Assembly: GCA_965364955.1 (NCBI GenBank)
Contig: CBDTZS010000001.1
Span: 5,324-69,323 of the forward strand
Length of the DNA: 64,000 bases
Source of the DNA: an uncultured Tenacibaculum sp.
GTDB taxonomy: Bacteria; Bacteroidota; Bacteroidia; Flavobacteriales; Flavobacteriaceae
Reading direction: 5' to 3'
Below are positions 1-64,000 of this stretch, piece after piece. Under the pieces are notes generated by a model, which did no database searches, was not told where the DNA came from, and saw only the letters and a program-made list of their open reading frames with translations. Numbering within the stretch: position 1 is the stretch's first letter; the number at the start of each line of letters is the position of its first letter. Position numbers and translations under genes: made by a program.

Positions 1-380
1 TTTTTGTGATAGAGATTATATACATTCTGAGGAATTTTATCATCGGTTATTTTATGTAACTCAAGGATTTCTTTCACCTGTTTCAGTGAATATTTATCAT
101 CTTCTTTTGTAGAATGATATATTATTAAACCTGATAATGTAGCAGTAACTATTCCTGCAATAGAGTTAATCATCGCAGTTTGATATTTTGGTGCAATTCT
201 TATTCTAAAACTACCCATCTCAGGAGGTGAAACTTCAATAATTAAATCCTCTGAACTGTAACCATACTCTTGATTAATTTGATATAATACTTTTTTGTAG
301 TTATTTAAAAACTCAGTTAAAGTATCGATATTAATGTTTCCATCTCCACCAAATCTAATAGTTAATTCTTTATCGTGCAT
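1..380 (-). CDS. hypothetical protein, N-terminal fragment (gene continues past the left edge of the window)
   Basis: I translated the minus strand myself. ATG at 380-378, then an open frame down to position 3 (MHDKELTIRFGGDGNINIDTLTEFLNNYKKVLYQINQEYGYSSEDLIIEVSPPEMGSFRIRI...). Absent from the ORF track because it is incomplete. No family recognised. Confidence 0.45.
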   Translation of the reverse strand, partial: MHDKELTIRFGGDGNINIDTLTEFLNNYKKVLYQINQEYGYSSEDLIIEVSPPEMGSFRIRIAPKYQTAMINSIAGIVTATLSGLIIYHSTKEDDKYSLKQVKEILELHKITDDKIPQNVYNLYHK

Positions 381-542
381 TTTTCCTTTTTTTTAGCTTA
401 TTGCCAACGTTCTAGTATAAGAATAGTAGCGGATTTTTATGCACTAACTTTCCGGTTTGACACAGACCTTTTTTATATTTACTTACTTTCGGTTTAGCGG
501 TTAAACCGCTATTATTTTTATACATTGTTGCCAATAGTATTT

Positions 543-2195
543 TTATATTATATCTAACTTTTTTCTGTATAAAGGTGGTATTTCAAATTTTTGTTTATCT
601 ATTTCTTTGCAAAAACCTAAGAGCTTTAAATATTTCAATAAATTATCAAATGTGTCTTTAGGCATGTCAAACTTGTTCATATTTATATCTCCATATTTAA
701 AAAAACTACGATGATATGAAATGGAGTTTATTTCTTTAAACAATGTTTGAAAATCTTTAGTTTTCACTAATACTAGAACGTTTTTTAACGATTCGTTTTG
801 AATTTTATCGTAAGTTGATGCATAGCTTGCTTGATGGAACAGATTATCGTAAAATAAATTGTTCTGATAGTCAAATGAAGGAGTAACGTATTCTATACTT
901 TCATTTTCGTAACAATATTGTTGTATATGTAAATTTTCAAATTCAATTAATTGATTGAAAAAATCTATGATTAACCTTGGATTAACAAAACCGTTGGCGT
1001 CTTTTAAATATTCAAAAATCCAATCTACGAAAGGTATGCTTTCACCTTCGAAAATTTCAATTTCTTTTGGGAAAAACATAGTTAAATATTTTTCAGAGAT
1101 ACGATAGTTGTATGCTTGTTTTTCTTTTAAAAGTTTGATTTTTTGTGTTTGTTTTGAAGAACAAAACTCCACAAATTTTCTGAGATATGTTTTTGGTGTA
1201 GATTTTTCTTTTTTGATAACTTTATCATTTTTCATAAAGTGAATCAGAAAAGGATTAAAGGTGTCTTTTATATATTTATTACTGCTAAATCGGTAAAGAA
1301 TAAAATTTAATGTTTCCCCTTTAGTCCATTTTAATTCAATTGTACGGTCTTTTATTTTGTCTACTTCAATGTCGGAATCGTATGAATAAAAAAGGTCAGT
1401 CCTTAGAAATAATGTTGGATGAATATTGTCAAGTAGACTAATTTCTTCTATTGAATCAAAAAGTCCTTGTATGTATTTCTTTTGAAGAGCATACTTTTCT
1501 TTTTGTACAAAGTTATCTATCCTGTCAATTAAAATTAATGCTTTAATATCATTCTCCTTGTAAAAAGTATTAATTCTCTTAAAGAGGTCATTTAAAACTA
1601 TTTTTTCATTTTTTTTAGTGAATTTTATAGTAGGTGTTACTTCAAATTCTTGTCCGTTTGCTGTGAAGTTTATAGAAGTTTTTAACGAGTTTAATAAATC
1701 ATTAAGATTATACAGGTTAAATTTTTCTTTAAATTCATTTATTTTCGAAATTTCTGAAATGAATTGATTATAATTGGGTTTCTCAGAAAAATTATTCTTT
1801 ATATCTAGTATTAATTTTGATAAAATAAAAAGTCCCCAAGAAATAGTCAATTTCATTCTGCTTTTTTCTTCAAAATCTTCAATATTTAAATATTCGTCAT
1901 CAAAACCGAAAGCATCATTTATTGAGATTATTGAGTATTTATCGAAATCAAATTGTGAATTATCTAAATATTTTTTTTCAAGAGTTCTAAATAAAGCACT
2001 TTTACCCGCACCTTTAGGAGATAAAATATAATTTATAGGTTCGTTTAGGTATTTCTGTATAGTATTTGTCGGAAAAAAACATGCTTCTAATTTGGGATCT
2101 CTTTCACCTTCTAGTTTACCGAAATTTATTGTTTTTAATTTAGATAAATTAAATTCAGTATTTAGTTTATCACTTAGCTGTTTGTTTTCTGTCAT
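543..2195 (-). CDS. P-loop NTPase of unknown function (defence-island-type ATPase, possibly Sll1717-like family)
   Basis: 550-aa ORF. Walker A is SPKGAGKSA (aa 59-67). Walker B-like ALILIDRID (aa 219-227) is followed by LFLRTDLF. The roughly 300-aa C-terminal region has no domain I recognise. The family name is from memory only. Confidence 0.7.
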   Translation of the reverse strand: MTENKQLSDKLNTEFNLSKLKTINFGKLEGERDPKLEACFFPTNTIQKYLNEPINYILSPKGAGKSALFRTLEKKYLDNSQFDFDKYSIISINDAFGFDDEYLNIEDFEEKSRMKLTISWGLFILSKLILDIKNNFSEKPNYNQFISEISKINEFKEKFNLYNLNDLLNSLKTSINFTANGQEFEVTPTIKFTKKNEKIVLNDLFKRINTFYKENDIKALILIDRIDNFVQKEKYALQKKYIQGLFDSIEEISLLDNIHPTLFLRTDLFYSYDSDIEVDKIKDRTIELKWTKGETLNFILYRFSSNKYIKDTFNPFLIHFMKNDKVIKKEKSTPKTYLRKFVEFCSSKQTQKIKLLKEKQAYNYRISEKYLTMFFPKEIEIFEGESIPFVDWIFEYLKDANGFVNPRLIIDFFNQLIEFENLHIQQYCYENESIEYVTPSFDYQNNLFYDNLFHQASYASTYDKIQNESLKNVLVLVKTKDFQTLFKEINSISYHRSFFKYGDINMNKFDMPKDTFDNLLKYLKLLGFCKEIDKQKFEIPPLYRKKLDII

Positions 2196-2302
2196 TTCTA
2201 TATTATTGGCAACTCGTTATATGTGGAATAAAGTTCTCGTTTATCGATTTATACACCCGGATAAAAGGAGCTGTATGATAATTTATCTTTTTCTTCTTAA
2301 TA

Positions 2303-2322
2303 GCCAAATCAAAAGATTTGGC
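2303..2322 (-). terminator. hairpin downstream of the TIR-like gene (possible weak terminator of the SLATT-TIR operon)
   Basis: GCCAAATC-AAAA-GATTTGGC forms a perfect 8-bp stem. On the minus strand only a weak T-rich tail follows (TATTAAG). Confidence 0.3.
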
Positions 2323-2406
2323 GGACTTCGTAAATATGCCTAGGCTTTAGGTTAAGTACCAAAACCCGTATTAATTATAGCTATTGTTAGCATTTCGTTA
2401 TTTTGA

Positions 2407-2829
2407 TTATATTGAATTTCTACGAATCGCTGAAACAATTGAATTTGTGTTCCAACTAACCATTTCTCTAGCATTATTTTGTACAATTAATGGAACTCTT
2501 TCTTGCCCCCAAGGTCTCACTCCGATAATTGGTTTATTATAACTATTAGCAAGTTGAATTTCTTTTTCAATCCATTCGCTATGTGCTACATACATTCCTG
2601 CTAGAATAATCACACAATTAACAGGTCTTACTTGTTGGTCTAATTTGTTTGTTAAAGTTCTTTTACCTACAGATGAATTAGGGTCAATTATAGGATTGTG
2701 AACTGGTACACTATAGTTTCTCCAAGTAAATAATGGAGCATTTTTAAGCATTTCTTCTAGTCTGTAATAGTCGGAATTGTATTTCCAAGCGTGACTTAAG
2801 AATAAGTCATAAATTTTTAAATTTGGCAT
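2407..2829 (-). CDS. TIR-like domain protein (ThsB / MTH538 / DUF1863 type), single-domain
   Basis: 140 aa. Motifs seen: YDLFLSHAW (beta-1), CVIILAGMY, SEWIEKEIQLA (conserved WxxxE Glu), KPIIGVRPWG and VSWNTNSIVSAI. The pattern matches stand-alone bacterial TIR-like proteins. Confidence 0.8.
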   Translation of the reverse strand: MPNLKIYDLFLSHAWKYNSDYYRLEEMLKNAPLFTWRNYSVPVHNPIIDPNSSVGKRTLTNKLDQQVRPVNCVIILAGMYVAHSEWIEKEIQLANSYNKPIIGVRPWGQERVPLIVQNNAREMVSWNTNSIVSAIRRNSI

Positions 2830-2832
2830 AGT

Positions 2833-3258
2833 TTAATCTTCTTTGTTAATATACTGACTCCAAGCAGAATTTTCTTTACTAATTAAGTTTTCAATTCTAC
2901 TTACAAAAAATTTAAAAGGTTCAGATTCACCGTCATAAGGTCCAGCACCAGTTTTGAATAAATATCTTTCGTGTTTTAATGTTTCTGAAGTTGTTCTGTA
3001 TTCATTCCATTTTTCTTGAAATTTCAAAAGTGCTGATAGTCCAGTGAAAATTGCAGTTAGAACTCCTAAAACAGCAATTATATAATTTAACCAAACTGTT
3101 TTTTCAGAATTGAATCCAGCAGCAAAAGGTATTAATGCAGCAAATACAATTACAAGTCCTTTTGTCCATAGATGGTAATTTTTATTTGTGGCACTTTTTT
3201 TTCCGTACCATTCTATTTGGTCGTCAACTCTTTCTTTTATATATTCTTCTTCTGTCAT
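2833..3258 (-). CDS. SLATT / DUF4231-type two-transmembrane protein
   Basis: 141 aa. N-terminal helix DDQIEWYGKKS, then two adjacent TM helices (aa ~33-49 and ~56-78), then KFQEKWNEYRTTSETLKHERYLFKTGAGPY, which is typical of this family. Its stop lies 3 nt upstream of the TIR-like ATG. Confidence 0.8.
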   Translation of the reverse strand: MTEEEYIKERVDDQIEWYGKKSATNKNYHLWTKGLVIVFAALIPFAAGFNSEKTVWLNYIIAVLGVLTAIFTGLSALLKFQEKWNEYRTTSETLKHERYLFKTGAGPYDGESEPFKFFVSRIENLISKENSAWSQYINKED

Positions 3259-3352
3259 TTTATTTAATGAATTCCAACGATCTTGAGTATGAAACGTAGC
3301 GTCTAAAAAGACACCAACTTTAGAGCCGAATTTTTATGTTTTATACAGCTTG

Positions 3353-3624
3353 TTATTTTCCGCTATTAATTAAAAATAGAGATAAGGATTCATTGCTAAT
3401 ATTTGTTTTCTTAAGTGGTTTAAATTTCGCGCACTTCTTGAAGGACTTAAAAGGCTCCATTTTGGTCATTTTAGGACAAGTATTTTTATTAAAACCATTT
3501 TTTTTACCACTTAAATTCCTTCTTCATAACAACCTAAATGCTTTCCGTTGAATCCATAGATTAGATTTTTTGAATCTAAATATGCAATTGGCTTTCCATT
3601 TGGGTTAAAAAGAGTTTCTTCCAT
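3353..3624 (-). pseudogene. small frame-disrupted gene downstream of the HNH gene (possibly a 4-fold beta-flower-like repeat protein)
   Basis: I translated this myself. ATG at 3624 gives 37 aa (MEETLFNPNGKPIAYLDSKNLIYGFNGKHLGCYEEGI) ending at TAA 3513-3511. A second frame continues from 3523 to TAA 3355-3353 (..NLSGKKNGFNKNTCPKMTKMEPFKSFKKCAKFKPLKKTNISNESLSLF..). An A8 run sits at 3498-3505. The family guess is from memory and is weak. Confidence 0.3.
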
Positions 3625-3629
3625 GATAT

Positions 3630-3926
3630 TTATTTTGTTGTATTTTCTGTACCATTAGAAGTTGTTGAACAAACTAACCTTCCATTAGATTTAGATAAAT
3701 TATTTTCCCAATGTAATGGTCGTAAATTTGATAGGATATCTTTTCCTCCATTAGAAACTGGTGTTATGTGGTCAATTTCCCAACCATACATTGAACTTCT
3801 GTTTCCATACTGATTTCTGGCTATCCAAGCTCCACATTGGTCTTTTCTGAATTCACTTGGTTTATTGTTTTGTACGGTTTTTGCTTTCTTCCATACTTCT
3901 TCTATAATTTCGTCTGTAAATGCCAT
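3630..3926 (-). CDS. small HNH endonuclease
   Basis: 98 aa. HNH core is GWEIDHITPVSNGGKDILSNLRPLHWENNLSK (D52-H53, N67, H72, N75/76). Confidence 0.8.
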   Translation of the reverse strand: MAFTDEIIEEVWKKAKTVQNNKPSEFRKDQCGAWIARNQYGNRSSMYGWEIDHITPVSNGGKDILSNLRPLHWENNLSKSNGRLVCSTTSNGTENTTK

Positions 3927-3957
3927 ATCGTTTTTTTATTTAATAACAGCTAACTTG

Positions 3958-3973
3958 TTTGTATGCATACAAA
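3958..3973. promoter_or_regulatory. perfect 16-bp palindrome upstream of the HNH gene (candidate operator)
   Basis: TTTGTATG|CATACAAA lies 32-47 nt upstream of the HNH ATG (3926). A near-miss -7 box (TACCTTTTG on the minus strand) is adjacent. Confidence 0.35.
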
Positions 3974-4202
3974 AGGTACTGTTATACACCTAGTATAGGT
4001 ATGTAATCAACGTCCTATTTTGCAGTTTTTAAAAGTATATATAAAAAGTGTATGATCTTTACGGATAACCATAACAGAAGTAAAATAAATCCGTAAAATT
4101 TATTACAAATGTGGTTTAATAACAAAGTAGTATCTAAAAAAATAACACAACAGTTGGTTATGTAAGTATAGGAGATGGTAATATTGGTGTAAGCGAAAGA
4201 AT

Positions 4203-5540
4203 TTAACTCATAATAGTAACTCCTGATATTGCGGTGTTTAATTTAATTTCCTCTTTTTTATTATTCATAAATTCAAAAGAAATGGCATTCAGTAAGTTTT
4301 CTTCTTTGGTGGTAAGATGAAATTTATAATCAATTTTAGGTGTGCTGTTCGGTGTCAGTTTTTTTAAGTGGTTGGCAATATCATGTATATCATATTGGTA
4401 ATGCCATGTTAGCGTTTGCCCTTTGTTATTTAGTACGGTATAATATAACACAACAATTGGTGCATGTGTTTTGGGGAGTGCTTTTCCTTTAAAATAACGT
4501 TTGTTTAAAAAATAACGCTCTCCGTTAGCGGAAATAGCTGCAACCGAAACAATTTTATTGGTTAAACCAGTAATACTATGCTTAATGGTGATTTGCTGTT
4601 TTCTAAGAAAAGCTAAGTCTGCATCAAGGGCTTCATTTAGTTCAATTTTAGTATTATGTTTTAGCTCCTTTTTATTGACTATTTTTAACGATGAGCTAGA
4701 CAATTCTTCCTTCGTAATAGGAGTGCAAGTTCCTTCAAAAAAGGTGACATCGTTTTTACTATTTCCTACTTGTAAAGTAAATGCGCCTTTGGTAAATAAT
4801 ACGAGGTTTAGATGGTTGTATTTTTGTTGCCTTGTAATAGGAAAGAACATACCCATTCCTAGTAATTTTCGTAGTGCTTGTTTTTTAAATTGAAACTGCC
4901 CTTTATATAATTGTTGTTCTTTTTTTGCGTAGTAAGTTATTTCTAAACCTTGTGGCATCCCAACATATTGCGGTTCTTGATTTTCCCAGTACTTATTTTT
5001 AGTAGCTACTCGTTTTTTATCAAACAGATCTGGTTTGTTATAAAATCGATTGGTTAACAGTTGAGGTTTTGGGTTTTTAGTACCTATTACATCAATCGAA
5101 ATAATACTAGCATCAAGATTTTCTTCTTCAAGTACATAAGCTTTCCATAAATATTGATTCCAATATTTTACATAGAGAACTAGCAATAAGATTGCAGAGA
5201 AAAAGAGGGTACTATTAATTGGGGTTAACAACCCCTGTTTTTGTAACGGAATAAGAACACCGTAGTTAATGGCATACCCAACTAAAAACGGAGCGACACA
5301 AAAAATAAGGCAACAGATAAGAAAGTTTACAGGGTCGTATTGTTTTCCCCAACTTAATAAAATGCCTCCTAAAAACGACAAACCAATTCCTATAACAGCA
5401 TAGATAACTAATAGTATGGTTAAGTAGTTTGCGTTTGCAAAACTTAGGGTGATAAGTATTACAAGCATTATTAATGTACTAATACCTGTAAATATGCGAC
5501 CTATTTCTGAATCCATTAAATGTAATAAAATTGTTTTCAA
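4203..5540 (-). CDS. multi-pass membrane protein with large C-terminal soluble domain, unknown function
   Basis: 445-aa ORF. Four or five hydrophobic helices fall in the first ~125 aa, followed by a ~320-aa hydrophilic region. The track start at 5540 is TTG. An in-frame ATG at 5516 (MDSEIGRIF) is an alternative start. Confidence 0.6.
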   Translation of the reverse strand: MKTILLHLMDSEIGRIFTGISTLIMLVILITLSFANANYLTILLVIYAVIGIGLSFLGGILLSWGKQYDPVNFLICCLIFCVAPFLVGYAINYGVLIPLQKQGLLTPINSTLFFSAILLLVLYVKYWNQYLWKAYVLEEENLDASIISIDVIGTKNPKPQLLTNRFYNKPDLFDKKRVATKNKYWENQEPQYVGMPQGLEITYYAKKEQQLYKGQFQFKKQALRKLLGMGMFFPITRQQKYNHLNLVLFTKGAFTLQVGNSKNDVTFFEGTCTPITKEELSSSSLKIVNKKELKHNTKIELNEALDADLAFLRKQQITIKHSITGLTNKIVSVAAISANGERYFLNKRYFKGKALPKTHAPIVVLYYTVLNNKGQTLTWHYQYDIHDIANHLKKLTPNSTPKIDYKFHLTTKEENLLNAISFEFMNNKKEEIKLNTAISGVTIMS

Positions 5541-5866
5541 ATATATCTTATTCCGTTTTAAAAGCCTTGTTTGTTTCTGAGCTAAATAAAAAAACTTCTC
5601 ATAATTGAGAAGCTTTTTTTATTCATAGATATTAGGCTATAGCATTTTATGTTTATATAAAGCTTCCTTTTCATTTCTTCAGATTAAGAGGGTTTCATCC
5701 ATTTAAAATTAAGAACGGTACATCTTGTCTTTTTAAAAATAGACAGAATACCCCAAAACGTCTATTTAAACCCCAAGTACTTCTATTTCATTTTAAGCCC
5801 CGCTTTGTTTTATCCACATTTGGGGTGTTAATAACAAAAGCAAAGGCTTTAATAAACGAATACATT

Positions 5867-6634
5867 ATGAGAAAATCAATATTTATAACAGGCATACTAT
5901 TGTTAATGGTATCTATATCATCTACAGCACAAAATTTTCAAGGAAAAATATATTATAGTTCTAAATCGAAAGTTCATTCGGTACATAACATGGATAGATT
6001 TACAGAAGAACAAAGGGCAGCTACCAAGAAAGGACAGCATGAAGCTTCGGTAAAGAAATATGTGCTAGAATTTAATAAAAACCACTCTTTATTCACCAAA
6101 GATATTAAGTTAAGTCTACTTCCAACTCGGCCAATGAGATCTGGAGGAGGTATGAATTTAATTAATAGTCCCGGGAATTTCTACAAAGATTTAGTAACTA
6201 AAAGTTATGTGAATCAAAAAGATATTTTCGGTAAAAAATTTATAATTAAAGATACATTAGAAACTATAGCTTGGCAAAAAACAGATGAGGTAAAGACCAT
6301 TGGTACATATGTTTGTTTTAAAGCTACGGCTCAAGTTGCCAATACAAATAAATATGATGATGACGCTAACCAAGGTGAAACAATTACTGTTGTTGCTTGG
6401 TATACTATCGATATTCCTGTGTCTCAAGGGCCAGGGAGCTACTGGGGTTTACCAGGATTGATCTTAGAAGTGCACTCTGAAGAGGTGGTGTATCTCTGTT
6501 CGAAAATTGAACTTTCTAAAACCGATGATATTGTGATTACAGCACCTAATGCAGGAAAGAAGATTACGAATAAAAAGTTCAACAGCTTATTTGCCCAAAA
6601 ACTACAAGATTTAAAAGATAGACATGCGAACTAA
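5867..6634 (+). CDS. GLPGLI family protein (secreted)
   Basis: Carries the family signature WGLPGLILE and a signal peptide MRKSIFITGILLLMVSISSTAQ. I moved the start from the GTG at 5825 to the ATG at 5867. Confidence 0.8.
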   Translation: MRKSIFITGILLLMVSISSTAQNFQGKIYYSSKSKVHSVHNMDRFTEEQRAATKKGQHEASVKKYVLEFNKNHSLFTKDIKLSLLPTRPMRSGGGMNLINSPGNFYKDLVTKSYVNQKDIFGKKFIIKDTLETIAWQKTDEVKTIGTYVCFKATAQVANTNKYDDDANQGETITVVAWYTIDIPVSQGPGSYWGLPGLILEVHSEEVVYLCSKIELSKTDDIVITAPNAGKKITNKKFNSLFAQKLQDLKDRHAN

Positions 6635-6668
6635 ATTCTGGTATTAAGAGCTAAACTAATTTATAATT

Positions 6669-9392
6669 ATGGGGTATATAAAAAAGAAACAAGGAGTTTT
6701 TATCTTTTTGTTTATGTGTACACTAAGTATTTTTTCGCAAGAAATAAAACTCAGTGGTATTGTAAAAGATAGTCTTGGTAATACCTTAGAATCGGCAAAT
6801 ATAATTGCCTTAGATAACGTGACTAATAAGTTAAAATCGTACGCTATTACCAATTCAAAAGGAGAGTATCAGGTATTATTAAATCAGGAAAAGGACTATA
6901 CGGTAAAAGTTAGTTTTATTGGATTTAAACCTATTTCCTTTGAGCTAAATCAAACCGTAGGTGAAGGGGGTTTAATTAAGAATTTTACGCTTTATGAGGA
7001 TAATAGTCAATTAGATGAAGTGTTACTGACTTATGAAATGCCTATAACTGTGAACAACGATACCATTGTTTATAATTCGGATTCTTTTAAAACCGGTGGA
7101 GAAAAAAAACTGCGCGATATTTTAAAAAATTTACCAGGCGTAGAAATAAATGACGATGGCCAAATTGAAGTTGAAGGAAAACAGGTATTGAAAGTGATGA
7201 TAGAAGGAAAAGATTTTTTTGATGGGGATTCAAAAATAGCTGCTGAAAAAATTCCTTCTAATGCTGTTGATAAGATCGAGATATTAAAAAACTTTAGTGA
7301 AATTAGTCAATTAAAAGGAGTCACTAATAACGCCGATAACATCGTTATTAATTTAAAACTAAAAGAAGGTAAAAAGAACTTTTGGTTTGGTGATATTACT
7401 GCGGGTGGAGGTTTTGAAGATCGCTATCTAGTGCATCCAAAGTTGTTTTATTATAGCCCTAAGAAAAGTATTAATATCATTATGGATATTAATAATATTG
7501 GGGAGATTCCATTTACGTCTAAAGACTATTATAACTTTACAGGAGGCTTGAGTAAATCTTTTATGAACTCTGGGACGTTATTTAATATAGCATCTGATTT
7601 GGGATTGTCTCATTTAAAAAATAATAAAGCAAAAGCAGTTGTATCTAAATTTGGAGCGGTAAATTTTAGCTATGCAGCTAGTGAAAAATGGGATTTAAGT
7701 GGCTTTTTTATTTTTTCTAAAAGCGAAGTCGATCTTCTTGAAAAGTCGGTAACACAGTACACCGTAGATAATTTAATAGAACAAAACGAAAAAGTAACCT
7801 TTCAGGATAATACGTTAGGATTAGCGAAATTCAGTAGTTCTTTTAAACCGCATTCGAATTTTCAGTTTGATTATGATTTGTTTATAAAATTATCGAAACA
7901 AGATGAAACCAATGGTTTAGTTTCAAGTTTTTCTGATGTTGAGAATGAGATTTTAACCAAAATGAACAATGATCCATTTTCAATAAAACAAAACGCTAAA
8001 ATATATTATACACTTAACCCTGATAATATATTCGCAACTAGCATACAATATGAGTTGTCAAAAGAAAATCCATTTTACAATGCTTCTTTTTTAGATTTGG
8101 GTGTTAATCCGTCAACTACGGCATTGCCCTTTTCGGGTATATTTCCGTACGATTTAAATCAAGATGATTATACGATTAACCAAGACAAATCGATTCACAC
8201 CAATAAATTGGATGCTAAAGTTGATTATTATTACTTACTGAACGACAAGAGTAATTTAAATTTCAATGTAGGAAGTACTTTAAGTAGCCAGAAATTTAAT
8301 TCATCTATATTTCAAACCCTAGACGATGGAAGTATTGAAAATTTTACCGATCAGAGATTTAGGAACCAAGACGTAACGTATAATTTTACGGATGCATTTC
8401 TCGGACTTCATTATAAATTAGCTCTAGGGAAATTTCTGTTTAACCCAGGTATTAGTCTACATAACTATACGTTGAAAAATGAACAATTGGGAAGTGTTTT
8501 ATCTTCTAATGAAACGAAAGTGTTGCCTAGTTTTTATGTGAATCTTCAATTTCAAAAATCTGAAAGCTTGCGTTTTACCTATTCAAGAACAGCAGCGTAT
8601 TCAGATATCAATAAAATAGCAGAAGGCTATATTTTTAATAATTACAATTCACTATTTCAGGGGAATAGGGCTATAGAAAACGGTTTGTATGATAAATTTA
8701 AACTCAGCTATTTTAGTTTTAGCTTATTTAATTACACCAATGTTTACGCGTCTTTAGCTTATTCTAAAAAGAAGGATGATATAAAAAACAATACTGTTTT
8801 TAACCAAATTAATACGGCGTCTACACCTATAAATTCATTACTTGATGATGAAACATTTTCTGCAAATGCGAGTTGGGGCAAAACGATTGGTAAGTATAAA
8901 GTAAACTTAAAAATGAATCTAGAACAAGCAAATTATTATAATATTATTAATGATGTACAGCAAAAATCGAAAGCATTCATTCAAAATTATACGGCCAGTA
9001 TACTCACTAAATATAAAAAGGCACCGAACTTCGAAATTGGGTATACACGTACCATCAATAACTATAATAATGCAAACACCGAAACGACATTTTATACAGA
9101 TAAACCGTTTGCGAATGTAAAGGCTAAATTTTTAAAGCATTTTTCTTTAAAATCACAATATAGCTTCTATAAGTATCAAAATAAAAACCAGTCTCTTAAT
9201 AGCTATTCCTTTTTGGATGCCAATTTATATTATCAACACGAAGACAGTAATTGGGAGTATAGCTTAGGTTTAACTAATATCTTGAATACTGAATCTTTAA
9301 ATCAAGATAAATTTAATCAGAATTATGCGAGCTCGTCGCAATACTTTATTCAACCACGCTATGCTGTGTTTAGTCTTAAATACAATCTATAA
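6669..9392 (+). CDS. outer-membrane beta-barrel protein with N-terminal carboxypeptidase-regulatory-like domain (TonB-dependent-receptor-like)
   Basis: 907 aa with a signal peptide. The CarboxypepD_reg-like segment is KLSGIVKDSLGNTLESANIIALD...YTVKVSFIGFKP, followed by a plug-like region and a long region of alternating beta-strand pattern. The C-terminus ends FSLKYNL. Confidence 0.75.
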   Translation: MGYIKKKQGVFIFLFMCTLSIFSQEIKLSGIVKDSLGNTLESANIIALDNVTNKLKSYAITNSKGEYQVLLNQEKDYTVKVSFIGFKPISFELNQTVGEGGLIKNFTLYEDNSQLDEVLLTYEMPITVNNDTIVYNSDSFKTGGEKKLRDILKNLPGVEINDDGQIEVEGKQVLKVMIEGKDFFDGDSKIAAEKIPSNAVDKIEILKNFSEISQLKGVTNNADNIVINLKLKEGKKNFWFGDITAGGGFEDRYLVHPKLFYYSPKKSINIIMDINNIGEIPFTSKDYYNFTGGLSKSFMNSGTLFNIASDLGLSHLKNNKAKAVVSKFGAVNFSYAASEKWDLSGFFIFSKSEVDLLEKSVTQYTVDNLIEQNEKVTFQDNTLGLAKFSSSFKPHSNFQFDYDLFIKLSKQDETNGLVSSFSDVENEILTKMNNDPFSIKQNAKIYYTLNPDNIFATSIQYELSKENPFYNASFLDLGVNPSTTALPFSGIFPYDLNQDDYTINQDKSIHTNKLDAKVDYYYLLNDKSNLNFNVGSTLSSQKFNSSIFQTLDDGSIENFTDQRFRNQDVTYNFTDAFLGLHYKLALGKFLFNPGISLHNYTLKNEQLGSVLSSNETKVLPSFYVNLQFQKSESLRFTYSRTAAYSDINKIAEGYIFNNYNSLFQGNRAIENGLYDKFKLSYFSFSLFNYTNVYASLAYSKKKDDIKNNTVFNQINTASTPINSLLDDETFSANASWGKTIGKYKVNLKMNLEQANYYNIINDVQQKSKAFIQNYTASILTKYKKAPNFEIGYTRTINNYNNANTETTFYTDKPFANVKAKFLKHFSLKSQYSFYKYQNKNQSLNSYSFLDANLYYQHEDSNWEYSLGLTNILNTESLNQDKFNQNYASSSQYFIQPRYAVFSLKYNL

Positions 9393-9475
9393 TCGAATTT
9401 ATTCTTTCGTAACAAAAATAATTTCAAACAGAACTAATTAAACCTTACTTCAAACAAAACATTAAATAAATCAAT

Positions 9476-9940
9476 ATGAAACATACACTAGTACTAATCG
9501 CCTTAATCATATCTTCAATCAGTTTTTCTCAAAACCAAAAGGCAGGGGCAAACGAGAACGAAAATAAATGGACGAACATACCTGCTCAAAAGTCAGTAAC
9601 TAATAATACCGATGACGGTTACCCTAATGTTATTGCAATAATACCAGGAACACGCATACCTAACTATGGTGAGTTAAAACGCGGAATTGTGAAATCAATG
9701 AGTCATGTAATAAAAGATCCGAACGGAGTTTCAGACATTTCAAACTATTCAAATATCGATCATGAAGCTTGGGATTGCAGCTATACGGAAGCTTCCAAAT
9801 CTAAACCAGAATATAACATCGTTTATAATTTTCACGTTTACGTTGGTAAAGATTATTATTCAGGTAAAATTAGTCAAAGAATTGCCCGTACAGGGAAAAA
9901 ATTGGTGCACAGAAAAACAGGAGAGATTATTAAACTTTAA
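9476..9940 (+). CDS. secreted hypothetical protein
   Basis: 154 aa with signal peptide MKHTLVLIALIISSISFSQ. No family recognised. Confidence 0.5.
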   Translation: MKHTLVLIALIISSISFSQNQKAGANENENKWTNIPAQKSVTNNTDDGYPNVIAIIPGTRIPNYGELKRGIVKSMSHVIKDPNGVSDISNYSNIDHEAWDCSYTEASKSKPEYNIVYNFHVYVGKDYYSGKISQRIARTGKKLVHRKTGEIIKL

Positions 9941-10048
9941 CTCAGTATATAGACCACCGGTAATAAATAGCATAAAAATAATGCGAATAAATTATTTTGA
10001 ATAATTCTATTCCTTAGTTTTGATAAAACATTTAGAGCACTCAAAAAC

Positions 10049-11095
10049 GTGAAACAAAAATATCATATAGCAAATAAAAACATCTATACAGTACTGATGC
10101 ATGTAGGTTTTTGGAGCCTTGTGTTTTTATGGCCTTTACTGTCGTATGAAGAACTTTCACAAGTACAATATGTAGTGAATAGAAATTGGTTAGCAACCTG
10201 TAGTCTTTGTGTAGTATTCTATATCAATTACTTTGTATTGGTTGATTATTACTTTTTTAACCAACAAAAATCAATGTTTTATGGCTTAAATCTATTATTA
10301 ATTGTTGCTGTTTTTTTTATTGTAAAACATCTCTTAACATTTATTGCTTTTAGTCCCACAATCAATGGTGCTAGGATGAGAGAAGTTCGAAGTACAACAG
10401 TATCTTCTATACAATTAATTTTGCCAATGATTTTAGGTATTGGGATGTGCGTTGGTTTAAAAATTAATAAAAAATGGAGCAAAAAGGAATTACAGTTACA
10501 GAAGGTAAAGCAAACACAATTAGATGCTGAAATTAAATATTTGAGGTATCAAATTCAACCACACTTCCTTTTCAATACTTTAAATAATATCTATTCCCTC
10601 ATTGATAGTGCCCCAAATATAGCAAAAACGTCTGTGCATAGTTTGAGTAAAATGATGCGTTATTTGCTGCATGATTCTGCGGTAAATAAAGTTCCATTAG
10701 TAAAAGAAATTGAATTTTTAGAACGTTATATAGACCTAATGCAGCTAAGAGTGTCTTCTAATTTAACTCTTGAAAAAAGCTTCCCTATCATAAATCAACC
10801 CATCCAAATAGCGCCACTCTTGCTCATTACTTTTATAGAAAATGCGTTTAAACATGGTATTGATGCAGTGCAAGCGAGCCATATAAAGATTAAACTGACT
10901 ATTGAAAAAGAGGCCATTCATTATCATGTGATAAATTCTTCTTTTCCACAAAATAAAAATATAACAGATTCTGGAATTGGTCTTGAAAATTTAAAAAAAC
11001 GACTCGAATTATTATATCCTAATAGATTTGAATTGGTAGAAGAGGAGATTGAAATGGAATATAACGCCAAATTAATACTTAATTTTAAAGCATGA
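10049..11095 (+). CDS. LytS/YehU-type sensor histidine kinase
   Basis: N-terminal TM helices, the His_kinase motif YLRYQIQPHFLFNTLNNIYS, and a C-terminal HATPase region (GIGLENLKKRLELLY). GTG start. ATGA overlap with the downstream response regulator gene. Confidence 0.85.
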   Translation: MKQKYHIANKNIYTVLMHVGFWSLVFLWPLLSYEELSQVQYVVNRNWLATCSLCVVFYINYFVLVDYYFFNQQKSMFYGLNLLLIVAVFFIVKHLLTFIAFSPTINGARMREVRSTTVSSIQLILPMILGIGMCVGLKINKKWSKKELQLQKVKQTQLDAEIKYLRYQIQPHFLFNTLNNIYSLIDSAPNIAKTSVHSLSKMMRYLLHDSAVNKVPLVKEIEFLERYIDLMQLRVSSNLTLEKSFPIINQPIQIAPLLLITFIENAFKHGIDAVQASHIKIKLTIEKEAIHYHVINSSFPQNKNITDSGIGLENLKKRLELLYPNRFELVEEEIEMEYNAKLILNFKA

Positions 11096-11814
11096 TGATT
11101 AAATGTTTGTTGATTGATGATGAACCTTTAGCGCTTGATGTATTAGAGGGCTATGTGAATGCAATTCCATTTTTAAAATTAGTAGCCAGGTGTACTAGTG
11201 CTATTGCTGCTATGGAGATTATGGAAGACCAAGAGATTGATTTGATCTTTTCAGATATTCAAATGCCAAATTTATCTGGGATGGAATTTTCAAAGATGAT
11301 TGTAAATAAAAACACTAAAATTATTTTTACGACAGCATTTGAGGAGTATGCATTAGAAGGTTATAAAGTCAATGCCATAGATTATTTGCTAAAACCCATA
11401 AATTATCCTGAATTTTTTTCTGCAGCAAATAAAGCGAAACAACTAATACTAAATATAGCTACCGCTGCCGAAACAACAACGTATAAAGGGTCTTATATTT
11501 TTGTGAAATCAGATTATAAGTTGATAAAAATTGACTTGAAAGATCTTATATATATTGAAGGGCTAAAAGACTATGTAAAGTATTATACCGTTCATTCAGA
11601 GAAGCCAATCCTATCTTTAAAAAGCATGAAATCTTTAGAGGAAGAACTCTCTGATAAATACTTCATGCGTGTGCATCGATCTTTTATGGTCAACTTGAAA
11701 AAAATAACAACCATAGAACGAAGTCGTATTATTTTTGGAGAAAAATACATTCCAGTTTCAGAAAAATATAAAGAAAGCTTTCAAAAATTTATTGATTCTG
11801 ATTTTTTGAATTAG
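11092..11814 (+). CDS. LytR/AlgR-family response regulator (REC + LytTR)
   Basis: The receiver domain shows LIDDEPLALD and DLIFSDIQMP. The LytTR domain shows IYIEGLKDYVKYYT...FMRVHRSFMVNLKKI. Confidence 0.9.
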   Translation: MMIKCLLIDDEPLALDVLEGYVNAIPFLKLVARCTSAIAAMEIMEDQEIDLIFSDIQMPNLSGMEFSKMIVNKNTKIIFTTAFEEYALEGYKVNAIDYLLKPINYPEFFSAANKAKQLILNIATAAETTTYKGSYIFVKSDYKLIKIDLKDLIYIEGLKDYVKYYTVHSEKPILSLKSMKSLEEELSDKYFMRVHRSFMVNLKKITTIERSRIIFGEKYIPVSEKYKESFQKFIDSDFLN

Positions 11815-11839
11815 CCGAAATGTTTTAAAGCCTTTATTT

Positions 11840-11883
11840 AAAACCAAGTACTAGTTTTTTAGTTTAACGAGTACTTGGTTTTA
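11840..11883. terminator. intrinsic terminator (bidirectional hairpin)
   Basis: AAAACCAAGTACT...AGTACTTGGTTTT forms a 13-bp stem flanked by A and T runs, directly after the LytTR gene. Confidence 0.7.
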
Positions 11884-12013
11884 ATCAATTCGATTGTGTT
11901 AATCACAAAAAACAGCCTTTAATAAACGAGTGGTCAAACCTAGTTTGAAGAGCTTTCAAAGCTTGGTAAAAAGGTATCCGAATTAGTCTGTCAGGTAATC
12001 CGCTATCGTTGGG

Positions 12014-12808
12014 TTATCTAAAACTCCAGTTTTTATAACTATTTGAGGCTTCTAATTTATTTTCGATAGCATCAGGTAGTTCAGGAAAGAAATCAATGCC
12101 CGTTTTTTGCTCCAATTCATCTATAGAAACGACAAATTCATACAAAGGATTTTTACTTTCTTTATGAGGTATTAAAAAAGCAATTGCTTTAATTTCAGGT
12201 TGGGTGTAGTCTAATATTATTTTATAAAATTCATTAGGAACGCTCACCTTCTCTTTTCCGATGGTTTTTAAATTCGAATTTAAAATACCACCAGTAACGA
12301 TATATAAATGATGGTGTTTTTTAGCCCAATAACGTGTTTTTTGCTCAAGTCTATTCCATACACCAGCATTAAAGTCATGCTTTTGAGGAGAAATATTTGA
12401 GGTGTAAAAAGTTTCGTCATGCGCTTCTTTAGAAGAACGCCTATCTGCTGCCGGACATAAATGACCTCTGTCATACCCCGATTTTTTATAACTCCTCCAA
12501 TTGGCCGATTTACTCTTTACTTTCGGGTCATTGATAAAATAAGGACGCTTAAAATTATTGTAAACAATATCGTTCTTATCTAAAGAATAAGCAACCCACT
12601 CAGCTTGTTCATGTTGTTCGTTGTACGATAACTGATATCCATTATGCTTTACAATTACACCCGTTGTTGAACTCGGTAAATAGTTGAAGTTATTTACATC
12701 TTCAATTGTTGTTTCAGAGGGTATATCAATAGTGCTTTCTTTTAGCCAATAACCAACGATTAAAACAATAATAGCGACAACTAATTTTATTTTTTTTGAA
12801 GTACTCAT
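12014..12808 (-). CDS. DNA/RNA non-specific endonuclease (NucA/EndoG-like), secreted or membrane-anchored
   Basis: 264 aa with an N-terminal TM/signal helix. Active-site motif is YDRGHLCPAADR, followed by TFYTSNISPQ. Confidence 0.85.
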   Translation of the reverse strand: MSTSKKIKLVVAIIVLIVGYWLKESTIDIPSETTIEDVNNFNYLPSSTTGVIVKHNGYQLSYNEQHEQAEWVAYSLDKNDIVYNNFKRPYFINDPKVKSKSANWRSYKKSGYDRGHLCPAADRRSSKEAHDETFYTSNISPQKHDFNAGVWNRLEQKTRYWAKKHHHLYIVTGGILNSNLKTIGKEKVSVPNEFYKIILDYTQPEIKAIAFLIPHKESKNPLYEFVVSIDELEQKTGIDFFPELPDAIENKLEASNSYKNWSFR

Positions 12809-13251
12809 TAATCTTTCAATAAGATTTCTTTAAAATTTTCTGTTTTTTCTACTTGATTGAATATTGTTTGAAATTTAACCGGAGGAACTGTTAGTTTTCT
12901 CTTTTCTAAATCTAACCAAGCTCCGTAAACGGTAATTTTAGCTGATAATTTTCCTGCTTCATTAAACACCTCATGTTGAATTTTCCAACGTTCACCTTTA
13001 CTAGATAAGCCTATTACTTTGAGGTTAACAGATATATCAGTTCCCATATGAATTTCACGTAAAAACTTCGTGTTTTCTTCAAATAATATAGGCCCTGTTT
13101 TTTCTGCTGTAAAATCTTGAATAGTAATATTGTGCTCTTTAAAAAAGCGTAATCTTACTTCTGCAGCATAGTCATTATAAGCCGTATGACGCATATGTAT
13201 ATTAGCATCGAAATCTGCCCATCGTGTTTTAAATTGTACACTAAAACTCAT
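12808..13251 (-). CDS. hotdog-fold acyl-CoA thioesterase (4HBT/YbgC-like)
   Basis: TRWADFDANIHMRHTAYNDYAAEVRLRFF is typical of the fold. I moved the start to the ATG at 13251 (MSFSVQF). The stop overlaps the nuclease ATG (TAATG). Confidence 0.7.
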   Translation of the reverse strand: MSFSVQFKTRWADFDANIHMRHTAYNDYAAEVRLRFFKEHNITIQDFTAEKTGPILFEENTKFLREIHMGTDISVNLKVIGLSSKGERWKIQHEVFNEAGKLSAKITVYGAWLDLEKRKLTVPPVKFQTIFNQVEKTENFKEILLKD

Positions 13252-13419
13252 TTGTATCTTTTTTTTGAAAAGCGAAGATACATCTTTTCCTTTTTTTTGC
13301 GTTACCACAAGGGTCGCGCTTTTCGCACTCGCTTTTTGTTTGTACCTCACAAAAGAGCTCAAACAAATGCTGCAATCCCTAACGCAGGTGTATTTGCTAA
13401 CCTTAGGTATACACTTGAA

Positions 13420-14502
13420 TTAAGATTTTACATCTAAAGCATCACGAAGTGTATTACCAATTAGCATAAAAGCCATTACTAAACTCATAATTGCCAATCC
13501 AGGAATTAAGGCTAAAAAAGGTTTGCCTAAAATGATATAGTTATAATGATTTTTAATCATGGCACCCCAAGAAGGAGTAGGAGGTTGTGCACCAATTCCT
13601 AAAAAGCTCAAACCACTTTCAATAAGAATTGCTGCGGCAAAGTTAGCTGCAGAAATAACAATTATTGGTGCTAGAATATTGGGTAAAATATGTTTGAAAA
13701 TAATTCTAAAGTCTGAAAAACCTAAAGCTTTTGCAGCTTCAACATATTGCTGTTGTTTGGTTGTAATTACTTGTCCGCGCACTACACGAGCAACTTCTAC
13801 CCACATCGTTAAGCCAACAGCGATAAATACTTGCCAAAAACCTTTTCCTAAGGCTAAAGTGATCGCGATTACTAATAATAAAGTAGGAATAGACCACGTA
13901 ATATTGATAACCCACATAATAATAGTATCAATTTTTCCGCCAAAATAGCCCGCAATTGCACCAATAGGAATTCCGATTAAAAGAGAGATGAAAACAGCAA
14001 TAAATCCGATAAAAAATGAAATTCTTGCTCCGATTAATAACCTACTTAATAAATCACGTCCATATTTATCGGTACCAAACCAAAATGTTTTTTGTTGAAT
14101 GTGTTTTTCAGGTTGATTCTTAAATAAAGAAAGCGGGTAGGTTTTTGCTAAACCGTCTGAATATTTTAAAACTTCTAATTGATTTTCGGATAGCTTATAA
14201 GATTTTATTGGAATTTCGGTAGGTGAATTTTGTTTCCCATTCATAAAAATTGAAAACCAAGATTGTTGCTTTTTTGATTTAGAAGGAATGCTAAGCATCA
14301 TAACTGAAAAACCTGGCGATTTAGAATGGATTTCTAAATGCATCTGGTTTGCAGAGTTGCTATTGTCTGGAGCAACTGTATAACAAAAAACAGCAATCAA
14401 CCCACAAAAAATAATAAAAGAAAAACTGAATACACCAATTTTACTTTCCTTAAATTTTTTAATAGCTAGTTGCCATAATGAAGTAGATTTTTTAGTCGTC
14501 AA
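13420..14502 (-). CDS. ABC transporter permease (DppC/OppC-like)
   Basis: Shows the GTDKYGRDLLSRL motif, multiple TM helices and an EAAKALGFSDFRIIFKHILPN (EAA loop) signature. Confidence 0.85.
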   Translation of the reverse strand: MTTKKSTSLWQLAIKKFKESKIGVFSFSFIIFCGLIAVFCYTVAPDNSNSANQMHLEIHSKSPGFSVMMLSIPSKSKKQQSWFSIFMNGKQNSPTEIPIKSYKLSENQLEVLKYSDGLAKTYPLSLFKNQPEKHIQQKTFWFGTDKYGRDLLSRLLIGARISFFIGFIAVFISLLIGIPIGAIAGYFGGKIDTIIMWVINITWSIPTLLLVIAITLALGKGFWQVFIAVGLTMWVEVARVVRGQVITTKQQQYVEAAKALGFSDFRIIFKHILPNILAPIIVISAANFAAAILIESGLSFLGIGAQPPTPSWGAMIKNHYNYIILGKPFLALIPGLAIMSLVMAFMLIGNTLRDALDVKS

Positions 14503-14505
14503 TAC

Positions 14506-15756
14506 TTACTTTTTAATAGTTAAAATATCTGATCCTGTAGGGTCTTCGAAAACCTCTAAGTTAAAATATTTTATGCTTGCTAAAATATGATCAAAAATAT
14601 CAGACATGTCTCTCTCGTAAGCTAACCAAGATTTGTTTTTGCAAAAAGCATAAATTTCTAAAGGAATTCCGTTAGCTGTTGGTTGTAGTTGACGAGACAT
14701 GAACAATAACTCTTGATTTATTTTAGGGTGTTGTTTCAAATATTCATCTAAATATTTTCTAAATAAACCAAAGTTCGTTAAGTTTCTACCGTTAATTAAT
14801 AGCGATTTATCAATATTATGTTTTAGATTATACTCTTTTACATCGCTATAAGCAGTGGTAACATAGTTTGTAAGTAAGGCTATTTTTTTATAGTGTTCTA
14901 CGTCTTTATCCGTTAAAAAATGAATGGTATTTATTTTAATTAAGATAGATCGTTTTATTCGACGTCCACCAGAATTATCCATGGCTCTCCAATTTTTAAA
15001 AGAATCAGAAATTAATGAATAGGTAGGGATACTAGTTACGGTATTGTCAAAGTTTTTTACAATTACTGATGCTAAATTAATAGCAGTTACGTTTCCATCA
15101 GCATTGTATTTATCCATGGTAATCCAGTCATTTAAACGCACGGTATCGTTTACCGATATTTGAATACTGGCAACAAAACCTAAAATAGTATCTTTAAAAA
15201 TAAGTAATAATACTGCTGAAAAAGCACCTAAAGCTGTTAGAAAACGAATAAGTGGTTTACCTGTAATAATAGAGAAAGAGATAATGAATCCTATTATCCA
15301 TAAAATCATCATAAAAGTTTGAATGTAGCTTTCTAAAGGTTTGTCTTTAAACGCAGCTAAATTTCTTAAAAAATCTTTTAAAGTTAATAAAAGACTTCTA
15401 ATAAACCATATAATTGAAAAAACAATAGCTACATCAATAATGCGTTCAGCTTGCTTTAAAAGATTAGGAAAATCTATTAAAATAAGCGATAACAATGTGT
15501 AAAGAATAACGAAGACAATGATTCTCGAAATATTTAAGAAGACACGATTTTTAATCAGTAAATCATCGAAATTCGTTTTTGTTTTTGCTGCTATTTTTTT
15601 TACAAACTTACTACCGAAATAGCGAAATACTTTAAAAAATACATAACCTAAAAAAGCTAGAACAATTAAATTTGTTATTAAATTAAGATGAATTGCTGTT
15701 TGGTCTGATGCAGAAAAATGATTCTTGAATATGTAATAAAAAAACTTATTTGACAT
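14506..15756 (-). CDS. mechanosensitive ion channel family protein (MscS-like)
   Basis: TM helices followed by an MscS beta-domain pattern (VRLNDWITMDKYNADGNVTAINLASVIVKNFDNTVTSIPT). Confidence 0.8.
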   Translation of the reverse strand: MSNKFFYYIFKNHFSASDQTAIHLNLITNLIVLAFLGYVFFKVFRYFGSKFVKKIAAKTKTNFDDLLIKNRVFLNISRIIVFVILYTLLSLILIDFPNLLKQAERIIDVAIVFSIIWFIRSLLLTLKDFLRNLAAFKDKPLESYIQTFMMILWIIGFIISFSIITGKPLIRFLTALGAFSAVLLLIFKDTILGFVASIQISVNDTVRLNDWITMDKYNADGNVTAINLASVIVKNFDNTVTSIPTYSLISDSFKNWRAMDNSGGRRIKRSILIKINTIHFLTDKDVEHYKKIALLTNYVTTAYSDVKEYNLKHNIDKSLLINGRNLTNFGLFRKYLDEYLKQHPKINQELLFMSRQLQPTANGIPLEIYAFCKNKSWLAYERDMSDIFDHILASIKYFNLEVFEDPTGSDILTIKK

Positions 15757-15764
15757 AATTTTAT

Positions 15765-16460
15765 TTAAGAGTCAAAAGTAGGTATTTCTTCACCAACTTT
15801 TAAATCGAATTTTTTTCTAAACCAAAATACAACAACATATAAAATAGGTGTGTCTAATGCAGCGATAATAACTTTGAATAAAAAACCGCCAATTAATAAG
15901 TTCGTAAAAATATTCCAAGGAAGTATTTTAAAAGAACATAATAAAAGTAATACCGTAAAAGTATCTATAAATTGAGATAAAAAGGTAGAAAAATTATTAC
16001 GCAACCATAAGTGTTTACCTTTAGTTAAGTTTTTCCAATAATGAAAAAGGCGTATATCAACAAATTGCGCAAACAAATAAGCTAACATAGATGCTAAAAC
16101 GGCTAAAGGAGACAAGCCAAATACTTTAGAAAAGGTAATATCGCCAACAGGTGAATTACTGATTGCTGGAACATAATCGGCAACTAAGATAATTAGCATA
16201 GAAAAAAAGGAAGCAAAGATTCCGGCAATAACAACTTGATTAGCTTTCTTTTTACCGTAGATTTCAGATAATATATCGGTAATTAAAAAAGTAATTGGAT
16301 AGGGTAGAATTCCTACTGAAATTTCAAAACGATACAAATTAAAAGGTTCCCAGTAAAAAAATTTCTGAAAAATTAAATTAGAGGTAACTAATGAGGCAAT
16401 AAATAAGGCAGCTAAAACTAAATAGATAAGTTGCGCTTGCGAGTTTTGTTGTGCTGTCAT
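15765..16460 (-). CDS. yhhQ: queuosine precursor transporter (YhhQ/VUT family)
   Basis: Polytopic protein with the motif PYPITFLITDILSEIYGKKKA, which is typical of YhhQ/DUF165. Confidence 0.75.
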   Translation of the reverse strand: MTAQQNSQAQLIYLVLAALFIASLVTSNLIFQKFFYWEPFNLYRFEISVGILPYPITFLITDILSEIYGKKKANQVVIAGIFASFFSMLIILVADYVPAISNSPVGDITFSKVFGLSPLAVLASMLAYLFAQFVDIRLFHYWKNLTKGKHLWLRNNFSTFLSQFIDTFTVLLLLCSFKILPWNIFTNLLIGGFLFKVIIAALDTPILYVVVFWFRKKFDLKVGEEIPTFDS

Positions 16461-16579
16461 AAAACGAAAGTAGTAATTTTTTTAATTTAAGAGGCTGTTT
16501 ATTTTTACTGGATAGAATGTTTAAAATTATCATTATAATATATAATGATAAGAAGGAAATTGCTACAAATAAAAATGTT

Positions 16580-16587
16580 TATTTTTG
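16580..16587 (+). promoter_or_regulatory. Bacteroidota -7 promoter box (TAnnTTTG) for fabD
   Basis: TATTTTTG ends 25 nt upstream of the fabD ATG. Confidence 0.5.
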
Positions 16588-16612
16588 CTTTAAAATAAAC
16601 AAACAAAAAATA

Positions 16613-17500
16613 ATGAAAGCATATATTTTTCCAGGTCAAGGAGCACAATTTACAGGTATGGGATTAGATTTATATGAAAAATCACCATTAGCTCAAGAGC
16701 TTTTTGAAAAAGCTAATGATATATTGGGTTTTAGTATTACTGATGTAATGTTTGAAGGGACACCTGAAGAGTTGAAGCAAACAAAAGTAACACAACCAGC
16801 GATATTTTTACATTCGGTAATTTTAGCAAAAGTATTAGGAGATGATTTTAAACCAGAAATGGTTGCAGGTCATTCATTAGGAGAATTGTCTGCTTTGGTA
16901 GCAAACGGAGTATTGTCTTTTGAAGACGGATTAACTTTAGTTTCTAAACGTGCTTCAGCAATGCAAAAAGCCTGTGAAATTAAGCCGTCAACAATGGCAG
17001 CCGTTTTAGGTTTAGAAGATAAAATAGTGGAAGATACTTGTGCTGAAATAGATGGAGTGGTAGTTGCTGCAAATTATAACTGCCCTGGTCAGTTAGTAAT
17101 TTCAGGAGAAGTAGAAGCGATAGAAAAGGCTTGTGAAGTATTAACAGAAAAAGGAGCCAGAAGAGCATTAGTTTTACCTGTTGGTGGAGCATTTCACTCT
17201 CCAATGATGGAGCCAGCTCGTGAAGAGTTAGCAAAGGCAATTGAGGAAACTACCTTTAGTGAGCCAACATGTCCTGTATACCAAAATGTGGTAGCGAAAG
17301 CTGTAACAAGTCCTACAGAAATAAAAGAAAATTTAATGGCGCAATTAACTGCTCCAGTAAAATGGACACAATGTATTCAAGCAATGATTGCTGATGGTGG
17401 TACTGAGTTTATTGAAGTTGGTCCTGGTAAAGTATTACAAGGTTTAATGCGTAAAATTGATAGAAGTGTTACTGCTAGCGGAGCTAGTATTGAAGCTTAA
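16613..17500 (+). CDS. fabD: malonyl CoA-acyl carrier protein transacylase
   Basis: MKAYIFPGQGAQFTGMG, GHSLGELSAL and GAFHSP motifs. I trimmed the start from 16517 to the ATG at 16613. Confidence 0.92.
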   Translation: MKAYIFPGQGAQFTGMGLDLYEKSPLAQELFEKANDILGFSITDVMFEGTPEELKQTKVTQPAIFLHSVILAKVLGDDFKPEMVAGHSLGELSALVANGVLSFEDGLTLVSKRASAMQKACEIKPSTMAAVLGLEDKIVEDTCAEIDGVVVAANYNCPGQLVISGEVEAIEKACEVLTEKGARRALVLPVGGAFHSPMMEPAREELAKAIEETTFSEPTCPVYQNVVAKAVTSPTEIKENLMAQLTAPVKWTQCIQAMIADGGTEFIEVGPGKVLQGLMRKIDRSVTASGASIEA

Positions 17501-17521
17501 AAAAACAATATTTTAGTATGT

Positions 17522-17555
17522 AAAAAAAGCGAACTCAATTGAGTTCGCTTTTTTA
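17522..17555. terminator. bidirectional intrinsic terminator between convergent genes
   Basis: AAAAAAAGCGAACTC-AATT-GAGTTCGCTTTTTT. Confidence 0.75.
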
Positions 17556-17559
17556 TGTT

Positions 17560-17970
17560 TTATAATTCAGAATTATTAATTCCTAAAAGTTGAAATATTT
17601 TCTCTTCTTTAGGTGCTAAAAGAATCATGTAAAATAAAAGGATTACTCCAAATAAAATAAAGTCTGGTTTTAAGAAAAGAATCAAAAAACAAGCTCCTTC
17701 TATTATTGCCCATTTAATGATAGAAGCACTTTGGTAAATAGCAAATTTCTCCTCATTAGAAGAATCCTTTTTTATGTTTTTTAATGTGTTGTTAAACATA
17801 AAATTACTCAATACATATGCTAGTGCAGGGATGAAAGAATATATTAAAGAAGAATTATCTATTTCTAAGTTTAAAATATTTTTAAAATCACCTATTAAAA
17901 AATAGGCCAAAGTTACACCCGCAATTAATACAAGGTGAATTATTTTAAGCGTTTTTATTTTTTGATTCAT
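17560..17970 (-). CDS. small integral membrane protein, unknown function
   Basis: 136 aa with about four hydrophobic helices. No family recognised. Confidence 0.5.
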   Translation of the reverse strand: MNQKIKTLKIIHLVLIAGVTLAYFLIGDFKNILNLEIDNSSLIYSFIPALAYVLSNFMFNNTLKNIKKDSSNEEKFAIYQSASIIKWAIIEGACFLILFLKPDFILFGVILLFYMILLAPKEEKIFQLLGINNSEL

Positions 17971-17979
17971 AGCTGTTTT

Positions 17980-19107
17980 TTATTGAACAAATTCTAGAAT
18001 TGTTTTTGTAATAAAAGCCAGTTGATCTTCCTCTAATTCGGTGTGCATTGGTAATGAAATTACTTCATCAATTAACTGATTCGTAATCGTAAAATCAGCT
18101 TTATTATAACGTTCATCTTTATATGCTTTTTGAGCATGTAATGGAACTGGATAATAAATTGCATTCGGAATATTATTGTCTAATAAATGTTGATGCAATT
18201 CATCTCGTTTACCATTCGTTATTCTTAAAGTATATTGATGAAAAACATGAGTAGAAAAAACGCTAATTGCAGGCGTAATAATATTAGAATTAGTTGAGAA
18301 AGCTTCAGTATAATACAGCGCAGCTTTTCTACGTGCATCACAAAAACTATCTAATAAAGGTAGTTTTATTTGTAAAACAGCAGCTTGTAAACTATCTAAA
18401 CGAGAATTTACTCCTACAACATCATGGTAATAACGTTTGTACATCCCATGATTTACAATACCTCTGATCGTATGTGCTAAATCGTCATCATTTGTGAAAA
18501 TTGCGCCACCATCACCATAACAACCTAAGTTTTTAGAAGGAAAAAATGACGTTGTTCCTACGTTTCCTATAGTTCCAGATTTCTTTTTTGTTCCATCAGA
18601 AAATGTATAATCTGCTCCAATAGCTTGAGCATTGTCTTCAATAACAAATAAGTTATGTTCTTTGGCAACTTCCATTACCGCTTCCATATTGGCACATTGA
18701 CCAAATAAATGAACGGGCACAATTGCTTTTGTTTTTGGAGTTATAGCCTTTTTTAAGGCTTCAATATCAATATTAAACGTATCAGGTTCAACATCGACTA
18801 AAACAGGAGTTAGCTTTAATAAAGCGATTACTTCTACAGTTGCAGCAAAAGTAAAATCGGCAGTAATAACTTCATCACCTTGTTCTAAACCTAAACCCAT
18901 CATTGCAATTTGTAAAGCATCGGTTCCGTTAGCACATGGTATTACATGTTTTACATCTAAATATTTTTCTAAATCGCTTCCGAACCCTTTAACCTCAGGT
19001 CCACCAATATAATAGGCAGTATCTAAGACGCTTTCAAAAGCTTTATTTACTTGTGGTTTTATTTTTGCATATTGACCTTGCAGGTCGACCATTTGAATTT
19101 TTTTCAT
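17980..19107 (-). CDS. DegT/DnrJ/EryC1/StrS family PLP-dependent sugar aminotransferase
   Basis: Motifs YYIGGPEVKGFGSDLEKYL, CANGTDALQIAM and SFFPSKNLGCYGDGG (PLP lysine region). Confidence 0.85.
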   Translation of the reverse strand: MKKIQMVDLQGQYAKIKPQVNKAFESVLDTAYYIGGPEVKGFGSDLEKYLDVKHVIPCANGTDALQIAMMGLGLEQGDEVITADFTFAATVEVIALLKLTPVLVDVEPDTFNIDIEALKKAITPKTKAIVPVHLFGQCANMEAVMEVAKEHNLFVIEDNAQAIGADYTFSDGTKKKSGTIGNVGTTSFFPSKNLGCYGDGGAIFTNDDDLAHTIRGIVNHGMYKRYYHDVVGVNSRLDSLQAAVLQIKLPLLDSFCDARRKAALYYTEAFSTNSNIITPAISVFSTHVFHQYTLRITNGKRDELHQHLLDNNIPNAIYYPVPLHAQKAYKDERYNKADFTITNQLIDEVISLPMHTELEEDQLAFITKTILEFVQ

Positions 19108-19181
19108 CTGAGAAATGAATTTATTTGAACATCAAAAATACGAATTAAATTTCTGTTATCTTTGAAGAAAATCCCTTGTAA

Positions 19182-21563
19182 ATGAAGTTGGTTAAAAAGT
19201 TTTTAAAAATTGTATTCGCAGTATTAATTTTAGTGTTTGTCGGGGTTTGGTTATTTACCAGAACACTACATCCAACATATAACGGAGAGTTAGAATTAAA
19301 GTCTATTTCTGCCAAAGTTACCGTGCATTATGATGAGGTTGGCGTTCCGCACATTAATGCAGAAAATCAACAAGATGCTTATACCGCTTTAGGATATGTA
19401 CACGCTCAAGATAGGTTGTGGCAAATGGAATTGATTAGACGAATTGCTGCAGGAAGATTAGCAGAGGTTTTTGGGAATGAATTAGTACGCACAGATAAGT
19501 TTTTCTCAGGCCTAGGAATTGAAGAAGCTGCTGATAAAACAATTAAAGGTTTAGATAAAAAGTCTAAAGCCTATAAAATGACAGAAGCTTACCTAAATGG
19601 AATTAATCAGTTTATAGAAGAAGGAACGACACCTCTTGAATTTTATCTGGTAGGACTTGATAAAGAAAAATATACCATTAAAGACGTGTATAATGTCTTT
19701 GGGTATATGGCCTTTAGTTTTGCAGTAGCACATAAAACAGATCCACTAATAACAGAGATAAAAGAAAAATTAGGAGATGCCTATTTTGAAGAATTAAATG
19801 GTGCGAATTTCGAAAATCTTACTTTTATTAAGAATCAGAAAAATCCTGAAATTAGAGCTGGCTTTGCGCAAGCAATGAATACTTTGTTAGATAAATTGCC
19901 AATTTCTCCATTTATTGGAAGTAATTCTTGGGTTTTAGGACCTGAGAAAACCAAAAGTGGAAAAGTGATTTTTGCTAACGATCCACATATCGGATTTTCA
20001 CAACCTTCAGTTTGGTATCAATCACATATTAAAACACCAGATTATGAAATGTACGGATTTAGTTTAGCCTTAACTCCGTTTCCGCTATTAGGTCATAATC
20101 GTGATTACGCATACGGCCTAACGATGTTCGAAAATGATGACATCGATTTTTATTATGAGCAAAATAATCCTAATAATCCGTTAGAATATAAAACACCTGA
20201 AGGTTATAAAAAATATAAACTGATTGATAGAACTATTAAAGTGAAAGGAGAAATTGATACTTCTTTTCAAGTAAAAGTTAGTAAACACGGACCTGTAATG
20301 AATGGGTTAATTGAATTTATTGACGATGAACGACCTATTGCAATGCAGTGGATTTACACGAAATTAAACAATCAGTTATTAGAGGTTGGTTATGAAATGT
20401 CACATGCAAAATCGTTGTCAGACTTTAAAAAAGGAGCTAGTAAATTACATGCCCCAGGGTTAAATATTATGTATGGAGATGCGAAAGATAATATTGCGTG
20501 GTTTGCTGCTGCAAAACTGTATAAATACCGTGATAGTTTACATACAAAGCTAATTTTAAATGGCCCATCTGGTAAGGATGAGATTAAAGAATGGTTAGAT
20601 TTTGAACAGAATCCGCAAGCGATCAATCCAAGTAGGAATTATGTGTATTCTGCGAATAATCAACCAGACTCTATTGCAGGAATCTTATACCCAGGGTATT
20701 ATTTACCAGAAGACAGAGCAAGAAGAATTGTTGATTTATTAGCTCCTAAGAATGATTGGACAAAAGAAGATGTTGCAAAAATGATTTACGATGTTACTTC
20801 ACCTACAGCGCCAGAAATTAGCATGCATTTAACTAGAAGTGTAGATAGATCCCAGCTTTCGGCAAGTGAAAAAAAGGCGTTCCATATTTTAAAAAATTGG
20901 AAAGGTTATTACGGAAAAGACGAGGTGGCTCCAGTAATTTACACACGCTTGTGGTACGAATTTGTAAAAAGTACTTTTAAAGATGAAATGGGGGCAGGAT
21001 TTGAACAATTCGTGAATACTCCTTTTGAAGAAAAAGTTGTGGCTAGCCAAGTGAAAAAAGCGCAATCTATTTGGTGGGATGATGTAACAACGAAACAAAT
21101 AGAAACAAAAGAAGCTATTGTAACCAAGTCATTTCAAAATGCCATTACCTTTTTACAAGATCAATTAGGAGAAAATGTTGAAGATTGGAAATGGAATAGA
21201 GTAGCTTCAGTAGAATACGAACATCCTATCGGAAAAGCTGGTGGCTTATTACGTAAGTTATTTAATGTTGGTCCGTTTGAAACAAATGGGGGAGACCAAG
21301 TGATAAATAATCAGATTTATAATATTGATAGTACAGGTCTATATAAAATTAAAGCAGGACCTTCTACGCGAAGAATTGTTGATTTTTCTGAGGTGGAAAA
21401 TAGCATCACAATTTTACCAACAGGACAATCTGGGAATGTGTTTAGTGACCATTATAAAGATCAAGCTCAAAAATATGTGGATGGTGAGTTTGTAAAGATG
21501 AAATTGAATCAGTCAGAGATTAAGAAGAGCGAGAATGTGTTGGTGTTTTTGCCTAAAAAATAA
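19182..21563 (+). CDS. penicillin acylase family Ntn-hydrolase (possible acyl-homoserine-lactone acylase)
   Basis: 793 aa with an N-terminal anchor. Motifs AQDRLWQME, the self-processing site G-SNSWVLGPEKT, and NDPHIGF. Confidence 0.85.
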   Translation: MKLVKKFLKIVFAVLILVFVGVWLFTRTLHPTYNGELELKSISAKVTVHYDEVGVPHINAENQQDAYTALGYVHAQDRLWQMELIRRIAAGRLAEVFGNELVRTDKFFSGLGIEEAADKTIKGLDKKSKAYKMTEAYLNGINQFIEEGTTPLEFYLVGLDKEKYTIKDVYNVFGYMAFSFAVAHKTDPLITEIKEKLGDAYFEELNGANFENLTFIKNQKNPEIRAGFAQAMNTLLDKLPISPFIGSNSWVLGPEKTKSGKVIFANDPHIGFSQPSVWYQSHIKTPDYEMYGFSLALTPFPLLGHNRDYAYGLTMFENDDIDFYYEQNNPNNPLEYKTPEGYKKYKLIDRTIKVKGEIDTSFQVKVSKHGPVMNGLIEFIDDERPIAMQWIYTKLNNQLLEVGYEMSHAKSLSDFKKGASKLHAPGLNIMYGDAKDNIAWFAAAKLYKYRDSLHTKLILNGPSGKDEIKEWLDFEQNPQAINPSRNYVYSANNQPDSIAGILYPGYYLPEDRARRIVDLLAPKNDWTKEDVAKMIYDVTSPTAPEISMHLTRSVDRSQLSASEKKAFHILKNWKGYYGKDEVAPVIYTRLWYEFVKSTFKDEMGAGFEQFVNTPFEEKVVASQVKKAQSIWWDDVTTKQIETKEAIVTKSFQNAITFLQDQLGENVEDWKWNRVASVEYEHPIGKAGGLLRKLFNVGPFETNGGDQVINNQIYNIDSTGLYKIKAGPSTRRIVDFSEVENSITILPTGQSGNVFSDHYKDQAQKYVDGEFVKMKLNQSEIKKSENVLVFLPKK

Positions 21564-21570
21564 ATTTTCT

Positions 21571-21751
21571 AGTTTGTCATTGCAAGGAACGAAGCAACCT
21601 TTTTTATACTTTAGTTATTTGAACGCATCGTTATTTTCCTAACGAACAAGAGTAATACTGTTATTTATGTTATTGCAAGTTATATTCTAAAGAGAAATAA
21701 TTATTTAGAATGAAAAGATTGCTTCGTTATTTTTTCTAGCAATGACAAATT
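21571..21751. repeat. REP/MITE-like imperfect inverted repeat
   Basis: The left arm is TTTGTCATTGC..CGAAGCAA (21573-21598). The right arm is TTGCTTCG..GCAATGACAAA (21719-21749). A further copy of TTCCTTGCAA lies at 21769-21778. The unit sits between convergent genes. Confidence 0.45.
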
Positions 21752-21820
21752 AGGTAAACCTTAGGATTCCTTGCAAGCCAACTTGGAAAACGTAAAGATT
21801 AAGCTTCGAATTCATCATCA

Positions 21821-22363
21821 TTAATAACTCCTAACCAAAAACTGAGTAACCTTCCATTTTTTAACTTCATCATAAATAAAATCTTGTTTATCTGATCCAC
21901 CAAAAGTCCCCGAGATTTCATATTTTAAATTAGAATTTGGAACAGATAAAACTGTGTGAAAATGGTAATTAGTTTTATGAGAGATTTCTGGGCGTAATTT
22001 TTTTACTTCCTCGTAAGTCATTCCAATTTTTACGCCATATATGTCTGGAAAATTTGTCGTCGTAGTAGTTTCATTAACTAAACAACCATCTAGCTCACTC
22101 ATTATAAAATTGATATTTGTACTGTCTTTTATAACTTCAAAATAATGGTAGTCAGGCCCATCTTGTAGCCCAACTTCCGAAGTGATTTTATAATTAGGAA
22201 AAGCGGTTTGTAAACTATCAATTGTAATACACTTACGTAAATTAATATTGTTGATTCCATTATTTGAAATGGTGATTTTAGCTGTTTTTTTTGTAGCATT
22301 TTTTTTCTTACAGCTAATTAATACAGAAGAAATAATTAACATAAATAAAATAACTTTTTTCAT
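21821..22363 (-). CDS. lipoprotein, unknown function
   Basis: I trimmed the start to the ATG at 22363. The signal plus lipobox is MKKVILFMLIISSVLISC. It lies 1 nt downstream of the nitroreductase stop. Confidence 0.55.
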   Translation of the reverse strand: MKKVILFMLIISSVLISCKKKNATKKTAKITISNNGINNINLRKCITIDSLQTAFPNYKITSEVGLQDGPDYHYFEVIKDSTNINFIMSELDGCLVNETTTTTNFPDIYGVKIGMTYEEVKKLRPEISHKTNYHFHTVLSVPNSNLKYEISGTFGGSDKQDFIYDEVKKWKVTQFLVRSY

Positions 22364-22364
22364 A

Positions 22365-23099
22365 TTAAATCTCTTTATAAACTTCCTTAAAAGGAATTCT
22401 AAAGCGTTCACCGTAAACACCTTTTTCTGATCTAATTCCGCAACTAACAATCATGTTTATTTCTGCACTTCGAGGAATGTTTAATAAACGCTTTACACGC
22501 CAAGTGTCCGAACCTTCCATAGGGCAGGTGTCATAACCTTCTGCAGCCATCGATAACATAAAAGTTTGTGCAGCTAGCCCGGTAGTTTTTTGAGCTACAA
22601 TACGCATGTCACTATTACGAACTTCACGATACATTGGTTTAAATAATCCAACAATCAGAATCATTAAATACTTAAGGTAACCTAAGGCGCCAAAGAAATC
22701 AAAATAGACAAACGGAATAATTTTTCCATAATAATTTCTAGCTACTTGTTCTCGACTACTTTGTTCAGCCTTCGGATTGTTTTTTCCGAAAGTCTTATCC
22801 ATAAAGCTCAAATTAGCTTTAGCGCGTTTACGCCATAAATCTTTTCTGCTTACAAAAACAACCAATTCTTGTGCTGTTTTTGCTGCGTTTTGATTAAAAC
22901 ACATCGGAGCAATTTTAGCTATGGTTTCTTTAGATGTTATATGATAAAACTCCCATAGTTGCATATTACTACTAGTAGGTGCTAAACTAGCTTGTTCAAT
23001 ACATTTTTTTACTATAGAAGTGTCAATTGGCTTGTTTGCATCAAATACTCTTACAGAACGACGAAAATTAACCGCTTCTGAAACTGTCTTTTCAATCAT
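22365..23099 (-). CDS. nitroreductase family protein
   Basis: The FRRSVRVFD...SLAPTSSNMQLWEFY pattern is typical of the family. Confidence 0.75.
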   Translation of the reverse strand: MIEKTVSEAVNFRRSVRVFDANKPIDTSIVKKCIEQASLAPTSSNMQLWEFYHITSKETIAKIAPMCFNQNAAKTAQELVVFVSRKDLWRKRAKANLSFMDKTFGKNNPKAEQSSREQVARNYYGKIIPFVYFDFFGALGYLKYLMILIVGLFKPMYREVRNSDMRIVAQKTTGLAAQTFMLSMAAEGYDTCPMEGSDTWRVKRLLNIPRSAEINMIVSCGIRSEKGVYGERFRIPFKEVYKEI

Positions 23100-23135
23100 G
23101 TTTTATATTGTTTCTTGTTTTAAGTAGAAAAAAGA

Positions 23136-24509
23136 TTAACTTATTTTCATTAAAGTTTTTAATTGTTTTAACTTTCCTTTATAGGGAGCGTAGCGTGTTG
23201 GAACGTCTAACCAGTTTCCTCTTGTAACGACACCTTTATTATGAGAGAAAGTATCAAAAGTTTGTTTTCCATGGTATCCACCAATACCACTTTCCCCAAC
23301 ACCTCCAAATGGTAAACGATGATTTGCAAAATGAACCGTCGTGTCATTAATTGTTCCTCCACCAAAAGAATATTTTGCAATCATTTTTTTAGCAAAACGA
23401 TTACGTGTTGTAAAAACATATAGCGCTAAAGGTTTATCATATTTAGAAATAACAGCATCGAATTCTTCTTCTGTTTGATAAGAAATTAACGGAAAGATCG
23501 GGCCAAATATTTCACCTTTCATTACTTCACTATCTAAGTTTGGTTCGTCTATAATTGTTGGTGCAATATATCTATCATCTCTATTGGTTTCACCACCAAT
23601 TAAAATCTTTTCATTTTCTAACATGAATGCTAATCTGTCAAAATTTTTCGTATTTACAATTCGTGGATAATCTTCTGAAGCTTCTGGGTTTTCTCCATAA
23701 GCTCTAAAGATTTCTTCTTTAAAATGAGTGATGAATTTTTCTTTTACCGATGTATGAATCAATAAATAATCTGGTGCGATACAAGTTTGTCCTCCGTTAA
23801 TAAACTTACCCCAAACTAATCGTTTAGCAGCTAGTTTTATATTCGCAGTTTCGTCTACAATACAAGGACTTTTTCCTCCCAATTCTAAAGTAACAGGAGT
23901 AAGGTGTTCAGCTGCGGCTTTGGCTACAATTTTACCAACAGGAACACTTCCTGTAAAGAAAATGTAATCCCAACGATGTGCTAACAATTCTTGAGAAACT
24001 GTAACAGCTCCTTCAACAACAGCAATATGGTTTTTATCAAATACAGTTTCAATAATTTCTTTGGTAATTTTACTCACATGCGGCGTTAATTCCGAAGGTT
24101 TTAAAACAGCAGTATTTCCTGCTGCTACTGCCCCTATAAGTGGCGCAAAAGCTAATTGATACGGATAATTCCAAGGAGCAATAATTAATACAGCTCCATA
24201 AGGTTCTTTATGAATTTTTGCCGAGGATGGAAAGTTTAACAGCGACGGTAAAACACGTTTTGGTTTGCTCCAAGAATGAATATTTTTTATAGTCATTCTC
24301 AATTCAGCTAACACAATTGAAGTTTCTGTCATTATAGCTTCATACTCTGATTTTTTAAAATCATCATGCAATGCTTTAATAATATCGGGTTCTCTTTTAA
24401 TAACTTCTTTTTGAAGGCGTTTTAAAGCGGCTTTTCTAAAAGAAATATCTTTAGTTTGTTGAGTTTTAAAAAAACTTTTCTGTGCTTGTATAAGTTCAGG
24501 AATATTCAT
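23136..24509 (-). CDS. aldehyde dehydrogenase (ALDH3-like)
   Basis: Motifs VTLELGGKSPCIV, GQTCIAPDY (catalytic Cys) and GEIFGPI. Confidence 0.9.
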   Translation of the reverse strand: MNIPELIQAQKSFFKTQQTKDISFRKAALKRLQKEVIKREPDIIKALHDDFKKSEYEAIMTETSIVLAELRMTIKNIHSWSKPKRVLPSLLNFPSSAKIHKEPYGAVLIIAPWNYPYQLAFAPLIGAVAAGNTAVLKPSELTPHVSKITKEIIETVFDKNHIAVVEGAVTVSQELLAHRWDYIFFTGSVPVGKIVAKAAAEHLTPVTLELGGKSPCIVDETANIKLAAKRLVWGKFINGGQTCIAPDYLLIHTSVKEKFITHFKEEIFRAYGENPEASEDYPRIVNTKNFDRLAFMLENEKILIGGETNRDDRYIAPTIIDEPNLDSEVMKGEIFGPIFPLISYQTEEEFDAVISKYDKPLALYVFTTRNRFAKKMIAKYSFGGGTINDTTVHFANHRLPFGGVGESGIGGYHGKQTFDTFSHNKGVVTRGNWLDVPTRYAPYKGKLKQLKTLMKIS

Positions 24510-24513
24510 AAAA

Positions 24514-25545
24514 TTATATTTCTTGTAATTTTTTATTCATTAATTTAAACCATAATGGAGGAAGTATTGCCACTAACATCATTCCTGGGTAACCAGTTGG
24601 CATTTGCGGACTCTCAAGCAATGAATTTAACAGTTGGTAATGTTTGCTTCCGTTATAGTGATGATCTGAATGGCGTGATAAATTAAATAATAGTAGCATA
24701 CCAATTCTGTGATCTGAGTTCCAAGAATGTATTCTTTTTACCCGTTCGTATCTTCCATGTTCATTTTGTTTACGTAATAGTCCGTAATGTTCGATATAGT
24801 TTACTGTTTCTAGCAGTAATATTCCAAAAACAGAGGCTGCTAGGAATGCAAGTGTAACTTTTAATCCGAAGAAAAGAAAAAAAACTCCTATTAAGATAAA
24901 ATTACAAAGAGTATAGATGAGCATTCTGTTTTGAAAATGAAACCAATTTCTATTAGAGTTTTTTAAACGTTTATTTTCTGCCTCCCAAGCCTGATAATAA
25001 CTTTGGAAATGAGAACGAATCCAAAAAAAATACAAAATTTCATTTTTTCTTGCTGTTGCAGCGTCTTTTGGAGTTGCTACATTTAAATGATGCCCTGCGT
25101 TATGATATGGTAAAAAATGGGTATTCAATGAGGTTAGTAGTAGAATTTCGCCTAAAAACTCATCGAAACGATTGTTACGGTGACCGAGTTCATGACCAAC
25201 ATTTAACCCTATAATACCACAGAGTAAGCCCATTGAAGAAATTCGGCCTATATATTCGAATGTAGTTAACCCTGTTTCTTGAATTATAATTAAAAACCAT
25301 CCTAAAAAAAATAATTGTAAAGGAATGGTTAGGTATAGTATGTAAGTGTAAAATTTATTTTCTTTTTCAATTTCTTGTACCTCTTTAGGTAAATTTTCTT
25401 TGTTTGGGGTGAAAAATAATTCAAGTAAAGGAACAAAACCAAAAAGAGTGATTAAAGGTAAAAAAGTAAACCAACCTGTTGATGTAAATGAAATGTAAAC
25501 AGTTAAAGGAAGGATTAAAAAAGATAAATACCTAAGGGCTTTCAT
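24514..25545 (-). CDS. alkB: alkane 1-monooxygenase-like membrane di-iron hydroxylase (AlkB family)
   Basis: All four AlkB histidine boxes are present: HELGHR, HNAGHH, NYIEHYGL and LSRHSDHH. I trimmed the start to the ATG at 25545. Confidence 0.8.
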   Translation of the reverse strand: MKALRYLSFLILPLTVYISFTSTGWFTFLPLITLFGFVPLLELFFTPNKENLPKEVQEIEKENKFYTYILYLTIPLQLFFLGWFLIIIQETGLTTFEYIGRISSMGLLCGIIGLNVGHELGHRNNRFDEFLGEILLLTSLNTHFLPYHNAGHHLNVATPKDAATARKNEILYFFWIRSHFQSYYQAWEAENKRLKNSNRNWFHFQNRMLIYTLCNFILIGVFFLFFGLKVTLAFLAASVFGILLLETVNYIEHYGLLRKQNEHGRYERVKRIHSWNSDHRIGMLLLFNLSRHSDHHYNGSKHYQLLNSLLESPQMPTGYPGMMLVAILPPLWFKLMNKKLQEI

Positions 25546-25571
25546 TGATGAAATTTGTTTAAAGATACAAA

Positions 25572-26258
25572 TTACAAACAAGCATCCCAAATAGGTTCTT
25601 TAGGTGTTGGGGCGGTAATTTTTATAAGCTCTTTACTTACGGGGTGAGTGAATTCAATTTTACGAGCATGTAAATGTATGCTTCCATCTTTATTACTCCT
25701 TTTTGCTCCGTATTTTAAGTCGCCCTTAATTATACTACCAATGGTTGAAAGTTGAACGCGAATTTGATGATGACGACCCGTTTCTAAATCGATTTCTAAT
25801 AAAGAATAATTGTCTAGATTTTTGATAACTTGGTAATGAAGAATGGCATTTTTACTACCTTCAATTTCTTTAGTGTATGCGGTAGATTTATTGTTTTTCG
25901 GATTCTTTTTTAGAAAATTTACTAAAGTATCAGATTGCTTTTTAGGTTGGTTTTTTACAACTGCCCAGTATGTTTTTTTAATGATTTTATCGCGAAGCAT
26001 TTTATTTAAACGCTCTAACGCTTTAGAGGTACGCGCATAAATTACAACGCCGGAAGTTGGTCTGTCTAGTCGATGAACTGTACCTAAATATACAGCTCCA
26101 GGTTTATTGTATTTATCTTTGATGTACTCTTTAATAACGTCAGAAAGTGGTTTATCTCCTGTTTTATCTCCTTGAACAATATCCCCAGCTCTTTTATTAA
26201 CAATGATTAAATGATTGTCTTCATGTAAAACTTGTAAGTTGTTTTTAGTAGAATGCAT
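25572..26258 (-). CDS. RluA-family pseudouridine synthase
   Basis: HRLDRPTSGVV catalytic motif and GRHHQIRVQL. Confidence 0.85.
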   Translation of the reverse strand: MHSTKNNLQVLHEDNHLIIVNKRAGDIVQGDKTGDKPLSDVIKEYIKDKYNKPGAVYLGTVHRLDRPTSGVVIYARTSKALERLNKMLRDKIIKKTYWAVVKNQPKKQSDTLVNFLKKNPKNNKSTAYTKEIEGSKNAILHYQVIKNLDNYSLLEIDLETGRHHQIRVQLSTIGSIIKGDLKYGAKRSNKDGSIHLHARKIEFTHPVSKELIKITAPTPKEPIWDACL

Positions 26259-26311
26259 TTTAAAATTATTTCAAGAAACAAAAATTGTGTTAATTCGTAA
26301 AAGCCATTACT

Positions 26312-26923
26312 TTATTCGAAATCATTGGCAACGTCTATATTTACTCCGTCAATAAACTTCAAAAATTCATCACGTCCTAATCCGGTTTCAGAAGAGGTAA
26401 GAAATGATGTTGGAAGTGTTTCCCAATGTTGTAGTAATTTCTTTTTATAAGAAGCAATTTGTTGGTTTATTTTAGAACTCCCTAATTTATCTGCTTTTGT
26501 GAAAACGATGCCAAAAGGAATTTGATTTTCACCTAAAAACTGCATAAATTCTAAATCTATTTTTTGAGGATCATGACGAGAATCTATTAAAACAAAAGTA
26601 AAAACTAATTGTTCTCTTTCTTTAAAATAGTTTTCAATAAAGTATTGAAAAATGGTTCTTTTCTTTTTTGAAATCCGAGCATAACCATAACCAGGTAAAT
26701 CTACTAAAAACCACTCTTGATTTATTTTGAAATGATTAATAAGTTGTGTTTTTCCAGGTTTTCCAGAAGTTTTTGCCAGATCTTTACGTTCCATCAACAT
26801 GTTGATTAACGAAGATTTACCAACATTTGAACGGCCTATAAAGGCATATTCTGGTATTCTGTCCTTAGGTGCTTTCATAACATTACTGTTACTCATCACA
26901 AACTCAGCAGATCTTATTTTCAT
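26312..26923 (-). CDS. engB: ribosome biogenesis GTP-binding protein YihA/EngB
   Basis: G1 motif GRSNVGKSSLIN, DLPGYGYA, and TKADK (G4). Confidence 0.9.
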   Translation of the reverse strand: MKIRSAEFVMSNSNVMKAPKDRIPEYAFIGRSNVGKSSLINMLMERKDLAKTSGKPGKTQLINHFKINQEWFLVDLPGYGYARISKKKRTIFQYFIENYFKEREQLVFTFVLIDSRHDPQKIDLEFMQFLGENQIPFGIVFTKADKLGSSKINQQIASYKKKLLQHWETLPTSFLTSSETGLGRDEFLKFIDGVNIDVANDFE

Positions 26924-26949
26924 AAATACAGGTTAAGCTATTTAGGCTA

Positions 26950-27714
26950 TTATATATTTCGTTTAGAAAGCCAGCTTTCTAAAATTTCATTAAATTGTTC
27001 AGGAGTTTCCATCATCGCAGCATGCCCACATTTATCAATCCAAAATAAATCTGAATCAGGTAATAACTTGTGGAAATCTTCTGCAACTTCAGGAGGAGTT
27101 ACACCGTCTTGTTTTCCCCAAATAAGGCAAGTTGGTTGTTGCATATTCGGTAAATCATTAGCCATATTATGTCTAATAGCACTTTTGGCAATAGAAAGTG
27201 TTTTTAATGCTTTGATTCTGTCATTTACAATAGCGTAAATGTCATCAACTAATTCTTTTGTAGCTACTTTTGGGTCGTAAAAAACTTCTTGAGCTTTTGC
27301 TTCAATGTACTCGTAATTACCTCTTTTAGGATAGCTATCTCCCATAGATTTTTCGTACAAACCAGAACTTCCTGTTAAAACCAGAGCGGCAACATCTTTT
27401 GGGTAATGTTTTGTGTAGTATAAGGCAATGTGGCCACCTAGAGAATTCCCTAGTAAAACAACATTTTTAAGGTTTTTGTATTCGATAAAATCATGTAAAA
27501 AACTAGCTAAATTTTTTACGTTTGTTTTTAGTAAAGGTAAAGTGTATAAAGGTAATTCTGGGATTAAAACACGGTAGCCTTTTTTAGATAAATGTTTAAA
27601 AGTTTCATCAAAGTTACTAAGAGCCCCCATTAAACCGTGTAGTACGATTAATGTTCTCCCTTCTCCTGCTTCTGCATATGTAAAATCGCCTTCTTTCTTT
27701 AAAAATTCAGTCAT
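26950..27714 (-). CDS. alpha/beta hydrolase
   Basis: Oxyanion motif VLHGLMG, nucleophile elbow GNSLGG, and C-terminal His in CGHAAMME. Confidence 0.8.
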   Translation of the reverse strand: MTEFLKKEGDFTYAEAGEGRTLIVLHGLMGALSNFDETFKHLSKKGYRVLIPELPLYTLPLLKTNVKNLASFLHDFIEYKNLKNVVLLGNSLGGHIALYYTKHYPKDVAALVLTGSSGLYEKSMGDSYPKRGNYEYIEAKAQEVFYDPKVATKELVDDIYAIVNDRIKALKTLSIAKSAIRHNMANDLPNMQQPTCLIWGKQDGVTPPEVAEDFHKLLPDSDLFWIDKCGHAAMMETPEQFNEILESWLSKRNI

Positions 27715-27850
27715 TGATGTCTAGGTTTGACTTAACGACAAATGTAGTCCTTTTTTGTTAAATTTTCATTTTTATTATTTGACGGTTAGAGGTAGTGTTA
27801 AAAGCTCTTAGGCTCAGTTTTTTAGCTAAAAAGTCAAAACTTATCAACAA

Positions 27851-27880
27851 AGTGGTAAAAAGTGGTAAAAAGTGGTAAAT
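27851..27880 (+). promoter_or_regulatory. three tandem 10-bp direct repeats AGTGGTAAA(A/T): predicted MraZ operator
   Basis: AGTGGTAAAA AGTGGTAAAA AGTGGTAAAT lies immediately upstream of the mraZ -7 box. The 10-bp phasing and GTGG core match published MraZ boxes. Confidence 0.6.
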
Positions 27881-27886
27881 ATTATT

Positions 27887-27894
27887 TATTTTTG
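27887..27894 (+). promoter_or_regulatory. Bacteroidota -7 promoter box (TAnnTTTG) of the dcw operon
   Basis: TATTTTTG ends 22 nt upstream of the mraZ GTG. Confidence 0.5.
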
Positions 27895-27916
27895 ATGCAA
27901 ACTACGAAACCTTAAC

Positions 27917-28384
27917 GTGATAAATTTAATTGGAACATACGAGTGTAAAGTGGATGCTAAAGGGAGGTTGATGATGTCATCGGCTTTCAAGAAGCAATTG
28001 TCTTCTGTGTTGCAAGATGGTTTTGTGGTTAAAAGGTCTGTTTTTCAGCCATGTCTGGAGTTGTATCCGATTCAAGAGTGGGATTTAATGATGCAAAAGA
28101 TTAATAAATTAAATCGATTTGTAAAGAAAAATAATGATTTTATTAGACGGTTTACCGCGGGTGTAAAAACGGTTGAGGTAGACGCTTCTGGTAGGGTGTT
28201 GATTCCGAAAGATTTATGTCAATTCGCAGGTATAGGTAAGCAAGTGGTGCTTTCTTCGGCTGTTAATATTATAGAGATTTGGGATAAGGATAAGTACGAA
28301 AAAGTAATTGATGATGCTGTTGTTGATTTTGCTGATTTAGCAGAAGAGGTGATGGGTAATACAGATGTAGATGAGTTATCATAA
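27917..28384 (+). CDS. mraZ: transcriptional regulator MraZ
   Basis: GTYECKVDAKGRL and VEVDASGRVLIP are the two SpoVT/AbrB-like DxxxR repeats. GTG start. First gene of the dcw cluster. Confidence 0.9.
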   Translation: MINLIGTYECKVDAKGRLMMSSAFKKQLSSVLQDGFVVKRSVFQPCLELYPIQEWDLMMQKINKLNRFVKKNNDFIRRFTAGVKTVEVDASGRVLIPKDLCQFAGIGKQVVLSSAVNIIEIWDKDKYEKVIDDAVVDFADLAEEVMGNTDVDELS

Positions 28385-29267
28385 TCCGGTTTTATTAAAG
28401 GAGAGTATAGATGCACTTAATATTAAAGAAGATGGTGTGTATGTGGATGTGACTTTTGGTGGCGGTGGTCACTCAAGAGAAATATTAAGTAGGTTGGGAG
28501 AAAATGGAAAGCTGTTTGCTTTTGATCAGGATCCTGACGCGCAGCAAAATAAAATAGACGATGAACGTTTTGTGTTGATTGGGGAAAATTTTAGATTTAT
28601 TTCTAGGTTTTTGCGTTTTTATGGGATTCGAAAGGTTGATGGTGTTTTAGCTGATTTAGGAGTTTCTTCTCATCAATTTGATGAAGCTGAAAGAGGGTTT
28701 TCTACCCGATTTGATGCTGATTTAGATATGAGAATGGATAAGAAGTCAGATTTATCTGCTAAGAAAATCATTAATAAGTATAATGAAGAAAGATTAGCGG
28801 ATGTATTGTTTTTGTATGGTGAGTTAAGGAACGCTAGAGCGTTAGCGAAAAAAATAATTGAGGCTAGGCAAGTAGAAGAAATAGATACGAGTTTTCAGTT
28901 AAAAGAAGTATTGAAAGAGTTTCTTCCGCAAGCTAAAGAGCATAAGATTTTAGCACAGATATTTCAAGCAGTCAGAATAGAAGTGAACCAAGAGTTGGAG
29001 GTGTTGAAGGAGTTTTTAGAGCAGATGCCAGGGTTGCTAAATGAAGAGGGGCGATTAAGTGTTATTTCGTATCACTCATTAGAAGATAGGTTAGTGAAAA
29101 GGTTTATAAGAACTGGTTTGTTTAGTGGGGAGCCAGAAAAAGATTTTTACGGAAATATCAGTGTTCCTTTGAAAAGAGTTGGAAAAATGATTATTCCAAC
29201 AAAGGAGGAGATAAAAATAAATAACAGAGCGAGAAGTGCAAAGTTACGAGCAGCAACACTTAAGTAA
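28371..29267 (+). CDS. rsmH: 16S rRNA (cytosine1402-N4)-methyltransferase
   Basis: Motifs YHNPVLL, DVTFGGGGHS, DLGVSSHQFD and SYHSLEDR. Confidence 0.93.
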   Translation: MSYHNPVLLKESIDALNIKEDGVYVDVTFGGGGHSREILSRLGENGKLFAFDQDPDAQQNKIDDERFVLIGENFRFISRFLRFYGIRKVDGVLADLGVSSHQFDEAERGFSTRFDADLDMRMDKKSDLSAKKIINKYNEERLADVLFLYGELRNARALAKKIIEARQVEEIDTSFQLKEVLKEFLPQAKEHKILAQIFQAVRIEVNQELEVLKEFLEQMPGLLNEEGRLSVISYHSLEDRLVKRFIRTGLFSGEPEKDFYGNISVPLKRVGKMIIPTKEEIKINNRARSAKLRAATLK

Positions 29268-29596
29268 TGTCTAAAGTAAGAGAAGGAGTTTACGATATTT
29301 TACGAGGGCGGTTTTTGACAGATGATAGTTCTTTTAATAATTGGAGAATATTAATTTTTATAGTGATTTTATTATTAATAATGATATCAAGTTCGCATCG
29401 TTTAGACGAGAAAGTTGTGAAGACAGCAGAGCTAAATAAAAAGAAAAGGGAGTTACGGGCAGAAGATTTTGATACAAGCACGGAATTAACAAAAATGAAG
29501 CTGGAGAGTAGTATCCGGAAGAAAGTTAAAGTTAAAGGGTTATTTCCTTCAGAAAAACCTCCTCAGAAAATAAAAGTAACAACTAATAAAGAATAG
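29267..29596 (+). CDS. ftsL: FtsL-like cell division protein
   Basis: 109 aa with a single TM helix and then a coiled region. Lies between rsmH and ftsI. Confidence 0.6.
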   Translation: MSKVREGVYDILRGRFLTDDSSFNNWRILIFIVILLLIMISSSHRLDEKVVKTAELNKKKRELRAEDFDTSTELTKMKLESSIRKKVKVKGLFPSEKPPQKIKVTTNKE

Positions 29597-29602
29597 ATAA
29601 AA

Positions 29603-31615
29603 ATGGTGATAAAGAAAGGTATATTAAACAAACTCTATGTGGTTGCGGTTTTAATGACACTTTTCTTTGTGGTTATTATTTTTAGAATTTTCAATCTTCA
29701 GTATGTAGAGGGAGATAAATACAGAAAGCTTTCTTTAGAGAAAACTGAAAAAAACTTCACGATATATGCAAATAGAGGTAACGTGTATGCTGCGGATGGA
29801 AATCTTTTGGCAACTTCAATGTCAAAATACACAATACGAATGGATGTTGTTTCTGTGAAATCAGAAGTGTTTGAAAAAAATATTAGATCACTTTCTGAAG
29901 CTTTGTCAGGATTATTAGGTAAGCCAGCAAAGTACTACCAGAAAAAAATAAGACAAGCAAAAAAACAAAAAAATCGCTACTTGTTAATCGCTCGAAATGT
30001 GGGGTATAATGATTATGTGAGGATGAAAAAATTTCCAATTTTCAGAGAGGGAATTTATAAAGGCGGCTTTATTGCTGAACAAAATACTACTCGAGTACAC
30101 CCTATTGGGAAAATAGCTGAAAGAACAATTGGTTATGATAATCAAAAAGGAGGTGCAGGAATAGAAGGAGCCTTTGCCGATTATATGCAGGGAGAAAATG
30201 GTTCACGTTTGAAGCAAAAAATTGCAAAGGGTCAATGGAGACCAATTAATGATGTAAATGAAAAAGAACCAATAGATGGTAGTGATGTCATAACAACTAT
30301 CGACGTAAATATTCAAGACATAACACACCATGCATTGTTAAGACAGCTAGAGTATTTTGAAGCTGATCATGGATGTGCAGTAGTGATGGAGGTTGAGACA
30401 GGTGAGATAAAAGCAATATCAAATTTAGGAAGAACTTCAGTAGGTAAATATTACGAAAAAAGAAATTATGCAGTTTGGGAAAGTCATGAGCCAGGATCTA
30501 CTTTTAAGTTAGCTAGTTTAATGGCTGCTTTGGAAGATAAAGTTGCAGATACATCTGATGTTGTTGATTGTGAAAAAGGGAAGATTTTCATAAATAAAAG
30601 AAAAGTAGAAGATAGTAAAAGAGGTGGTCATGGTAAAATTTCATTAGCGCGTGTTTTTGAGGTTTCGTCGAATGTAGGGATTGTGAAAACGATTCAAAAA
30701 CATTATGATAAAAACCCGGAAAAATTTATTAATCGAATTAAATCGTTTGGTTTAGATCAATTAACAGGGGTTAAAATAAAAGGAGAAGGGAAGCCGTATA
30801 TTCCAAGCCCTTCGGAAAAAAGATGGAGTCCAATTTCATTAGAATGGATGGCTTGGGGTTATGGAATTCATTTAACGCCATTACAAACATTAGCTTTTTA
30901 TAATGCTGTAGCAAACGACGGAAAATTAGTAAAACCATTCTTTGTTAAAGAATTAAGAATAGGAGGGAAAGTAGAAAAGCGTTTCGGCACTGAAGTTGTA
31001 AAAGAAAAAATAGCTTCTCAGATTACCTTGAATAAGGTGAGGAAGGTTATGGAGAATACGGTAAAAAAAGGAACAGCAAAGAATATCTATTCTTCAAATT
31101 TTTCGATGGCAGGGAAAACAGGGACAGCTCAAAAATGGATTCCTAAGCAAAAAAATAAAGAAGGTATTGTAGTTTATGGTCATTATTCTAAGAAAAAATA
31201 TGTGGCTTCGTTTACGGGGTTCTTTCCTGCGGATAACCCTAAATATTCGTGTATTGTAGTAATTCATAGTCCTAAGAAAGAAAAAGGATATTATGGAGGT
31301 ACGGTAGCTGCCCCTGTGTTTAAGGAGATTGCTCAAAAAATTTACACGACAACGCCTGTGGATATTCAATCAGTATCTGATCAAATTTCTGACGCTAGTA
31401 TTGATAAAGAGTATCAGGATTATTATAAGAAATTAAGAAAATATAAAACGATTATGCCTAGGGTTACGGGTATGAGTGGAATGGATGCAATAGCGTTATT
31501 AGAAAACATGGGTTTGAAAGTTAAATTCTCTGGAATGGGAAAAGTGACTGAGCAATCTATAGATAAAGGAATAAAAGTAACAAAAGGAGCAACGGTTTAT
31601 TTAAAGTTATCATAA
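29603..31615 (+). CDS. ftsI: peptidoglycan D,D-transpeptidase FtsI (PBP3) with C-terminal PASTA domain
   Basis: N-terminal anchor, STFK active-site serine motif (GSTFKLAS), SSN (VSSNVG) and KTGTA. The C-terminal ~60 aa are PASTA-like (MPRVTGMSGMDAIALLENMGLKV...). Confidence 0.9.
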   Translation: MVIKKGILNKLYVVAVLMTLFFVVIIFRIFNLQYVEGDKYRKLSLEKTEKNFTIYANRGNVYAADGNLLATSMSKYTIRMDVVSVKSEVFEKNIRSLSEALSGLLGKPAKYYQKKIRQAKKQKNRYLLIARNVGYNDYVRMKKFPIFREGIYKGGFIAEQNTTRVHPIGKIAERTIGYDNQKGGAGIEGAFADYMQGENGSRLKQKIAKGQWRPINDVNEKEPIDGSDVITTIDVNIQDITHHALLRQLEYFEADHGCAVVMEVETGEIKAISNLGRTSVGKYYEKRNYAVWESHEPGSTFKLASLMAALEDKVADTSDVVDCEKGKIFINKRKVEDSKRGGHGKISLARVFEVSSNVGIVKTIQKHYDKNPEKFINRIKSFGLDQLTGVKIKGEGKPYIPSPSEKRWSPISLEWMAWGYGIHLTPLQTLAFYNAVANDGKLVKPFFVKELRIGGKVEKRFGTEVVKEKIASQITLNKVRKVMENTVKKGTAKNIYSSNFSMAGKTGTAQKWIPKQKNKEGIVVYGHYSKKKYVASFTGFFPADNPKYSCIVVIHSPKKEKGYYGGTVAAPVFKEIAQKIYTTTPVDIQSVSDQISDASIDKEYQDYYKKLRKYKTIMPRVTGMSGMDAIALLENMGLKVKFSGMGKVTEQSIDKGIKVTKGATVYLKLS

Positions 31616-33079
31616 TTGAAGAAGTTAAAAGACATATTATATAAAGTATCTATAAATAAAATTTATGGAGATGCTGATGTTGTAATTAATAACATTCAGT
31701 TTGATAGCCGATTGGTCCAGAAAAATGACATTTTCATTGCTCAAAAAGGGATCGCCACTGATGGTCATAAATTTATAGAAAAAGCGTTGAGTCTAGGCGC
31801 TACTGTTGTGGTATGTGAAAATATTCCTGTTAATAGAAAAGAAGGAATAACGTATGTTGAGGTTGGAGATTCTAATTCAGCGTTGGCAATTATGGCAACC
31901 AATTTTTATAGTAATCCATCTGTGAAATTACAATTAGTTGGTGTTACAGGAACAAATGGTAAAACAACGATTGCAACATTATTATATAATCTGTTTAAAA
32001 AAGCAGGTTATAAAGTTGGGTTGTTGTCTACTGTTAAAGTAATCGTTGATGATGAAGAGCATCAAGCTACGCATACAACGCCAGATTCTTTAGCGATAAA
32101 TAAATATTTATCGTTAATGGTTCGTCAAGGTGTAGAATATTGTTTTATGGAAGTTAGTTCTCATGGTATTCATCAAAAACGTACAGAAGGCTTGAACTTT
32201 GTGGGAGGTGTTTTTACAAACTTATCTCACGATCATTTAGATTATCATGAAACCTTTGCAGAGTACAGAGATGTGAAAAAAGCATTTTTTGATTCTTTAC
32301 CTAAGTCAGCATTTGCTTTGGTAAATATAGATGACAGAAACGGACAAATAATGCTGCAAAATACCAAGGCAAATAAGCAAACGTATGCACTAAAAACGTT
32401 AGGTGATTTTAAAGCAAAAGTTTTAGAGAAACGTTTTTCTGGGAGTTTGTTAACGATAAATGGTGTAGAAGTTTGGACGAAATTAATTGGGGAGTTTAAT
32501 GCCTCTAATTTATTAGCAATTTTTGGAGTTGCAAACTTATTGGGCCTTGAAAAATTAGAAACACTAAGGCTTATAAGTGAGTTAGAGAGTGTAAGTGGGC
32601 GTTTTGAATACGTGATTTCAAATGAAGGAGTAATAGCAATTATTGATTATGCACATACGCCAGATGCACTTAAAAATGTTTTACAAACCATAAATGATAT
32701 TCGCACAGGAAATGAAAAAGTAATTGCTGTTGTTGGCTGTGGCGGAGATAGAGATAAAACAAAGCGACCAAAAATGGCGATGATAGCTTCTCAGTTAAGT
32801 GATCAGGCGATATTTACTTCTGATAATCCAAGGTCTGAAGATGCTCAAGTAATTGTTGATGAGATGGAGGAAGGAGTATTGGCTGAGAATTATAGAAAAA
32901 CATTGTCAATCTTAAATAGAAAACAAGCTATAAAAACTGCGTGTAAATTAGCAGTAACGGGAGATATAATATTGATTGCTGGAAAAGGGCATGAAAATTA
33001 TCAAGAGATAAATGGCGTAAGACACCATTTTGATGATTTAGAAGAAGTAACCAATTGTTTTAATCAACTAAAAAACTAA
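31616..33079 (+). CDS. murE: UDP-N-acetylmuramoyl-L-alanyl-D-glutamate--2,6-diaminopimelate ligase
   Basis: GVTGTNGKTT P-loop, a DNPR motif (SDNPRSED), and GKGHE. TTG start directly after the ftsI stop. Confidence 0.92.
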   Translation: MKKLKDILYKVSINKIYGDADVVINNIQFDSRLVQKNDIFIAQKGIATDGHKFIEKALSLGATVVVCENIPVNRKEGITYVEVGDSNSALAIMATNFYSNPSVKLQLVGVTGTNGKTTIATLLYNLFKKAGYKVGLLSTVKVIVDDEEHQATHTTPDSLAINKYLSLMVRQGVEYCFMEVSSHGIHQKRTEGLNFVGGVFTNLSHDHLDYHETFAEYRDVKKAFFDSLPKSAFALVNIDDRNGQIMLQNTKANKQTYALKTLGDFKAKVLEKRFSGSLLTINGVEVWTKLIGEFNASNLLAIFGVANLLGLEKLETLRLISELESVSGRFEYVISNEGVIAIIDYAHTPDALKNVLQTINDIRTGNEKVIAVVGCGGDRDKTKRPKMAMIASQLSDQAIFTSDNPRSEDAQVIVDEMEEGVLAENYRKTLSILNRKQAIKTACKLAVTGDIILIAGKGHENYQEINGVRHHFDDLEEVTNCFNQLKN

Positions 33080-33085
33080 CCTAGA

Positions 33086-34312
33086 ATGCTCTATTATATA
33101 TTTCAATATTTAGAAAGTGAATTTAACCTTACGGGAGCAAGCGTGTTTCAGTTTATTACGTTTCGTGCGGCGACAGCATTTATTTTGTCTTTATTGATTT
33201 CAACAATATTTGGAAAAAAGATAATCAATTTTTTAAGAAAGCAACAAGTAGGAGAAACAGTAAGAGATTTAGGTTTGGTTGGTCAGGTACAAAAAGCAGG
33301 AACACCAACTATGGGAGGAGTTATTATAATTCTTGCAACTTTAGTGCCAGTACTATTATTGGCTAAATTAGAAAACATTTACATCATTATTTTATTAATA
33401 ACCACAGTTTGGATGGGGTTAATTGGTTTTACTGATGATTATATAAAAGTATTTAAAAAAGATAAAGCTGGTTTAAAAGGGAAGTTCAAAGTATTAGGTC
33501 AGGTTGGTTTAGGAATAATTGTAGGGTCTATGCTGTATTTTCATCCAAACGTAACAATTAAAGAGCAGCTTCCTGATGTGCAACAAATAGCACAAGAAAA
33601 CGGAAAAGTAAAAGTGTTTGGTGATGCACATAAATCAACTAAAACAACAGTTCCTTTTTTAAAGGATAATGAATTAGACTATGCAAAAGCTTTTAACTTT
33701 TTAGGAGATGGTTATGAGAAATATGGTTGGATTGTTTTCATATTCGTAGTTGTTTTTATAGTGACAGGAGTGTCAAACGGAGCAAACTTAACGGATGGTA
33801 TAGATGGATTGGCAGCAGGAACATCCGCAATTATTGTTGTTGTTTTAGCAATACTTGCATGGATTTCGGGGAACATCATTTTTGCTGATTATCTCGATGT
33901 AATGTATATCCCAAACTCGGGAGAAATGACGGTGTTTATATTCGCCTTTGCAGGTGCTTTAATCGGTTTTCTTTGGTATAATACATATCCTGCACAAATA
34001 TTTATGGGTGATACGGGTAGTTTAACTATTGGTGGAGTTATAGCCGTTATCGCAATTGCAATCCGTAAAGAATTATTGTTGCCCATTTTAGCAGGAATTT
34101 TTGTAATTGAAAATTTATCGGTAATAATTCAAGTTTTTTGGTTTAAATATACTAAAAAGAAATATGGAGAAGGACGACGTGTTTTTAAAATGGCACCATT
34201 GCATCATCATTATCAAAAATTAAATTACCACGAAACTAAAATAGTTACCCGTTTTTGGATTGTAGGAATTCTATTAGCGGTATTAACAATTGTAACCTTG
34301 AAATTAAGATAA
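33086..34312 (+). CDS. mraY: phospho-N-acetylmuramoyl-pentapeptide-transferase
   Basis: Motifs [24 protein letters not shown] and APLHHH. Confidence 0.95.
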
Positions 34313-34313
34313 G

Positions 34314-35648
34314 ATGAAAAGGTTGGTGATTCTTGGTGGAGGAGAAAGTGGGGTTGGAACCGCGCTGTTGGGGAAGCAAAAAGGTTTTGATGTTTTTGTT
34401 TCTGATAAAGGGAATATAGCAGAGAAGTACAAAAAAGTTCTTTTACATAATTCAATTGATTTTGAAGAGAATCAGCATACTGAGAATAAAATTTTCAACG
34501 CGAACGTAGTAATGAAAAGCCCTGGTATTCCAGATACTATTGTGTTAGTACAAAAGTTGATTTCAAAAGGAATAAAAGTAGTTTCAGAAATTGAATTTGC
34601 ATCTGAATTTACCAATGCAAGAATAATTGGTGTTACAGGTTCAAATGGGAAAACAACCACAACGATGCTGTTAGGTCATGTGCTTAAAAAAGCAGGATTA
34701 AATGTTGGTATTGGAGGTAATATCGGAGATAGTTTTGCGAAACAAGTTACTGAGCAAAATTATAATGAGTATGTGTTGGAGCTCAGTAGTTTTCAGTTAG
34801 ATGGGATAGTGAGTTTTAGACCTCATATAGCGATCATCACAAATATATCGCCCGATCATTTAGATCGATATGATTATGATTTCGGGAAATATATAGATTC
34901 AAAATTCCGGATAACAAAAAATCAAACAGAAAATGATTTTTTAATATATGATGCAGATGATGAAGCGATACAAAATTGGTTAAGTAAAAATAAAGTTAAA
35001 GCAAAAATGATCCCATTTTCAGTAAAGAAAGAATTGGAATACGGAGCTTTTTTAAGACAAAATAAAATAATAATGAAATTAAATACAGAAGAGATACTGA
35101 TGAAAGTTTCTGAATTAGCATTACAAGGAAAGCACAACACAAAAAATACAATGGCGGCATCTATGGCTGCAAGGTTACTAAAGGTAAGAAAAGAAACAAT
35201 TGCCGAAAGTTTAGCGGATTTTGAAGGTGTTGAGCATCGTTTAGAAAATGTACAAAAAATTAATGGAGTACAGTTTGTTAATGATAGTAAAGCAACAAAC
35301 GTTAATGCGGTTTTTTACGCTTTAGAATGCATGGATAATCCAACAGTTTGGATTGTTGGTGGAGTTGATAAAGGAAATGATTATACCGATTTGTTACCAT
35401 TAGTTAGAGAAAAAGTAAAAGCAATAGTGTGTTTAGGTTTAGATAATCAAAAAATCATTGAGACTTTTGGCAGTGTAGTAGATATTTTGGTAGAAACAGC
35501 TGGTGCTGAAGAAGCAGTTAAAGTGGCAAACAAAGTGGCTGAAAAAGGAGACGTTGTTTTGTTATCACCTGCATGTGCTAGTTTCGATTTGTTTGAGAAC
35601 TACGAAGACAGAGGTAATAAATTTAAGGAAGCAGTTAGAGATTTATAA
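34314..35648 (+). CDS. murD: UDP-N-acetylmuramoylalanine--D-glutamate ligase
   Basis: Motifs GVTGSNGKTTT, NISPDHLDR and NDSKATN. Confidence 0.93.
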   Translation: MKRLVILGGGESGVGTALLGKQKGFDVFVSDKGNIAEKYKKVLLHNSIDFEENQHTENKIFNANVVMKSPGIPDTIVLVQKLISKGIKVVSEIEFASEFTNARIIGVTGSNGKTTTTMLLGHVLKKAGLNVGIGGNIGDSFAKQVTEQNYNEYVLELSSFQLDGIVSFRPHIAIITNISPDHLDRYDYDFGKYIDSKFRITKNQTENDFLIYDADDEAIQNWLSKNKVKAKMIPFSVKKELEYGAFLRQNKIIMKLNTEEILMKVSELALQGKHNTKNTMAASMAARLLKVRKETIAESLADFEGVEHRLENVQKINGVQFVNDSKATNVNAVFYALECMDNPTVWIVGGVDKGNDYTDLLPLVREKVKAIVCLGLDNQKIIETFGSVVDILVETAGAEEAVKVANKVAEKGDVVLLSPACASFDLFENYEDRGNKFKEAVRDL

Positions 35649-35664
35649 AAATAGAAACTGATTA

Positions 35665-36855
35665 ATGAAAACCATTTTTCAACATATAAAAGGTGATAGA
35701 GCTATATGGGCAATTGTTACTGTATTGGCAATATTTTCATTTATGCCAATATACAGTGCTAGTACTAATTTAGTATATGTGGTTGGTAAAGGCTCTACTT
35801 TTGGTCATTTGGTAAAGCATATAGTATTATTAATTACTGGTTTTGGAGTGATTTATGGGGTGCATAAGATACCGTATAGATATTTTAGCGGAGGAGCAGT
35901 TTTAATGTTGCCAGTAGTGTTGTTGTTATTAATAGTTACTTTGGCGCAAGGAACAACAATAGGCGGAGCAAATGCAAGTAGATGGATTCGAATTCCGTTT
36001 GTGGGCATAGGTTTTCAATCCTCTACATTGGCAGGGTTGGTTTTGATGGTTTATGTGTCAAGATATTTAGCTAAAAACAAAGAAAAAGCAATCGTATTTA
36101 AAGATAGTTTATTGCAATTGTGGTTACCTGTGGGATTGGTGTTAATATTAGTGCTTCCTGCAAATTTTTCTACTACAGCCATCGTGTTTTTAATGGTTTT
36201 GTTATTGACTTTTATAGGTGGGTATCCATTAAAATATATAGGGTATATATTAAGTATAGGGCTTTTTGCTCTATTGTTATTCATATTAGTAGCAAAAGCT
36301 TTTCCAGATGCAATGCCAAATCGTGTAAGTACTTGGCAAAGTAGGATTGAAGGTTTTTCTAAACCAGAAGGAAAAGAAAATTACCAAGTTGAAAAAGCGA
36401 AAATAGCCATAGCTACGGGAGGAATAATAGGGAATGGACCAGGTAAAAGTGTGCAAAAAAACTTTCTACCTCAATCATCGTCAGATTTTATATATGCTAT
36501 TATTGTAGAAGAATATGGATTTGTAGGAGGAGTGGTAGTTATGTTTATGTATTTTATATTGTTATTTCGAATTTTAATTACAGCAAAAAAAGCAACAACA
36601 ATTTTCGCAACATTAATGGTTGTAGGTGTTGGAATTCCAATTGTTTTTCAAGCGATGATTAATATGGCGGTAGCCGTAAATTTATTGCCGGTAACTGGGC
36701 AAACACTTCCATTAATTAGTAGTGGAGGTACTTCTATTTGGATGACTTGTTTTGCGTTGGGAATGATATTAAGTGTTAGTGCTTCTAAAAACGAAACAGA
36801 AGAAACAATTTTAGATGATAATCCTTTAGATATTTTACATGAAACAATTGATTAA
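35665..36855 (+). CDS. ftsW: FtsW/RodA/SpoVE-family peptidoglycan polymerase (divisome FtsW)
   Basis: Polytopic protein with [14 protein letters not shown] and [10 protein letters not shown] motifs. Placed between murD and murG. Confidence 0.85.
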
Positions 36856-37930
36856 TGTTATTATAAGTGGTGGTGGAACAGGAGGACACATATATCCTGC
36901 CATAGCAATAGCGAACGAAATAAAAGTTCGTTACCCACAGGCTAATATCTTGTTTGTTGGAGCAAAGGATAAGATGGAAATGGAAAAAGTTCCGCAAGCA
37001 GGCTATAACATTAAAGGATTATGGATTTCGGGTATTCAAAGAAAATTAACTATTAAGAACTTATTGTTTCCTATTAAATTATTAAGTAGTTTATGGAAAG
37101 CGTATAGAATAATTAAAAAGTTTAAACCAAATGTAGTAGTCGGTACAGGTGGTTTTGCTAGCGGTCCTACATTAATGGTTGCTAATAGAAAAGGGATTCC
37201 GACATTAATACAAGAGCAAAATTCATATCCAGGAATTACAAATAAGTTATTAGGTAAAAAAGCTAGTAAAATATGTGTTGCTTATGATAATCTTGAGCGT
37301 TTTTTTCCGAATGATAAAATTATAAAAACAGGAAATCCTATTCGACAAGATTTGTTATTTATTCATACAAAAAACGAAGAAGGCAAGGAATTTTTTGAGT
37401 TAGATAAGGCTAAAAAAACAATTTTAGTTTTAGGGGGGAGTTTAGGAGCTAGAAAAATTAATCAACTAATTGAGTCGAATTTAGAGTTCTTTAAAGAGCA
37501 AGGAGTTCAGTTAATTTGGCAATGTGGTGAGTTGTATTTCGAAGAATATAAAAAGTATAATGAAATTGAAAATGTACAAGTACATCAATTTTTAAATAGA
37601 ATGGATTTGGCGTATGCAGCTACTGATTTTATAGTCTCAAGAGCAGGAGCAAGTTCGGTGTCGGAACTGTGCATTGTAGGGAAGCCAACTGTTTTTATTC
37701 CATCACCCAATGTCGCAGAAGATCATCAAACTAAAAATGCAAAATCAATAGTAGATAAGCATGGGGCTATTTTAGTAAAAGAAAATGAATTAGATACATT
37801 TCCGATTGTGATTGAAACATTATTAAAAGATAAAGGAAAGCAAGATAGTTTGAGTGAAAATATTAATGAACTAGCATTGCCTAACGCAACGAATGATATA
37901 GTTAACGAAATAGAAAAATTAATTATTTAG
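36839..37930 (+). CDS. murG: undecaprenyldiphospho-muramoylpentapeptide beta-N-acetylglucosaminyltransferase
   Basis: [21 protein letters not shown], and [10 protein letters not shown]...EDHQTKNA. Confidence 0.93.
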
Positions 37931-39276
37931 TGAATTTAAAAACAATACATAACGTCTATTTTATTGGTGTCGGAGGAATTGGTATGAGTGCTATTGCTCG
38001 TTACTTTTCTGTAAATGGGAAAAAAGTATTTGGTTATGATAAAACACCGAGTCCGATAACAAAAAGCTTAGAAGACATTGGGATAGAAATTCATTTTGAT
38101 GACGCGATTAAAAACATACCTATTTCATGTTTAAACAAGGAGAAAACATTGGTAGTTTATACACCTGCGATTCCTAGTAAACATCAAGAATTAAACTATT
38201 TTATAGATAACGGATTTAAAATTCTAAAAAGAGCTGATGTTTTAGGGGAAATAACAAAAAGCACTTTTTGCTTGGCTGTTGCAGGAACTCATGGGAAAAC
38301 GACAACCTCTTCAATTTTAGGACATATAATGCAGCCTCTTAGTGCAACTTCTTTTTTAGGGGGAATTACAGAGAACTACAATTCAAACCTTATTTTAGGA
38401 GAAGATAAAATTTCGGTTGTAGAGGCAGATGAGTTTGATAGGTCGTTTTTGAAGTTATCACCAAATATTGCATGTGTTATTTCTATGGATGCTGATCATT
38501 TAGATATTTATGGAGAAAACGAAATGTTACAACAATCGTTTAGAGATTTTTCAAACAAGGTTTCAGATACTTTAATTGTTGCAAAAGGATTGCCTTTAAA
38601 AGGGTTGACGTATGCAGTAAATGAATCAGCCGATTATAAAGCGTATAATGTAAAAGTTAGTGCAGGAAAGTATGTTTTTGATGTGCAAACGCCAATTTCA
38701 GAAATAAAAAATATTGAATTCCATTTACCGGGAAAACATAATATGATGAATGCTTTAGCAGCTTTGGCTATGGCTGATGTTTATGGTGTTTCATTAGAAA
38801 ATATTAAAAACCAATTAAAAACTTTTAAGGGGGTTCAACGTAGGTTTTCATATAAAATTAAAACAGAGAATGTCGTGCTTATTGACGATTATGCGCATCA
38901 TCCAACAGAAATAAATGCCGTAGAACATTCGGTACGAGAAATGTATCCGAATGAAAAAGTCTTAGCCGTTTTTCAGCCTCATTTATTTAGCAGAACAAAA
39001 GATTTTGCAGATGATTTTGCAAACGCACTTTCTAAATTTGATGAAGTGTTGTTATTAGATATTTATCCAGCAAGAGAATTGCCAATTGTGGGAGTAACAT
39101 CTTCATGGTTGCTAGGTAAAATGAACTTAGAAAATAAAAAGTTAGTACTTAAAGAAGAGTTAAGTAACGAGGTGCTAAAATCAGAGTCAAAAATAGTAGT
39201 GATGTTAGGTGCTGGAGATATAGGGTTGTTAGTTGATGATGTGAAGGTTCATTTAGAAAAAAAATATAATAATTAA
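37930..39276 (+). CDS. murC: UDP-N-acetylmuramate--L-alanine ligase
   Basis: Motifs GVGGIGMSAIA, AGTHGKTTT and DDYAHHPTE. GTG start overlapping the murG stop. Confidence 0.93.
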   Translation: MNLKTIHNVYFIGVGGIGMSAIARYFSVNGKKVFGYDKTPSPITKSLEDIGIEIHFDDAIKNIPISCLNKEKTLVVYTPAIPSKHQELNYFIDNGFKILKRADVLGEITKSTFCLAVAGTHGKTTTSSILGHIMQPLSATSFLGGITENYNSNLILGEDKISVVEADEFDRSFLKLSPNIACVISMDADHLDIYGENEMLQQSFRDFSNKVSDTLIVAKGLPLKGLTYAVNESADYKAYNVKVSAGKYVFDVQTPISEIKNIEFHLPGKHNMMNALAALAMADVYGVSLENIKNQLKTFKGVQRRFSYKIKTENVVLIDDYAHHPTEINAVEHSVREMYPNEKVLAVFQPHLFSRTKDFADDFANALSKFDEVLLLDIYPARELPIVGVTSSWLLGKMNLENKKLVLKEELSNEVLKSESKIVVMLGAGDIGLLVDDVKVHLEKKYNN

Positions 39277-40016
39277 TGATGAAAAAAGTAGCTACATATT
39301 TATCTTTTTTATTGTTGTTAGTGCTTTTGGGCTTTTTATATGGGTTTACTGCCAGTAGGAATGGGGTAAGAAAGGTGGAAAATATAGTGGTAGAATTTGA
39401 GGCTGGTGATAATAACTTTTTGACACACAGTATAGTTGATAAATTGTTAATACAAAATAAACAATTTGTTAAAAACCAACCGAAAAGAGTAGTAGATTTA
39501 CACTTTCTAGAGACTAATGTATCGGCGAATCCATATGTTGAAAATGCAGCTGTTTTTTTAACCGTTAATGGCGTGTTAAAAACGGTGATAAAGCAACGTA
39601 AACCGATAGCTCGCATTGTTGATAAGAGTAAATCTTATTATGTTGATAAGTTCGGAATTGAAATTCCATTATCAGCAAACTTTTCAGCAAGAGTACCGTT
39701 AGTTTCTGGAGTAGGGGAATCTGAAGATATCAAGGAATTAATAAGGTTAATAAAAGTAATTGGAAACAATGATTTTTTAGTTAAAGAAATTATTGCAATT
39801 CAAAAAAACACTCAAAACGAGTATGTGTTTACAGTTCGTAGTGGTGAGTATAAAATTATTTTTGGAAAGTTTGAAAATGTAAATGTAAAATTTAAAAAGC
39901 TTATAGCATTTTATAATAAGGCATTGGCTGATAAAACGATTAAAAATTATAAGACAATAAATGTAAAATACCACAACCAAGTTGTGTGCACAAAACAAAA
40001 TCTAGATGGAAAATAA
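39276..40016 (+). CDS. ftsQ: cell division protein FtsQ-like
   Basis: N-terminal TM helix with a POTRA-like region. Lies between murC and ftsA with TAATG coupling. Confidence 0.7.
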   Translation: MMKKVATYLSFLLLLVLLGFLYGFTASRNGVRKVENIVVEFEAGDNNFLTHSIVDKLLIQNKQFVKNQPKRVVDLHFLETNVSANPYVENAAVFLTVNGVLKTVIKQRKPIARIVDKSKSYYVDKFGIEIPLSANFSARVPLVSGVGESEDIKELIRLIKVIGNNDFLVKEIIAIQKNTQNEYVFTVRSGEYKIIFGKFENVNVKFKKLIAFYNKALADKTIKNYKTINVKYHNQVVCTKQNLDGK

Positions 40017-41355
40017 TAAAATTGCAGTTGGTTTAGATATTGGTACAACCAAAATTGTTGCCATGATTGGTCGTAAGAATGAATACGATAAATTAGAGGT
40101 TTTAGGTATTGGTAAAGCTAAGAGTTTAGGTGTAAAACGAGGAGTGGTAAATAATATTACTCAAACAATTCAATCTATTCAACAGGCTATTGATGAAGCA
40201 CAGAGTGTTTCGGGCCAGAAAATTGAAAATGTAGTTGTTGGTATTGCAGGGCAGCATATTCGTAGTTTACATCATAGTGATTACATCACCCGTGAAAAAT
40301 CAGATGAGGTAATTAATGAAGGTGATATTGAAAGTCTAGTTAGTCAAGTGCATAAATTAGTAATGCTTCCTGGAGAAGAAATTATTCATGTTTTACCACA
40401 AGACTTTAAAGTAGATAGTCAATCAGAAATCAAGGAACCTGTCGGAATGTATGGAGGACGATTGGAAGCTAATTTTCATGTTGTAGTTGGTCAAGTTTCT
40501 TCTATTAGAAATATTGGAAGATGTGTGAAAAGTGCTGGTTTGAATTTATCAGACATCACGTTAGAGCCATTAGCATCGGCATCAGCAGTCTTAAGTCAAG
40601 AAGAAAAAGAAGCGGGAGTTGCTTTGATTGATATCGGTGGTGGAACAACAGATTTAGCGATATTTAAAGACGGTATTATTCGTCATACTGCAGTAATTCC
40701 TTTTGGAGGAAATGTAATTACTGAAGATATAAAAGAAGGATGTTCAATAATTGAAAAGCAAGCAGAGTTATTGAAAATTAAGTTTGGTTCTGCATGGCCT
40801 GGAGAAAATAAAGAAACAGAAATTGTTTCTATTCCAGGGTTAAGAGGAAGAGAACCGAAAGAGATTACGCTTAAAAATTTATCAAAAATAATTCATGCAA
40901 GAGTTCAAGAAATTATTGAACACGTGTATTTAGAGATAAAAAATTACGGGCACGAAACTCAAAAAGGAAAATTAATTGCAGGTATTGTTTTAACAGGAGG
41001 AGGATCTCAGTTAAAGCATTTACGTCAGTTAGTAGAATATATTACAGGAATGGACGTTCGTATCGGGTATCCGAATGAACACTTAGCAGGCGATTCTGAT
41101 GAAGCCTTATCAAGTCCTTCATACGCAACTGCAGTAGGGTTGTTAATGGAAGGCTTACGAAAAGGTTCATGTGAAATAGCAGAAGAAGAAATTATTGAAG
41201 AGCAAGCAAGAGTTGAAACTGAAGATGCCATAGAGAATGAATCAGTTTTAGAAGAGGCTGTGAAAGCAAAAAAGTATATAGCGAGAGATAAATCTAAATC
41301 TATTTTTGAAAAATTCACAGAAAGATTTAAAGAGTTTTTAGATAACGCAGAATAA
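40006..41355 (+). CDS. ftsA: cell division protein FtsA
   Basis: Actin-fold motifs GLDIGTTKIVAMIG and DIGGGTTDLAIF. C-terminal amphipathic helix is SIFEKFTERFKEFL. Confidence 0.93.
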   Translation: MENNKIAVGLDIGTTKIVAMIGRKNEYDKLEVLGIGKAKSLGVKRGVVNNITQTIQSIQQAIDEAQSVSGQKIENVVVGIAGQHIRSLHHSDYITREKSDEVINEGDIESLVSQVHKLVMLPGEEIIHVLPQDFKVDSQSEIKEPVGMYGGRLEANFHVVVGQVSSIRNIGRCVKSAGLNLSDITLEPLASASAVLSQEEKEAGVALIDIGGGTTDLAIFKDGIIRHTAVIPFGGNVITEDIKEGCSIIEKQAELLKIKFGSAWPGENKETEIVSIPGLRGREPKEITLKNLSKIIHARVQEIIEHVYLEIKNYGHETQKGKLIAGIVLTGGGSQLKHLRQLVEYITGMDVRIGYPNEHLAGDSDEALSSPSYATAVGLLMEGLRKGSCEIAEEEIIEEQARVETEDAIENESVLEEAVKAKKYIARDKSKSIFEKFTERFKEFLDNAE

Positions 41356-41433
41356 AATAAGTATTAATAGACACCCTTTTTTAACCCCTAAAGAGAGGAG
41401 TGTAAGTGAATAAGAATTAAAAAATAAGTTATT

Positions 41434-43302
41434 ATGAGTACAGAATTCAATAACATTTCATTCGACATGCCAAAAACACAATCGAATGCTATTAAAGTAA
41501 TTGGAGTTGGTGGGGGTGGAAGCAACGCCGTAGATCACATGTTTAGTAAACAAATTCACGGAGTAGATTTCGTTATTTGTAATACTGATGCACAAGCACT
41601 TGAAAGTAGTCCGATTCCTAATAAAATTCAATTAGGAGCGCACTTAACTTCTGGTTTAGGAGCAGGAGCAAATCCTGATGTTGGTGCGCAAGCAGCTGCT
41701 GAGAGTATTCAAGAAATTCAGCAAATGTTAAGTACGCATACTAAAATGGTGTTTATTACCGCAGGTATGGGAGGTGGTACAGGTACTGGAGCAGCACCTA
41801 TTATTGCTAAAATTGCAAAAGAAATGGATATTTTAACGGTAGGTATCGTTACAATGCCATTTCAGTTTGAAGGAAGAATGCGTACCAAACAGGCTCAGAA
41901 AGGAATAGATGAACTACGTAAAAATGTAGATTCTCTTATTGTTATAAATAATAATAAGCTGCGAGAAGTTTATGGAAACCTTGGTTTTAAAGCAGGTTTC
42001 TCTAAAGCAGATGAGGTTTTAGCAACTGCAGCTAAAGGTATTGCTGAAGTAATAACACATCATTACAAGCAAAACATCGATTTACACGATGCTAAAACAG
42101 TACTTTCTAATAGTGGAACCGCTATTATGGGATCTGCTATAGAAATAGGAGCTAATCGTGCTAAAAATGCGATTGTAAAAGCATTAGATTCTCCTTTGTT
42201 AAATGACAATAAAATTACGGGAGCTAAAAATGTATTATTATTAATCGTTTCTGGCGTTAACGAAGTTACTTTAGATGAAATTGGAGAGATTAACGACTAT
42301 ATTCAAGATGAAGCAGGGTATGATGCTAATATCATTATGGGAGTTGGTGAAGATGAATCGTTAGAAGACGGTATAGCTGTAACGATAGTTGCTACGGGTT
42401 TTACTGCAGATCAACAAGGAACTATTACAAATACAGAGGTGAAAAAAATAGTTCATACTTTAGAAAACGAACAAAAAGCTACCTATAATTTTGGAGAACA
42501 AAAAGTGCAAAGTGCTCCTAGTATTAATGAACCTCTTATCGAAAGTACACCTAATAAAGTTGTTCATATCTTAGAGGAAGAAGTAGAAGAACCTAAGTTA
42601 GTTTTAATTCCGACTACTGAGGTATTAAAGAATATGAATGTAGTGTACGATGAGATTGCTATTGAAACAATTTCTGAAGATGATTTTATTATCACAAATA
42701 TTTCTGAAGAAAAAGTAATTCAAAAAGAAGTAAAACAACAATCAGTTCAACAAGATCTATTGTTTGATTTACCAGTGAATTCTTATGAAGTAATAAAGCC
42801 AGTTGCACAAATAGTAGAAACAACTAATGAGATTAGAAATATAAATGTAATAGCTGAAGAGATTAAACCTAAAGTATCTCAAATTGAAAAGCGTTATGTT
42901 TTAGAGGAATTTAATGAGCAGCCAACTATTGGTAAAAGTTCTACTCCAGTTATAAAAGAAATAGTCGAAGAAGAGTTACAGTTTCAAGTAATAACTAAAA
43001 CTCAAGAAGAAATTAATAATATTGAAATTACTAGTGAAGAAGTTTCTCCGTTAAGTATCACCATTTCTGAATTGCAAAAAAGAACGCAAGAAAGACGTGA
43101 GAAAATGAAAGGATTTAACTATAAGTTCAACGATCAGGTAAGTAAAAATATTGACGAAATTGAGCGCCAACCTGCCTATAAGCGATTAGGTGTTGATATT
43201 AATACTGGTTCAGATATAAGTAAATCGAATACTGTTTTAAATACAGATAATAATGATTTATTACGTTCAAATAATTCATTTTTACATGATAATGTAGATT
43301 AA
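41434..43302 (+). CDS. ftsZ: cell division protein FtsZ (long C-terminal linker)
   Basis: [10 protein letters not shown], the tubulin signature [10 protein letters not shown], and NTDAQAL. A roughly 250-aa acidic linker precedes a C-terminal peptide region. Confidence 0.95.
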
Positions 43303-43325
43303 TAAAATAATAAGATATATTTTTA

Positions 43326-43351
43326 AGTTCCCGATTCTTCGGGAATTTTTT
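43326..43351 (+). terminator. intrinsic terminator after ftsZ
   Basis: TTCCCGA-TTCT-TCGGGAA followed by TTTTTT. Confidence 0.7.
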
Positions 43352-43369
43352 AATTAAAATACGACAACT

Positions 43370-43816
43370 ATGAGTTTGCAGAAACAAGTAATGGATAAAA
43401 TGAAAGAAGCTATGAAATCGAAAGATACAGTAGCTTTAACAGCACTTAGAGCATTGAAATCTGCTTTTATGTTAGCGAATACTAAAACTGGATCGGAAGA
43501 TATTTCTGAAGTAGAAGAGTTGAAAATTATTCAAAAACAAGTGAAGCAACGAAAAGATAGTGCGACTATTTTTTCTGAACAAGGAAGAGAAGATTTAGCA
43601 GAACCAGAATTAGCAGAAGCAGCTATATTAGAGCAGTTCTTGCCAGAATCTTTATCTGAAGTTGAAATTGAAAAAGTAGTAAAAGAGGTTGTTGCTAAAG
43701 TTGGTGCAGAAGGAATGAAAGATATGGGTAAAGTTATGGGAATGGTATCTAAACAATTAGCAGGACAAGCTGATGGGAAAATCATTTCAATGATAGTTAA
43801 AAAAACTTTGGTTTAA
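43370..43816 (+). CDS. GatB/YqeY domain-containing protein
   Basis: 148 aa. The AMKSKDTVALTALRALKSA...QRKDSATIFSEQGREDLA pattern is typical of YqeY. Confidence 0.85.
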   Translation: MSLQKQVMDKMKEAMKSKDTVALTALRALKSAFMLANTKTGSEDISEVEELKIIQKQVKQRKDSATIFSEQGREDLAEPELAEAAILEQFLPESLSEVEIEKVVKEVVAKVGAEGMKDMGKVMGMVSKQLAGQADGKIISMIVKKTLV

Positions 43817-43823
43817 TAATAAA

Positions 43824-43897
43824 GGCTGCGTAGTTCAATTGGATAGAATATCAGATTTCGGCTCTGAGGGTTGGGGGTTCGAATCCCTTCGCGGTCA
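43824..43897 (+). tRNA. tRNA-Arg (anticodon TCG)
   Basis: I folded the cloverleaf by hand. Acceptor GGCTGCG/CGCGGTC, anticodon stem TCAGA/TCTGA with loop TTTCGGC, T-arm GGGGG-TTCGAAT-CCCTT. No encoded CCA. Confidence 0.9.
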
Positions 43898-43906
43898 CAA
43901 AATAAA

Positions 43907-43938
43907 AGCAGTAGAAATTAATTTCTACTGCTTTTTTT
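43907..43938 (+). terminator. intrinsic terminator after tRNA-Arg
   Basis: GCAGTAGAAATT/AATTTCTACTGC palindrome followed by TTTTTTT. Confidence 0.75.
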
Positions 43939-44006
43939 AAGAGGGAATATGTAAAAGGGGGTTCTTAAATGAAAGGCTAAAGATATAGAAACAACATTTT
44001 ATATTG

Positions 44007-44022
44007 TGTAACTTATGTTACA
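44007..44022. promoter_or_regulatory. 16-bp palindrome TGTAAC-TTAT-GTTACA upstream of the peptidase gene (candidate operator)
   Basis: Perfect 6-4-6 inverted repeat ending 34 nt upstream of the ATG at 44057. Confidence 0.3.
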
Positions 44023-44056
44023 TGGAAGAATGTTTTGATTAATTCAATTTTTTAGA

Positions 44057-44854
44057 ATGAAACATATTTTTATAATTAAATATTTAGCAATTTTATTTGG
44101 TTTTTTAGGGCTTGGTGTCAATATTATTGAGTCTATTTATGTTTACATATTTAATAAACCAATTTTTGTACACTTATATTTGGTGAAGAAAAAATTGCCA
44201 AGAAATAAGAAAGAGTTTTTAGTGAAAAACATTTCTTTTTATCAGAAATTGAGTGATAAGCATAAAGATTATTTTGAGCACAGGTTAGCTAAGTTTATAA
44301 GGAACTACGATTTTATAGAAAGAGAAAATTTTGAACTTACTCCGGAAATTAAAGTTTTAATAGGTTCATCATACATTAAGTTGACTTTTGGTATGCGGAA
44401 GTATTTAACTACCACTTTCGATAAAATTGTTATTTACCCGAGCAACTTTTATTCTGTAATTACAAAACAATATCACAAAGGGGAGTTCAATCCTGGGTTT
44501 AAAATGGTAGTTTTCTCTTGGGAAGATTTTTTATTAGGAGATGTTATTCTAAATGACAATTTGAATTTAGGTATACATGAGTTTACGCATGCTTTAACCT
44601 TTCATGGACGAAAATCTAAAGATGTTAGTGCAAGAATATTTTATAGGGTATTTGAGGAAATAACAGCTTTTATGAACGATGAAAATAACATAGAGCCAAT
44701 AAGGGAGTCTAATTATTTTAGAGCGTATGCAATGACAAATAAATTAGAATTTGTTGCTGTTATTATGGAACATTTCTTTGAAACACCTGAAGATTTAAAA
44801 AGGCAATTACCTAAGTTGTATGGTAGAATTAAAATTATGCTTAATTATAAATAG
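44057..44854 (+). CDS. zinc-dependent peptidase (MtfA/M90-like)
   Basis: 265 aa with an N-terminal hydrophobic helix and an HEFTHAL zinc motif. The overall layout resembles MtfA-like proteins. Family call is tentative. Confidence 0.55.
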   Translation: MKHIFIIKYLAILFGFLGLGVNIIESIYVYIFNKPIFVHLYLVKKKLPRNKKEFLVKNISFYQKLSDKHKDYFEHRLAKFIRNYDFIERENFELTPEIKVLIGSSYIKLTFGMRKYLTTTFDKIVIYPSNFYSVITKQYHKGEFNPGFKMVVFSWEDFLLGDVILNDNLNLGIHEFTHALTFHGRKSKDVSARIFYRVFEEITAFMNDENNIEPIRESNYFRAYAMTNKLEFVAVIMEHFFETPEDLKRQLPKLYGRIKIMLNYK

Positions 44855-44860
44855 ATAAAA

Positions 44861-45493
44861 TTAAAGTTCTAATATTTTTATTTGATTTCGATGTAATTCT
44901 ATTTTTGACCGTTTTTCTAAAGCTTTTAGGAGTCTAGAAACAACTACTCTAGAGGTATGTAAATCGTTCGCTATTTGTAAGTGGGTAACATTTAAAACGT
45001 CGTCACCAATAACCATTGCTTTATCTTTTAGGTATTTAGATAAGCGTTCGTCCATATTTAAAAAAGCAATAGAATCTACAGCTTCAATAAATTCATTGAG
45101 TCGAGAGTGATAGCTTTGTAAAATATACTCTTGCCAACTTTTATATTTACTTAACCATTCCGACATTTTGTCTTTCGGAATCATTAATAACTTAACATCA
45201 GTCTCACTTATTGCTTTAATTTTACTCTTTGTATCTCCCATACAACAAGAAAGTGTCATGGCACAAGTATCACCTTTTTCTATATAGTATAAAACTAATT
45301 CGTCACCATCTTTATCTTCTCTTAAAACTTTAATAGCTCCGCTAATTATTAAAGGAATAGAAACCATATAGCTATCAACATCAATAATAACAGTATCGGC
45401 TTCGAATTCTTTATAAATAGCAACATTAGCGATTTCATTAATTAATTCTTCCTCAAATAAATAACCGTAGTGTGCTTTTAATTCATCTAACAA
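44861..45493 (-). CDS. Crp/Fnr family transcriptional regulator
   Basis: A cNMP-binding beta-roll region and a C-terminal HTH (THLQIANDLHTSRVVVSRLLKALE). TTG start. Confidence 0.85.
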   Translation of the reverse strand: MLDELKAHYGYLFEEELINEIANVAIYKEFEADTVIIDVDSYMVSIPLIISGAIKVLREDKDGDELVLYYIEKGDTCAMTLSCCMGDTKSKIKAISETDVKLLMIPKDKMSEWLSKYKSWQEYILQSYHSRLNEFIEAVDSIAFLNMDERLSKYLKDKAMVIGDDVLNVTHLQIANDLHTSRVVVSRLLKALEKRSKIELHRNQIKILEL

Positions 45494-45619
45494 TTTCGTA
45501 GGTGTTTATAGTTCCTAATTTACAAAAATATAATTTACAAAACCATGATTTTAGTCAGATTTTCAATTGAATTAATTCCTGAAATTTGATATAGAAATTA
45601 ATCATAAATCGATAATAAA

Positions 45620-46039
45620 ATGAAGAAAAGAACACCAGTATCAGCTATTATGAGTAAAAATGTAATTACGTTAAGTAGCACGGATGATTTAATGGTTGCA
45701 GAAAAATTATTCAAAAAAGAAAATATAAGACACATTCCTGTTGTAAGTGGTTCGGAAATAAAAGGGATGTTGAGTTATACTGATTTATTAAGAATTAGTT
45801 TTGCTGATGCAATTGATGGAGATGAAACAGATGTAGATACAGTAGTTTATAATATGTTTACTATTGAGCAAGTAATGGCAAAAAATTTAAGCACAGTTAA
45901 TTCAGAGACAACAATAAAAGAGGTTGCAGAGATTTTATCTAAAAAAGAATTTCATGCATTACCAGTAGTAGATAATAATAAACTTGTAGGTATTGTAACA
46001 ACAACTGATTTGATTAATTATTTGTTAGCGCAATTCTAA
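45620..46039 (+). CDS. CBS domain pair protein
   Basis: Two CBS repeats: IMSKNVITL...IRHIPVV and VMAKNLSTV...FHALPVVD. Confidence 0.85.
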   Translation: MKKRTPVSAIMSKNVITLSSTDDLMVAEKLFKKENIRHIPVVSGSEIKGMLSYTDLLRISFADAIDGDETDVDTVVYNMFTIEQVMAKNLSTVNSETTIKEVAEILSKKEFHALPVVDNNKLVGIVTTTDLINYLLAQF

Positions 46040-46071
46040 AAAAAAAGGAGGCTTTTAGGCCTCCTTTTTTT
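46038..46071. terminator. bidirectional intrinsic terminator between convergent CBS gene and rpe
   Basis: AAAAAAAAGGAGGC-TTTTAG-GCCTCCTTTTTTT. Confidence 0.75.
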
Positions 46072-46726
46072 ATTTTATCAATTCTTTTAAATTTTTAATA
46101 GTCTCCGTAGGATTATCACTTTTAAAAACAAAACTACCAGCGACTAAAACATGAGCACCAGCTTCAATAAGTTTATTAGCGTTTTGGTCAGTTACACCAC
46201 CGTCAATTTCTATTTGACAATCAGAATTTGAAAAATCAATTAAATGTTTTAATTGATTTACTTTTTTATACGTATTTTCAATGAAAGATTGACCTCCAAA
46301 CCCAGGGTTTACACTCATGATACACACTAAGTCTAAATCTTGAATTAGATCTTCTAAAACTGAAATTGGTGTATGTGGATTTAATGCTACTCCAGCTTTC
46401 ATGCCTGTAGCTTTTATTGCTTGAATGGTTCTGTGTAAATGCGTACAAGCTTCGTAATGTACAGTTAAAATATTTGCTCCTAAATTGGCAAAAGTTTCAA
46501 TGTATTTGTCAGGATTAACAATCATTAAATGCACATCGATTGTTTTATTTGCGTGTTTAGAAATCGCCTTTAAAACAGGCATTCCGAAAGATATATTTGG
46601 TACAAAAACGCCGTCCATAATATCAATATGAAACCAATCGGCTTCACTATTGTTTACCATTTCGATGTCTCTTTGTAAGTTAGCAAAATCTGCTGCTAAA
46701 ATTGAAGGTGCAATTAAATTACTCAT
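46070..46726 (-). CDS. rpe: ribulose-phosphate 3-epimerase
   Basis: Motifs APSILAADF, HIDIMDGVFVPN, MSVNPGFGGQ and DGG. Confidence 0.93.
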   Translation of the reverse strand: MSNLIAPSILAADFANLQRDIEMVNNSEADWFHIDIMDGVFVPNISFGMPVLKAISKHANKTIDVHLMIVNPDKYIETFANLGANILTVHYEACTHLHRTIQAIKATGMKAGVALNPHTPISVLEDLIQDLDLVCIMSVNPGFGGQSFIENTYKKVNQLKHLIDFSNSDCQIEIDGGVTDQNANKLIEAGAHVLVAGSFVFKSDNPTETIKNLKELIK

Positions 46727-46772
46727 TAGTTTGTTGTTGTGTTATGTTGCTGTAAAAATAATGATATAAAAC

Positions 46773-46803
46773 AAAAAACCCTCGAATTAAATTCGAGAGT
46801 TTT
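46773..46803 (-). terminator. intrinsic terminator after rpoD
   Basis: The minus strand reads CTCTCGAAT-TTA-ATTCGAGGG followed by TTTTTTG. Confidence 0.7.
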
Positions 46804-46870
46804 ACAAGTTTTATTTACACTTAAACTTTTTCTTAAGTATAAGTAAAATTATTTATATGGTTTACGACCA

Positions 46871-47734
46871 TTAACCTAAATAGGTCATTAAAATCTTACT
46901 TCTTGAAGTATGTTTTAATCTGCGAATTGCTTTTTCTTTAATTTGGCGTACACGTTCACGAGTTAAATCGAAAGTTTCTCCAATTTCTTCTAAAGTCATT
47001 GGCTGGTGCTCTCCTAATCCGAAGTATAGTTTTACAACATCAGCTTCACGAGGAGTTAATGTTTCTAAAGCACGATTAATTTCAATACGTAAAGATTCGT
47101 GTAATAATGTTTTGTCTGGATTAGGTGATTCTCCTGAGTTTAATACATCGTATAAGTTCGAATCTTCTCCTTCAATTAAAGGAGCATCCATAGATACATG
47201 ACGACCAGAGTTTTTCATTGACTCTTTTACATCGTTCACAGTCATGTCTAATTTCTTAGCAATCTCTTCAGGACTTGGAGGTCTTTCGTTTTCTTGCTCT
47301 AAGAAAGCATACATTTTGTTAATCTTGTTTATAGAACCAATTTTATTTAATGGTAAACGTACAATACGAGATTGTTCAGCTAATGCTTGTAATATAGATT
47401 GACGAATCCACCATACAGCATAAGAGATAAATTTAAAACCACGGGTTTCATCAAAACGTTTTGCTGCTTTAATTAGACCTAAATTACCTTCGTTAATTAA
47501 ATCAGGTAATGTTAGTCCTTGATTTTGATATTGCTTTGCTACAGAAACAACAAAACGTAAGTTAGCTTTAGTTAATTTTTCTAATGCTCTTTGGTCACCA
47601 GCTTTAATTCTTTGTGCTAACTCAACTTCTTCATCAGCAGTAATTAAATCTACCTTCCCTATTTCTTGTAAATATTTATCTAATGAGGCTGTTTCTCTAT
47701 TAGTAACCTGTTTTGTAATCTTAAGTTGTCTCAT
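46871..47734 (-). CDS. rpoD: primary RNA polymerase sigma factor (Bacteroidota sigma-A, short form)
   Basis: Region 2 [17 protein letters not shown]...[11 protein letters not shown], and region 4 [15 protein letters not shown]...[19 protein letters not shown]. Confidence 0.93.
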
Positions 47735-47949
47735 CTAATTAAGTAATATTTTAAATTCATCAATCGGTCTACGTAATGTTATACGTATGATGTTTCGTAA
47801 ATGTTACAAAAAAATAATTTTTTTATTTAAATTCCACAATTGTTAAAGAAATGTTAAATTTACTCTCTTGTAAAGTAGAAATAGTGACCTTTTCTTTGTA
47901 GAAGTGTCTAAATTGAATACTTACTGTAAATTAAGAAAGAACTTAGCTG

Positions 47950-48519
47950 TTGAAAAGCCCTAACGATACAAAACTAAGCGATGAAGAGCTGGTTAGTAAA
48001 ATAGTAGAAAAAAATGACACTCATTTGTTCGCTGTTTTATATGACCGGTATGCTGGCATTGTATATAATAAGTGTTATGGTTTTTCAAAGAATAAAGAAG
48101 AAGCGCAAGATTTAACGCACGATGTATTTATTCGCTTATTTGTGAAGCTGAGAACTTTTAAAAGGAAATCGAAGTTTTCTACCTGGTTGTATTCTTTTAC
48201 TTATAACTTCTGTGTAAATTATGTGCAAAGAAATAAAGAGAAGAAAAAAGAAAAAGTAACTATTGTAACAGATGAAATTAAAGAAAATAGTAACGAAGAT
48301 GAAATTGATGACGCTACATTATTTGAACTAAAGGCTGATAAGTTAGCAAAAGCTCTCGAAGTAATTGCTGTTTCTGAAAAAATGATTTTACTAATGAAAT
48401 ATCAAGATGATATAAGCATTAAAGAAATATCAGAGGTATTAAATTTAGGAGATAGCGCAGTAAAAATGCGTTTAAAGAGAGCAAAAGAAAAGGTTATAAA
48501 GGCATATAACGCACTGTAA
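47950..48519 (+). CDS. ECF-type RNA polymerase sigma factor
   Basis: Region 2 is EAQDLTHDVFIRLF...FSTWLYSFTYNFCVNY. Region 4 is ISIKEISEVLNLGDSAVKMRLKRAKEKV. TTG start. Confidence 0.85.
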   Translation: MKSPNDTKLSDEELVSKIVEKNDTHLFAVLYDRYAGIVYNKCYGFSKNKEEAQDLTHDVFIRLFVKLRTFKRKSKFSTWLYSFTYNFCVNYVQRNKEKKKEKVTIVTDEIKENSNEDEIDDATLFELKADKLAKALEVIAVSEKMILLMKYQDDISIKEISEVLNLGDSAVKMRLKRAKEKVIKAYNAL

Positions 48520-48524
48520 TAATT

Positions 48525-48707
48525 ATGGAAAATCCATTTAAGAAAATATTACATAACGAAGAGTTACCAGAGGTACTTAAAGGAAAAGTGCTTAATGATG
48601 TAGCAATGATAAAGCTGTCTATAGATATGGCTGATTTATTTGTGGTTAAATACCCAAGTACAATCATCGATTTATTAGGAGGAGGGGAGATCTCTACTAA
48701 AGAATAA
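48525..48707 (+). CDS. small hypothetical protein following the ECF sigma gene
   Basis: 60-aa ORF starting 5 nt after the sigma stop. No TM helix or zinc-finger anti-sigma motif is visible. Confidence 0.35.
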   Translation: MENPFKKILHNEELPEVLKGKVLNDVAMIKLSIDMADLFVVKYPSTIIDLLGGGEISTKE

Positions 48708-48742
48708 ACCAACTAAATAGAACAAAAATTAACTCAAATATT

Positions 48743-49561
48743 ATGCACGCACTACAAACGGATTTTTTTAAACCTTTTAAAAACGCTTTTGAAAGTATAG
48801 TAGCAACGTTACCAACAGTAGTTGGTTTTGTATTTTTTATTGTGGCTTCATGGTTATTAATAAAAGTGTTCTTATATGTTATAAAAAAAGCTTTGTCAAA
48901 AACCAAGATTGATGAATGGTCTAAAAAATTAAGTAAAACAGAGATCTTTGGAAATTCAACTATAAACATTGTGCTAACCAGTGTGATATTAGCTGTGTTA
49001 AAATGGTTTTTAATTTTTATGTTAGTTATGGTTGGGGCTGAGATGTTTGGCTTGAAAATTGTGTCAGAAGGAATAAAAAGCTTCTTTGCTTATTTGCCAA
49101 GATTATTAACTGCTATTGGAATTTTTATTGTTGGGGCTTATCTGGGTACGGTGGTAAAGAAGGCTACTCAAACACTGTTCAAATCTTTTGAAATTTCAGG
49201 AGGTAACTTAGTAGGAAATATTGCTTTTTATTTAATAGTAGTATTTTTATCAATAACAGCATTAGATCAAGCAGGTGTAGATACATCAATTATAAAAAGT
49301 AATTTAACTCTTTTAATAGGTTCAGTCCTTTTAGCGTTTACGTTAGCATTTGGTTTAGGAGCTAAAGAGGTAGTATCAAGGTTACTTTATGGGTATTACT
49401 CAAGGAAAAATGTAAGTATAGGTAAAAAAGTTATTATAGGTGATATTGAGGGAGTTGTCACGGCAATAGATAATATTTGTTTAACCGTTACAACAGATGA
49501 TGGAAAGGTAGTATTTCCTATTAAAGTCGTGGTAGACAGTAAAATAGTTGTTAAAAATTAA
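48743..49561 (+). CDS. membrane protein with repeated conserved-TM-helix units (mechanosensitive-channel-related)
   Basis: 272 aa with about five TM helices. Each helix follows a short amphipathic segment. C-terminal beta-rich tail (GDIEGVVTAIDNICLTVTTDDGKVVFPIK). Confidence 0.55.
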   Translation: MHALQTDFFKPFKNAFESIVATLPTVVGFVFFIVASWLLIKVFLYVIKKALSKTKIDEWSKKLSKTEIFGNSTINIVLTSVILAVLKWFLIFMLVMVGAEMFGLKIVSEGIKSFFAYLPRLLTAIGIFIVGAYLGTVVKKATQTLFKSFEISGGNLVGNIAFYLIVVFLSITALDQAGVDTSIIKSNLTLLIGSVLLAFTLAFGLGAKEVVSRLLYGYYSRKNVSIGKKVIIGDIEGVVTAIDNICLTVTTDDGKVVFPIKVVVDSKIVVKN

Positions 49562-49581
49562 CGAATTTTAATATTTTTTTA

Positions 49582-49589
49582 TATATTTG
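49582..49589 (+). promoter_or_regulatory. Bacteroidota -7 promoter box (TAnnTTTG) in a gene-free interval
   Basis: TATATTTG lies about 35 nt upstream of the first conserved hairpin. No protein gene lies downstream on this strand. Confidence 0.45.
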
Positions 49590-49595
49590 AACTTT

Positions 49596-49707
49596 AGTAT
49601 ACTGAAAATGAATTAAAAAAATGATAGATTTCGGGGGACTTCTATCTTATAGGTAAAGATTTATCTTTGCTGTTTGTGACCATCGAAAGATGGTCACTTT
49701 TTATTTT
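49596..49707 (+). ncRNA. candidate small RNA 1 (conserved G-rich-loop hairpin plus intrinsic terminator); ends approximate
   Basis: Hairpin GATAGA-TTTCGGGGGACT-TCTATC (49623-49646), a small hairpin AAAGAT-TT-ATCTTT, then terminator GTGACCATC-GAAA-GATGGTCAC plus TTTTT (49676-49702). Confidence 0.4.
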
Positions 49708-49744
49708 AAGTAATAGGTGACTTATAAAAACAATTGGTGTCTAT

Positions 49745-49829
49745 AATAATGAGGATGATAGATTCGGGGGGATCTATTTGAATCAGATAATTTAAATGAC
49801 TTTCGGAAACGAAAGTCATTTCTATTTTT
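49745..49829 (+). ncRNA. candidate small RNA 2 (paralogous unit); ends approximate
   Basis: Hairpin ATAGAT-TCGGGGGG-ATCTAT (49758-49777), then terminator AATGACTTTCG-GAAA-CGAAAGTCATT (49795-49820) plus a T-rich tail. It shares the ATGATAGATT(T)CGGGGG core with unit 1. Confidence 0.3.
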
Positions 49830-49938
49830 ACAAGCATTCTTTTATGTTCTTTTTTTCGTAGTTAGAAGATGAGAAAATCTGATTAAAAAGAGTGAGATAA
49901 TAAAAAAAGCCACTATTAACAGTAGCTTTTTTTATTAT

Positions 49939-50646
49939 TTATTCAAAAGATAAGTGAAGAAACACACCTCGCGTACCTAGGTAGCCAATAGGGTCTGTCC
50001 ATTGACTTGGAGATTTATTATCATATATGATTTCATTATTGACAGCAAAAACCCCTCTAATTGATGGAGAGAATTTAAAGTAATTTAAATAAATATCCAC
50101 TCCAATACCTATTTCGTACATTATATTACTAGTTGTAGTCCTAAATTCACCAGCAAAATTATCGTCACTATTCTTTTCGTTACTAGAAAAATTATAATCA
50201 TACGATAGGCCACCTAATACATAAGGTCTTATGTTATTAAGTCTGTTAGTACTTAGTTTTAATATTAAAGGCAAATGTAGGTATGTAGCGCCAACTTCTC
50301 TGGTCTTTATATTATCAGCTCCAGGAATATGCTTAAAACGTAATGTCTTGGTGTTAGACATTAGTCCTGGTTCAAACCTTAAATTAACATTGTTATGTAG
50401 TCGTAAATCAGCAATTAAACCAACATTAAAACCTATAGATGATTCAACCTCTACCTCAACGTCAAGATTGTCAAAAGTACTTGGCTTATAGGCTACTTTA
50501 TACCCGTTATTATTTAGCCCTAAATAAAACCCGTAATGAAACTTTGGTTTATCAAAACTTGGAAGATTTAATATCTTTTCATTTTGTGCTTGACTGGTAA
50601 TTGTAATGAATCCGAAAAATCCGAGAAATAAAAGTTTTTTTAACAT
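49939..50646 (-). CDS. porT: PorT/SprT-like outer-membrane beta-barrel protein
   Basis: 235 aa with a signal peptide. The N-terminal LPSFDKPKFHYGFYLGLNN motif and alternating beta-strand pattern end in an aromatic residue region. Lies next to ubiE, as in other Bacteroidota. The call is from memory of the family. Confidence 0.6.
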   Translation of the reverse strand: MLKKLLFLGFFGFITITSQAQNEKILNLPSFDKPKFHYGFYLGLNNNGYKVAYKPSTFDNLDVEVEVESSIGFNVGLIADLRLHNNVNLRFEPGLMSNTKTLRFKHIPGADNIKTREVGATYLHLPLILKLSTNRLNNIRPYVLGGLSYDYNFSSNEKNSDDNFAGEFRTTTSNIMYEIGIGVDIYLNYFKFSPSIRGVFAVNNEIIYDNKSPSQWTDPIGYLGTRGVFLHLSFE

Positions 50647-50647
50647 A

Positions 50648-51376
50648 CTATTTTAAAGCGGTATAAATTGATGCAACACCAAAAGTTACAGGTAAATTCT
50701 TTGCATTCTTAAACCCATTTTTCTGTAAAATATTGTTAAAGGCTTCACCAAATGGAAAAGAATTAGCACTTTCTGATAAATAAGAATATGCAACCTTGTC
50801 TTTTGAGAAGATTTTACCAATGATTGGTAAAATAAAATTAGTGTAAAACTTATAGCCTTGTTTAAAAGGAAACTTGGTAGGGTTAGAAGTTTCTAATACC
50901 ACAAATTTCCCTCCAGGTTTTAAAACACGCAATATTTCAGTTAAACCTTTATCTAAGTGTTCAAAATTTCTTACTCCGAAAGAAACCGTAATAGCATCAA
51001 ATGTATTGTCATCAAAAGGCATGTTCTCGCTATCGCCAACAATCATTTCAATTTTCTCAGTTAAGTTCGCTTTTTCAATTTTTTTCTTTCCTACTTCTAA
51101 CATTCCTGCAGAAATATCTAAACCAACAATTTTTTCAGGATTCAAGTTCGCCATCATTAGTGCTAGATCACCTGTTCCAGTAGCAATATCTAAGATTTGT
51201 TGAGGATTACTCTCTCCAATTAATTTCACTACTTTCTTTCGCCAGCTAACATCGATTCCTAAAGAGATAACACGGTTTAATCCGTCGTAATCTTCAGAAA
51301 TATTGTCAAACATTTTAGCAACTTGTTCTTTTTTTCCTAATTCAGAATCTTTGTATGGTTTAATGATTTTTGACAT
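50648..51376 (-). CDS. ubiE: demethylmenaquinone / ubiquinone-menaquinone biosynthesis methyltransferase
   Basis: Motifs [16 protein letters not shown], the SAM motif [11 protein letters not shown], and FGVRNF. Confidence 0.9.
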
Positions 51377-51390
51377 GTAATTTTTAAGAA

Positions 51391-52284
51391 TTATCCGTTA
51401 ATAGCAACAACTTCATTAATTAGATTTGGTAACATATCTTTAAGCATAGTTTCAATACCATTTTTTAAAGTTACGGTTGATGATGGGCATCCGCTACAAG
51501 CACCTTGTAAAATTACACTTACTCTTTTGGTGTCTTTATCATACGATTGAAATGCAATATTACCACCGTCAGATGCTACAGCCGGTTTAATATATTCATC
51601 TAAAATATCAACTATCTTAGCTTCAGTATCAGTTAAATCTTCTTTAGGAATTTCAACGTTTTGTTTTGTTTGTTGCTTCGGAAGTTCTTGTATAATCGTT
51701 TTTCCGTCTTGAATATAACCTCTTATAAAAGTGCGAATTTCTTGGTGAACTTCATTCCACTCAATCATGTCGTATTTTGTAATAGATACATAGTTCTCAG
51801 AAATGAATATTTCTTTAACAAATGGAAATCCAAATAATTGTTGTGCTAATGGTGAAGATTTACTCGCTTCTTCAATGTTTTTAAACTCAACATCTGTTTG
51901 CGTAAGTGCTTTGTTTGAACCGAATTTCATAACTGCCGGATTCGGAGTAACTTCAGCATATACTTCAACAGCATCTTTTTTTGTAGTCTCTTCTTTTACA
52001 AGTGTATTTCCTTCTTGTAAATAGTTCTCAATCTGTTCACGAACTTCTTCTTCAACATCATTCCATTGAACAATATCGAAACGTTGAATAGCAATGAAAT
52101 TTGCAGTAACTAATATTTTTTTTACAAATGGAAGGTGAAAAAGTTGTTGCGCTAAATGTGAATTTTTAGCGTCATCTATATTGTTAAATTCATAACTACC
52201 GCCATTTACTAAAATTGTGTTACTCACAAATTTAAGAATAGTTTCGTTATTGGTTTCTTGTATGTTTATTTTAATTGTGTTCAT
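51391..52284 (-). CDS. NifU-family Fe-S cluster protein with two tandem Nfu_N-like domains
   Basis: Two repeats each contain LAQQLF(H/G)(L/F)PFVK. The C-terminal NifU module has a CSGC motif ([10 protein letters not shown]). I trimmed the start to the ATG at 52284. Confidence 0.8.
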
Positions 52285-52337
52285 AGGTTGTAAAATGAGG
52301 TGCAAAATTACGGTAAAAAACTGATATATGTATATAT

Positions 52338-52363
52338 AAAAAGTCCCGCAAAAGCAGGACTTT
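52338..52363 (-). terminator. intrinsic terminator after the outer-membrane barrel gene
   Basis: The minus strand reads AGTCCTGC-TTTT-GCGGGACT followed by TTTTTA. Confidence 0.55.
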
Positions 52364-52386
52364 AATATAATTTATATATAATATAA

Positions 52387-53781
52387 TTATAGACTGAATG
52401 TAATGGTTGCTGAAACTCTAGATGTATTGTTGTTTAATTCAATTGGGTTTACATTTACATTCGATGAATTATAAATATTGTAAACGCTATTATTCTCTGA
52501 TTTACGATATGCTAAATCAAATTTCATATTTCCAAAGTTATAACCTAAACCTAAAGAATATCCTTTTTTATGATCTTGGTCTAATGCGTTTTTAAATGGA
52601 TTTTCTTCAAAATGATATCCTCCTCGAATACTTATTTTATCAAAGCGCCATTCCGTACCAATATTTAGGGCATAAGCAGCTTTAAAGTCGTTGACAAAGT
52701 TTTGATTAGTATTTAAAAAAGCAGTATCATTTTCTTGGTATTTTATTCCGCTATAATTTTTGTAAGTATAGTCGGCACTAATCAAGCCCTGTTTTCCAAA
52801 GACTAAAGCAGCACTTGCTGTTAATTTACTTGGGGTTTTTAGTTTAAATATATTAGAGTTAAACTCTTCACCGCTATTTACATCGACCGTTTGGTTGCTT
52901 GCAGAAATATCAGTATAACCTAACCAATCATCATATCTAGCATCATTAGGATCAAAAACATTTAAATTACTTTCTTCAAAATTTTCTGGATACCAAGTAG
53001 GTGTTTCATAGGCTAAACCGAAACGAAATGATTGATTTACTTTATATATGAAACCAGCATTTAATGAAACTCCACTACCTTCTATATAGCTATCTTGAAT
53101 ATTTAATGCATTTAAAGTGTTTCCGTTGTCATCTTCATTTTTTTCGTTCAAATGAGTAATTTGAGCAAAGGTGAAATCATGGAATTTTACTCCTGCACCT
53201 ACAAATAATTTATTTTGATGAACAGCTGAAAAACCCATTTCAAAGACACTGCTTTTTCCTGAAGTAGTGTTTAAAAAACGTTGTTCTTTACCATTATTAA
53301 ACTGATTACTGGTATCGTCTGGATGTTCATTAAATAAAGCTTGCTCGCTATTACCAGTAGAAGAAAAAGAACCTGTGAAATCACTTTTTATTTTATAATT
53401 AAAACTCAAAGCAAAACGATTCCAATCTGAGTTATAAGCTGTGTCAAAAGATAAAATACCTCCTGCTTGTGAAATATTTAAGTAATCGTCTTTAGAGTTG
53501 GTAGTATTGCCGTAATATGTGGCTAGATATTCAGTGTTTCGGGTGTTTAAAGTAACAGAGAATATGCTTTTTTTAGATACTGCACCTCCCGCAGGGTTGA
53601 TTCCAATAGCAGAGACATCGCTTCCTAAAGCGCCGAAAGCTCCGCTCATAGCCTCAAAGCGAGCTGTACCGTAATTACCGTCTTTTGAAAATAAAAGACC
53701 TAAATCATTATACCCTAAAGATTGAGAAAAGGCAGTATAAGTACTAGCGATGATAATCGCGAAAATTAAAATTCGTTTCAT
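52387..53781 (-). CDS. outer-membrane beta-barrel protein (FadL/OMPP1-like, tentative)
   Basis: 464 aa with signal peptide MKRILIFAIIIASTYTAFSQ. The N-terminal ARFEAMSGAFGALGSDVSAIGINPAGGA resembles the FadL-family hatch motif. Alternating strands end in TITFSL. Confidence 0.6.
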   Translation of the reverse strand: MKRILIFAIIIASTYTAFSQSLGYNDLGLLFSKDGNYGTARFEAMSGAFGALGSDVSAIGINPAGGAVSKKSIFSVTLNTRNTEYLATYYGNTTNSKDDYLNISQAGGILSFDTAYNSDWNRFALSFNYKIKSDFTGSFSSTGNSEQALFNEHPDDTSNQFNNGKEQRFLNTTSGKSSVFEMGFSAVHQNKLFVGAGVKFHDFTFAQITHLNEKNEDDNGNTLNALNIQDSYIEGSGVSLNAGFIYKVNQSFRFGLAYETPTWYPENFEESNLNVFDPNDARYDDWLGYTDISASNQTVDVNSGEEFNSNIFKLKTPSKLTASAALVFGKQGLISADYTYKNYSGIKYQENDTAFLNTNQNFVNDFKAAYALNIGTEWRFDKISIRGGYHFEENPFKNALDQDHKKGYSLGLGYNFGNMKFDLAYRKSENNSVYNIYNSSNVNVNPIELNNNTSRVSATITFSL

Positions 53782-53827
53782 GTTTTTCGTTAATTAGTTT
53801 AAAACTTATTCAGAAAAGTTGGTTAAG

Positions 53828-55231
53828 TTATCGTCTACTACTTCTAGAACTTCTGCTATTTGAAGAAGAATTTCTAGAGCTTCTGTTAGAACTGCTTCTT
53901 GAAGGAGAAGAGTTGCTACGAGAACTTCTTGAGGGAGCAGAATAACTTTTTGATTTTTTTGAACTACTTCTGTTTGAAGAGTATGTCTTATTGCTTTTTT
54001 TTGGAGCAGAGTAACTACGAGATTTTCTTTCTGATTGTTTAACAGAGCGGGTAGGTTTTTGTCCGCCAGTATTGTAGTTTCTAGTGTTTTTTCTTGTTGA
54101 ATTTACAACCTTAGTATTCTGAGATGATTTGCTTCGGTCAGTATTATATTTGCTACGAGTATTTCTGGTGTTTTCTGTTCTTCTAGTATTTCCTGAAGAT
54201 CTATTTCCTCCTTGCCTATAGCCTTTTGTGAATCTACTATTTGAGCTTCTTGGATTTTTAGAACCTCTTGTATTGTAACGCTTGCGAGAACTTCTCGTGC
54301 CTCTCGTGCTTTTTATAGATCTATTACCGTTAGAGTTGTAGCCTTTATTATATCTGTTAGAAGAATTGGTACCTCTTGTGTTTCTTGTTGATCGAGTACC
54401 TCTCGTGGTACGTGAAGGAGACCTTTTCTTATTTTTCTTATAAGAATTTGAAGACCTTCTAGAGATGGTTGTACTTCTCCTTCCGGTAGTGTATCCTCTT
54501 CGTGATGTAGAAGCTGTTCTGTTATTCCTATAAGGGTTTGCTCCTCTACTTGATCTATAATAACGATTGTTATTGTATCTGTACGGACTGTTATAGTATC
54601 TATTAGAACCATAATAATTGTTTCCATAGTAAGGAGGACAATAATAAGAGTTATAAAATCCACCTAAGCCTACATAAAATCCTGAATTATAATAATGTCC
54701 GTAGTTATACGGATTCCAATAAGAATTGTACCCTCCGTAGTTAGAGTAACGAGAACGCCACCAAGGTCTGTTATAGCCGTATCCGTAATCCCAATCATTA
54801 TAATAACCCCATCTTGGTGAAGTATTTATATTGATTACAACGTCGCTATTATTACTATTATATCCCCAAGGCTCATTATTCTCGTAATTAATATTTTCTT
54901 CTGAATTTTCATGATCTATAACATCTTCATCAAGATTAAAATCACCATCTTCAGAAGTGTAATCTTCAATGTCAGTAAAAATATCAGTGCCATTTAAAAT
55001 CTCTAGACGTTCAACTTCTTTGGTGAAGTAGTTTTCTTCATACTCTTTATGTTCTCCGCTGTCTGCAACAACAATTCTACGTTGAGGCTGTTCTTGTATT
55101 TGGTCATCTGCATAAATGCCATCATCACTACCAGCAACCGTTTGTATTGTTCCGCAAGAAGCAAATGTTGCTACCATAAATAATGATAGAATATAATAAG
55201 GTAGCTTGGTGTTGGTGTAATGTAACTTCAT
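53828..55231 (-). CDS. predicted lipoprotein with acidic N-domain, Tyr/Asn/Gly-rich middle and extremely basic Arg/Ser/Thr/Asn-rich tail
   Basis: 467-aa ORF. Signal plus lipobox-like sequence is LFMVATFASC. Low-complexity composition can be read directly from the translation. Lies 46 nt upstream of the barrel gene on the same strand. Confidence 0.6.
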   Translation of the reverse strand: MKLHYTNTKLPYYILSLFMVATFASCGTIQTVAGSDDGIYADDQIQEQPQRRIVVADSGEHKEYEENYFTKEVERLEILNGTDIFTDIEDYTSEDGDFNLDEDVIDHENSEENINYENNEPWGYNSNNSDVVININTSPRWGYYNDWDYGYGYNRPWWRSRYSNYGGYNSYWNPYNYGHYYNSGFYVGLGGFYNSYYCPPYYGNNYYGSNRYYNSPYRYNNNRYYRSSRGANPYRNNRTASTSRRGYTTGRRSTTISRRSSNSYKKNKKRSPSRTTRGTRSTRNTRGTNSSNRYNKGYNSNGNRSIKSTRGTRSSRKRYNTRGSKNPRSSNSRFTKGYRQGGNRSSGNTRRTENTRNTRSKYNTDRSKSSQNTKVVNSTRKNTRNYNTGGQKPTRSVKQSERKSRSYSAPKKSNKTYSSNRSSSKKSKSYSAPSRSSRSNSSPSRSSSNRSSRNSSSNSRSSRSSRR

Positions 55232-55318
55232 AGCTTAAATTTTTAGGTTATAAAAAACTAATTCGAAAACTGATCTGCAAAATAGTATTTCTTTGTTGGG
55301 CTTGTTACCTTTTTAATG

Positions 55319-55326
55319 TAATTTTG
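55319..55326 (+). promoter_or_regulatory. Bacteroidota -7 promoter box (TAnnTTTG) for proS
   Basis: TAATTTTG ends 53 nt upstream of the proS ATG. Confidence 0.45.
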
Positions 55327-55379
55327 CAGACACAATTTTACGCATAATAAATAACAATATTTATGCCAAACTTTTGATT

Positions 55380-56858
55380 ATGAGCAAACATTTAACAAAA
55401 AGAGATGAAGATTACTCTAAATGGTATAACGAATTAGTTGTAAAAGCTGATTTAGCTGAGAATTCAGCTGTTAGAGGATGTATGGTAATTAAGCCTTACG
55501 GATTTGCTATTTGGGAGAATATGCAAGCAGAATTAAATAGAATGTTTAAGGAAACAGGGCATGAGAATGCTTATTTCCCGTTGTTTGTGCCGAAAAGTTT
55601 ATTTGAAGCTGAAGAGAAAAATGCAGAAGGATTTGCAAAAGAATGTGCGGTTGTAACACATTATCGTTTGCAAAATGACCCTGATAATGAAGGGAAGTTA
55701 AGAGTGGATCCGGAAGCTAAATTAGAAGAAGAATTAGTGGTTCGCCCAACTTCTGAAGCAATTATTTGGAATACCTATAGAGGATGGATACAATCGTATC
55801 GTGATTTACCTTTATTAATAAATCAATGGGCAAATGTGGTTCGTTGGGAAATGCGTACTCGTTTGTTTTTAAGAACCTCTGAGTTTTTATGGCAAGAAGG
55901 ACATACAGCGCACGCAACAAAAGCAGAAGCAGTTTCTGAAGCAAAACAAATGCAAGAAGTATATGCTACGTTTGCTGAAAATTTTATGGCGATGCCTGTA
56001 GTAAAAGGAGCGAAATCTGAAAGTGAACGTTTTGCGGGAGCTGAAGATACTTTAACTATTGAAGCATTAATGCAAGATGGAAAAGCATTGCAAGCAGGAA
56101 CATCTCACTTTTTAGGACAGAATTTTGCAAAAGCGTTTGATGTAAAATATACCTCAAAAGAAGGGAAGAAAGAATATGTTTGGGCTACTTCTTGGGGAGT
56201 TTCAACCCGTTTGATTGGTGGGTTAATTATGACACACTCTGATGATGCAGGTTTAGTATTACCTCCTAAATTAGCGCCAATTCAAGTTGTAATTGTTCCT
56301 ATATATAAAGGAGAAGAGCAATTGAATGCAATTTCAGAAAAAGTTAATGTAATTGTTAAAGAACTTCGTAAGAAAGGAATTTCTGTTAAGTTTGATGATA
56401 GGGATACCTATAGGCCCGGAGCGAAATTCGCAGAATACGAATTAAAAGGAGTTCCAGTAAGAATGGCAATGGGTAACCGTGATTTAGAAAGCGGTACTGT
56501 TGAGGTTGCTCGACGTGATACTTTTGAAAAACAAACAGTTTCTATAGATGAAGTTGTAGATGTTATAACTAATTTGTTAGACGATATTCAAGAGAACTTA
56601 TTTAAAAAGGCTTTAGATTACAGAAATTCACATATCACGGAGGTTAATACGTTTGATGAATTTAAAGATGTAATAGAAAATAAAGGAGGTTTTGTTTCTG
56701 CTCACTGGGACGGAACTATTGAGACGGAAGAGAAGATTAAAGAACAGACAAAAGCAACCATTAGGTGTATTCCTAATGATGCAAAAGAGGAAGCCGGAAA
56801 ATGTGTCTTCACAGGAAATCCGTCCTCTAAAAGAGTCCTCTTTGCAAAGGCATATTAG
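55380..56858 (+). CDS. proS: proline--tRNA ligase (archaeal/eukaryote-like class II form)
   Basis: The N-terminus [17 protein letters not shown]...[11 protein letters not shown] is typical of the short ProRS type. Class II motifs are present and the C-terminus ends in AKAY. I chose the ATG at 55380 as the start. Confidence 0.93.
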
Positions 56859-56865
56859 TAAGAAT

Positions 56866-56893
56866 AAAAACCCTGCGGAAGCAGGGTTTTTTA
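56866..56893 (+). terminator. intrinsic terminator after proS
   Basis: AAAAACCCTGC-GGAA-GCAGGGTTTTTT. Confidence 0.8.
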
Positions 56894-57297
56894 TTTGTAA
56901 AAGCATAAAAAACATTCATTTATTAGTCTCTACTATTGTTATTATTATGATTTTAATGTAAGGCGGAAACCCAAGTAAGGTTTTATTTTAGATTTTGAAG
57001 TTGGAAATATAGCATTGAAAATTATTTTTCGCGTTATAATGGTGTTTGTATTTGACTTTTGATGTCTTTTTGGTATTGGAGTTTTTAAAAAGATACTATT
57101 GGTAGATAGTAACACTTACAAACGTATTGTTTATAGGGGTTTATCTTTTGGTAGAGTCGTTCGTTTTGTTTTTTACGGAGTATCATATCAGTACTTGTCA
57201 GGGTTAATTTTAGCGTTTATTTTTATGTTTTTTGGCTTGTATAATTTTTATAGAAAAAAAAGATAAAAAAAGCTTTGCTCAAGTGAGAAACAGTTTT

Positions 57298-57305
57298 TAT
57301 ATTTG
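57298..57305 (+). promoter_or_regulatory. -7 promoter box (TATATTTG) of tRNA-Glu copy 1
   Basis: TAnnTTTG match with a TTTG element 20 nt upstream (57274-57277). The tRNA starts 30 nt downstream. Confidence 0.6.
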
Positions 57306-57334
57306 CACCCGCAATCAGAAAATTTGATTGCTCT

Positions 57335-57406
57335 GGTCCGTTCGTCTAGGGGTTAGGACGCATGGTTTTCATCCATGTAACACGGGTTCGATTCCCGTAC
57401 GGACTA
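57335..57406 (+). tRNA. tRNA-Glu (anticodon TTC), copy 1
   Basis: I folded it by hand. Acceptor GGTCCGT/ACGGACT, D-arm GTCT-AGGGGTTA-GGAC, anticodon stem CATGG/CCATG with loop TTTTCAT, T-arm ACGGG-TTCGATT-CCCGT. Confidence 0.9.
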
Positions 57407-57497
57407 CAAGTTTTAATTAGCGTTTATACGGAGTTTAAAAACTTTAATTAATTGATAATTAAAAAATAAAATTTATTGCAGATATAGAAAAGTTTTG

Positions 57498-57505
57498 TAT
57501 ATTTG
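57498..57505 (+). promoter_or_regulatory. -7 promoter box (TATATTTG) of tRNA-Glu copy 2
   Basis: Same 8-mer at the same distance from the second tRNA copy. Confidence 0.55.
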
Positions 57506-57530
57506 CAGCCGCAATCAGAACGATTGTTTT

Positions 57531-57602
57531 GGTCCGTTCGTCTAGGGGTTAGGACGCATGGTTTTCATCCATGTAACACGGGTTCGATTCCCGTACGGAC
57601 TA
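57531..57602 (+). tRNA. tRNA-Glu (anticodon TTC), copy 2
   Basis: Sequence identical to copy 1 over all 72 nt. Confidence 0.9.
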
Positions 57603-57636
57603 CAAGTTTTTTATAAACATTTAAGAATATAGTATA

Positions 57637-57888
57637 ATGGCAAATCACAAGTCAGCGATAAAGAGAATTAGAAGTAACGATGCAAAGCGTTTAAGAAATA
57701 AATATCAGCATAAAACAACACGTAATGCTGTTAGGAATTTAAAAGCTACAGAAGACAAGAAGGAAGCAGAAGGAATGCTTTCATCGGTTGTGTCTATGTT
57801 AGATAAATTAGCTAAAAACAACATTATTCATAAGAATAAAGCGGCTAACTTAAAATCTAAATTGGCTAAACACGTTGCAACTTTATAG
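57637..57888 (+). CDS. rpsT: 30S ribosomal protein S20
   Basis: [27 protein letters not shown] is a typical S20 N-terminus. 83 aa, basic. Confidence 0.93.
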
Positions 57889-57910
57889 AACGTATTAAAG
57901 TTATTTAATA

Positions 57911-57944
57911 AAAAACGCTTCAATTTTATTGAAGCGTTTTTTTT
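57911..57944 (+). terminator. intrinsic terminator after rpsT
   Basis: ACGCTTCAA-TTTTA-TTGAAGCGT followed by TTTTTTT. Confidence 0.8.
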
Positions 57945-58101
57945 GTGTACATAAGTTTTATTCTCTTAGTAATAAAGCGAGTTCTTCCGTATCAATAACA
58001 TTACTTAGTGTTTAATGGCTGTTATAGATACTTTTATTGATAGGTTTAGAATGCAATAACCTTATAGTTAGCTCTCTTAATGCTGAGGTATGAACGCTCT
58101 T

Positions 58102-59379
58102 TTACCAGTCGTATTTTTTATGAGCGTCTAATCTTATGAAGATGAAAAGAAGTATGGTAAAACCCCAAAGAGAAGATCCTCCATAGCTAAAAAAAGGTAA
58201 AGGAATTCCAATAGTAGGTAATAGCCCGATAACCATTCCTATGTTTACAATTATGTGAAAGAATATAATTGAAGCAACACCATAACCATATATTCTACTA
58301 AATTTATTGGTTTGTACTTCAGATAAGTAAATAATTCTATAGAGTAATAACATAAAGAGAATAATTACTAAGGAGCTTCCTAAAAACCCCCATTCTTCCC
58401 CTACAGTGCTATAAATATAATCAGTCTCCTGCTCAGGAACAAATTTACCTTGAGTTCTATCACCTTGTAAAAAACCTTTCCCCAGAAAGCCTCCAGAGCT
58501 AATTGTTAATTCAGATTGATAAGTATTATATCCTTTGTTCTTAAGGTCTGTTGTTTTGCCTAAAAGAATATCAAATCTGTCCTTTTGATGTGGTTCTAAT
58601 ATATTATCATAAGTATATCCAATTCCAAAAATAAATAAACTAGCAAATAGATATAAGCTTATTATTTTTATAGCATTGAAACGAAGAAAACGTTTGTTTT
58701 TATACATTCCGTATATAGTTGCCAAAGTGATGATTGATAGACAAATTATAAGAACCCATTTTGCGCCAAAATAAATAGTTAATATGAATAAAAGTATCGA
58801 CATAGCACCGAATAAAAGATAGACTAAACTTAGTCCTTCTCTATTTAAAACAAAAAAGAAGGCAAAGTAAATTAAAACAGAACCCATATCAGGTTGAAGC
58901 GCAATAAAAAAAGCAGGTAAAAATATCACGACAAATGTTTTTAGCTGGTTTTTAAATAGTTTTAAGTTGTACTTTCGATCACTCATTAGTTTTGCAAGAG
59001 CTAAGGCTGTAAATACCTTTGCAAATTCAGAAGGTTGTAGCCCTATCCCTCCGAAGTTATACCAGGATGTAGCTCCGTTAATTTTTTTTCCAAAAATCAA
59101 AACTCCAGCTAACAAGGCTAAAGAAAGGATGTATAAAACACTTGAAAATCGCTCGTAAAATTTTGAGTTAAAAAATAAAATAAGAATGATAACAGGAATA
59201 CTAAGGCATATGAAAATAAACTGTTTACCATATTTTGTAGAGAAACTGAAAACTTCTCTAGTATCATCTGTCGATGATGACGCATAAATATTCATCCACC
59301 CGAAACTAACAAGTAGAATATATAGTAAAATAAGCAACCAGTCGATGCCTTCAAAAATATTATTTCGTTCCTGACGCAA
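58102..59379 (-). CDS. rodA: rod shape-determining protein RodA (SEDS peptidoglycan polymerase)
   Basis: FtsW/RodA/SpoVE family motifs (LQPSEFAK, ETDYIYSTVGEEWGF, IPLPFFSYGGSS). Last gene of the mre operon. Confidence 0.88.
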   Translation of the reverse strand: MRQERNNIFEGIDWLLILLYILLVSFGWMNIYASSSTDDTREVFSFSTKYGKQFIFICLSIPVIILILFFNSKFYERFSSVLYILSLALLAGVLIFGKKINGATSWYNFGGIGLQPSEFAKVFTALALAKLMSDRKYNLKLFKNQLKTFVVIFLPAFFIALQPDMGSVLIYFAFFFVLNREGLSLVYLLFGAMSILLFILTIYFGAKWVLIICLSIITLATIYGMYKNKRFLRFNAIKIISLYLFASLFIFGIGYTYDNILEPHQKDRFDILLGKTTDLKNKGYNTYQSELTISSGGFLGKGFLQGDRTQGKFVPEQETDYIYSTVGEEWGFLGSSLVIILFMLLLYRIIYLSEVQTNKFSRIYGYGVASIIFFHIIVNIGMVIGLLPTIGIPLPFFSYGGSSLWGFTILLFIFIRLDAHKKYDW

Positions 59380-61243
59380 GAGTATCTTTCTTTTTAATTA
59401 ATTTATTATATTCACTTTGAAGACTCAAATTAATCATGCGGTCTTCAATATGTTTTTTTGCAATAGTTCCTTTTAAGTACTTTTCAATCATTAAACTTGT
59501 TATAGGAGCAGCAATTGTTGAACCGTATCCGCCGTTTTCTACAAAAATAGCAATAGCTATTTTTGGGTCTTCTTTTGGAGCAAAGGCAATGAAAATAGAG
59601 TGATCTTGTGCTTGTACCTTTTTTCCATCTATCATTTTTATTTTATTCTCAGCGGTTCCTGTTTTACCACAGATATCAATACCTTTTATTTGAAACCATT
59701 TAGCAGTTCCATATGTGAAAACTTCATGCATAGCTTCAATTACAACCGGAAAATGAGTAGGGTTTATTGTCGTATTTCTTCGAGTGGAGTAAGTAGAATC
59801 TATTATTGATTTATTATTGATTTTTTTTACTATATGAGGAGTGTAAAAATACCCTCTATTAGCTATTGCAGCAGTCATGTTTGCTAATTGCATAGGTGTT
59901 GTTTCTATTTCACCTTGGCCTATTGAATTAGAAATTGTGTAAGTAGTTTTAAAACTTTTTTTATACCATTTGTTATAGAATGTTGAATCAGGTATCCTAC
60001 CAGGTTGTCCAGAAGGTAAGTCATAACCTAAATAGTTACCTAAACCAAAACTTTTTGCGTGTTTGCTCCAGTTTTCTATTCCTATTTTTGAATTCTCGTA
60101 TTTATCTAAAATTTTTCTATATGTGGTAGCAAAGTAACTATTACAAGATTTTGCGATTGCAGTCTTCAAATGAATAGGTCGGCCTGTAATGCCGCAGTGA
60201 CATTTCATGAATTCATTTGTACGCTTTCCATAACTATAACCATGATGACAATACACACTAAATTTTTCATCAATTACACCTTCTTGTAATCCTATTAAGC
60301 CATTGATGATTTTAAAAGGTGATCCAGGAGGGTACATTGCCTGTAAGCCCCTATCGAAAGTAGGCATGTTAATAGTGTCGTTAAATAATTTCACTGAATT
60401 TGGAGAGCGCTTTCTTCCTACTAATAAATTAGGGTCATAAGAAGGAGCCGTTATCAAAGCGAGTATTTCGCCAGTTTTAGGCTCTATTGCGACAATTCCT
60501 CCTCTTTTTCCACTCATTAATAGCTCACCGTATTGTTGTAATTCACTATCAATAGTCAGTGTTAAATCTTTCCCCGTTACAGCAAGTGTATCGTACTCTC
60601 CGTCTTTATAAGAACCTGTAATTTTATTTAAGTTGTTTCTTTTAAAGCGTTTTGTTCCTTTTACTCCTCTAAGAGCAGCTTCGTATTGTTTTTCAACGCC
60701 AAGTTTCCCTATCAACTCTCCTTGTTCATAGTAATGGCTTGTTCTTGCTTTTTTTTCGTTGACTTCAGCAATAAAGCCAACGATGTTTGCTGCGGATTTT
60801 ATTGGGTAGTCTCGAATAATACGTTTTTGAATATAGAAACCTTTATATTTAGGTAGCTTTTCTTGTAAATAAGCAAAGTCTTCTTTTGCTAATTGTTTTA
60901 AAAATACAGATGGCAACCAACGAGCAAACTTCTTGGCTTTTTTAAAACGTCTTTCAAAACTTTTTTTATCTATTTTTAAAAGAGAACAGAACTCTAAAGT
61001 ATCTAAAGGTTCAACATCTTTAGGTACTATCATTACATCATATGATAGTTGGTTGGCAACAAGTAGTTTTCCATTTCTATCGTATACATGTCCTCGTTCA
61101 GGGTAATCATATTCAATTTTAACAGCAGAACTTTGTATTGGGTTTTGATTTCCTCCACGAATAACTTGTAATTGAAACAACCTAGCAATGTAGATTATTC
61201 CAATAAATGTGATTAAAAATATGAGTAGAAAACTTCGTTTCAT
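59360..61243 (-). CDS. mrdA: penicillin-binding protein 2
   Basis: N-terminal anchor, SPFK active-site motif (PGSPFKII), SCN (KSCNSYF) and KTGTA. Lies between mreD and rodA. Confidence 0.9.
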   Translation of the reverse strand: MKRSFLLIFLITFIGIIYIARLFQLQVIRGGNQNPIQSSAVKIEYDYPERGHVYDRNGKLLVANQLSYDVMIVPKDVEPLDTLEFCSLLKIDKKSFERRFKKAKKFARWLPSVFLKQLAKEDFAYLQEKLPKYKGFYIQKRIIRDYPIKSAANIVGFIAEVNEKKARTSHYYEQGELIGKLGVEKQYEAALRGVKGTKRFKRNNLNKITGSYKDGEYDTLAVTGKDLTLTIDSELQQYGELLMSGKRGGIVAIEPKTGEILALITAPSYDPNLLVGRKRSPNSVKLFNDTINMPTFDRGLQAMYPPGSPFKIINGLIGLQEGVIDEKFSVYCHHGYSYGKRTNEFMKCHCGITGRPIHLKTAIAKSCNSYFATTYRKILDKYENSKIGIENWSKHAKSFGLGNYLGYDLPSGQPGRIPDSTFYNKWYKKSFKTTYTISNSIGQGEIETTPMQLANMTAAIANRGYFYTPHIVKKINNKSIIDSTYSTRRNTTINPTHFPVVIEAMHEVFTYGTAKWFQIKGIDICGKTGTAENKIKMIDGKKVQAQDHSIFIAFAPKEDPKIAIAIFVENGGYGSTIAAPITSLMIEKYLKGTIAKKHIEDRMINLSLQSEYNKLIKKKDTLASGTK

Positions 61244-61299
61244 CTGTTGTTCATTATCGTTTTACTAGCTAAGATTTAAGGCTTAGTGATTTAGAGCTT

Positions 61300-61806
61300 T
61301 TATATTAATTTTTTCTTGAATATAAAGCTAGCTAAAAAATATAACACTAAGGTAAATACACTTGAGAAAAGTGTGTTTATTAGTACGGTTGAAAAATTGT
61401 AAAAGCTAAAATTAATTAAACTAAATAAAAGAAAGTGATGAAAGAATGTTAAAATTACGGTGTAATTAAAAACTTCACCAAATGTTTGGAGTCTTAAATT
61501 AAATAAAAGGTAATCTGATTCGTTTTTCTTGAAAATAGTTTTAACAAAAAATAACCTTATATATGCTATAAATAAGATCGAAAAAGCATGTACTCCGCCA
61601 GAGTTTGAAAATGCATCAACACATAAACCTAGTAAAAAAGCCAAGCTTAAAAATGGAAATCGGTTCGTTTTTAATGGGTATAAAAAGACAAAAACAATGT
61701 ATAAATAGGGATTTATATATCCTAAAAACAAAACATTGTTTAATATGAGTACTTGTAACAGTAATAGGAAGATAAATAGGAATATGATGTAAATTGTTCT
61801 ATTCAT
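61300..61806 (-). CDS. mreD: rod shape-determining protein MreD
   Basis: 168-aa polytopic membrane protein immediately after mreC with an 8-nt overlap. Called by position and topology. Confidence 0.7.
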   Translation of the reverse strand: MNRTIYIIFLFIFLLLLQVLILNNVLFLGYINPYLYIVFVFLYPLKTNRFPFLSLAFLLGLCVDAFSNSGGVHAFSILFIAYIRLFFVKTIFKKNESDYLLFNLRLQTFGEVFNYTVILTFFHHFLLFSLINFSFYNFSTVLINTLFSSVFTLVLYFLASFIFKKKLI

Positions 61807-62620
61807 TTTTATTTTCTACTCTTTTAATTTCCTCTTTATTAAGGTTTGTAATTATATAGATATGTCCTAAGTTAGACATGTCGTTAAATAATTCAATACT
61901 AATAGTATTTGAAGCTGATAATTTTTTAGGGATTTCAATGACTGTTCCTACAGGAATTCCTCTGGGAAAAATAGCTGATTTCCCATTTGTAATAATGGTA
62001 TCTCCTATTTTGAAAATTGCTTGACGAGGTATGTCTGTTAACTGAACAGTATTGTAATCTTTCCCATTCCATTTTAATGTACCATAATGAGTATTGTTCT
62101 TAAAACCTGCATTAATACTACTTTTAGAATTTAAAATGGATTGAACTCTCGCAAAATTACTAGTAACATTGTCTGTAATTCCAAGAAGTCCTTTGCTATT
62201 AATAACTGCCATTTCTGGAGTTACTCCATTTTTAGAACCTCTATTTATAGTAATGAAGTTATTAGCGTTGCTATATGAGTTTTTAGTTATTTTTCCATTG
62301 ATGTATAAAAACCTTTGATTAGAATTTGAGGTGTTTATAGTTGTTTTTACAGTATCAATAATAACGTATAATAGGTCTAATTTATTTTTTAGAATCGTGT
62401 TTTCTTCTGAAAGTTCTTTATTTCTACTTTTAAGATTAAGATATTCTGAAAATTCTGATGATTTTTGATACAAGCTACCTGTTATATAATTGGTAGAGCT
62501 AATGAATTTACTTCTGTGAAAGGAATGATTGTTAATGATTAATGCAACAGCAATAATTTCTAGAAATAGAAAAAACAAGAAGTTTTTATACCTCTGAAAG
62601 AAATAAATAAGCTGTTGCAT
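61799..62620 (-). CDS. mreC: rod shape-determining protein MreC
   Basis: N-terminal TM helix, coiled-coil LKSRNKELSEENTILKNKL, and a beta-rich C-terminal region (GDTIITNGKSAIFPRGIPVG). Confidence 0.8.
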   Translation of the reverse strand: MQQLIYFFQRYKNFLFFLFLEIIAVALIINNHSFHRSKFISSTNYITGSLYQKSSEFSEYLNLKSRNKELSEENTILKNKLDLLYVIIDTVKTTINTSNSNQRFLYINGKITKNSYSNANNFITINRGSKNGVTPEMAVINSKGLLGITDNVTSNFARVQSILNSKSSINAGFKNNTHYGTLKWNGKDYNTVQLTDIPRQAIFKIGDTIITNGKSAIFPRGIPVGTVIEIPKKLSASNTISIELFNDMSNLGHIYIITNLNKEEIKRVENKNE

Positions 62621-62636
62621 AAATAATCATTCAAAT

Positions 62637-63665
62637 TTATTTGATTAATACAGATTTGTATTTCTCAAGATTTTTTAATGCAATACCAGTTCCTCTTACA
62701 ACTGCTCGTAAAGGATCTTCTGCAATATAAACGGGTAAATCTGTCTTTCTTGATAAACGTTTATCTAGACCTCTTAGCATAGAGCCACCGCCAGCTAAAT
62801 AAATACCAGTATTGTAAATATCGGCAGCTAATTCGGGTGGAGTTTTAGATAAGGTCTCCATAACAGCATCTTCGATACGTAATATTGATTTATCTAAAGC
62901 TTTTGCTATTTCTCTATATGAAACTTGTACTTGTTTTGGTTTTCCGCTCAATAAATCACGACCTTGCACCATCATGTCTTCAGGTGGATTGTCTAAATCT
63001 TCAGTAGCAGATCCTATTTGTATTTTTATTTTCTCAGCAGTAGTTTCACCCACATGTAAATTGTGTTGAGTACGCATATAGTACATAATATCACTAGTAA
63101 ATAAGTCACCAGCCACTTTTACAGATTGATCGCATACAATACCAGCAAGAGCTATTACAGCAATTTCCGTTGTACCACCACCTATATCAATAATCATGTT
63201 TCCTTTAGGTTCCATAATGTCAATACCAACACCAATAGCTGCAGCCATTGGTTCGAAAATTAAATAAATCTCTTTGGCATTCATATGACGACCAGAGTCA
63301 ATAACTGCGCGCTTTTCTACTTCAGTAATTCCAGAAGGAATACAAATAACCATTCGTAATGAAGGCGGGAAAAACTTCTTTTTTATCGCAGGAATCTGCT
63401 TTACAAATTCCTTAATCATCTCTTCAGATGCTTGAAAATCTGCAATAACTCCATCTTTTAACGGACGTATAGTCTTAATGTTTTCATGGGTTTTTCCTTG
63501 CATTCTGCTGGCTTCATGACCAGTAGCAATAATTTTACCAGTCAATCTGTTACGCGCAACAATAGAAGGGTTGTCAATGACAACTTTACCATTGTGGATT
63601 ATAAGTGTATTTGCAGTACCTAAATCGACTGCAATATCTTCCGTCATAAAATCGAAGAATCCCAT
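62637..63665 (-). CDS. mreB: rod shape-determining protein MreB
   Basis: Actin-fold motifs IAVDLGTANTLI, DIGGGTTEIAVI and LAGGGSMLRGLD. Confidence 0.95.
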   Translation of the reverse strand: MGFFDFMTEDIAVDLGTANTLIIHNGKVVIDNPSIVARNRLTGKIIATGHEASRMQGKTHENIKTIRPLKDGVIADFQASEEMIKEFVKQIPAIKKKFFPPSLRMVICIPSGITEVEKRAVIDSGRHMNAKEIYLIFEPMAAAIGVGIDIMEPKGNMIIDIGGGTTEIAVIALAGIVCDQSVKVAGDLFTSDIMYYMRTQHNLHVGETTAEKIKIQIGSATEDLDNPPEDMMVQGRDLLSGKPKQVQVSYREIAKALDKSILRIEDAVMETLSKTPPELAADIYNTGIYLAGGGSMLRGLDKRLSRKTDLPVYIAEDPLRAVVRGTGIALKNLEKYKSVLIK

Positions 63666-63746
63666 ATAAAGTCCGTTATTTTATTTATTCTTAATGTATT
63701 CTCACAAATCTAACAAAAATCTGTGGGTATTTCACACTGAATATGA

Positions 63747-64000
63747 TTAATGTTTAAAATGTCTTGTTCCTGTGAAAACCATAGAAACATTATGATTATT
63801 ACAATAATCAATACTTAATTGATCTTTAATTGAGCCACCAGGTTGAATTACACTTTTTACTCCCGCTTTATTTGCAATCTCTACACAGTCAGGAAAAGGG
63901 AAAAATGCATCACTAGCCATAACAGCTCCGTTTAAATCGAAATTAAAACTATTTGCTTTTTCAAGAGCTTGTGTTAATGCATCAACTCTACTTGTTTGAC
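63747..64000 (-). CDS. purH: bifunctional AICAR transformylase/IMP cyclohydrolase, C-terminal fragment (gene continues past the right edge)
   Basis: My own minus-strand translation gives ...[60 protein letters not shown] followed by stop (TAA at 63749-63747). This is a typical PurH C-terminus. Confidence 0.85.

Follow-up and report, generated by a model that had tools for sequence, protein, structure and literature searches.

A SLATT-TIR two-gene cassette of an uncultured Tenacibaculum sp. as a likely type VII Thoeris-like module

The window analysed here, a stretch of 64,000 nucleotides from an uncultured Tenacibaculum sp., carries on its minus strand two small genes which form one operon (Table 1). 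At their junction, GAT TAA act ATG, the stop codon of the upstream SLATT gene (2835-2833) is followed after three nucleotides by the start codon of the downstream TIR gene (2829-2827). Operon, coordinates and 3-nt gap had been described in a first-pass annotation of the same DNA and were reproduced by direct reading of the sequence, and every peptide motif quoted there was found in the ORFs.

Table 1. Features of the SLATT-TIR cassette and the basis of their assignment (positions refer to the window).
Feature	Position	Strand	Basis
thsH-like effector gene, 141-aa single SLATT_1/DUF4231 protein	3258..2833	minus	ORF list, profiles, AF2
thsB gene, 140-aa stand-alone ThsB/MTH538-type TIR	2829..2407	minus	ORF list, profiles, AF2
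3-nt spacer, SLATT stop to TIR start	2832-2830	minus	direct sequence reading
TM helix 1 of SLATT, residues ~33-49	3112..3162	minus	hydropathy, AF2
TM helix 2 of SLATT, residues ~56-78	3025..3093	minus	hydropathy, AF2
Glu90 codon of TIR, predicted catalytic	2560..2562	minus	invariance in alignments
Hairpin GCCAAATCTTTTGATTTGGC	2303..2322	minus	MFE fold, conservation in L123/L124
Two-gene cassette, nucleotide-homology extent	2311..3278	minus	blastn vs related loci

The expected assignment of the upstream product to SLATT/DUF4231 was borne out by matches to the Pfam families PF14015 (DUF4231; E 2.6e-27, 95.7 bits, cutoff 24.7) and PF18181 (SLATT_1; 2.2e-13, 50.8 bits, cutoff 26.3) and to the NCBIfam model NF033634 (SLATT_1; 3.6e-38, 130.5 bits, cutoff 41); none of the PADLOC v2 models matched the protein. 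The AF2 model (pLDDT 92.6) comprises four helices (residues 3-47, 56-78, 80-103 and 114-138), and the hydropathy profile, with its peak at residues 53-63, supports the two TM helices proposed initially, the first of which is continuous with the N-terminal cytoplasmic helix. Both analyses yield the SLATT layout of a helix, a 2-TM hairpin and cytoplasmic helices. I43 and P44 are invariant across the family, and a cytoplasmic motif K-x4-W-x2-YR-x3-E-x-LKHE, in which W84, Y87, R88, E92 and E97 are invariant, is conserved after TM helix 2. The protein has 511 close homologues, and 3,208 clusters (50% identity) match it with E<=1e-10. Ten longer family members were scanned and contained SLATT domains only, with no fused TIR or sensor domain. 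Comparison of the model with PDB structures returned generic helical bundles only (E > 0.1), and phmmer against the PDB gave no match.

The downstream product matched PF08937 (ThsB_TIR; E 3.8e-16, 59.7 bits, cutoff 21.2), as anticipated for a TIR-like protein of the ThsB/MTH538 kind, as well as the PADLOC ThsB model PDLC00418 (2.5e-13). Its AF2 model (pLDDT 86) was matched by Foldseek to MTH538, the SARM1 TIR, a B. cereus TIR, EcThsB and ThsB-Tad3, which confirmed the TIR fold. Glu90, the last Glu of SEWIEKE, had been placed at the catalytic position from the outset. This placement held: the residue is invariant in an alignment of 11 sequences (A1), which takes in validated type IV, VII and VIII ThsBs, and in one of 54 sequences (A3), and it is aligned with the Glu in the WVKYEI motif of EcThsB (8wcf). 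The catalytic Glu of the protein is thus predicted to be E90.

For the delimitation of the unit, positions 1-9000 of the window were compared by blastn with eight related loci (L123-L126 and L086-L089). The cassette was the sole match, ~970-1010 nt in length with 85-88% identity, and the flanks were unrelated. Homology stops ~20 nt upstream of the SLATT gene and ~96 nt downstream of the TIR gene, so that a non-coding tail of ~100 nt is conserved beyond the latter. At the end of this tail lies the hairpin GCCAAATCTTTTGATTTGGC, which is kept in L123 and, with an insertion in the loop, in L124; it is a probable terminator or cassette boundary. Judged from these alignments, the cassette is a mobile two-gene unit.

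The surroundings had been likened to a defence island on account of a P-loop NTPase and an HNH nuclease. Both identities stood, the neighbours being a Sll1717-family ATPase at 543-2195 (NF047389, 2.7e-34) and a 98-aa protein with an HNH domain at 3630-3926; their membership in the system did not. Since nucleotide homology is limited to the two genes and the tail, the unit is a two-gene cassette without ATPase and HNH protein, and these were ruled out as system parts: they lie outside the homology, and each related locus has different neighbours. Profile searches likewise upheld the statement that the cassette is free of SMODS, SLOG, SIR2, Macro or STING partners. SIR2, SLOG and Macro domains gave no match in the pair or in three neighbouring proteins, CD-NTases (SMODS) or pyrimidine cyclases were absent from the cassette and the adjacent genes, and no cas genes were found among the scanned neighbour proteins.

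The pairing of SLATT and TIR is not due to chance. The closest relatives share the layout of a SLATT gene followed by a TIR gene, with junctions of -4 to +12 nt in six of them (L001-L004, L007 and L015). Three further loci (L124-L126) have an identical 3-nt spacer and both reading frames intact, and SLATT homologues which were fetched independently also adjoin TIRs. A single SLATT lies upstream in seven of nine loci with a TIR identity of >=63%. Among 80 loci of the window's TIR clade, taken as species representatives, the effectors were more diverse: 8xMP was found in 29, a single SLATT in 22, TPR-S in 10 and a tandem SLATT in 2, SLATT partners being counted within 600 nt. The single-SLATT family in turn pairs, in either gene order, with three TIR clades which show ~20-27% mutual identity or are not detectably similar. 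The SLATT of the window is homologous to the single SLATTs of all three clades, each of which includes a validated producer of cADPR. It is 53% identical to the SLATT of locus L131, where the accompanying TIR has 73% identity to the validated Alteromonadales ThsB; the TIRs next to the single SLATTs of L131 and L107 share 71-73% identity with a validated cADPR producer. In L107 the single SLATT shares its locus with a TPR-S (ThsI-like) effector. With the SLATT of phage SN10 the window's protein shares 45% and with that of prophage L135 39% identity (E 3e-30 to 3e-34), and the TIRs of these two fall into the cluster to which B. licheniformis SCCB 37 belongs. The polar residues conserved in the window's SLATT recur in those of L131, SN10 and L135. 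The single-domain SLATT is thus a widespread effector that has moved between at least three TIR clades.

The combination of a stand-alone TIR and a SLATT protein has been described as type VII Thoeris, consisting of ThsB and ThsH (Yirmiya et al., December 2025; bioRxiv 10.64898/2025.12.03.692087). According to these authors three type VII systems give protection against phages, infection is required for their TIRs to produce canonical cADPR, and exogenous cADPR is toxic to type VII-carrying cells while 2'cADPR and 3'cADPR are not. The type VII effector is triggered by unrelated cADPR-making TIRs, including human TLR4, so the link between TIR and effector is a diffusible molecule. For comparison with the window, the ThsH of P. 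nitratireducens was reconstructed via orthologous loci with 90% TIR identity and that of the Alteromonadales system via relatives with 95% TIR identity, and the B. licheniformis SCCB 37 system was represented by its nearest proxies, prophage L135 and phage SN10. Similarities to type VII Thoeris are the two-gene operon with a stand-alone ThsB-type TIR and a SLATT membrane effector, and the homology of the window's SLATT_1 to the C-terminal half of ThsH, the only part to which it aligns (27-28% identity, E 2e-9 to 3e-5). In contrast to the window's 141-aa protein with 2 TM helices, which is encoded before the TIR, the two reconstructed validated ThsH are 288-305-aa tandems of SLATT_3 and SLATT_1 with 4 TM helices, encoded downstream of it. 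The Tenacibaculum-like host moreover belongs to the Bacteroidota, which the preprint does not name for type VII and which do not appear as type VII entries among the listed rows of its Tables S1 and S3. A form closer to the window is found on temperate phages. SN10 (MF428480) and the IMG/VR prophage L135 encode a single SLATT of ~145 aa directly upstream of a ThsB-type TIR of ~135-144 aa; the two genes overlap or abut, and the SLATTs share all conserved motifs with that of the window. These pairs differ in their TIRs, which are of another clade without significant similarity to the window's TIR, and in their position next to genes for an integrase and an ImmA-like peptidase. By analogy with these proxies, B. 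licheniformis SCCB 37 probably represents a validated single-SLATT form built from two small genes.

We consider it likely that the pair in the window is a type VII Thoeris-like abortive-infection module in which the TIR makes a cyclic-ADPR signal and the SLATT protein kills. The model preferred at first, a TIR signal generator with a SLATT membrane effector, gains support from the domains, the synteny and the validated type VII systems; by analogy with these relatives, the pair is credited with defence against phages, with a cADPR synthesis that depends on infection and with toxicity specific to cADPR. In the uninfected cell the stand-alone TIR would be inactive. Upon phage infection, catalysis by Glu90 would turn NAD+ into a cyclic form of ADP-ribose, with canonical N1-cADPR as the most likely product; this signal would diffuse to the ThsH-like SLATT protein in the inner membrane. 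There it would probably bind inter-protomer pockets of the conserved cytoplasmic helices, candidate residues being R10, Q14, W17 and Y18 in the N-terminal helix, W84, Y87, R88, E92, H96 and E97 after TM2, and E123, E129 and W133 in the C-terminal helix. Binding may then make the 2-TM hairpins oligomerise or open, presumably as an oligomeric pore, and the membrane breach would arrest growth before phage progeny are released.

The similarity of the TIR does not fix the signal. Over its full length the protein shares 34% identity (E 2e-26) with the validated type VII ThsB of P. nitratireducens SCS-111, and it resembles other TIRs of cluster 2734565194 as defined in the type VII paper; the other two validated type VII ThsBs belong to other TIR clades and show no significant similarity to it. 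Identity to the validated cADPR producers of its cluster reaches 34-36%, compared with 46% to the type IV ThsB of E. coli 328, which produces N7-cADPR, and 58% to a TIR whose partner is an uncharacterised 8xMP ('3TM') effector. Given these closer relatives, the same architecture could operate with a different ADPR derivative, be it N7-cADPR, a further isomer or a conjugate, to which the single SLATT is tuned, and the free swapping of effectors within the 80 loci of the TIR clade and the at least five different signals of the known Thoeris types (bioRxiv 10.64898/2025.12.03.692087) point in the same direction. We nevertheless regard a signal of this kind as rather unlikely. Single SLATTs with the same residues pair with the TIRs of L131 and L107 and with those of the B. 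licheniformis cluster; the SLATT of L107 lies beside a ThsI-like TPR-S protein, and a response to cADPR is reported for ThsH as well as for ThsI (Yirmiya et al.). Furthermore, the validated type VII TIRs are mutually unrelated, yet all three systems use canonical cADPR (Yirmiya et al.).

The comparison with tandem ThsH, whose halves retain complementary subsets of the single-SLATT motifs, bears on the effector as well. The single 141-aa SLATT might be a minimal ancestral ThsH in which about 140 residues suffice both to receive cyclic ADPR and to form the pore. It would act as a homo-oligomer, two protomers corresponding to one tandem ThsH. In this Bacteroidota lineage the signal might also differ from canonical cADPR, since the nearer relatives of the TIR are the N7-cADPR type IV ThsB and TIRs associated with 8xMP. 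We put this forward tentatively, as an improbable reading; if it were true, the window would hold a new Thoeris signal-effector pairing, and no smaller membrane effector gated by a nucleotide would be known.

The first-pass annotation had also offered a membrane-tethered NADase as an alternative, i.e., the TIR would deplete NAD+ as the effector and the SLATT protein would serve as membrane anchor, sensor or activator by direct contact. Some bacterial TIRs do deplete NAD+ in CBASS, Pycsar, pAgo and Avs contexts, domain profile searches recognised no separate ligand-sensor domain in the 141-aa SLATT, and the related cassette of T. maritimum keeps its TIR intact with its SLATT gene destroyed. These points are outweighed by others, and such a division of labour appears very unlikely. 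The window's TIR is a bare 140-aa protein of the ThsB type without sensor or tether and falls into a cluster of signal-producing ThsBs, and members of the SLATT family stand before or after TIRs of three unrelated clades, at odds with a specific docking interface. In type VII systems cADPR supplied externally or by a foreign TIR suffices for toxicity, and SLATT proteins are the effectors in DRT10 and, according to the type VII paper, in CBASS. The association of one SLATT family with three TIR clades is more readily explained by a small-molecule ligand in common than by protein contacts that evolved together.

Not every copy of the cassette is functional, as the SLATT gene is damaged in two relatives: in T. 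maritimum it is truncated by an IS3 element, and in L123 its start codon is lost (ATG to CTG). No convincing promoter was found upstream of the pair in the window. A scan for sigma-70 promoters, a model not applicable to Bacteroidota, returned five against 7.8 expected and hence no enrichment, and a Bacteroidota -7-like motif, TACGTTTC, with one mismatch, 32 nt upstream of the ATG, is weak evidence. Together with the fact that three of six cloned type VII systems gave no defence (bioRxiv 10.64898/2025.12.03.692087), these observations are compatible with a pair which is not active in defence here, whether it is silent, in decay or serves a mobile element as an addiction module of the toxin-antitoxin kind. 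Such inactivity is nonetheless exceedingly improbable: both ORFs of the window are intact and contain all family-invariant residues including E90, the 3-nt coupling is conserved, and intact frames at 85-88% nucleotide identity in L124-L126 fit continued selection.

Several other systems resemble the likely type VII Thoeris-like module of the window. TIR genes next to genes of 2TM-SLATT proteins were described in 2022 by Iyer, Burroughs and Aravind, including pairs in Firmicute (pro)phages (PMC9503650). Shaseng, composed of SLATT and TIR, defends against T4 and T6, and a TIR-dead mutant abolishes the defence (bioRxiv 10.1101/2024.12.27.630466). It resembles the window in combining a SLATT membrane protein with TIR and in having no SLOG or Macro sensor domain, but it comprises two TIR proteins, SasA and SasB, and is repressed by an adjacent CRISPR-Cas (crlRNA), whereas a single TIR ORF adjoins the window's SLATT. 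The closest genome relative (L001) has a second TIR downstream. Type I Thoeris (ThsB and the SIR2-SLOG protein ThsA) shares with the pair a TIR signal generator and a signal-activated killing effector; in type II (ThsB and Macro-2TM, His-ADPR) the killer is membrane-targeting as well. Both types differ in their ligand and in the SLOG, SIR2 or Macro domains, which the pair does not have. The SLATT effectors of CBASS and DRT10/UG17 belong to the same superfamily of 2-TM predicted pore formers; however, they represent other subfamilies (SLATT_5 in DRT10), and their generators, CD-NTases or cDNA made by a reverse transcriptase, are absent here.

In view of Shaseng (2024 preprint) and type VII Thoeris (December 2025), the earlier claim that this architecture had not been validated experimentally is outdated, although it speaks in its favour that the two reconstructed ThsH are tandems and that the exact single-SLATT form is no more than probably among the validated ones. 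The pair of the window is a Bacteroidota member of already described TIR and SLATT systems; signalling from TIR to SLATT has been predicted, named and validated, and the locus adds little to the concept. Of practical value is the record of a likely type VII Thoeris, in the form of a mobile two-gene unit with sharp limits, from marine Flavobacteriaceae, to which the fish pathogen Tenacibaculum maritimum is related and which form a group without prior experimental study of Thoeris. With a very confidently predicted fold and no solved SLATT structure in the PDB, the 141-aa SLATT protein offers a convenient minimal target for work on ligand binding and membrane breach.

The gene pair in the window is best read as a Bacteroidota member of type VII Thoeris, a family already described and validated. 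The feature itself is real and was correctly recognized: both minus-strand ORFs were found exactly where the first-pass annotation had placed them, with a junction reading TAA-act-ATG, and the TIR-like and SLATT domains assigned to their products were confirmed by profile searches, in which each protein scored well over the curated cutoffs. The SLATT protein matched PF14015 DUF4231 (2.6e-27), PF18181 SLATT_1 (2.2e-13) and NCBIfam NF033634 SLATT_1 (3.6e-38; 130.5 bits, cutoff 41), and the TIR protein matched PF08937 ThsB_TIR (3.8e-16; 59.7 bits, cutoff 21.2) as well as the ThsB models of PADLOC. Hydropathy and a confident AlphaFold2 model (pLDDT 92.6) support the SLATT layout, with a long helix (3-47) running from the cytoplasmic N-terminus through to TM1, then TM2 (56-78) behind a short external loop, and finally the cytoplasmic helices 80-103 and 114-138. 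The AlphaFold2 model of the TIR protein (pLDDT 86) yielded structural matches to MTH538, the SARM1 TIR, a B. cereus TIR, EcThsB and the ThsB-Tad3 complex. Homologues of the same length numbered 511 for SLATT and 580 for TIR, and Tenacibaculum maritimum is the nearest named organism.

Features of the probable type VII Thoeris cassette and its surroundings in the window
Feature	Position	Strand	Basis or remark
SLATT gene, 141-aa product	3258..2833	-	ORF read from sequence
TIR gene, 140-aa product	2829..2407	-	ORF read from sequence
Non-coding tail, ~100 nt	2303-2406	-	3' of TIR stop; conserved in related cassettes
Hairpin GCCAAATCTTTTGATTTGGC	2303-2322	-	End of conserved tail; conserved with related cassettes
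550-aa P-loop ATPase, Sll1717 family	543-2195	-	NF047389 2.7e-34; PADLOC candidate PDC-M28C 1.3e-10
Stand-alone 98-aa HNH-domain protein	3630-3926	-	PF01844 1.4e-07
445-aa protein, multi-TM N-terminal region	4203-5540	-	Without family match
Gene beginning MHDKELTIRFGGDGNINIDTL..., incomplete at left end of window	1-~380	-	Sequence

The first-pass annotation regarded the architecture as unvalidated, which is outdated. Conserved neighborhoods of TIR and 2TM-SLATT genes were described in Firmicute phages, with SLATT predicted as a membrane effector under the control of an ADPr derivative (Iyer, Burroughs and Aravind 2022, PMC9503650). Shaseng, which consists of SLATT and two TIRs, was validated against T4 and T6 and requires TIR catalysis (December 2024 preprint, bioRxiv 10.1101/2024.12.27.630466). 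Type VII Thoeris was then defined as ThsB (TIR) plus ThsH (SLATT), with defence in three of six cloned systems which was not inhibited by Tad1 or MoTad2 (Yirmiya et al., 3 December 2025, bioRxiv 10.64898/2025.12.03.692087). According to the same study the TIRs make canonical cADPR only upon infection, system-bearing cells are killed by exogenous cADPR but not by 2'cADPR or 3'cADPR, and ThsH is modeled by AF3 as a membrane-spanning homo-hexamer with inter-protomer basic pockets. In a 2026 preprint a type VII system served as cADPR reporter, its toxicity being set off by unrelated cADPR-making TIRs including human TLR4.

With reference TIR sequences taken from Table S1 of Yirmiya et al., the window TIR resembles members of cluster 2734565194 and is 34% identical to the validated type VII ThsB of P. 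nitratireducens (E 2e-26), 35-36% to validated type VIII ThsBs, 46% to the type IV ThsB of E. coli, which makes N7-cADPR, and 58% to a TIR whose partner is a "3TM" effector. Orthologues with TIRs 90% (P. nitratireducens) and 95% (Alteromonadales) identical were used as proxies for the validated loci. Their ThsH is a tandem SLATT_3 + SLATT_1 protein of 288-305 aa encoded downstream of the TIR, whereas the single SLATT of the window aligns to its C-terminal half only, with 27-28% identity. Single SLATTs nevertheless pair with three TIR clades, each with a validated cADPR producer and one of them the window's own. In locus L131 a TIR 73% identical to the validated Alteromonadales TIR accompanies a SLATT 53% identical to that of the window. 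Within the Bacillus/Staphylococcus TIR clade the SLATTs of Staphylococcus phage SN10 and of the IMG/VR prophage L135 are 45% (E 3e-34) and 39% identical to it, and the prophage TIR has 72% identity with the B. nitratireducens entry; for the B. licheniformis SCCB 37 entry, which is validated, the figure is 45%. Because these relatives carry single SLATTs, the third validated system, that of B. licheniformis SCCB 37, very probably likewise consists of a single-SLATT gene followed by the TIR gene, as in the window.

The single form is widespread: 398 clusters at 50% identity were found with E<=1e-30 and 3,208 with E<=1e-10, and nearly all top hits measure 138-195 aa. In the alignment, single SLATTs have one full motif set in common, while tandem ThsH divides these motifs between its halves in a complementary way: those of the N- and C-terminal helices are kept in the C-terminal half, and the W..R...E..K motif that follows TM2 is kept in the N-terminal half. 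This division suggests that the tandem form arose from the single one by duplication and sub-functionalization.

When 185,579 species-representative genomes were scanned, 532 relatives of the window TIR were found, and partner genes within 600 nt of the TIR were scored in the best 80 loci. A single SLATT was the partner at 22 loci and a tandem SLATT at two; ten had a TPR-S protein (type VIII-like), and 17 had another gene or none. The commonest partner (29 loci, including L020, L025, L034 and L040) was 8xMP (PF24838), a three-TM "octameric membrane protein" of ~160 aa whose gene mostly overlaps the TIR stop by 4 nt; such loci are abundant in MAGs of Chloroflexota (Dehalococcoidia). This protein is apparently what Yirmiya et al. 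listed, without assay, as the putative "3TM" effector. At TIR identities of at least 63%, seven of nine loci carry an upstream single SLATT, with junctions of -4 to +12 nt in six and a 122-nt gap in one, and two carry TPR-S. The 3-nt spacer is kept in metagenomic contigs with 93-94% identical proteins. Searches seeded with SLATT homologues agree with this picture from the other side: one neighborhood (P0061) has SLATT then TIR adjoining an integrase, another (P0120) has TIR then SLATT with a TIR of a different clade, and in a third (P0101) the SLATT gene is solitary, a TIR_2 protein being encoded 1.5 kb off. In the closest genome relative (L001, JAKLJL010000003.1, 5573-6824) the TIR of the SLATT-TIR pair is 74% identical to the window's, and 17 nt beyond the pair lies another TIR gene (127 aa), unrelated to the first, an arrangement resembling Shaseng.

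At the nucleotide level, related loci match the window (85-88% identity) only over ~2311-3278, a stretch comprising both genes, ~20 nt upstream and the conserved tail with its terminal hairpin; beyond these limits the nucleotide comparison revealed no relation between the flanks. The functional and mobile unit is thus the two-gene cassette. The ATPase and HNH genes, which the first-pass annotation had taken as context of the pair, are not conserved partners. The ATPase gene, located in a stretch of lower GC content (25-26% vs about 30%), probably represents a defence-type gene of its own, and the cassette may have inserted between it and the HNH gene; these two and the 445-aa gene share the strand of the cassette. 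The conserved tail could act as terminator or recombination boundary; in the related locus L124 the hairpin loop contains a 29-nt insertion. Since the leftmost gene runs past the window end, the variable, island-like region reaches outside the window. In T. maritimum (L086, CP137730.1 8668-9994; L087-L089) the TIR is intact and 90% identical to the window's, and SLATT is reduced to codons 105-141, directly abutting an IS3-family element (HTH_Tnp_1 orfA and orfB fragments). In the related locus L123 (~1741-2160) SLATT starts with CTG instead of ATG and has no gene call. Both cases suggest repeated loss of the toxic effector with retention of the TIR.

The model with the best support runs in three steps: first, the TIR would detect infection and cyclise the ADP-ribose of NAD+ by means of E90; next, the cyclic product would diffuse to inner-membrane oligomers of SLATT, where it would bind the conserved cytoplasmic helices; finally, the 2-TM hairpins would rearrange, breach the membrane and abort the infection. 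E90, proposed earlier as the catalytic Glu, is invariant in two alignments, both including experimentally validated ThsBs, and corresponds to the Glu of the EcThsB WVKYEI motif. A diffusible signal is favoured over protein-protein contact most strongly by the sharing of one SLATT family, in either gene order, among three TIR clades with about 20-27% mutual identity or no detectable similarity. Published reporter experiments are in line with such a signal. A TIR acting itself as NADase effector and an inactive cassette are both unlikely. The likeliest signal is canonical cADPR, a choice we favour with moderate confidence, because every validated type VII system uses it, because close kin of proven cADPR producers are paired with SLATTs that keep the same conserved residues, and because such SLATTs co-occur in a locus with ThsI-like effectors. 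This locus, L107 (Ga0209487_1003379, 2048-4760), combines a single 144-aa SLATT, an Alteromonadales-clade TIR (71% identical to the validated one) and a 420-aa TPR-S (ThsI-like) protein, and matches, as a dual-effector Thoeris, the rare ThsH+ThsI operons reported by Yirmiya et al. The main uncertainty is that the window TIR is more similar to the TIR making N7-cADPR than to those making cADPR; another isomer may therefore be the signal.

The single-SLATT, SLATT-first configuration, noted in 2022, has probably been validated already. What the pair still offers is a minimal SLATT on which structure and mechanism can be studied, and a Flavobacteriaceae instance of a mobile Thoeris cassette with sharp boundaries.
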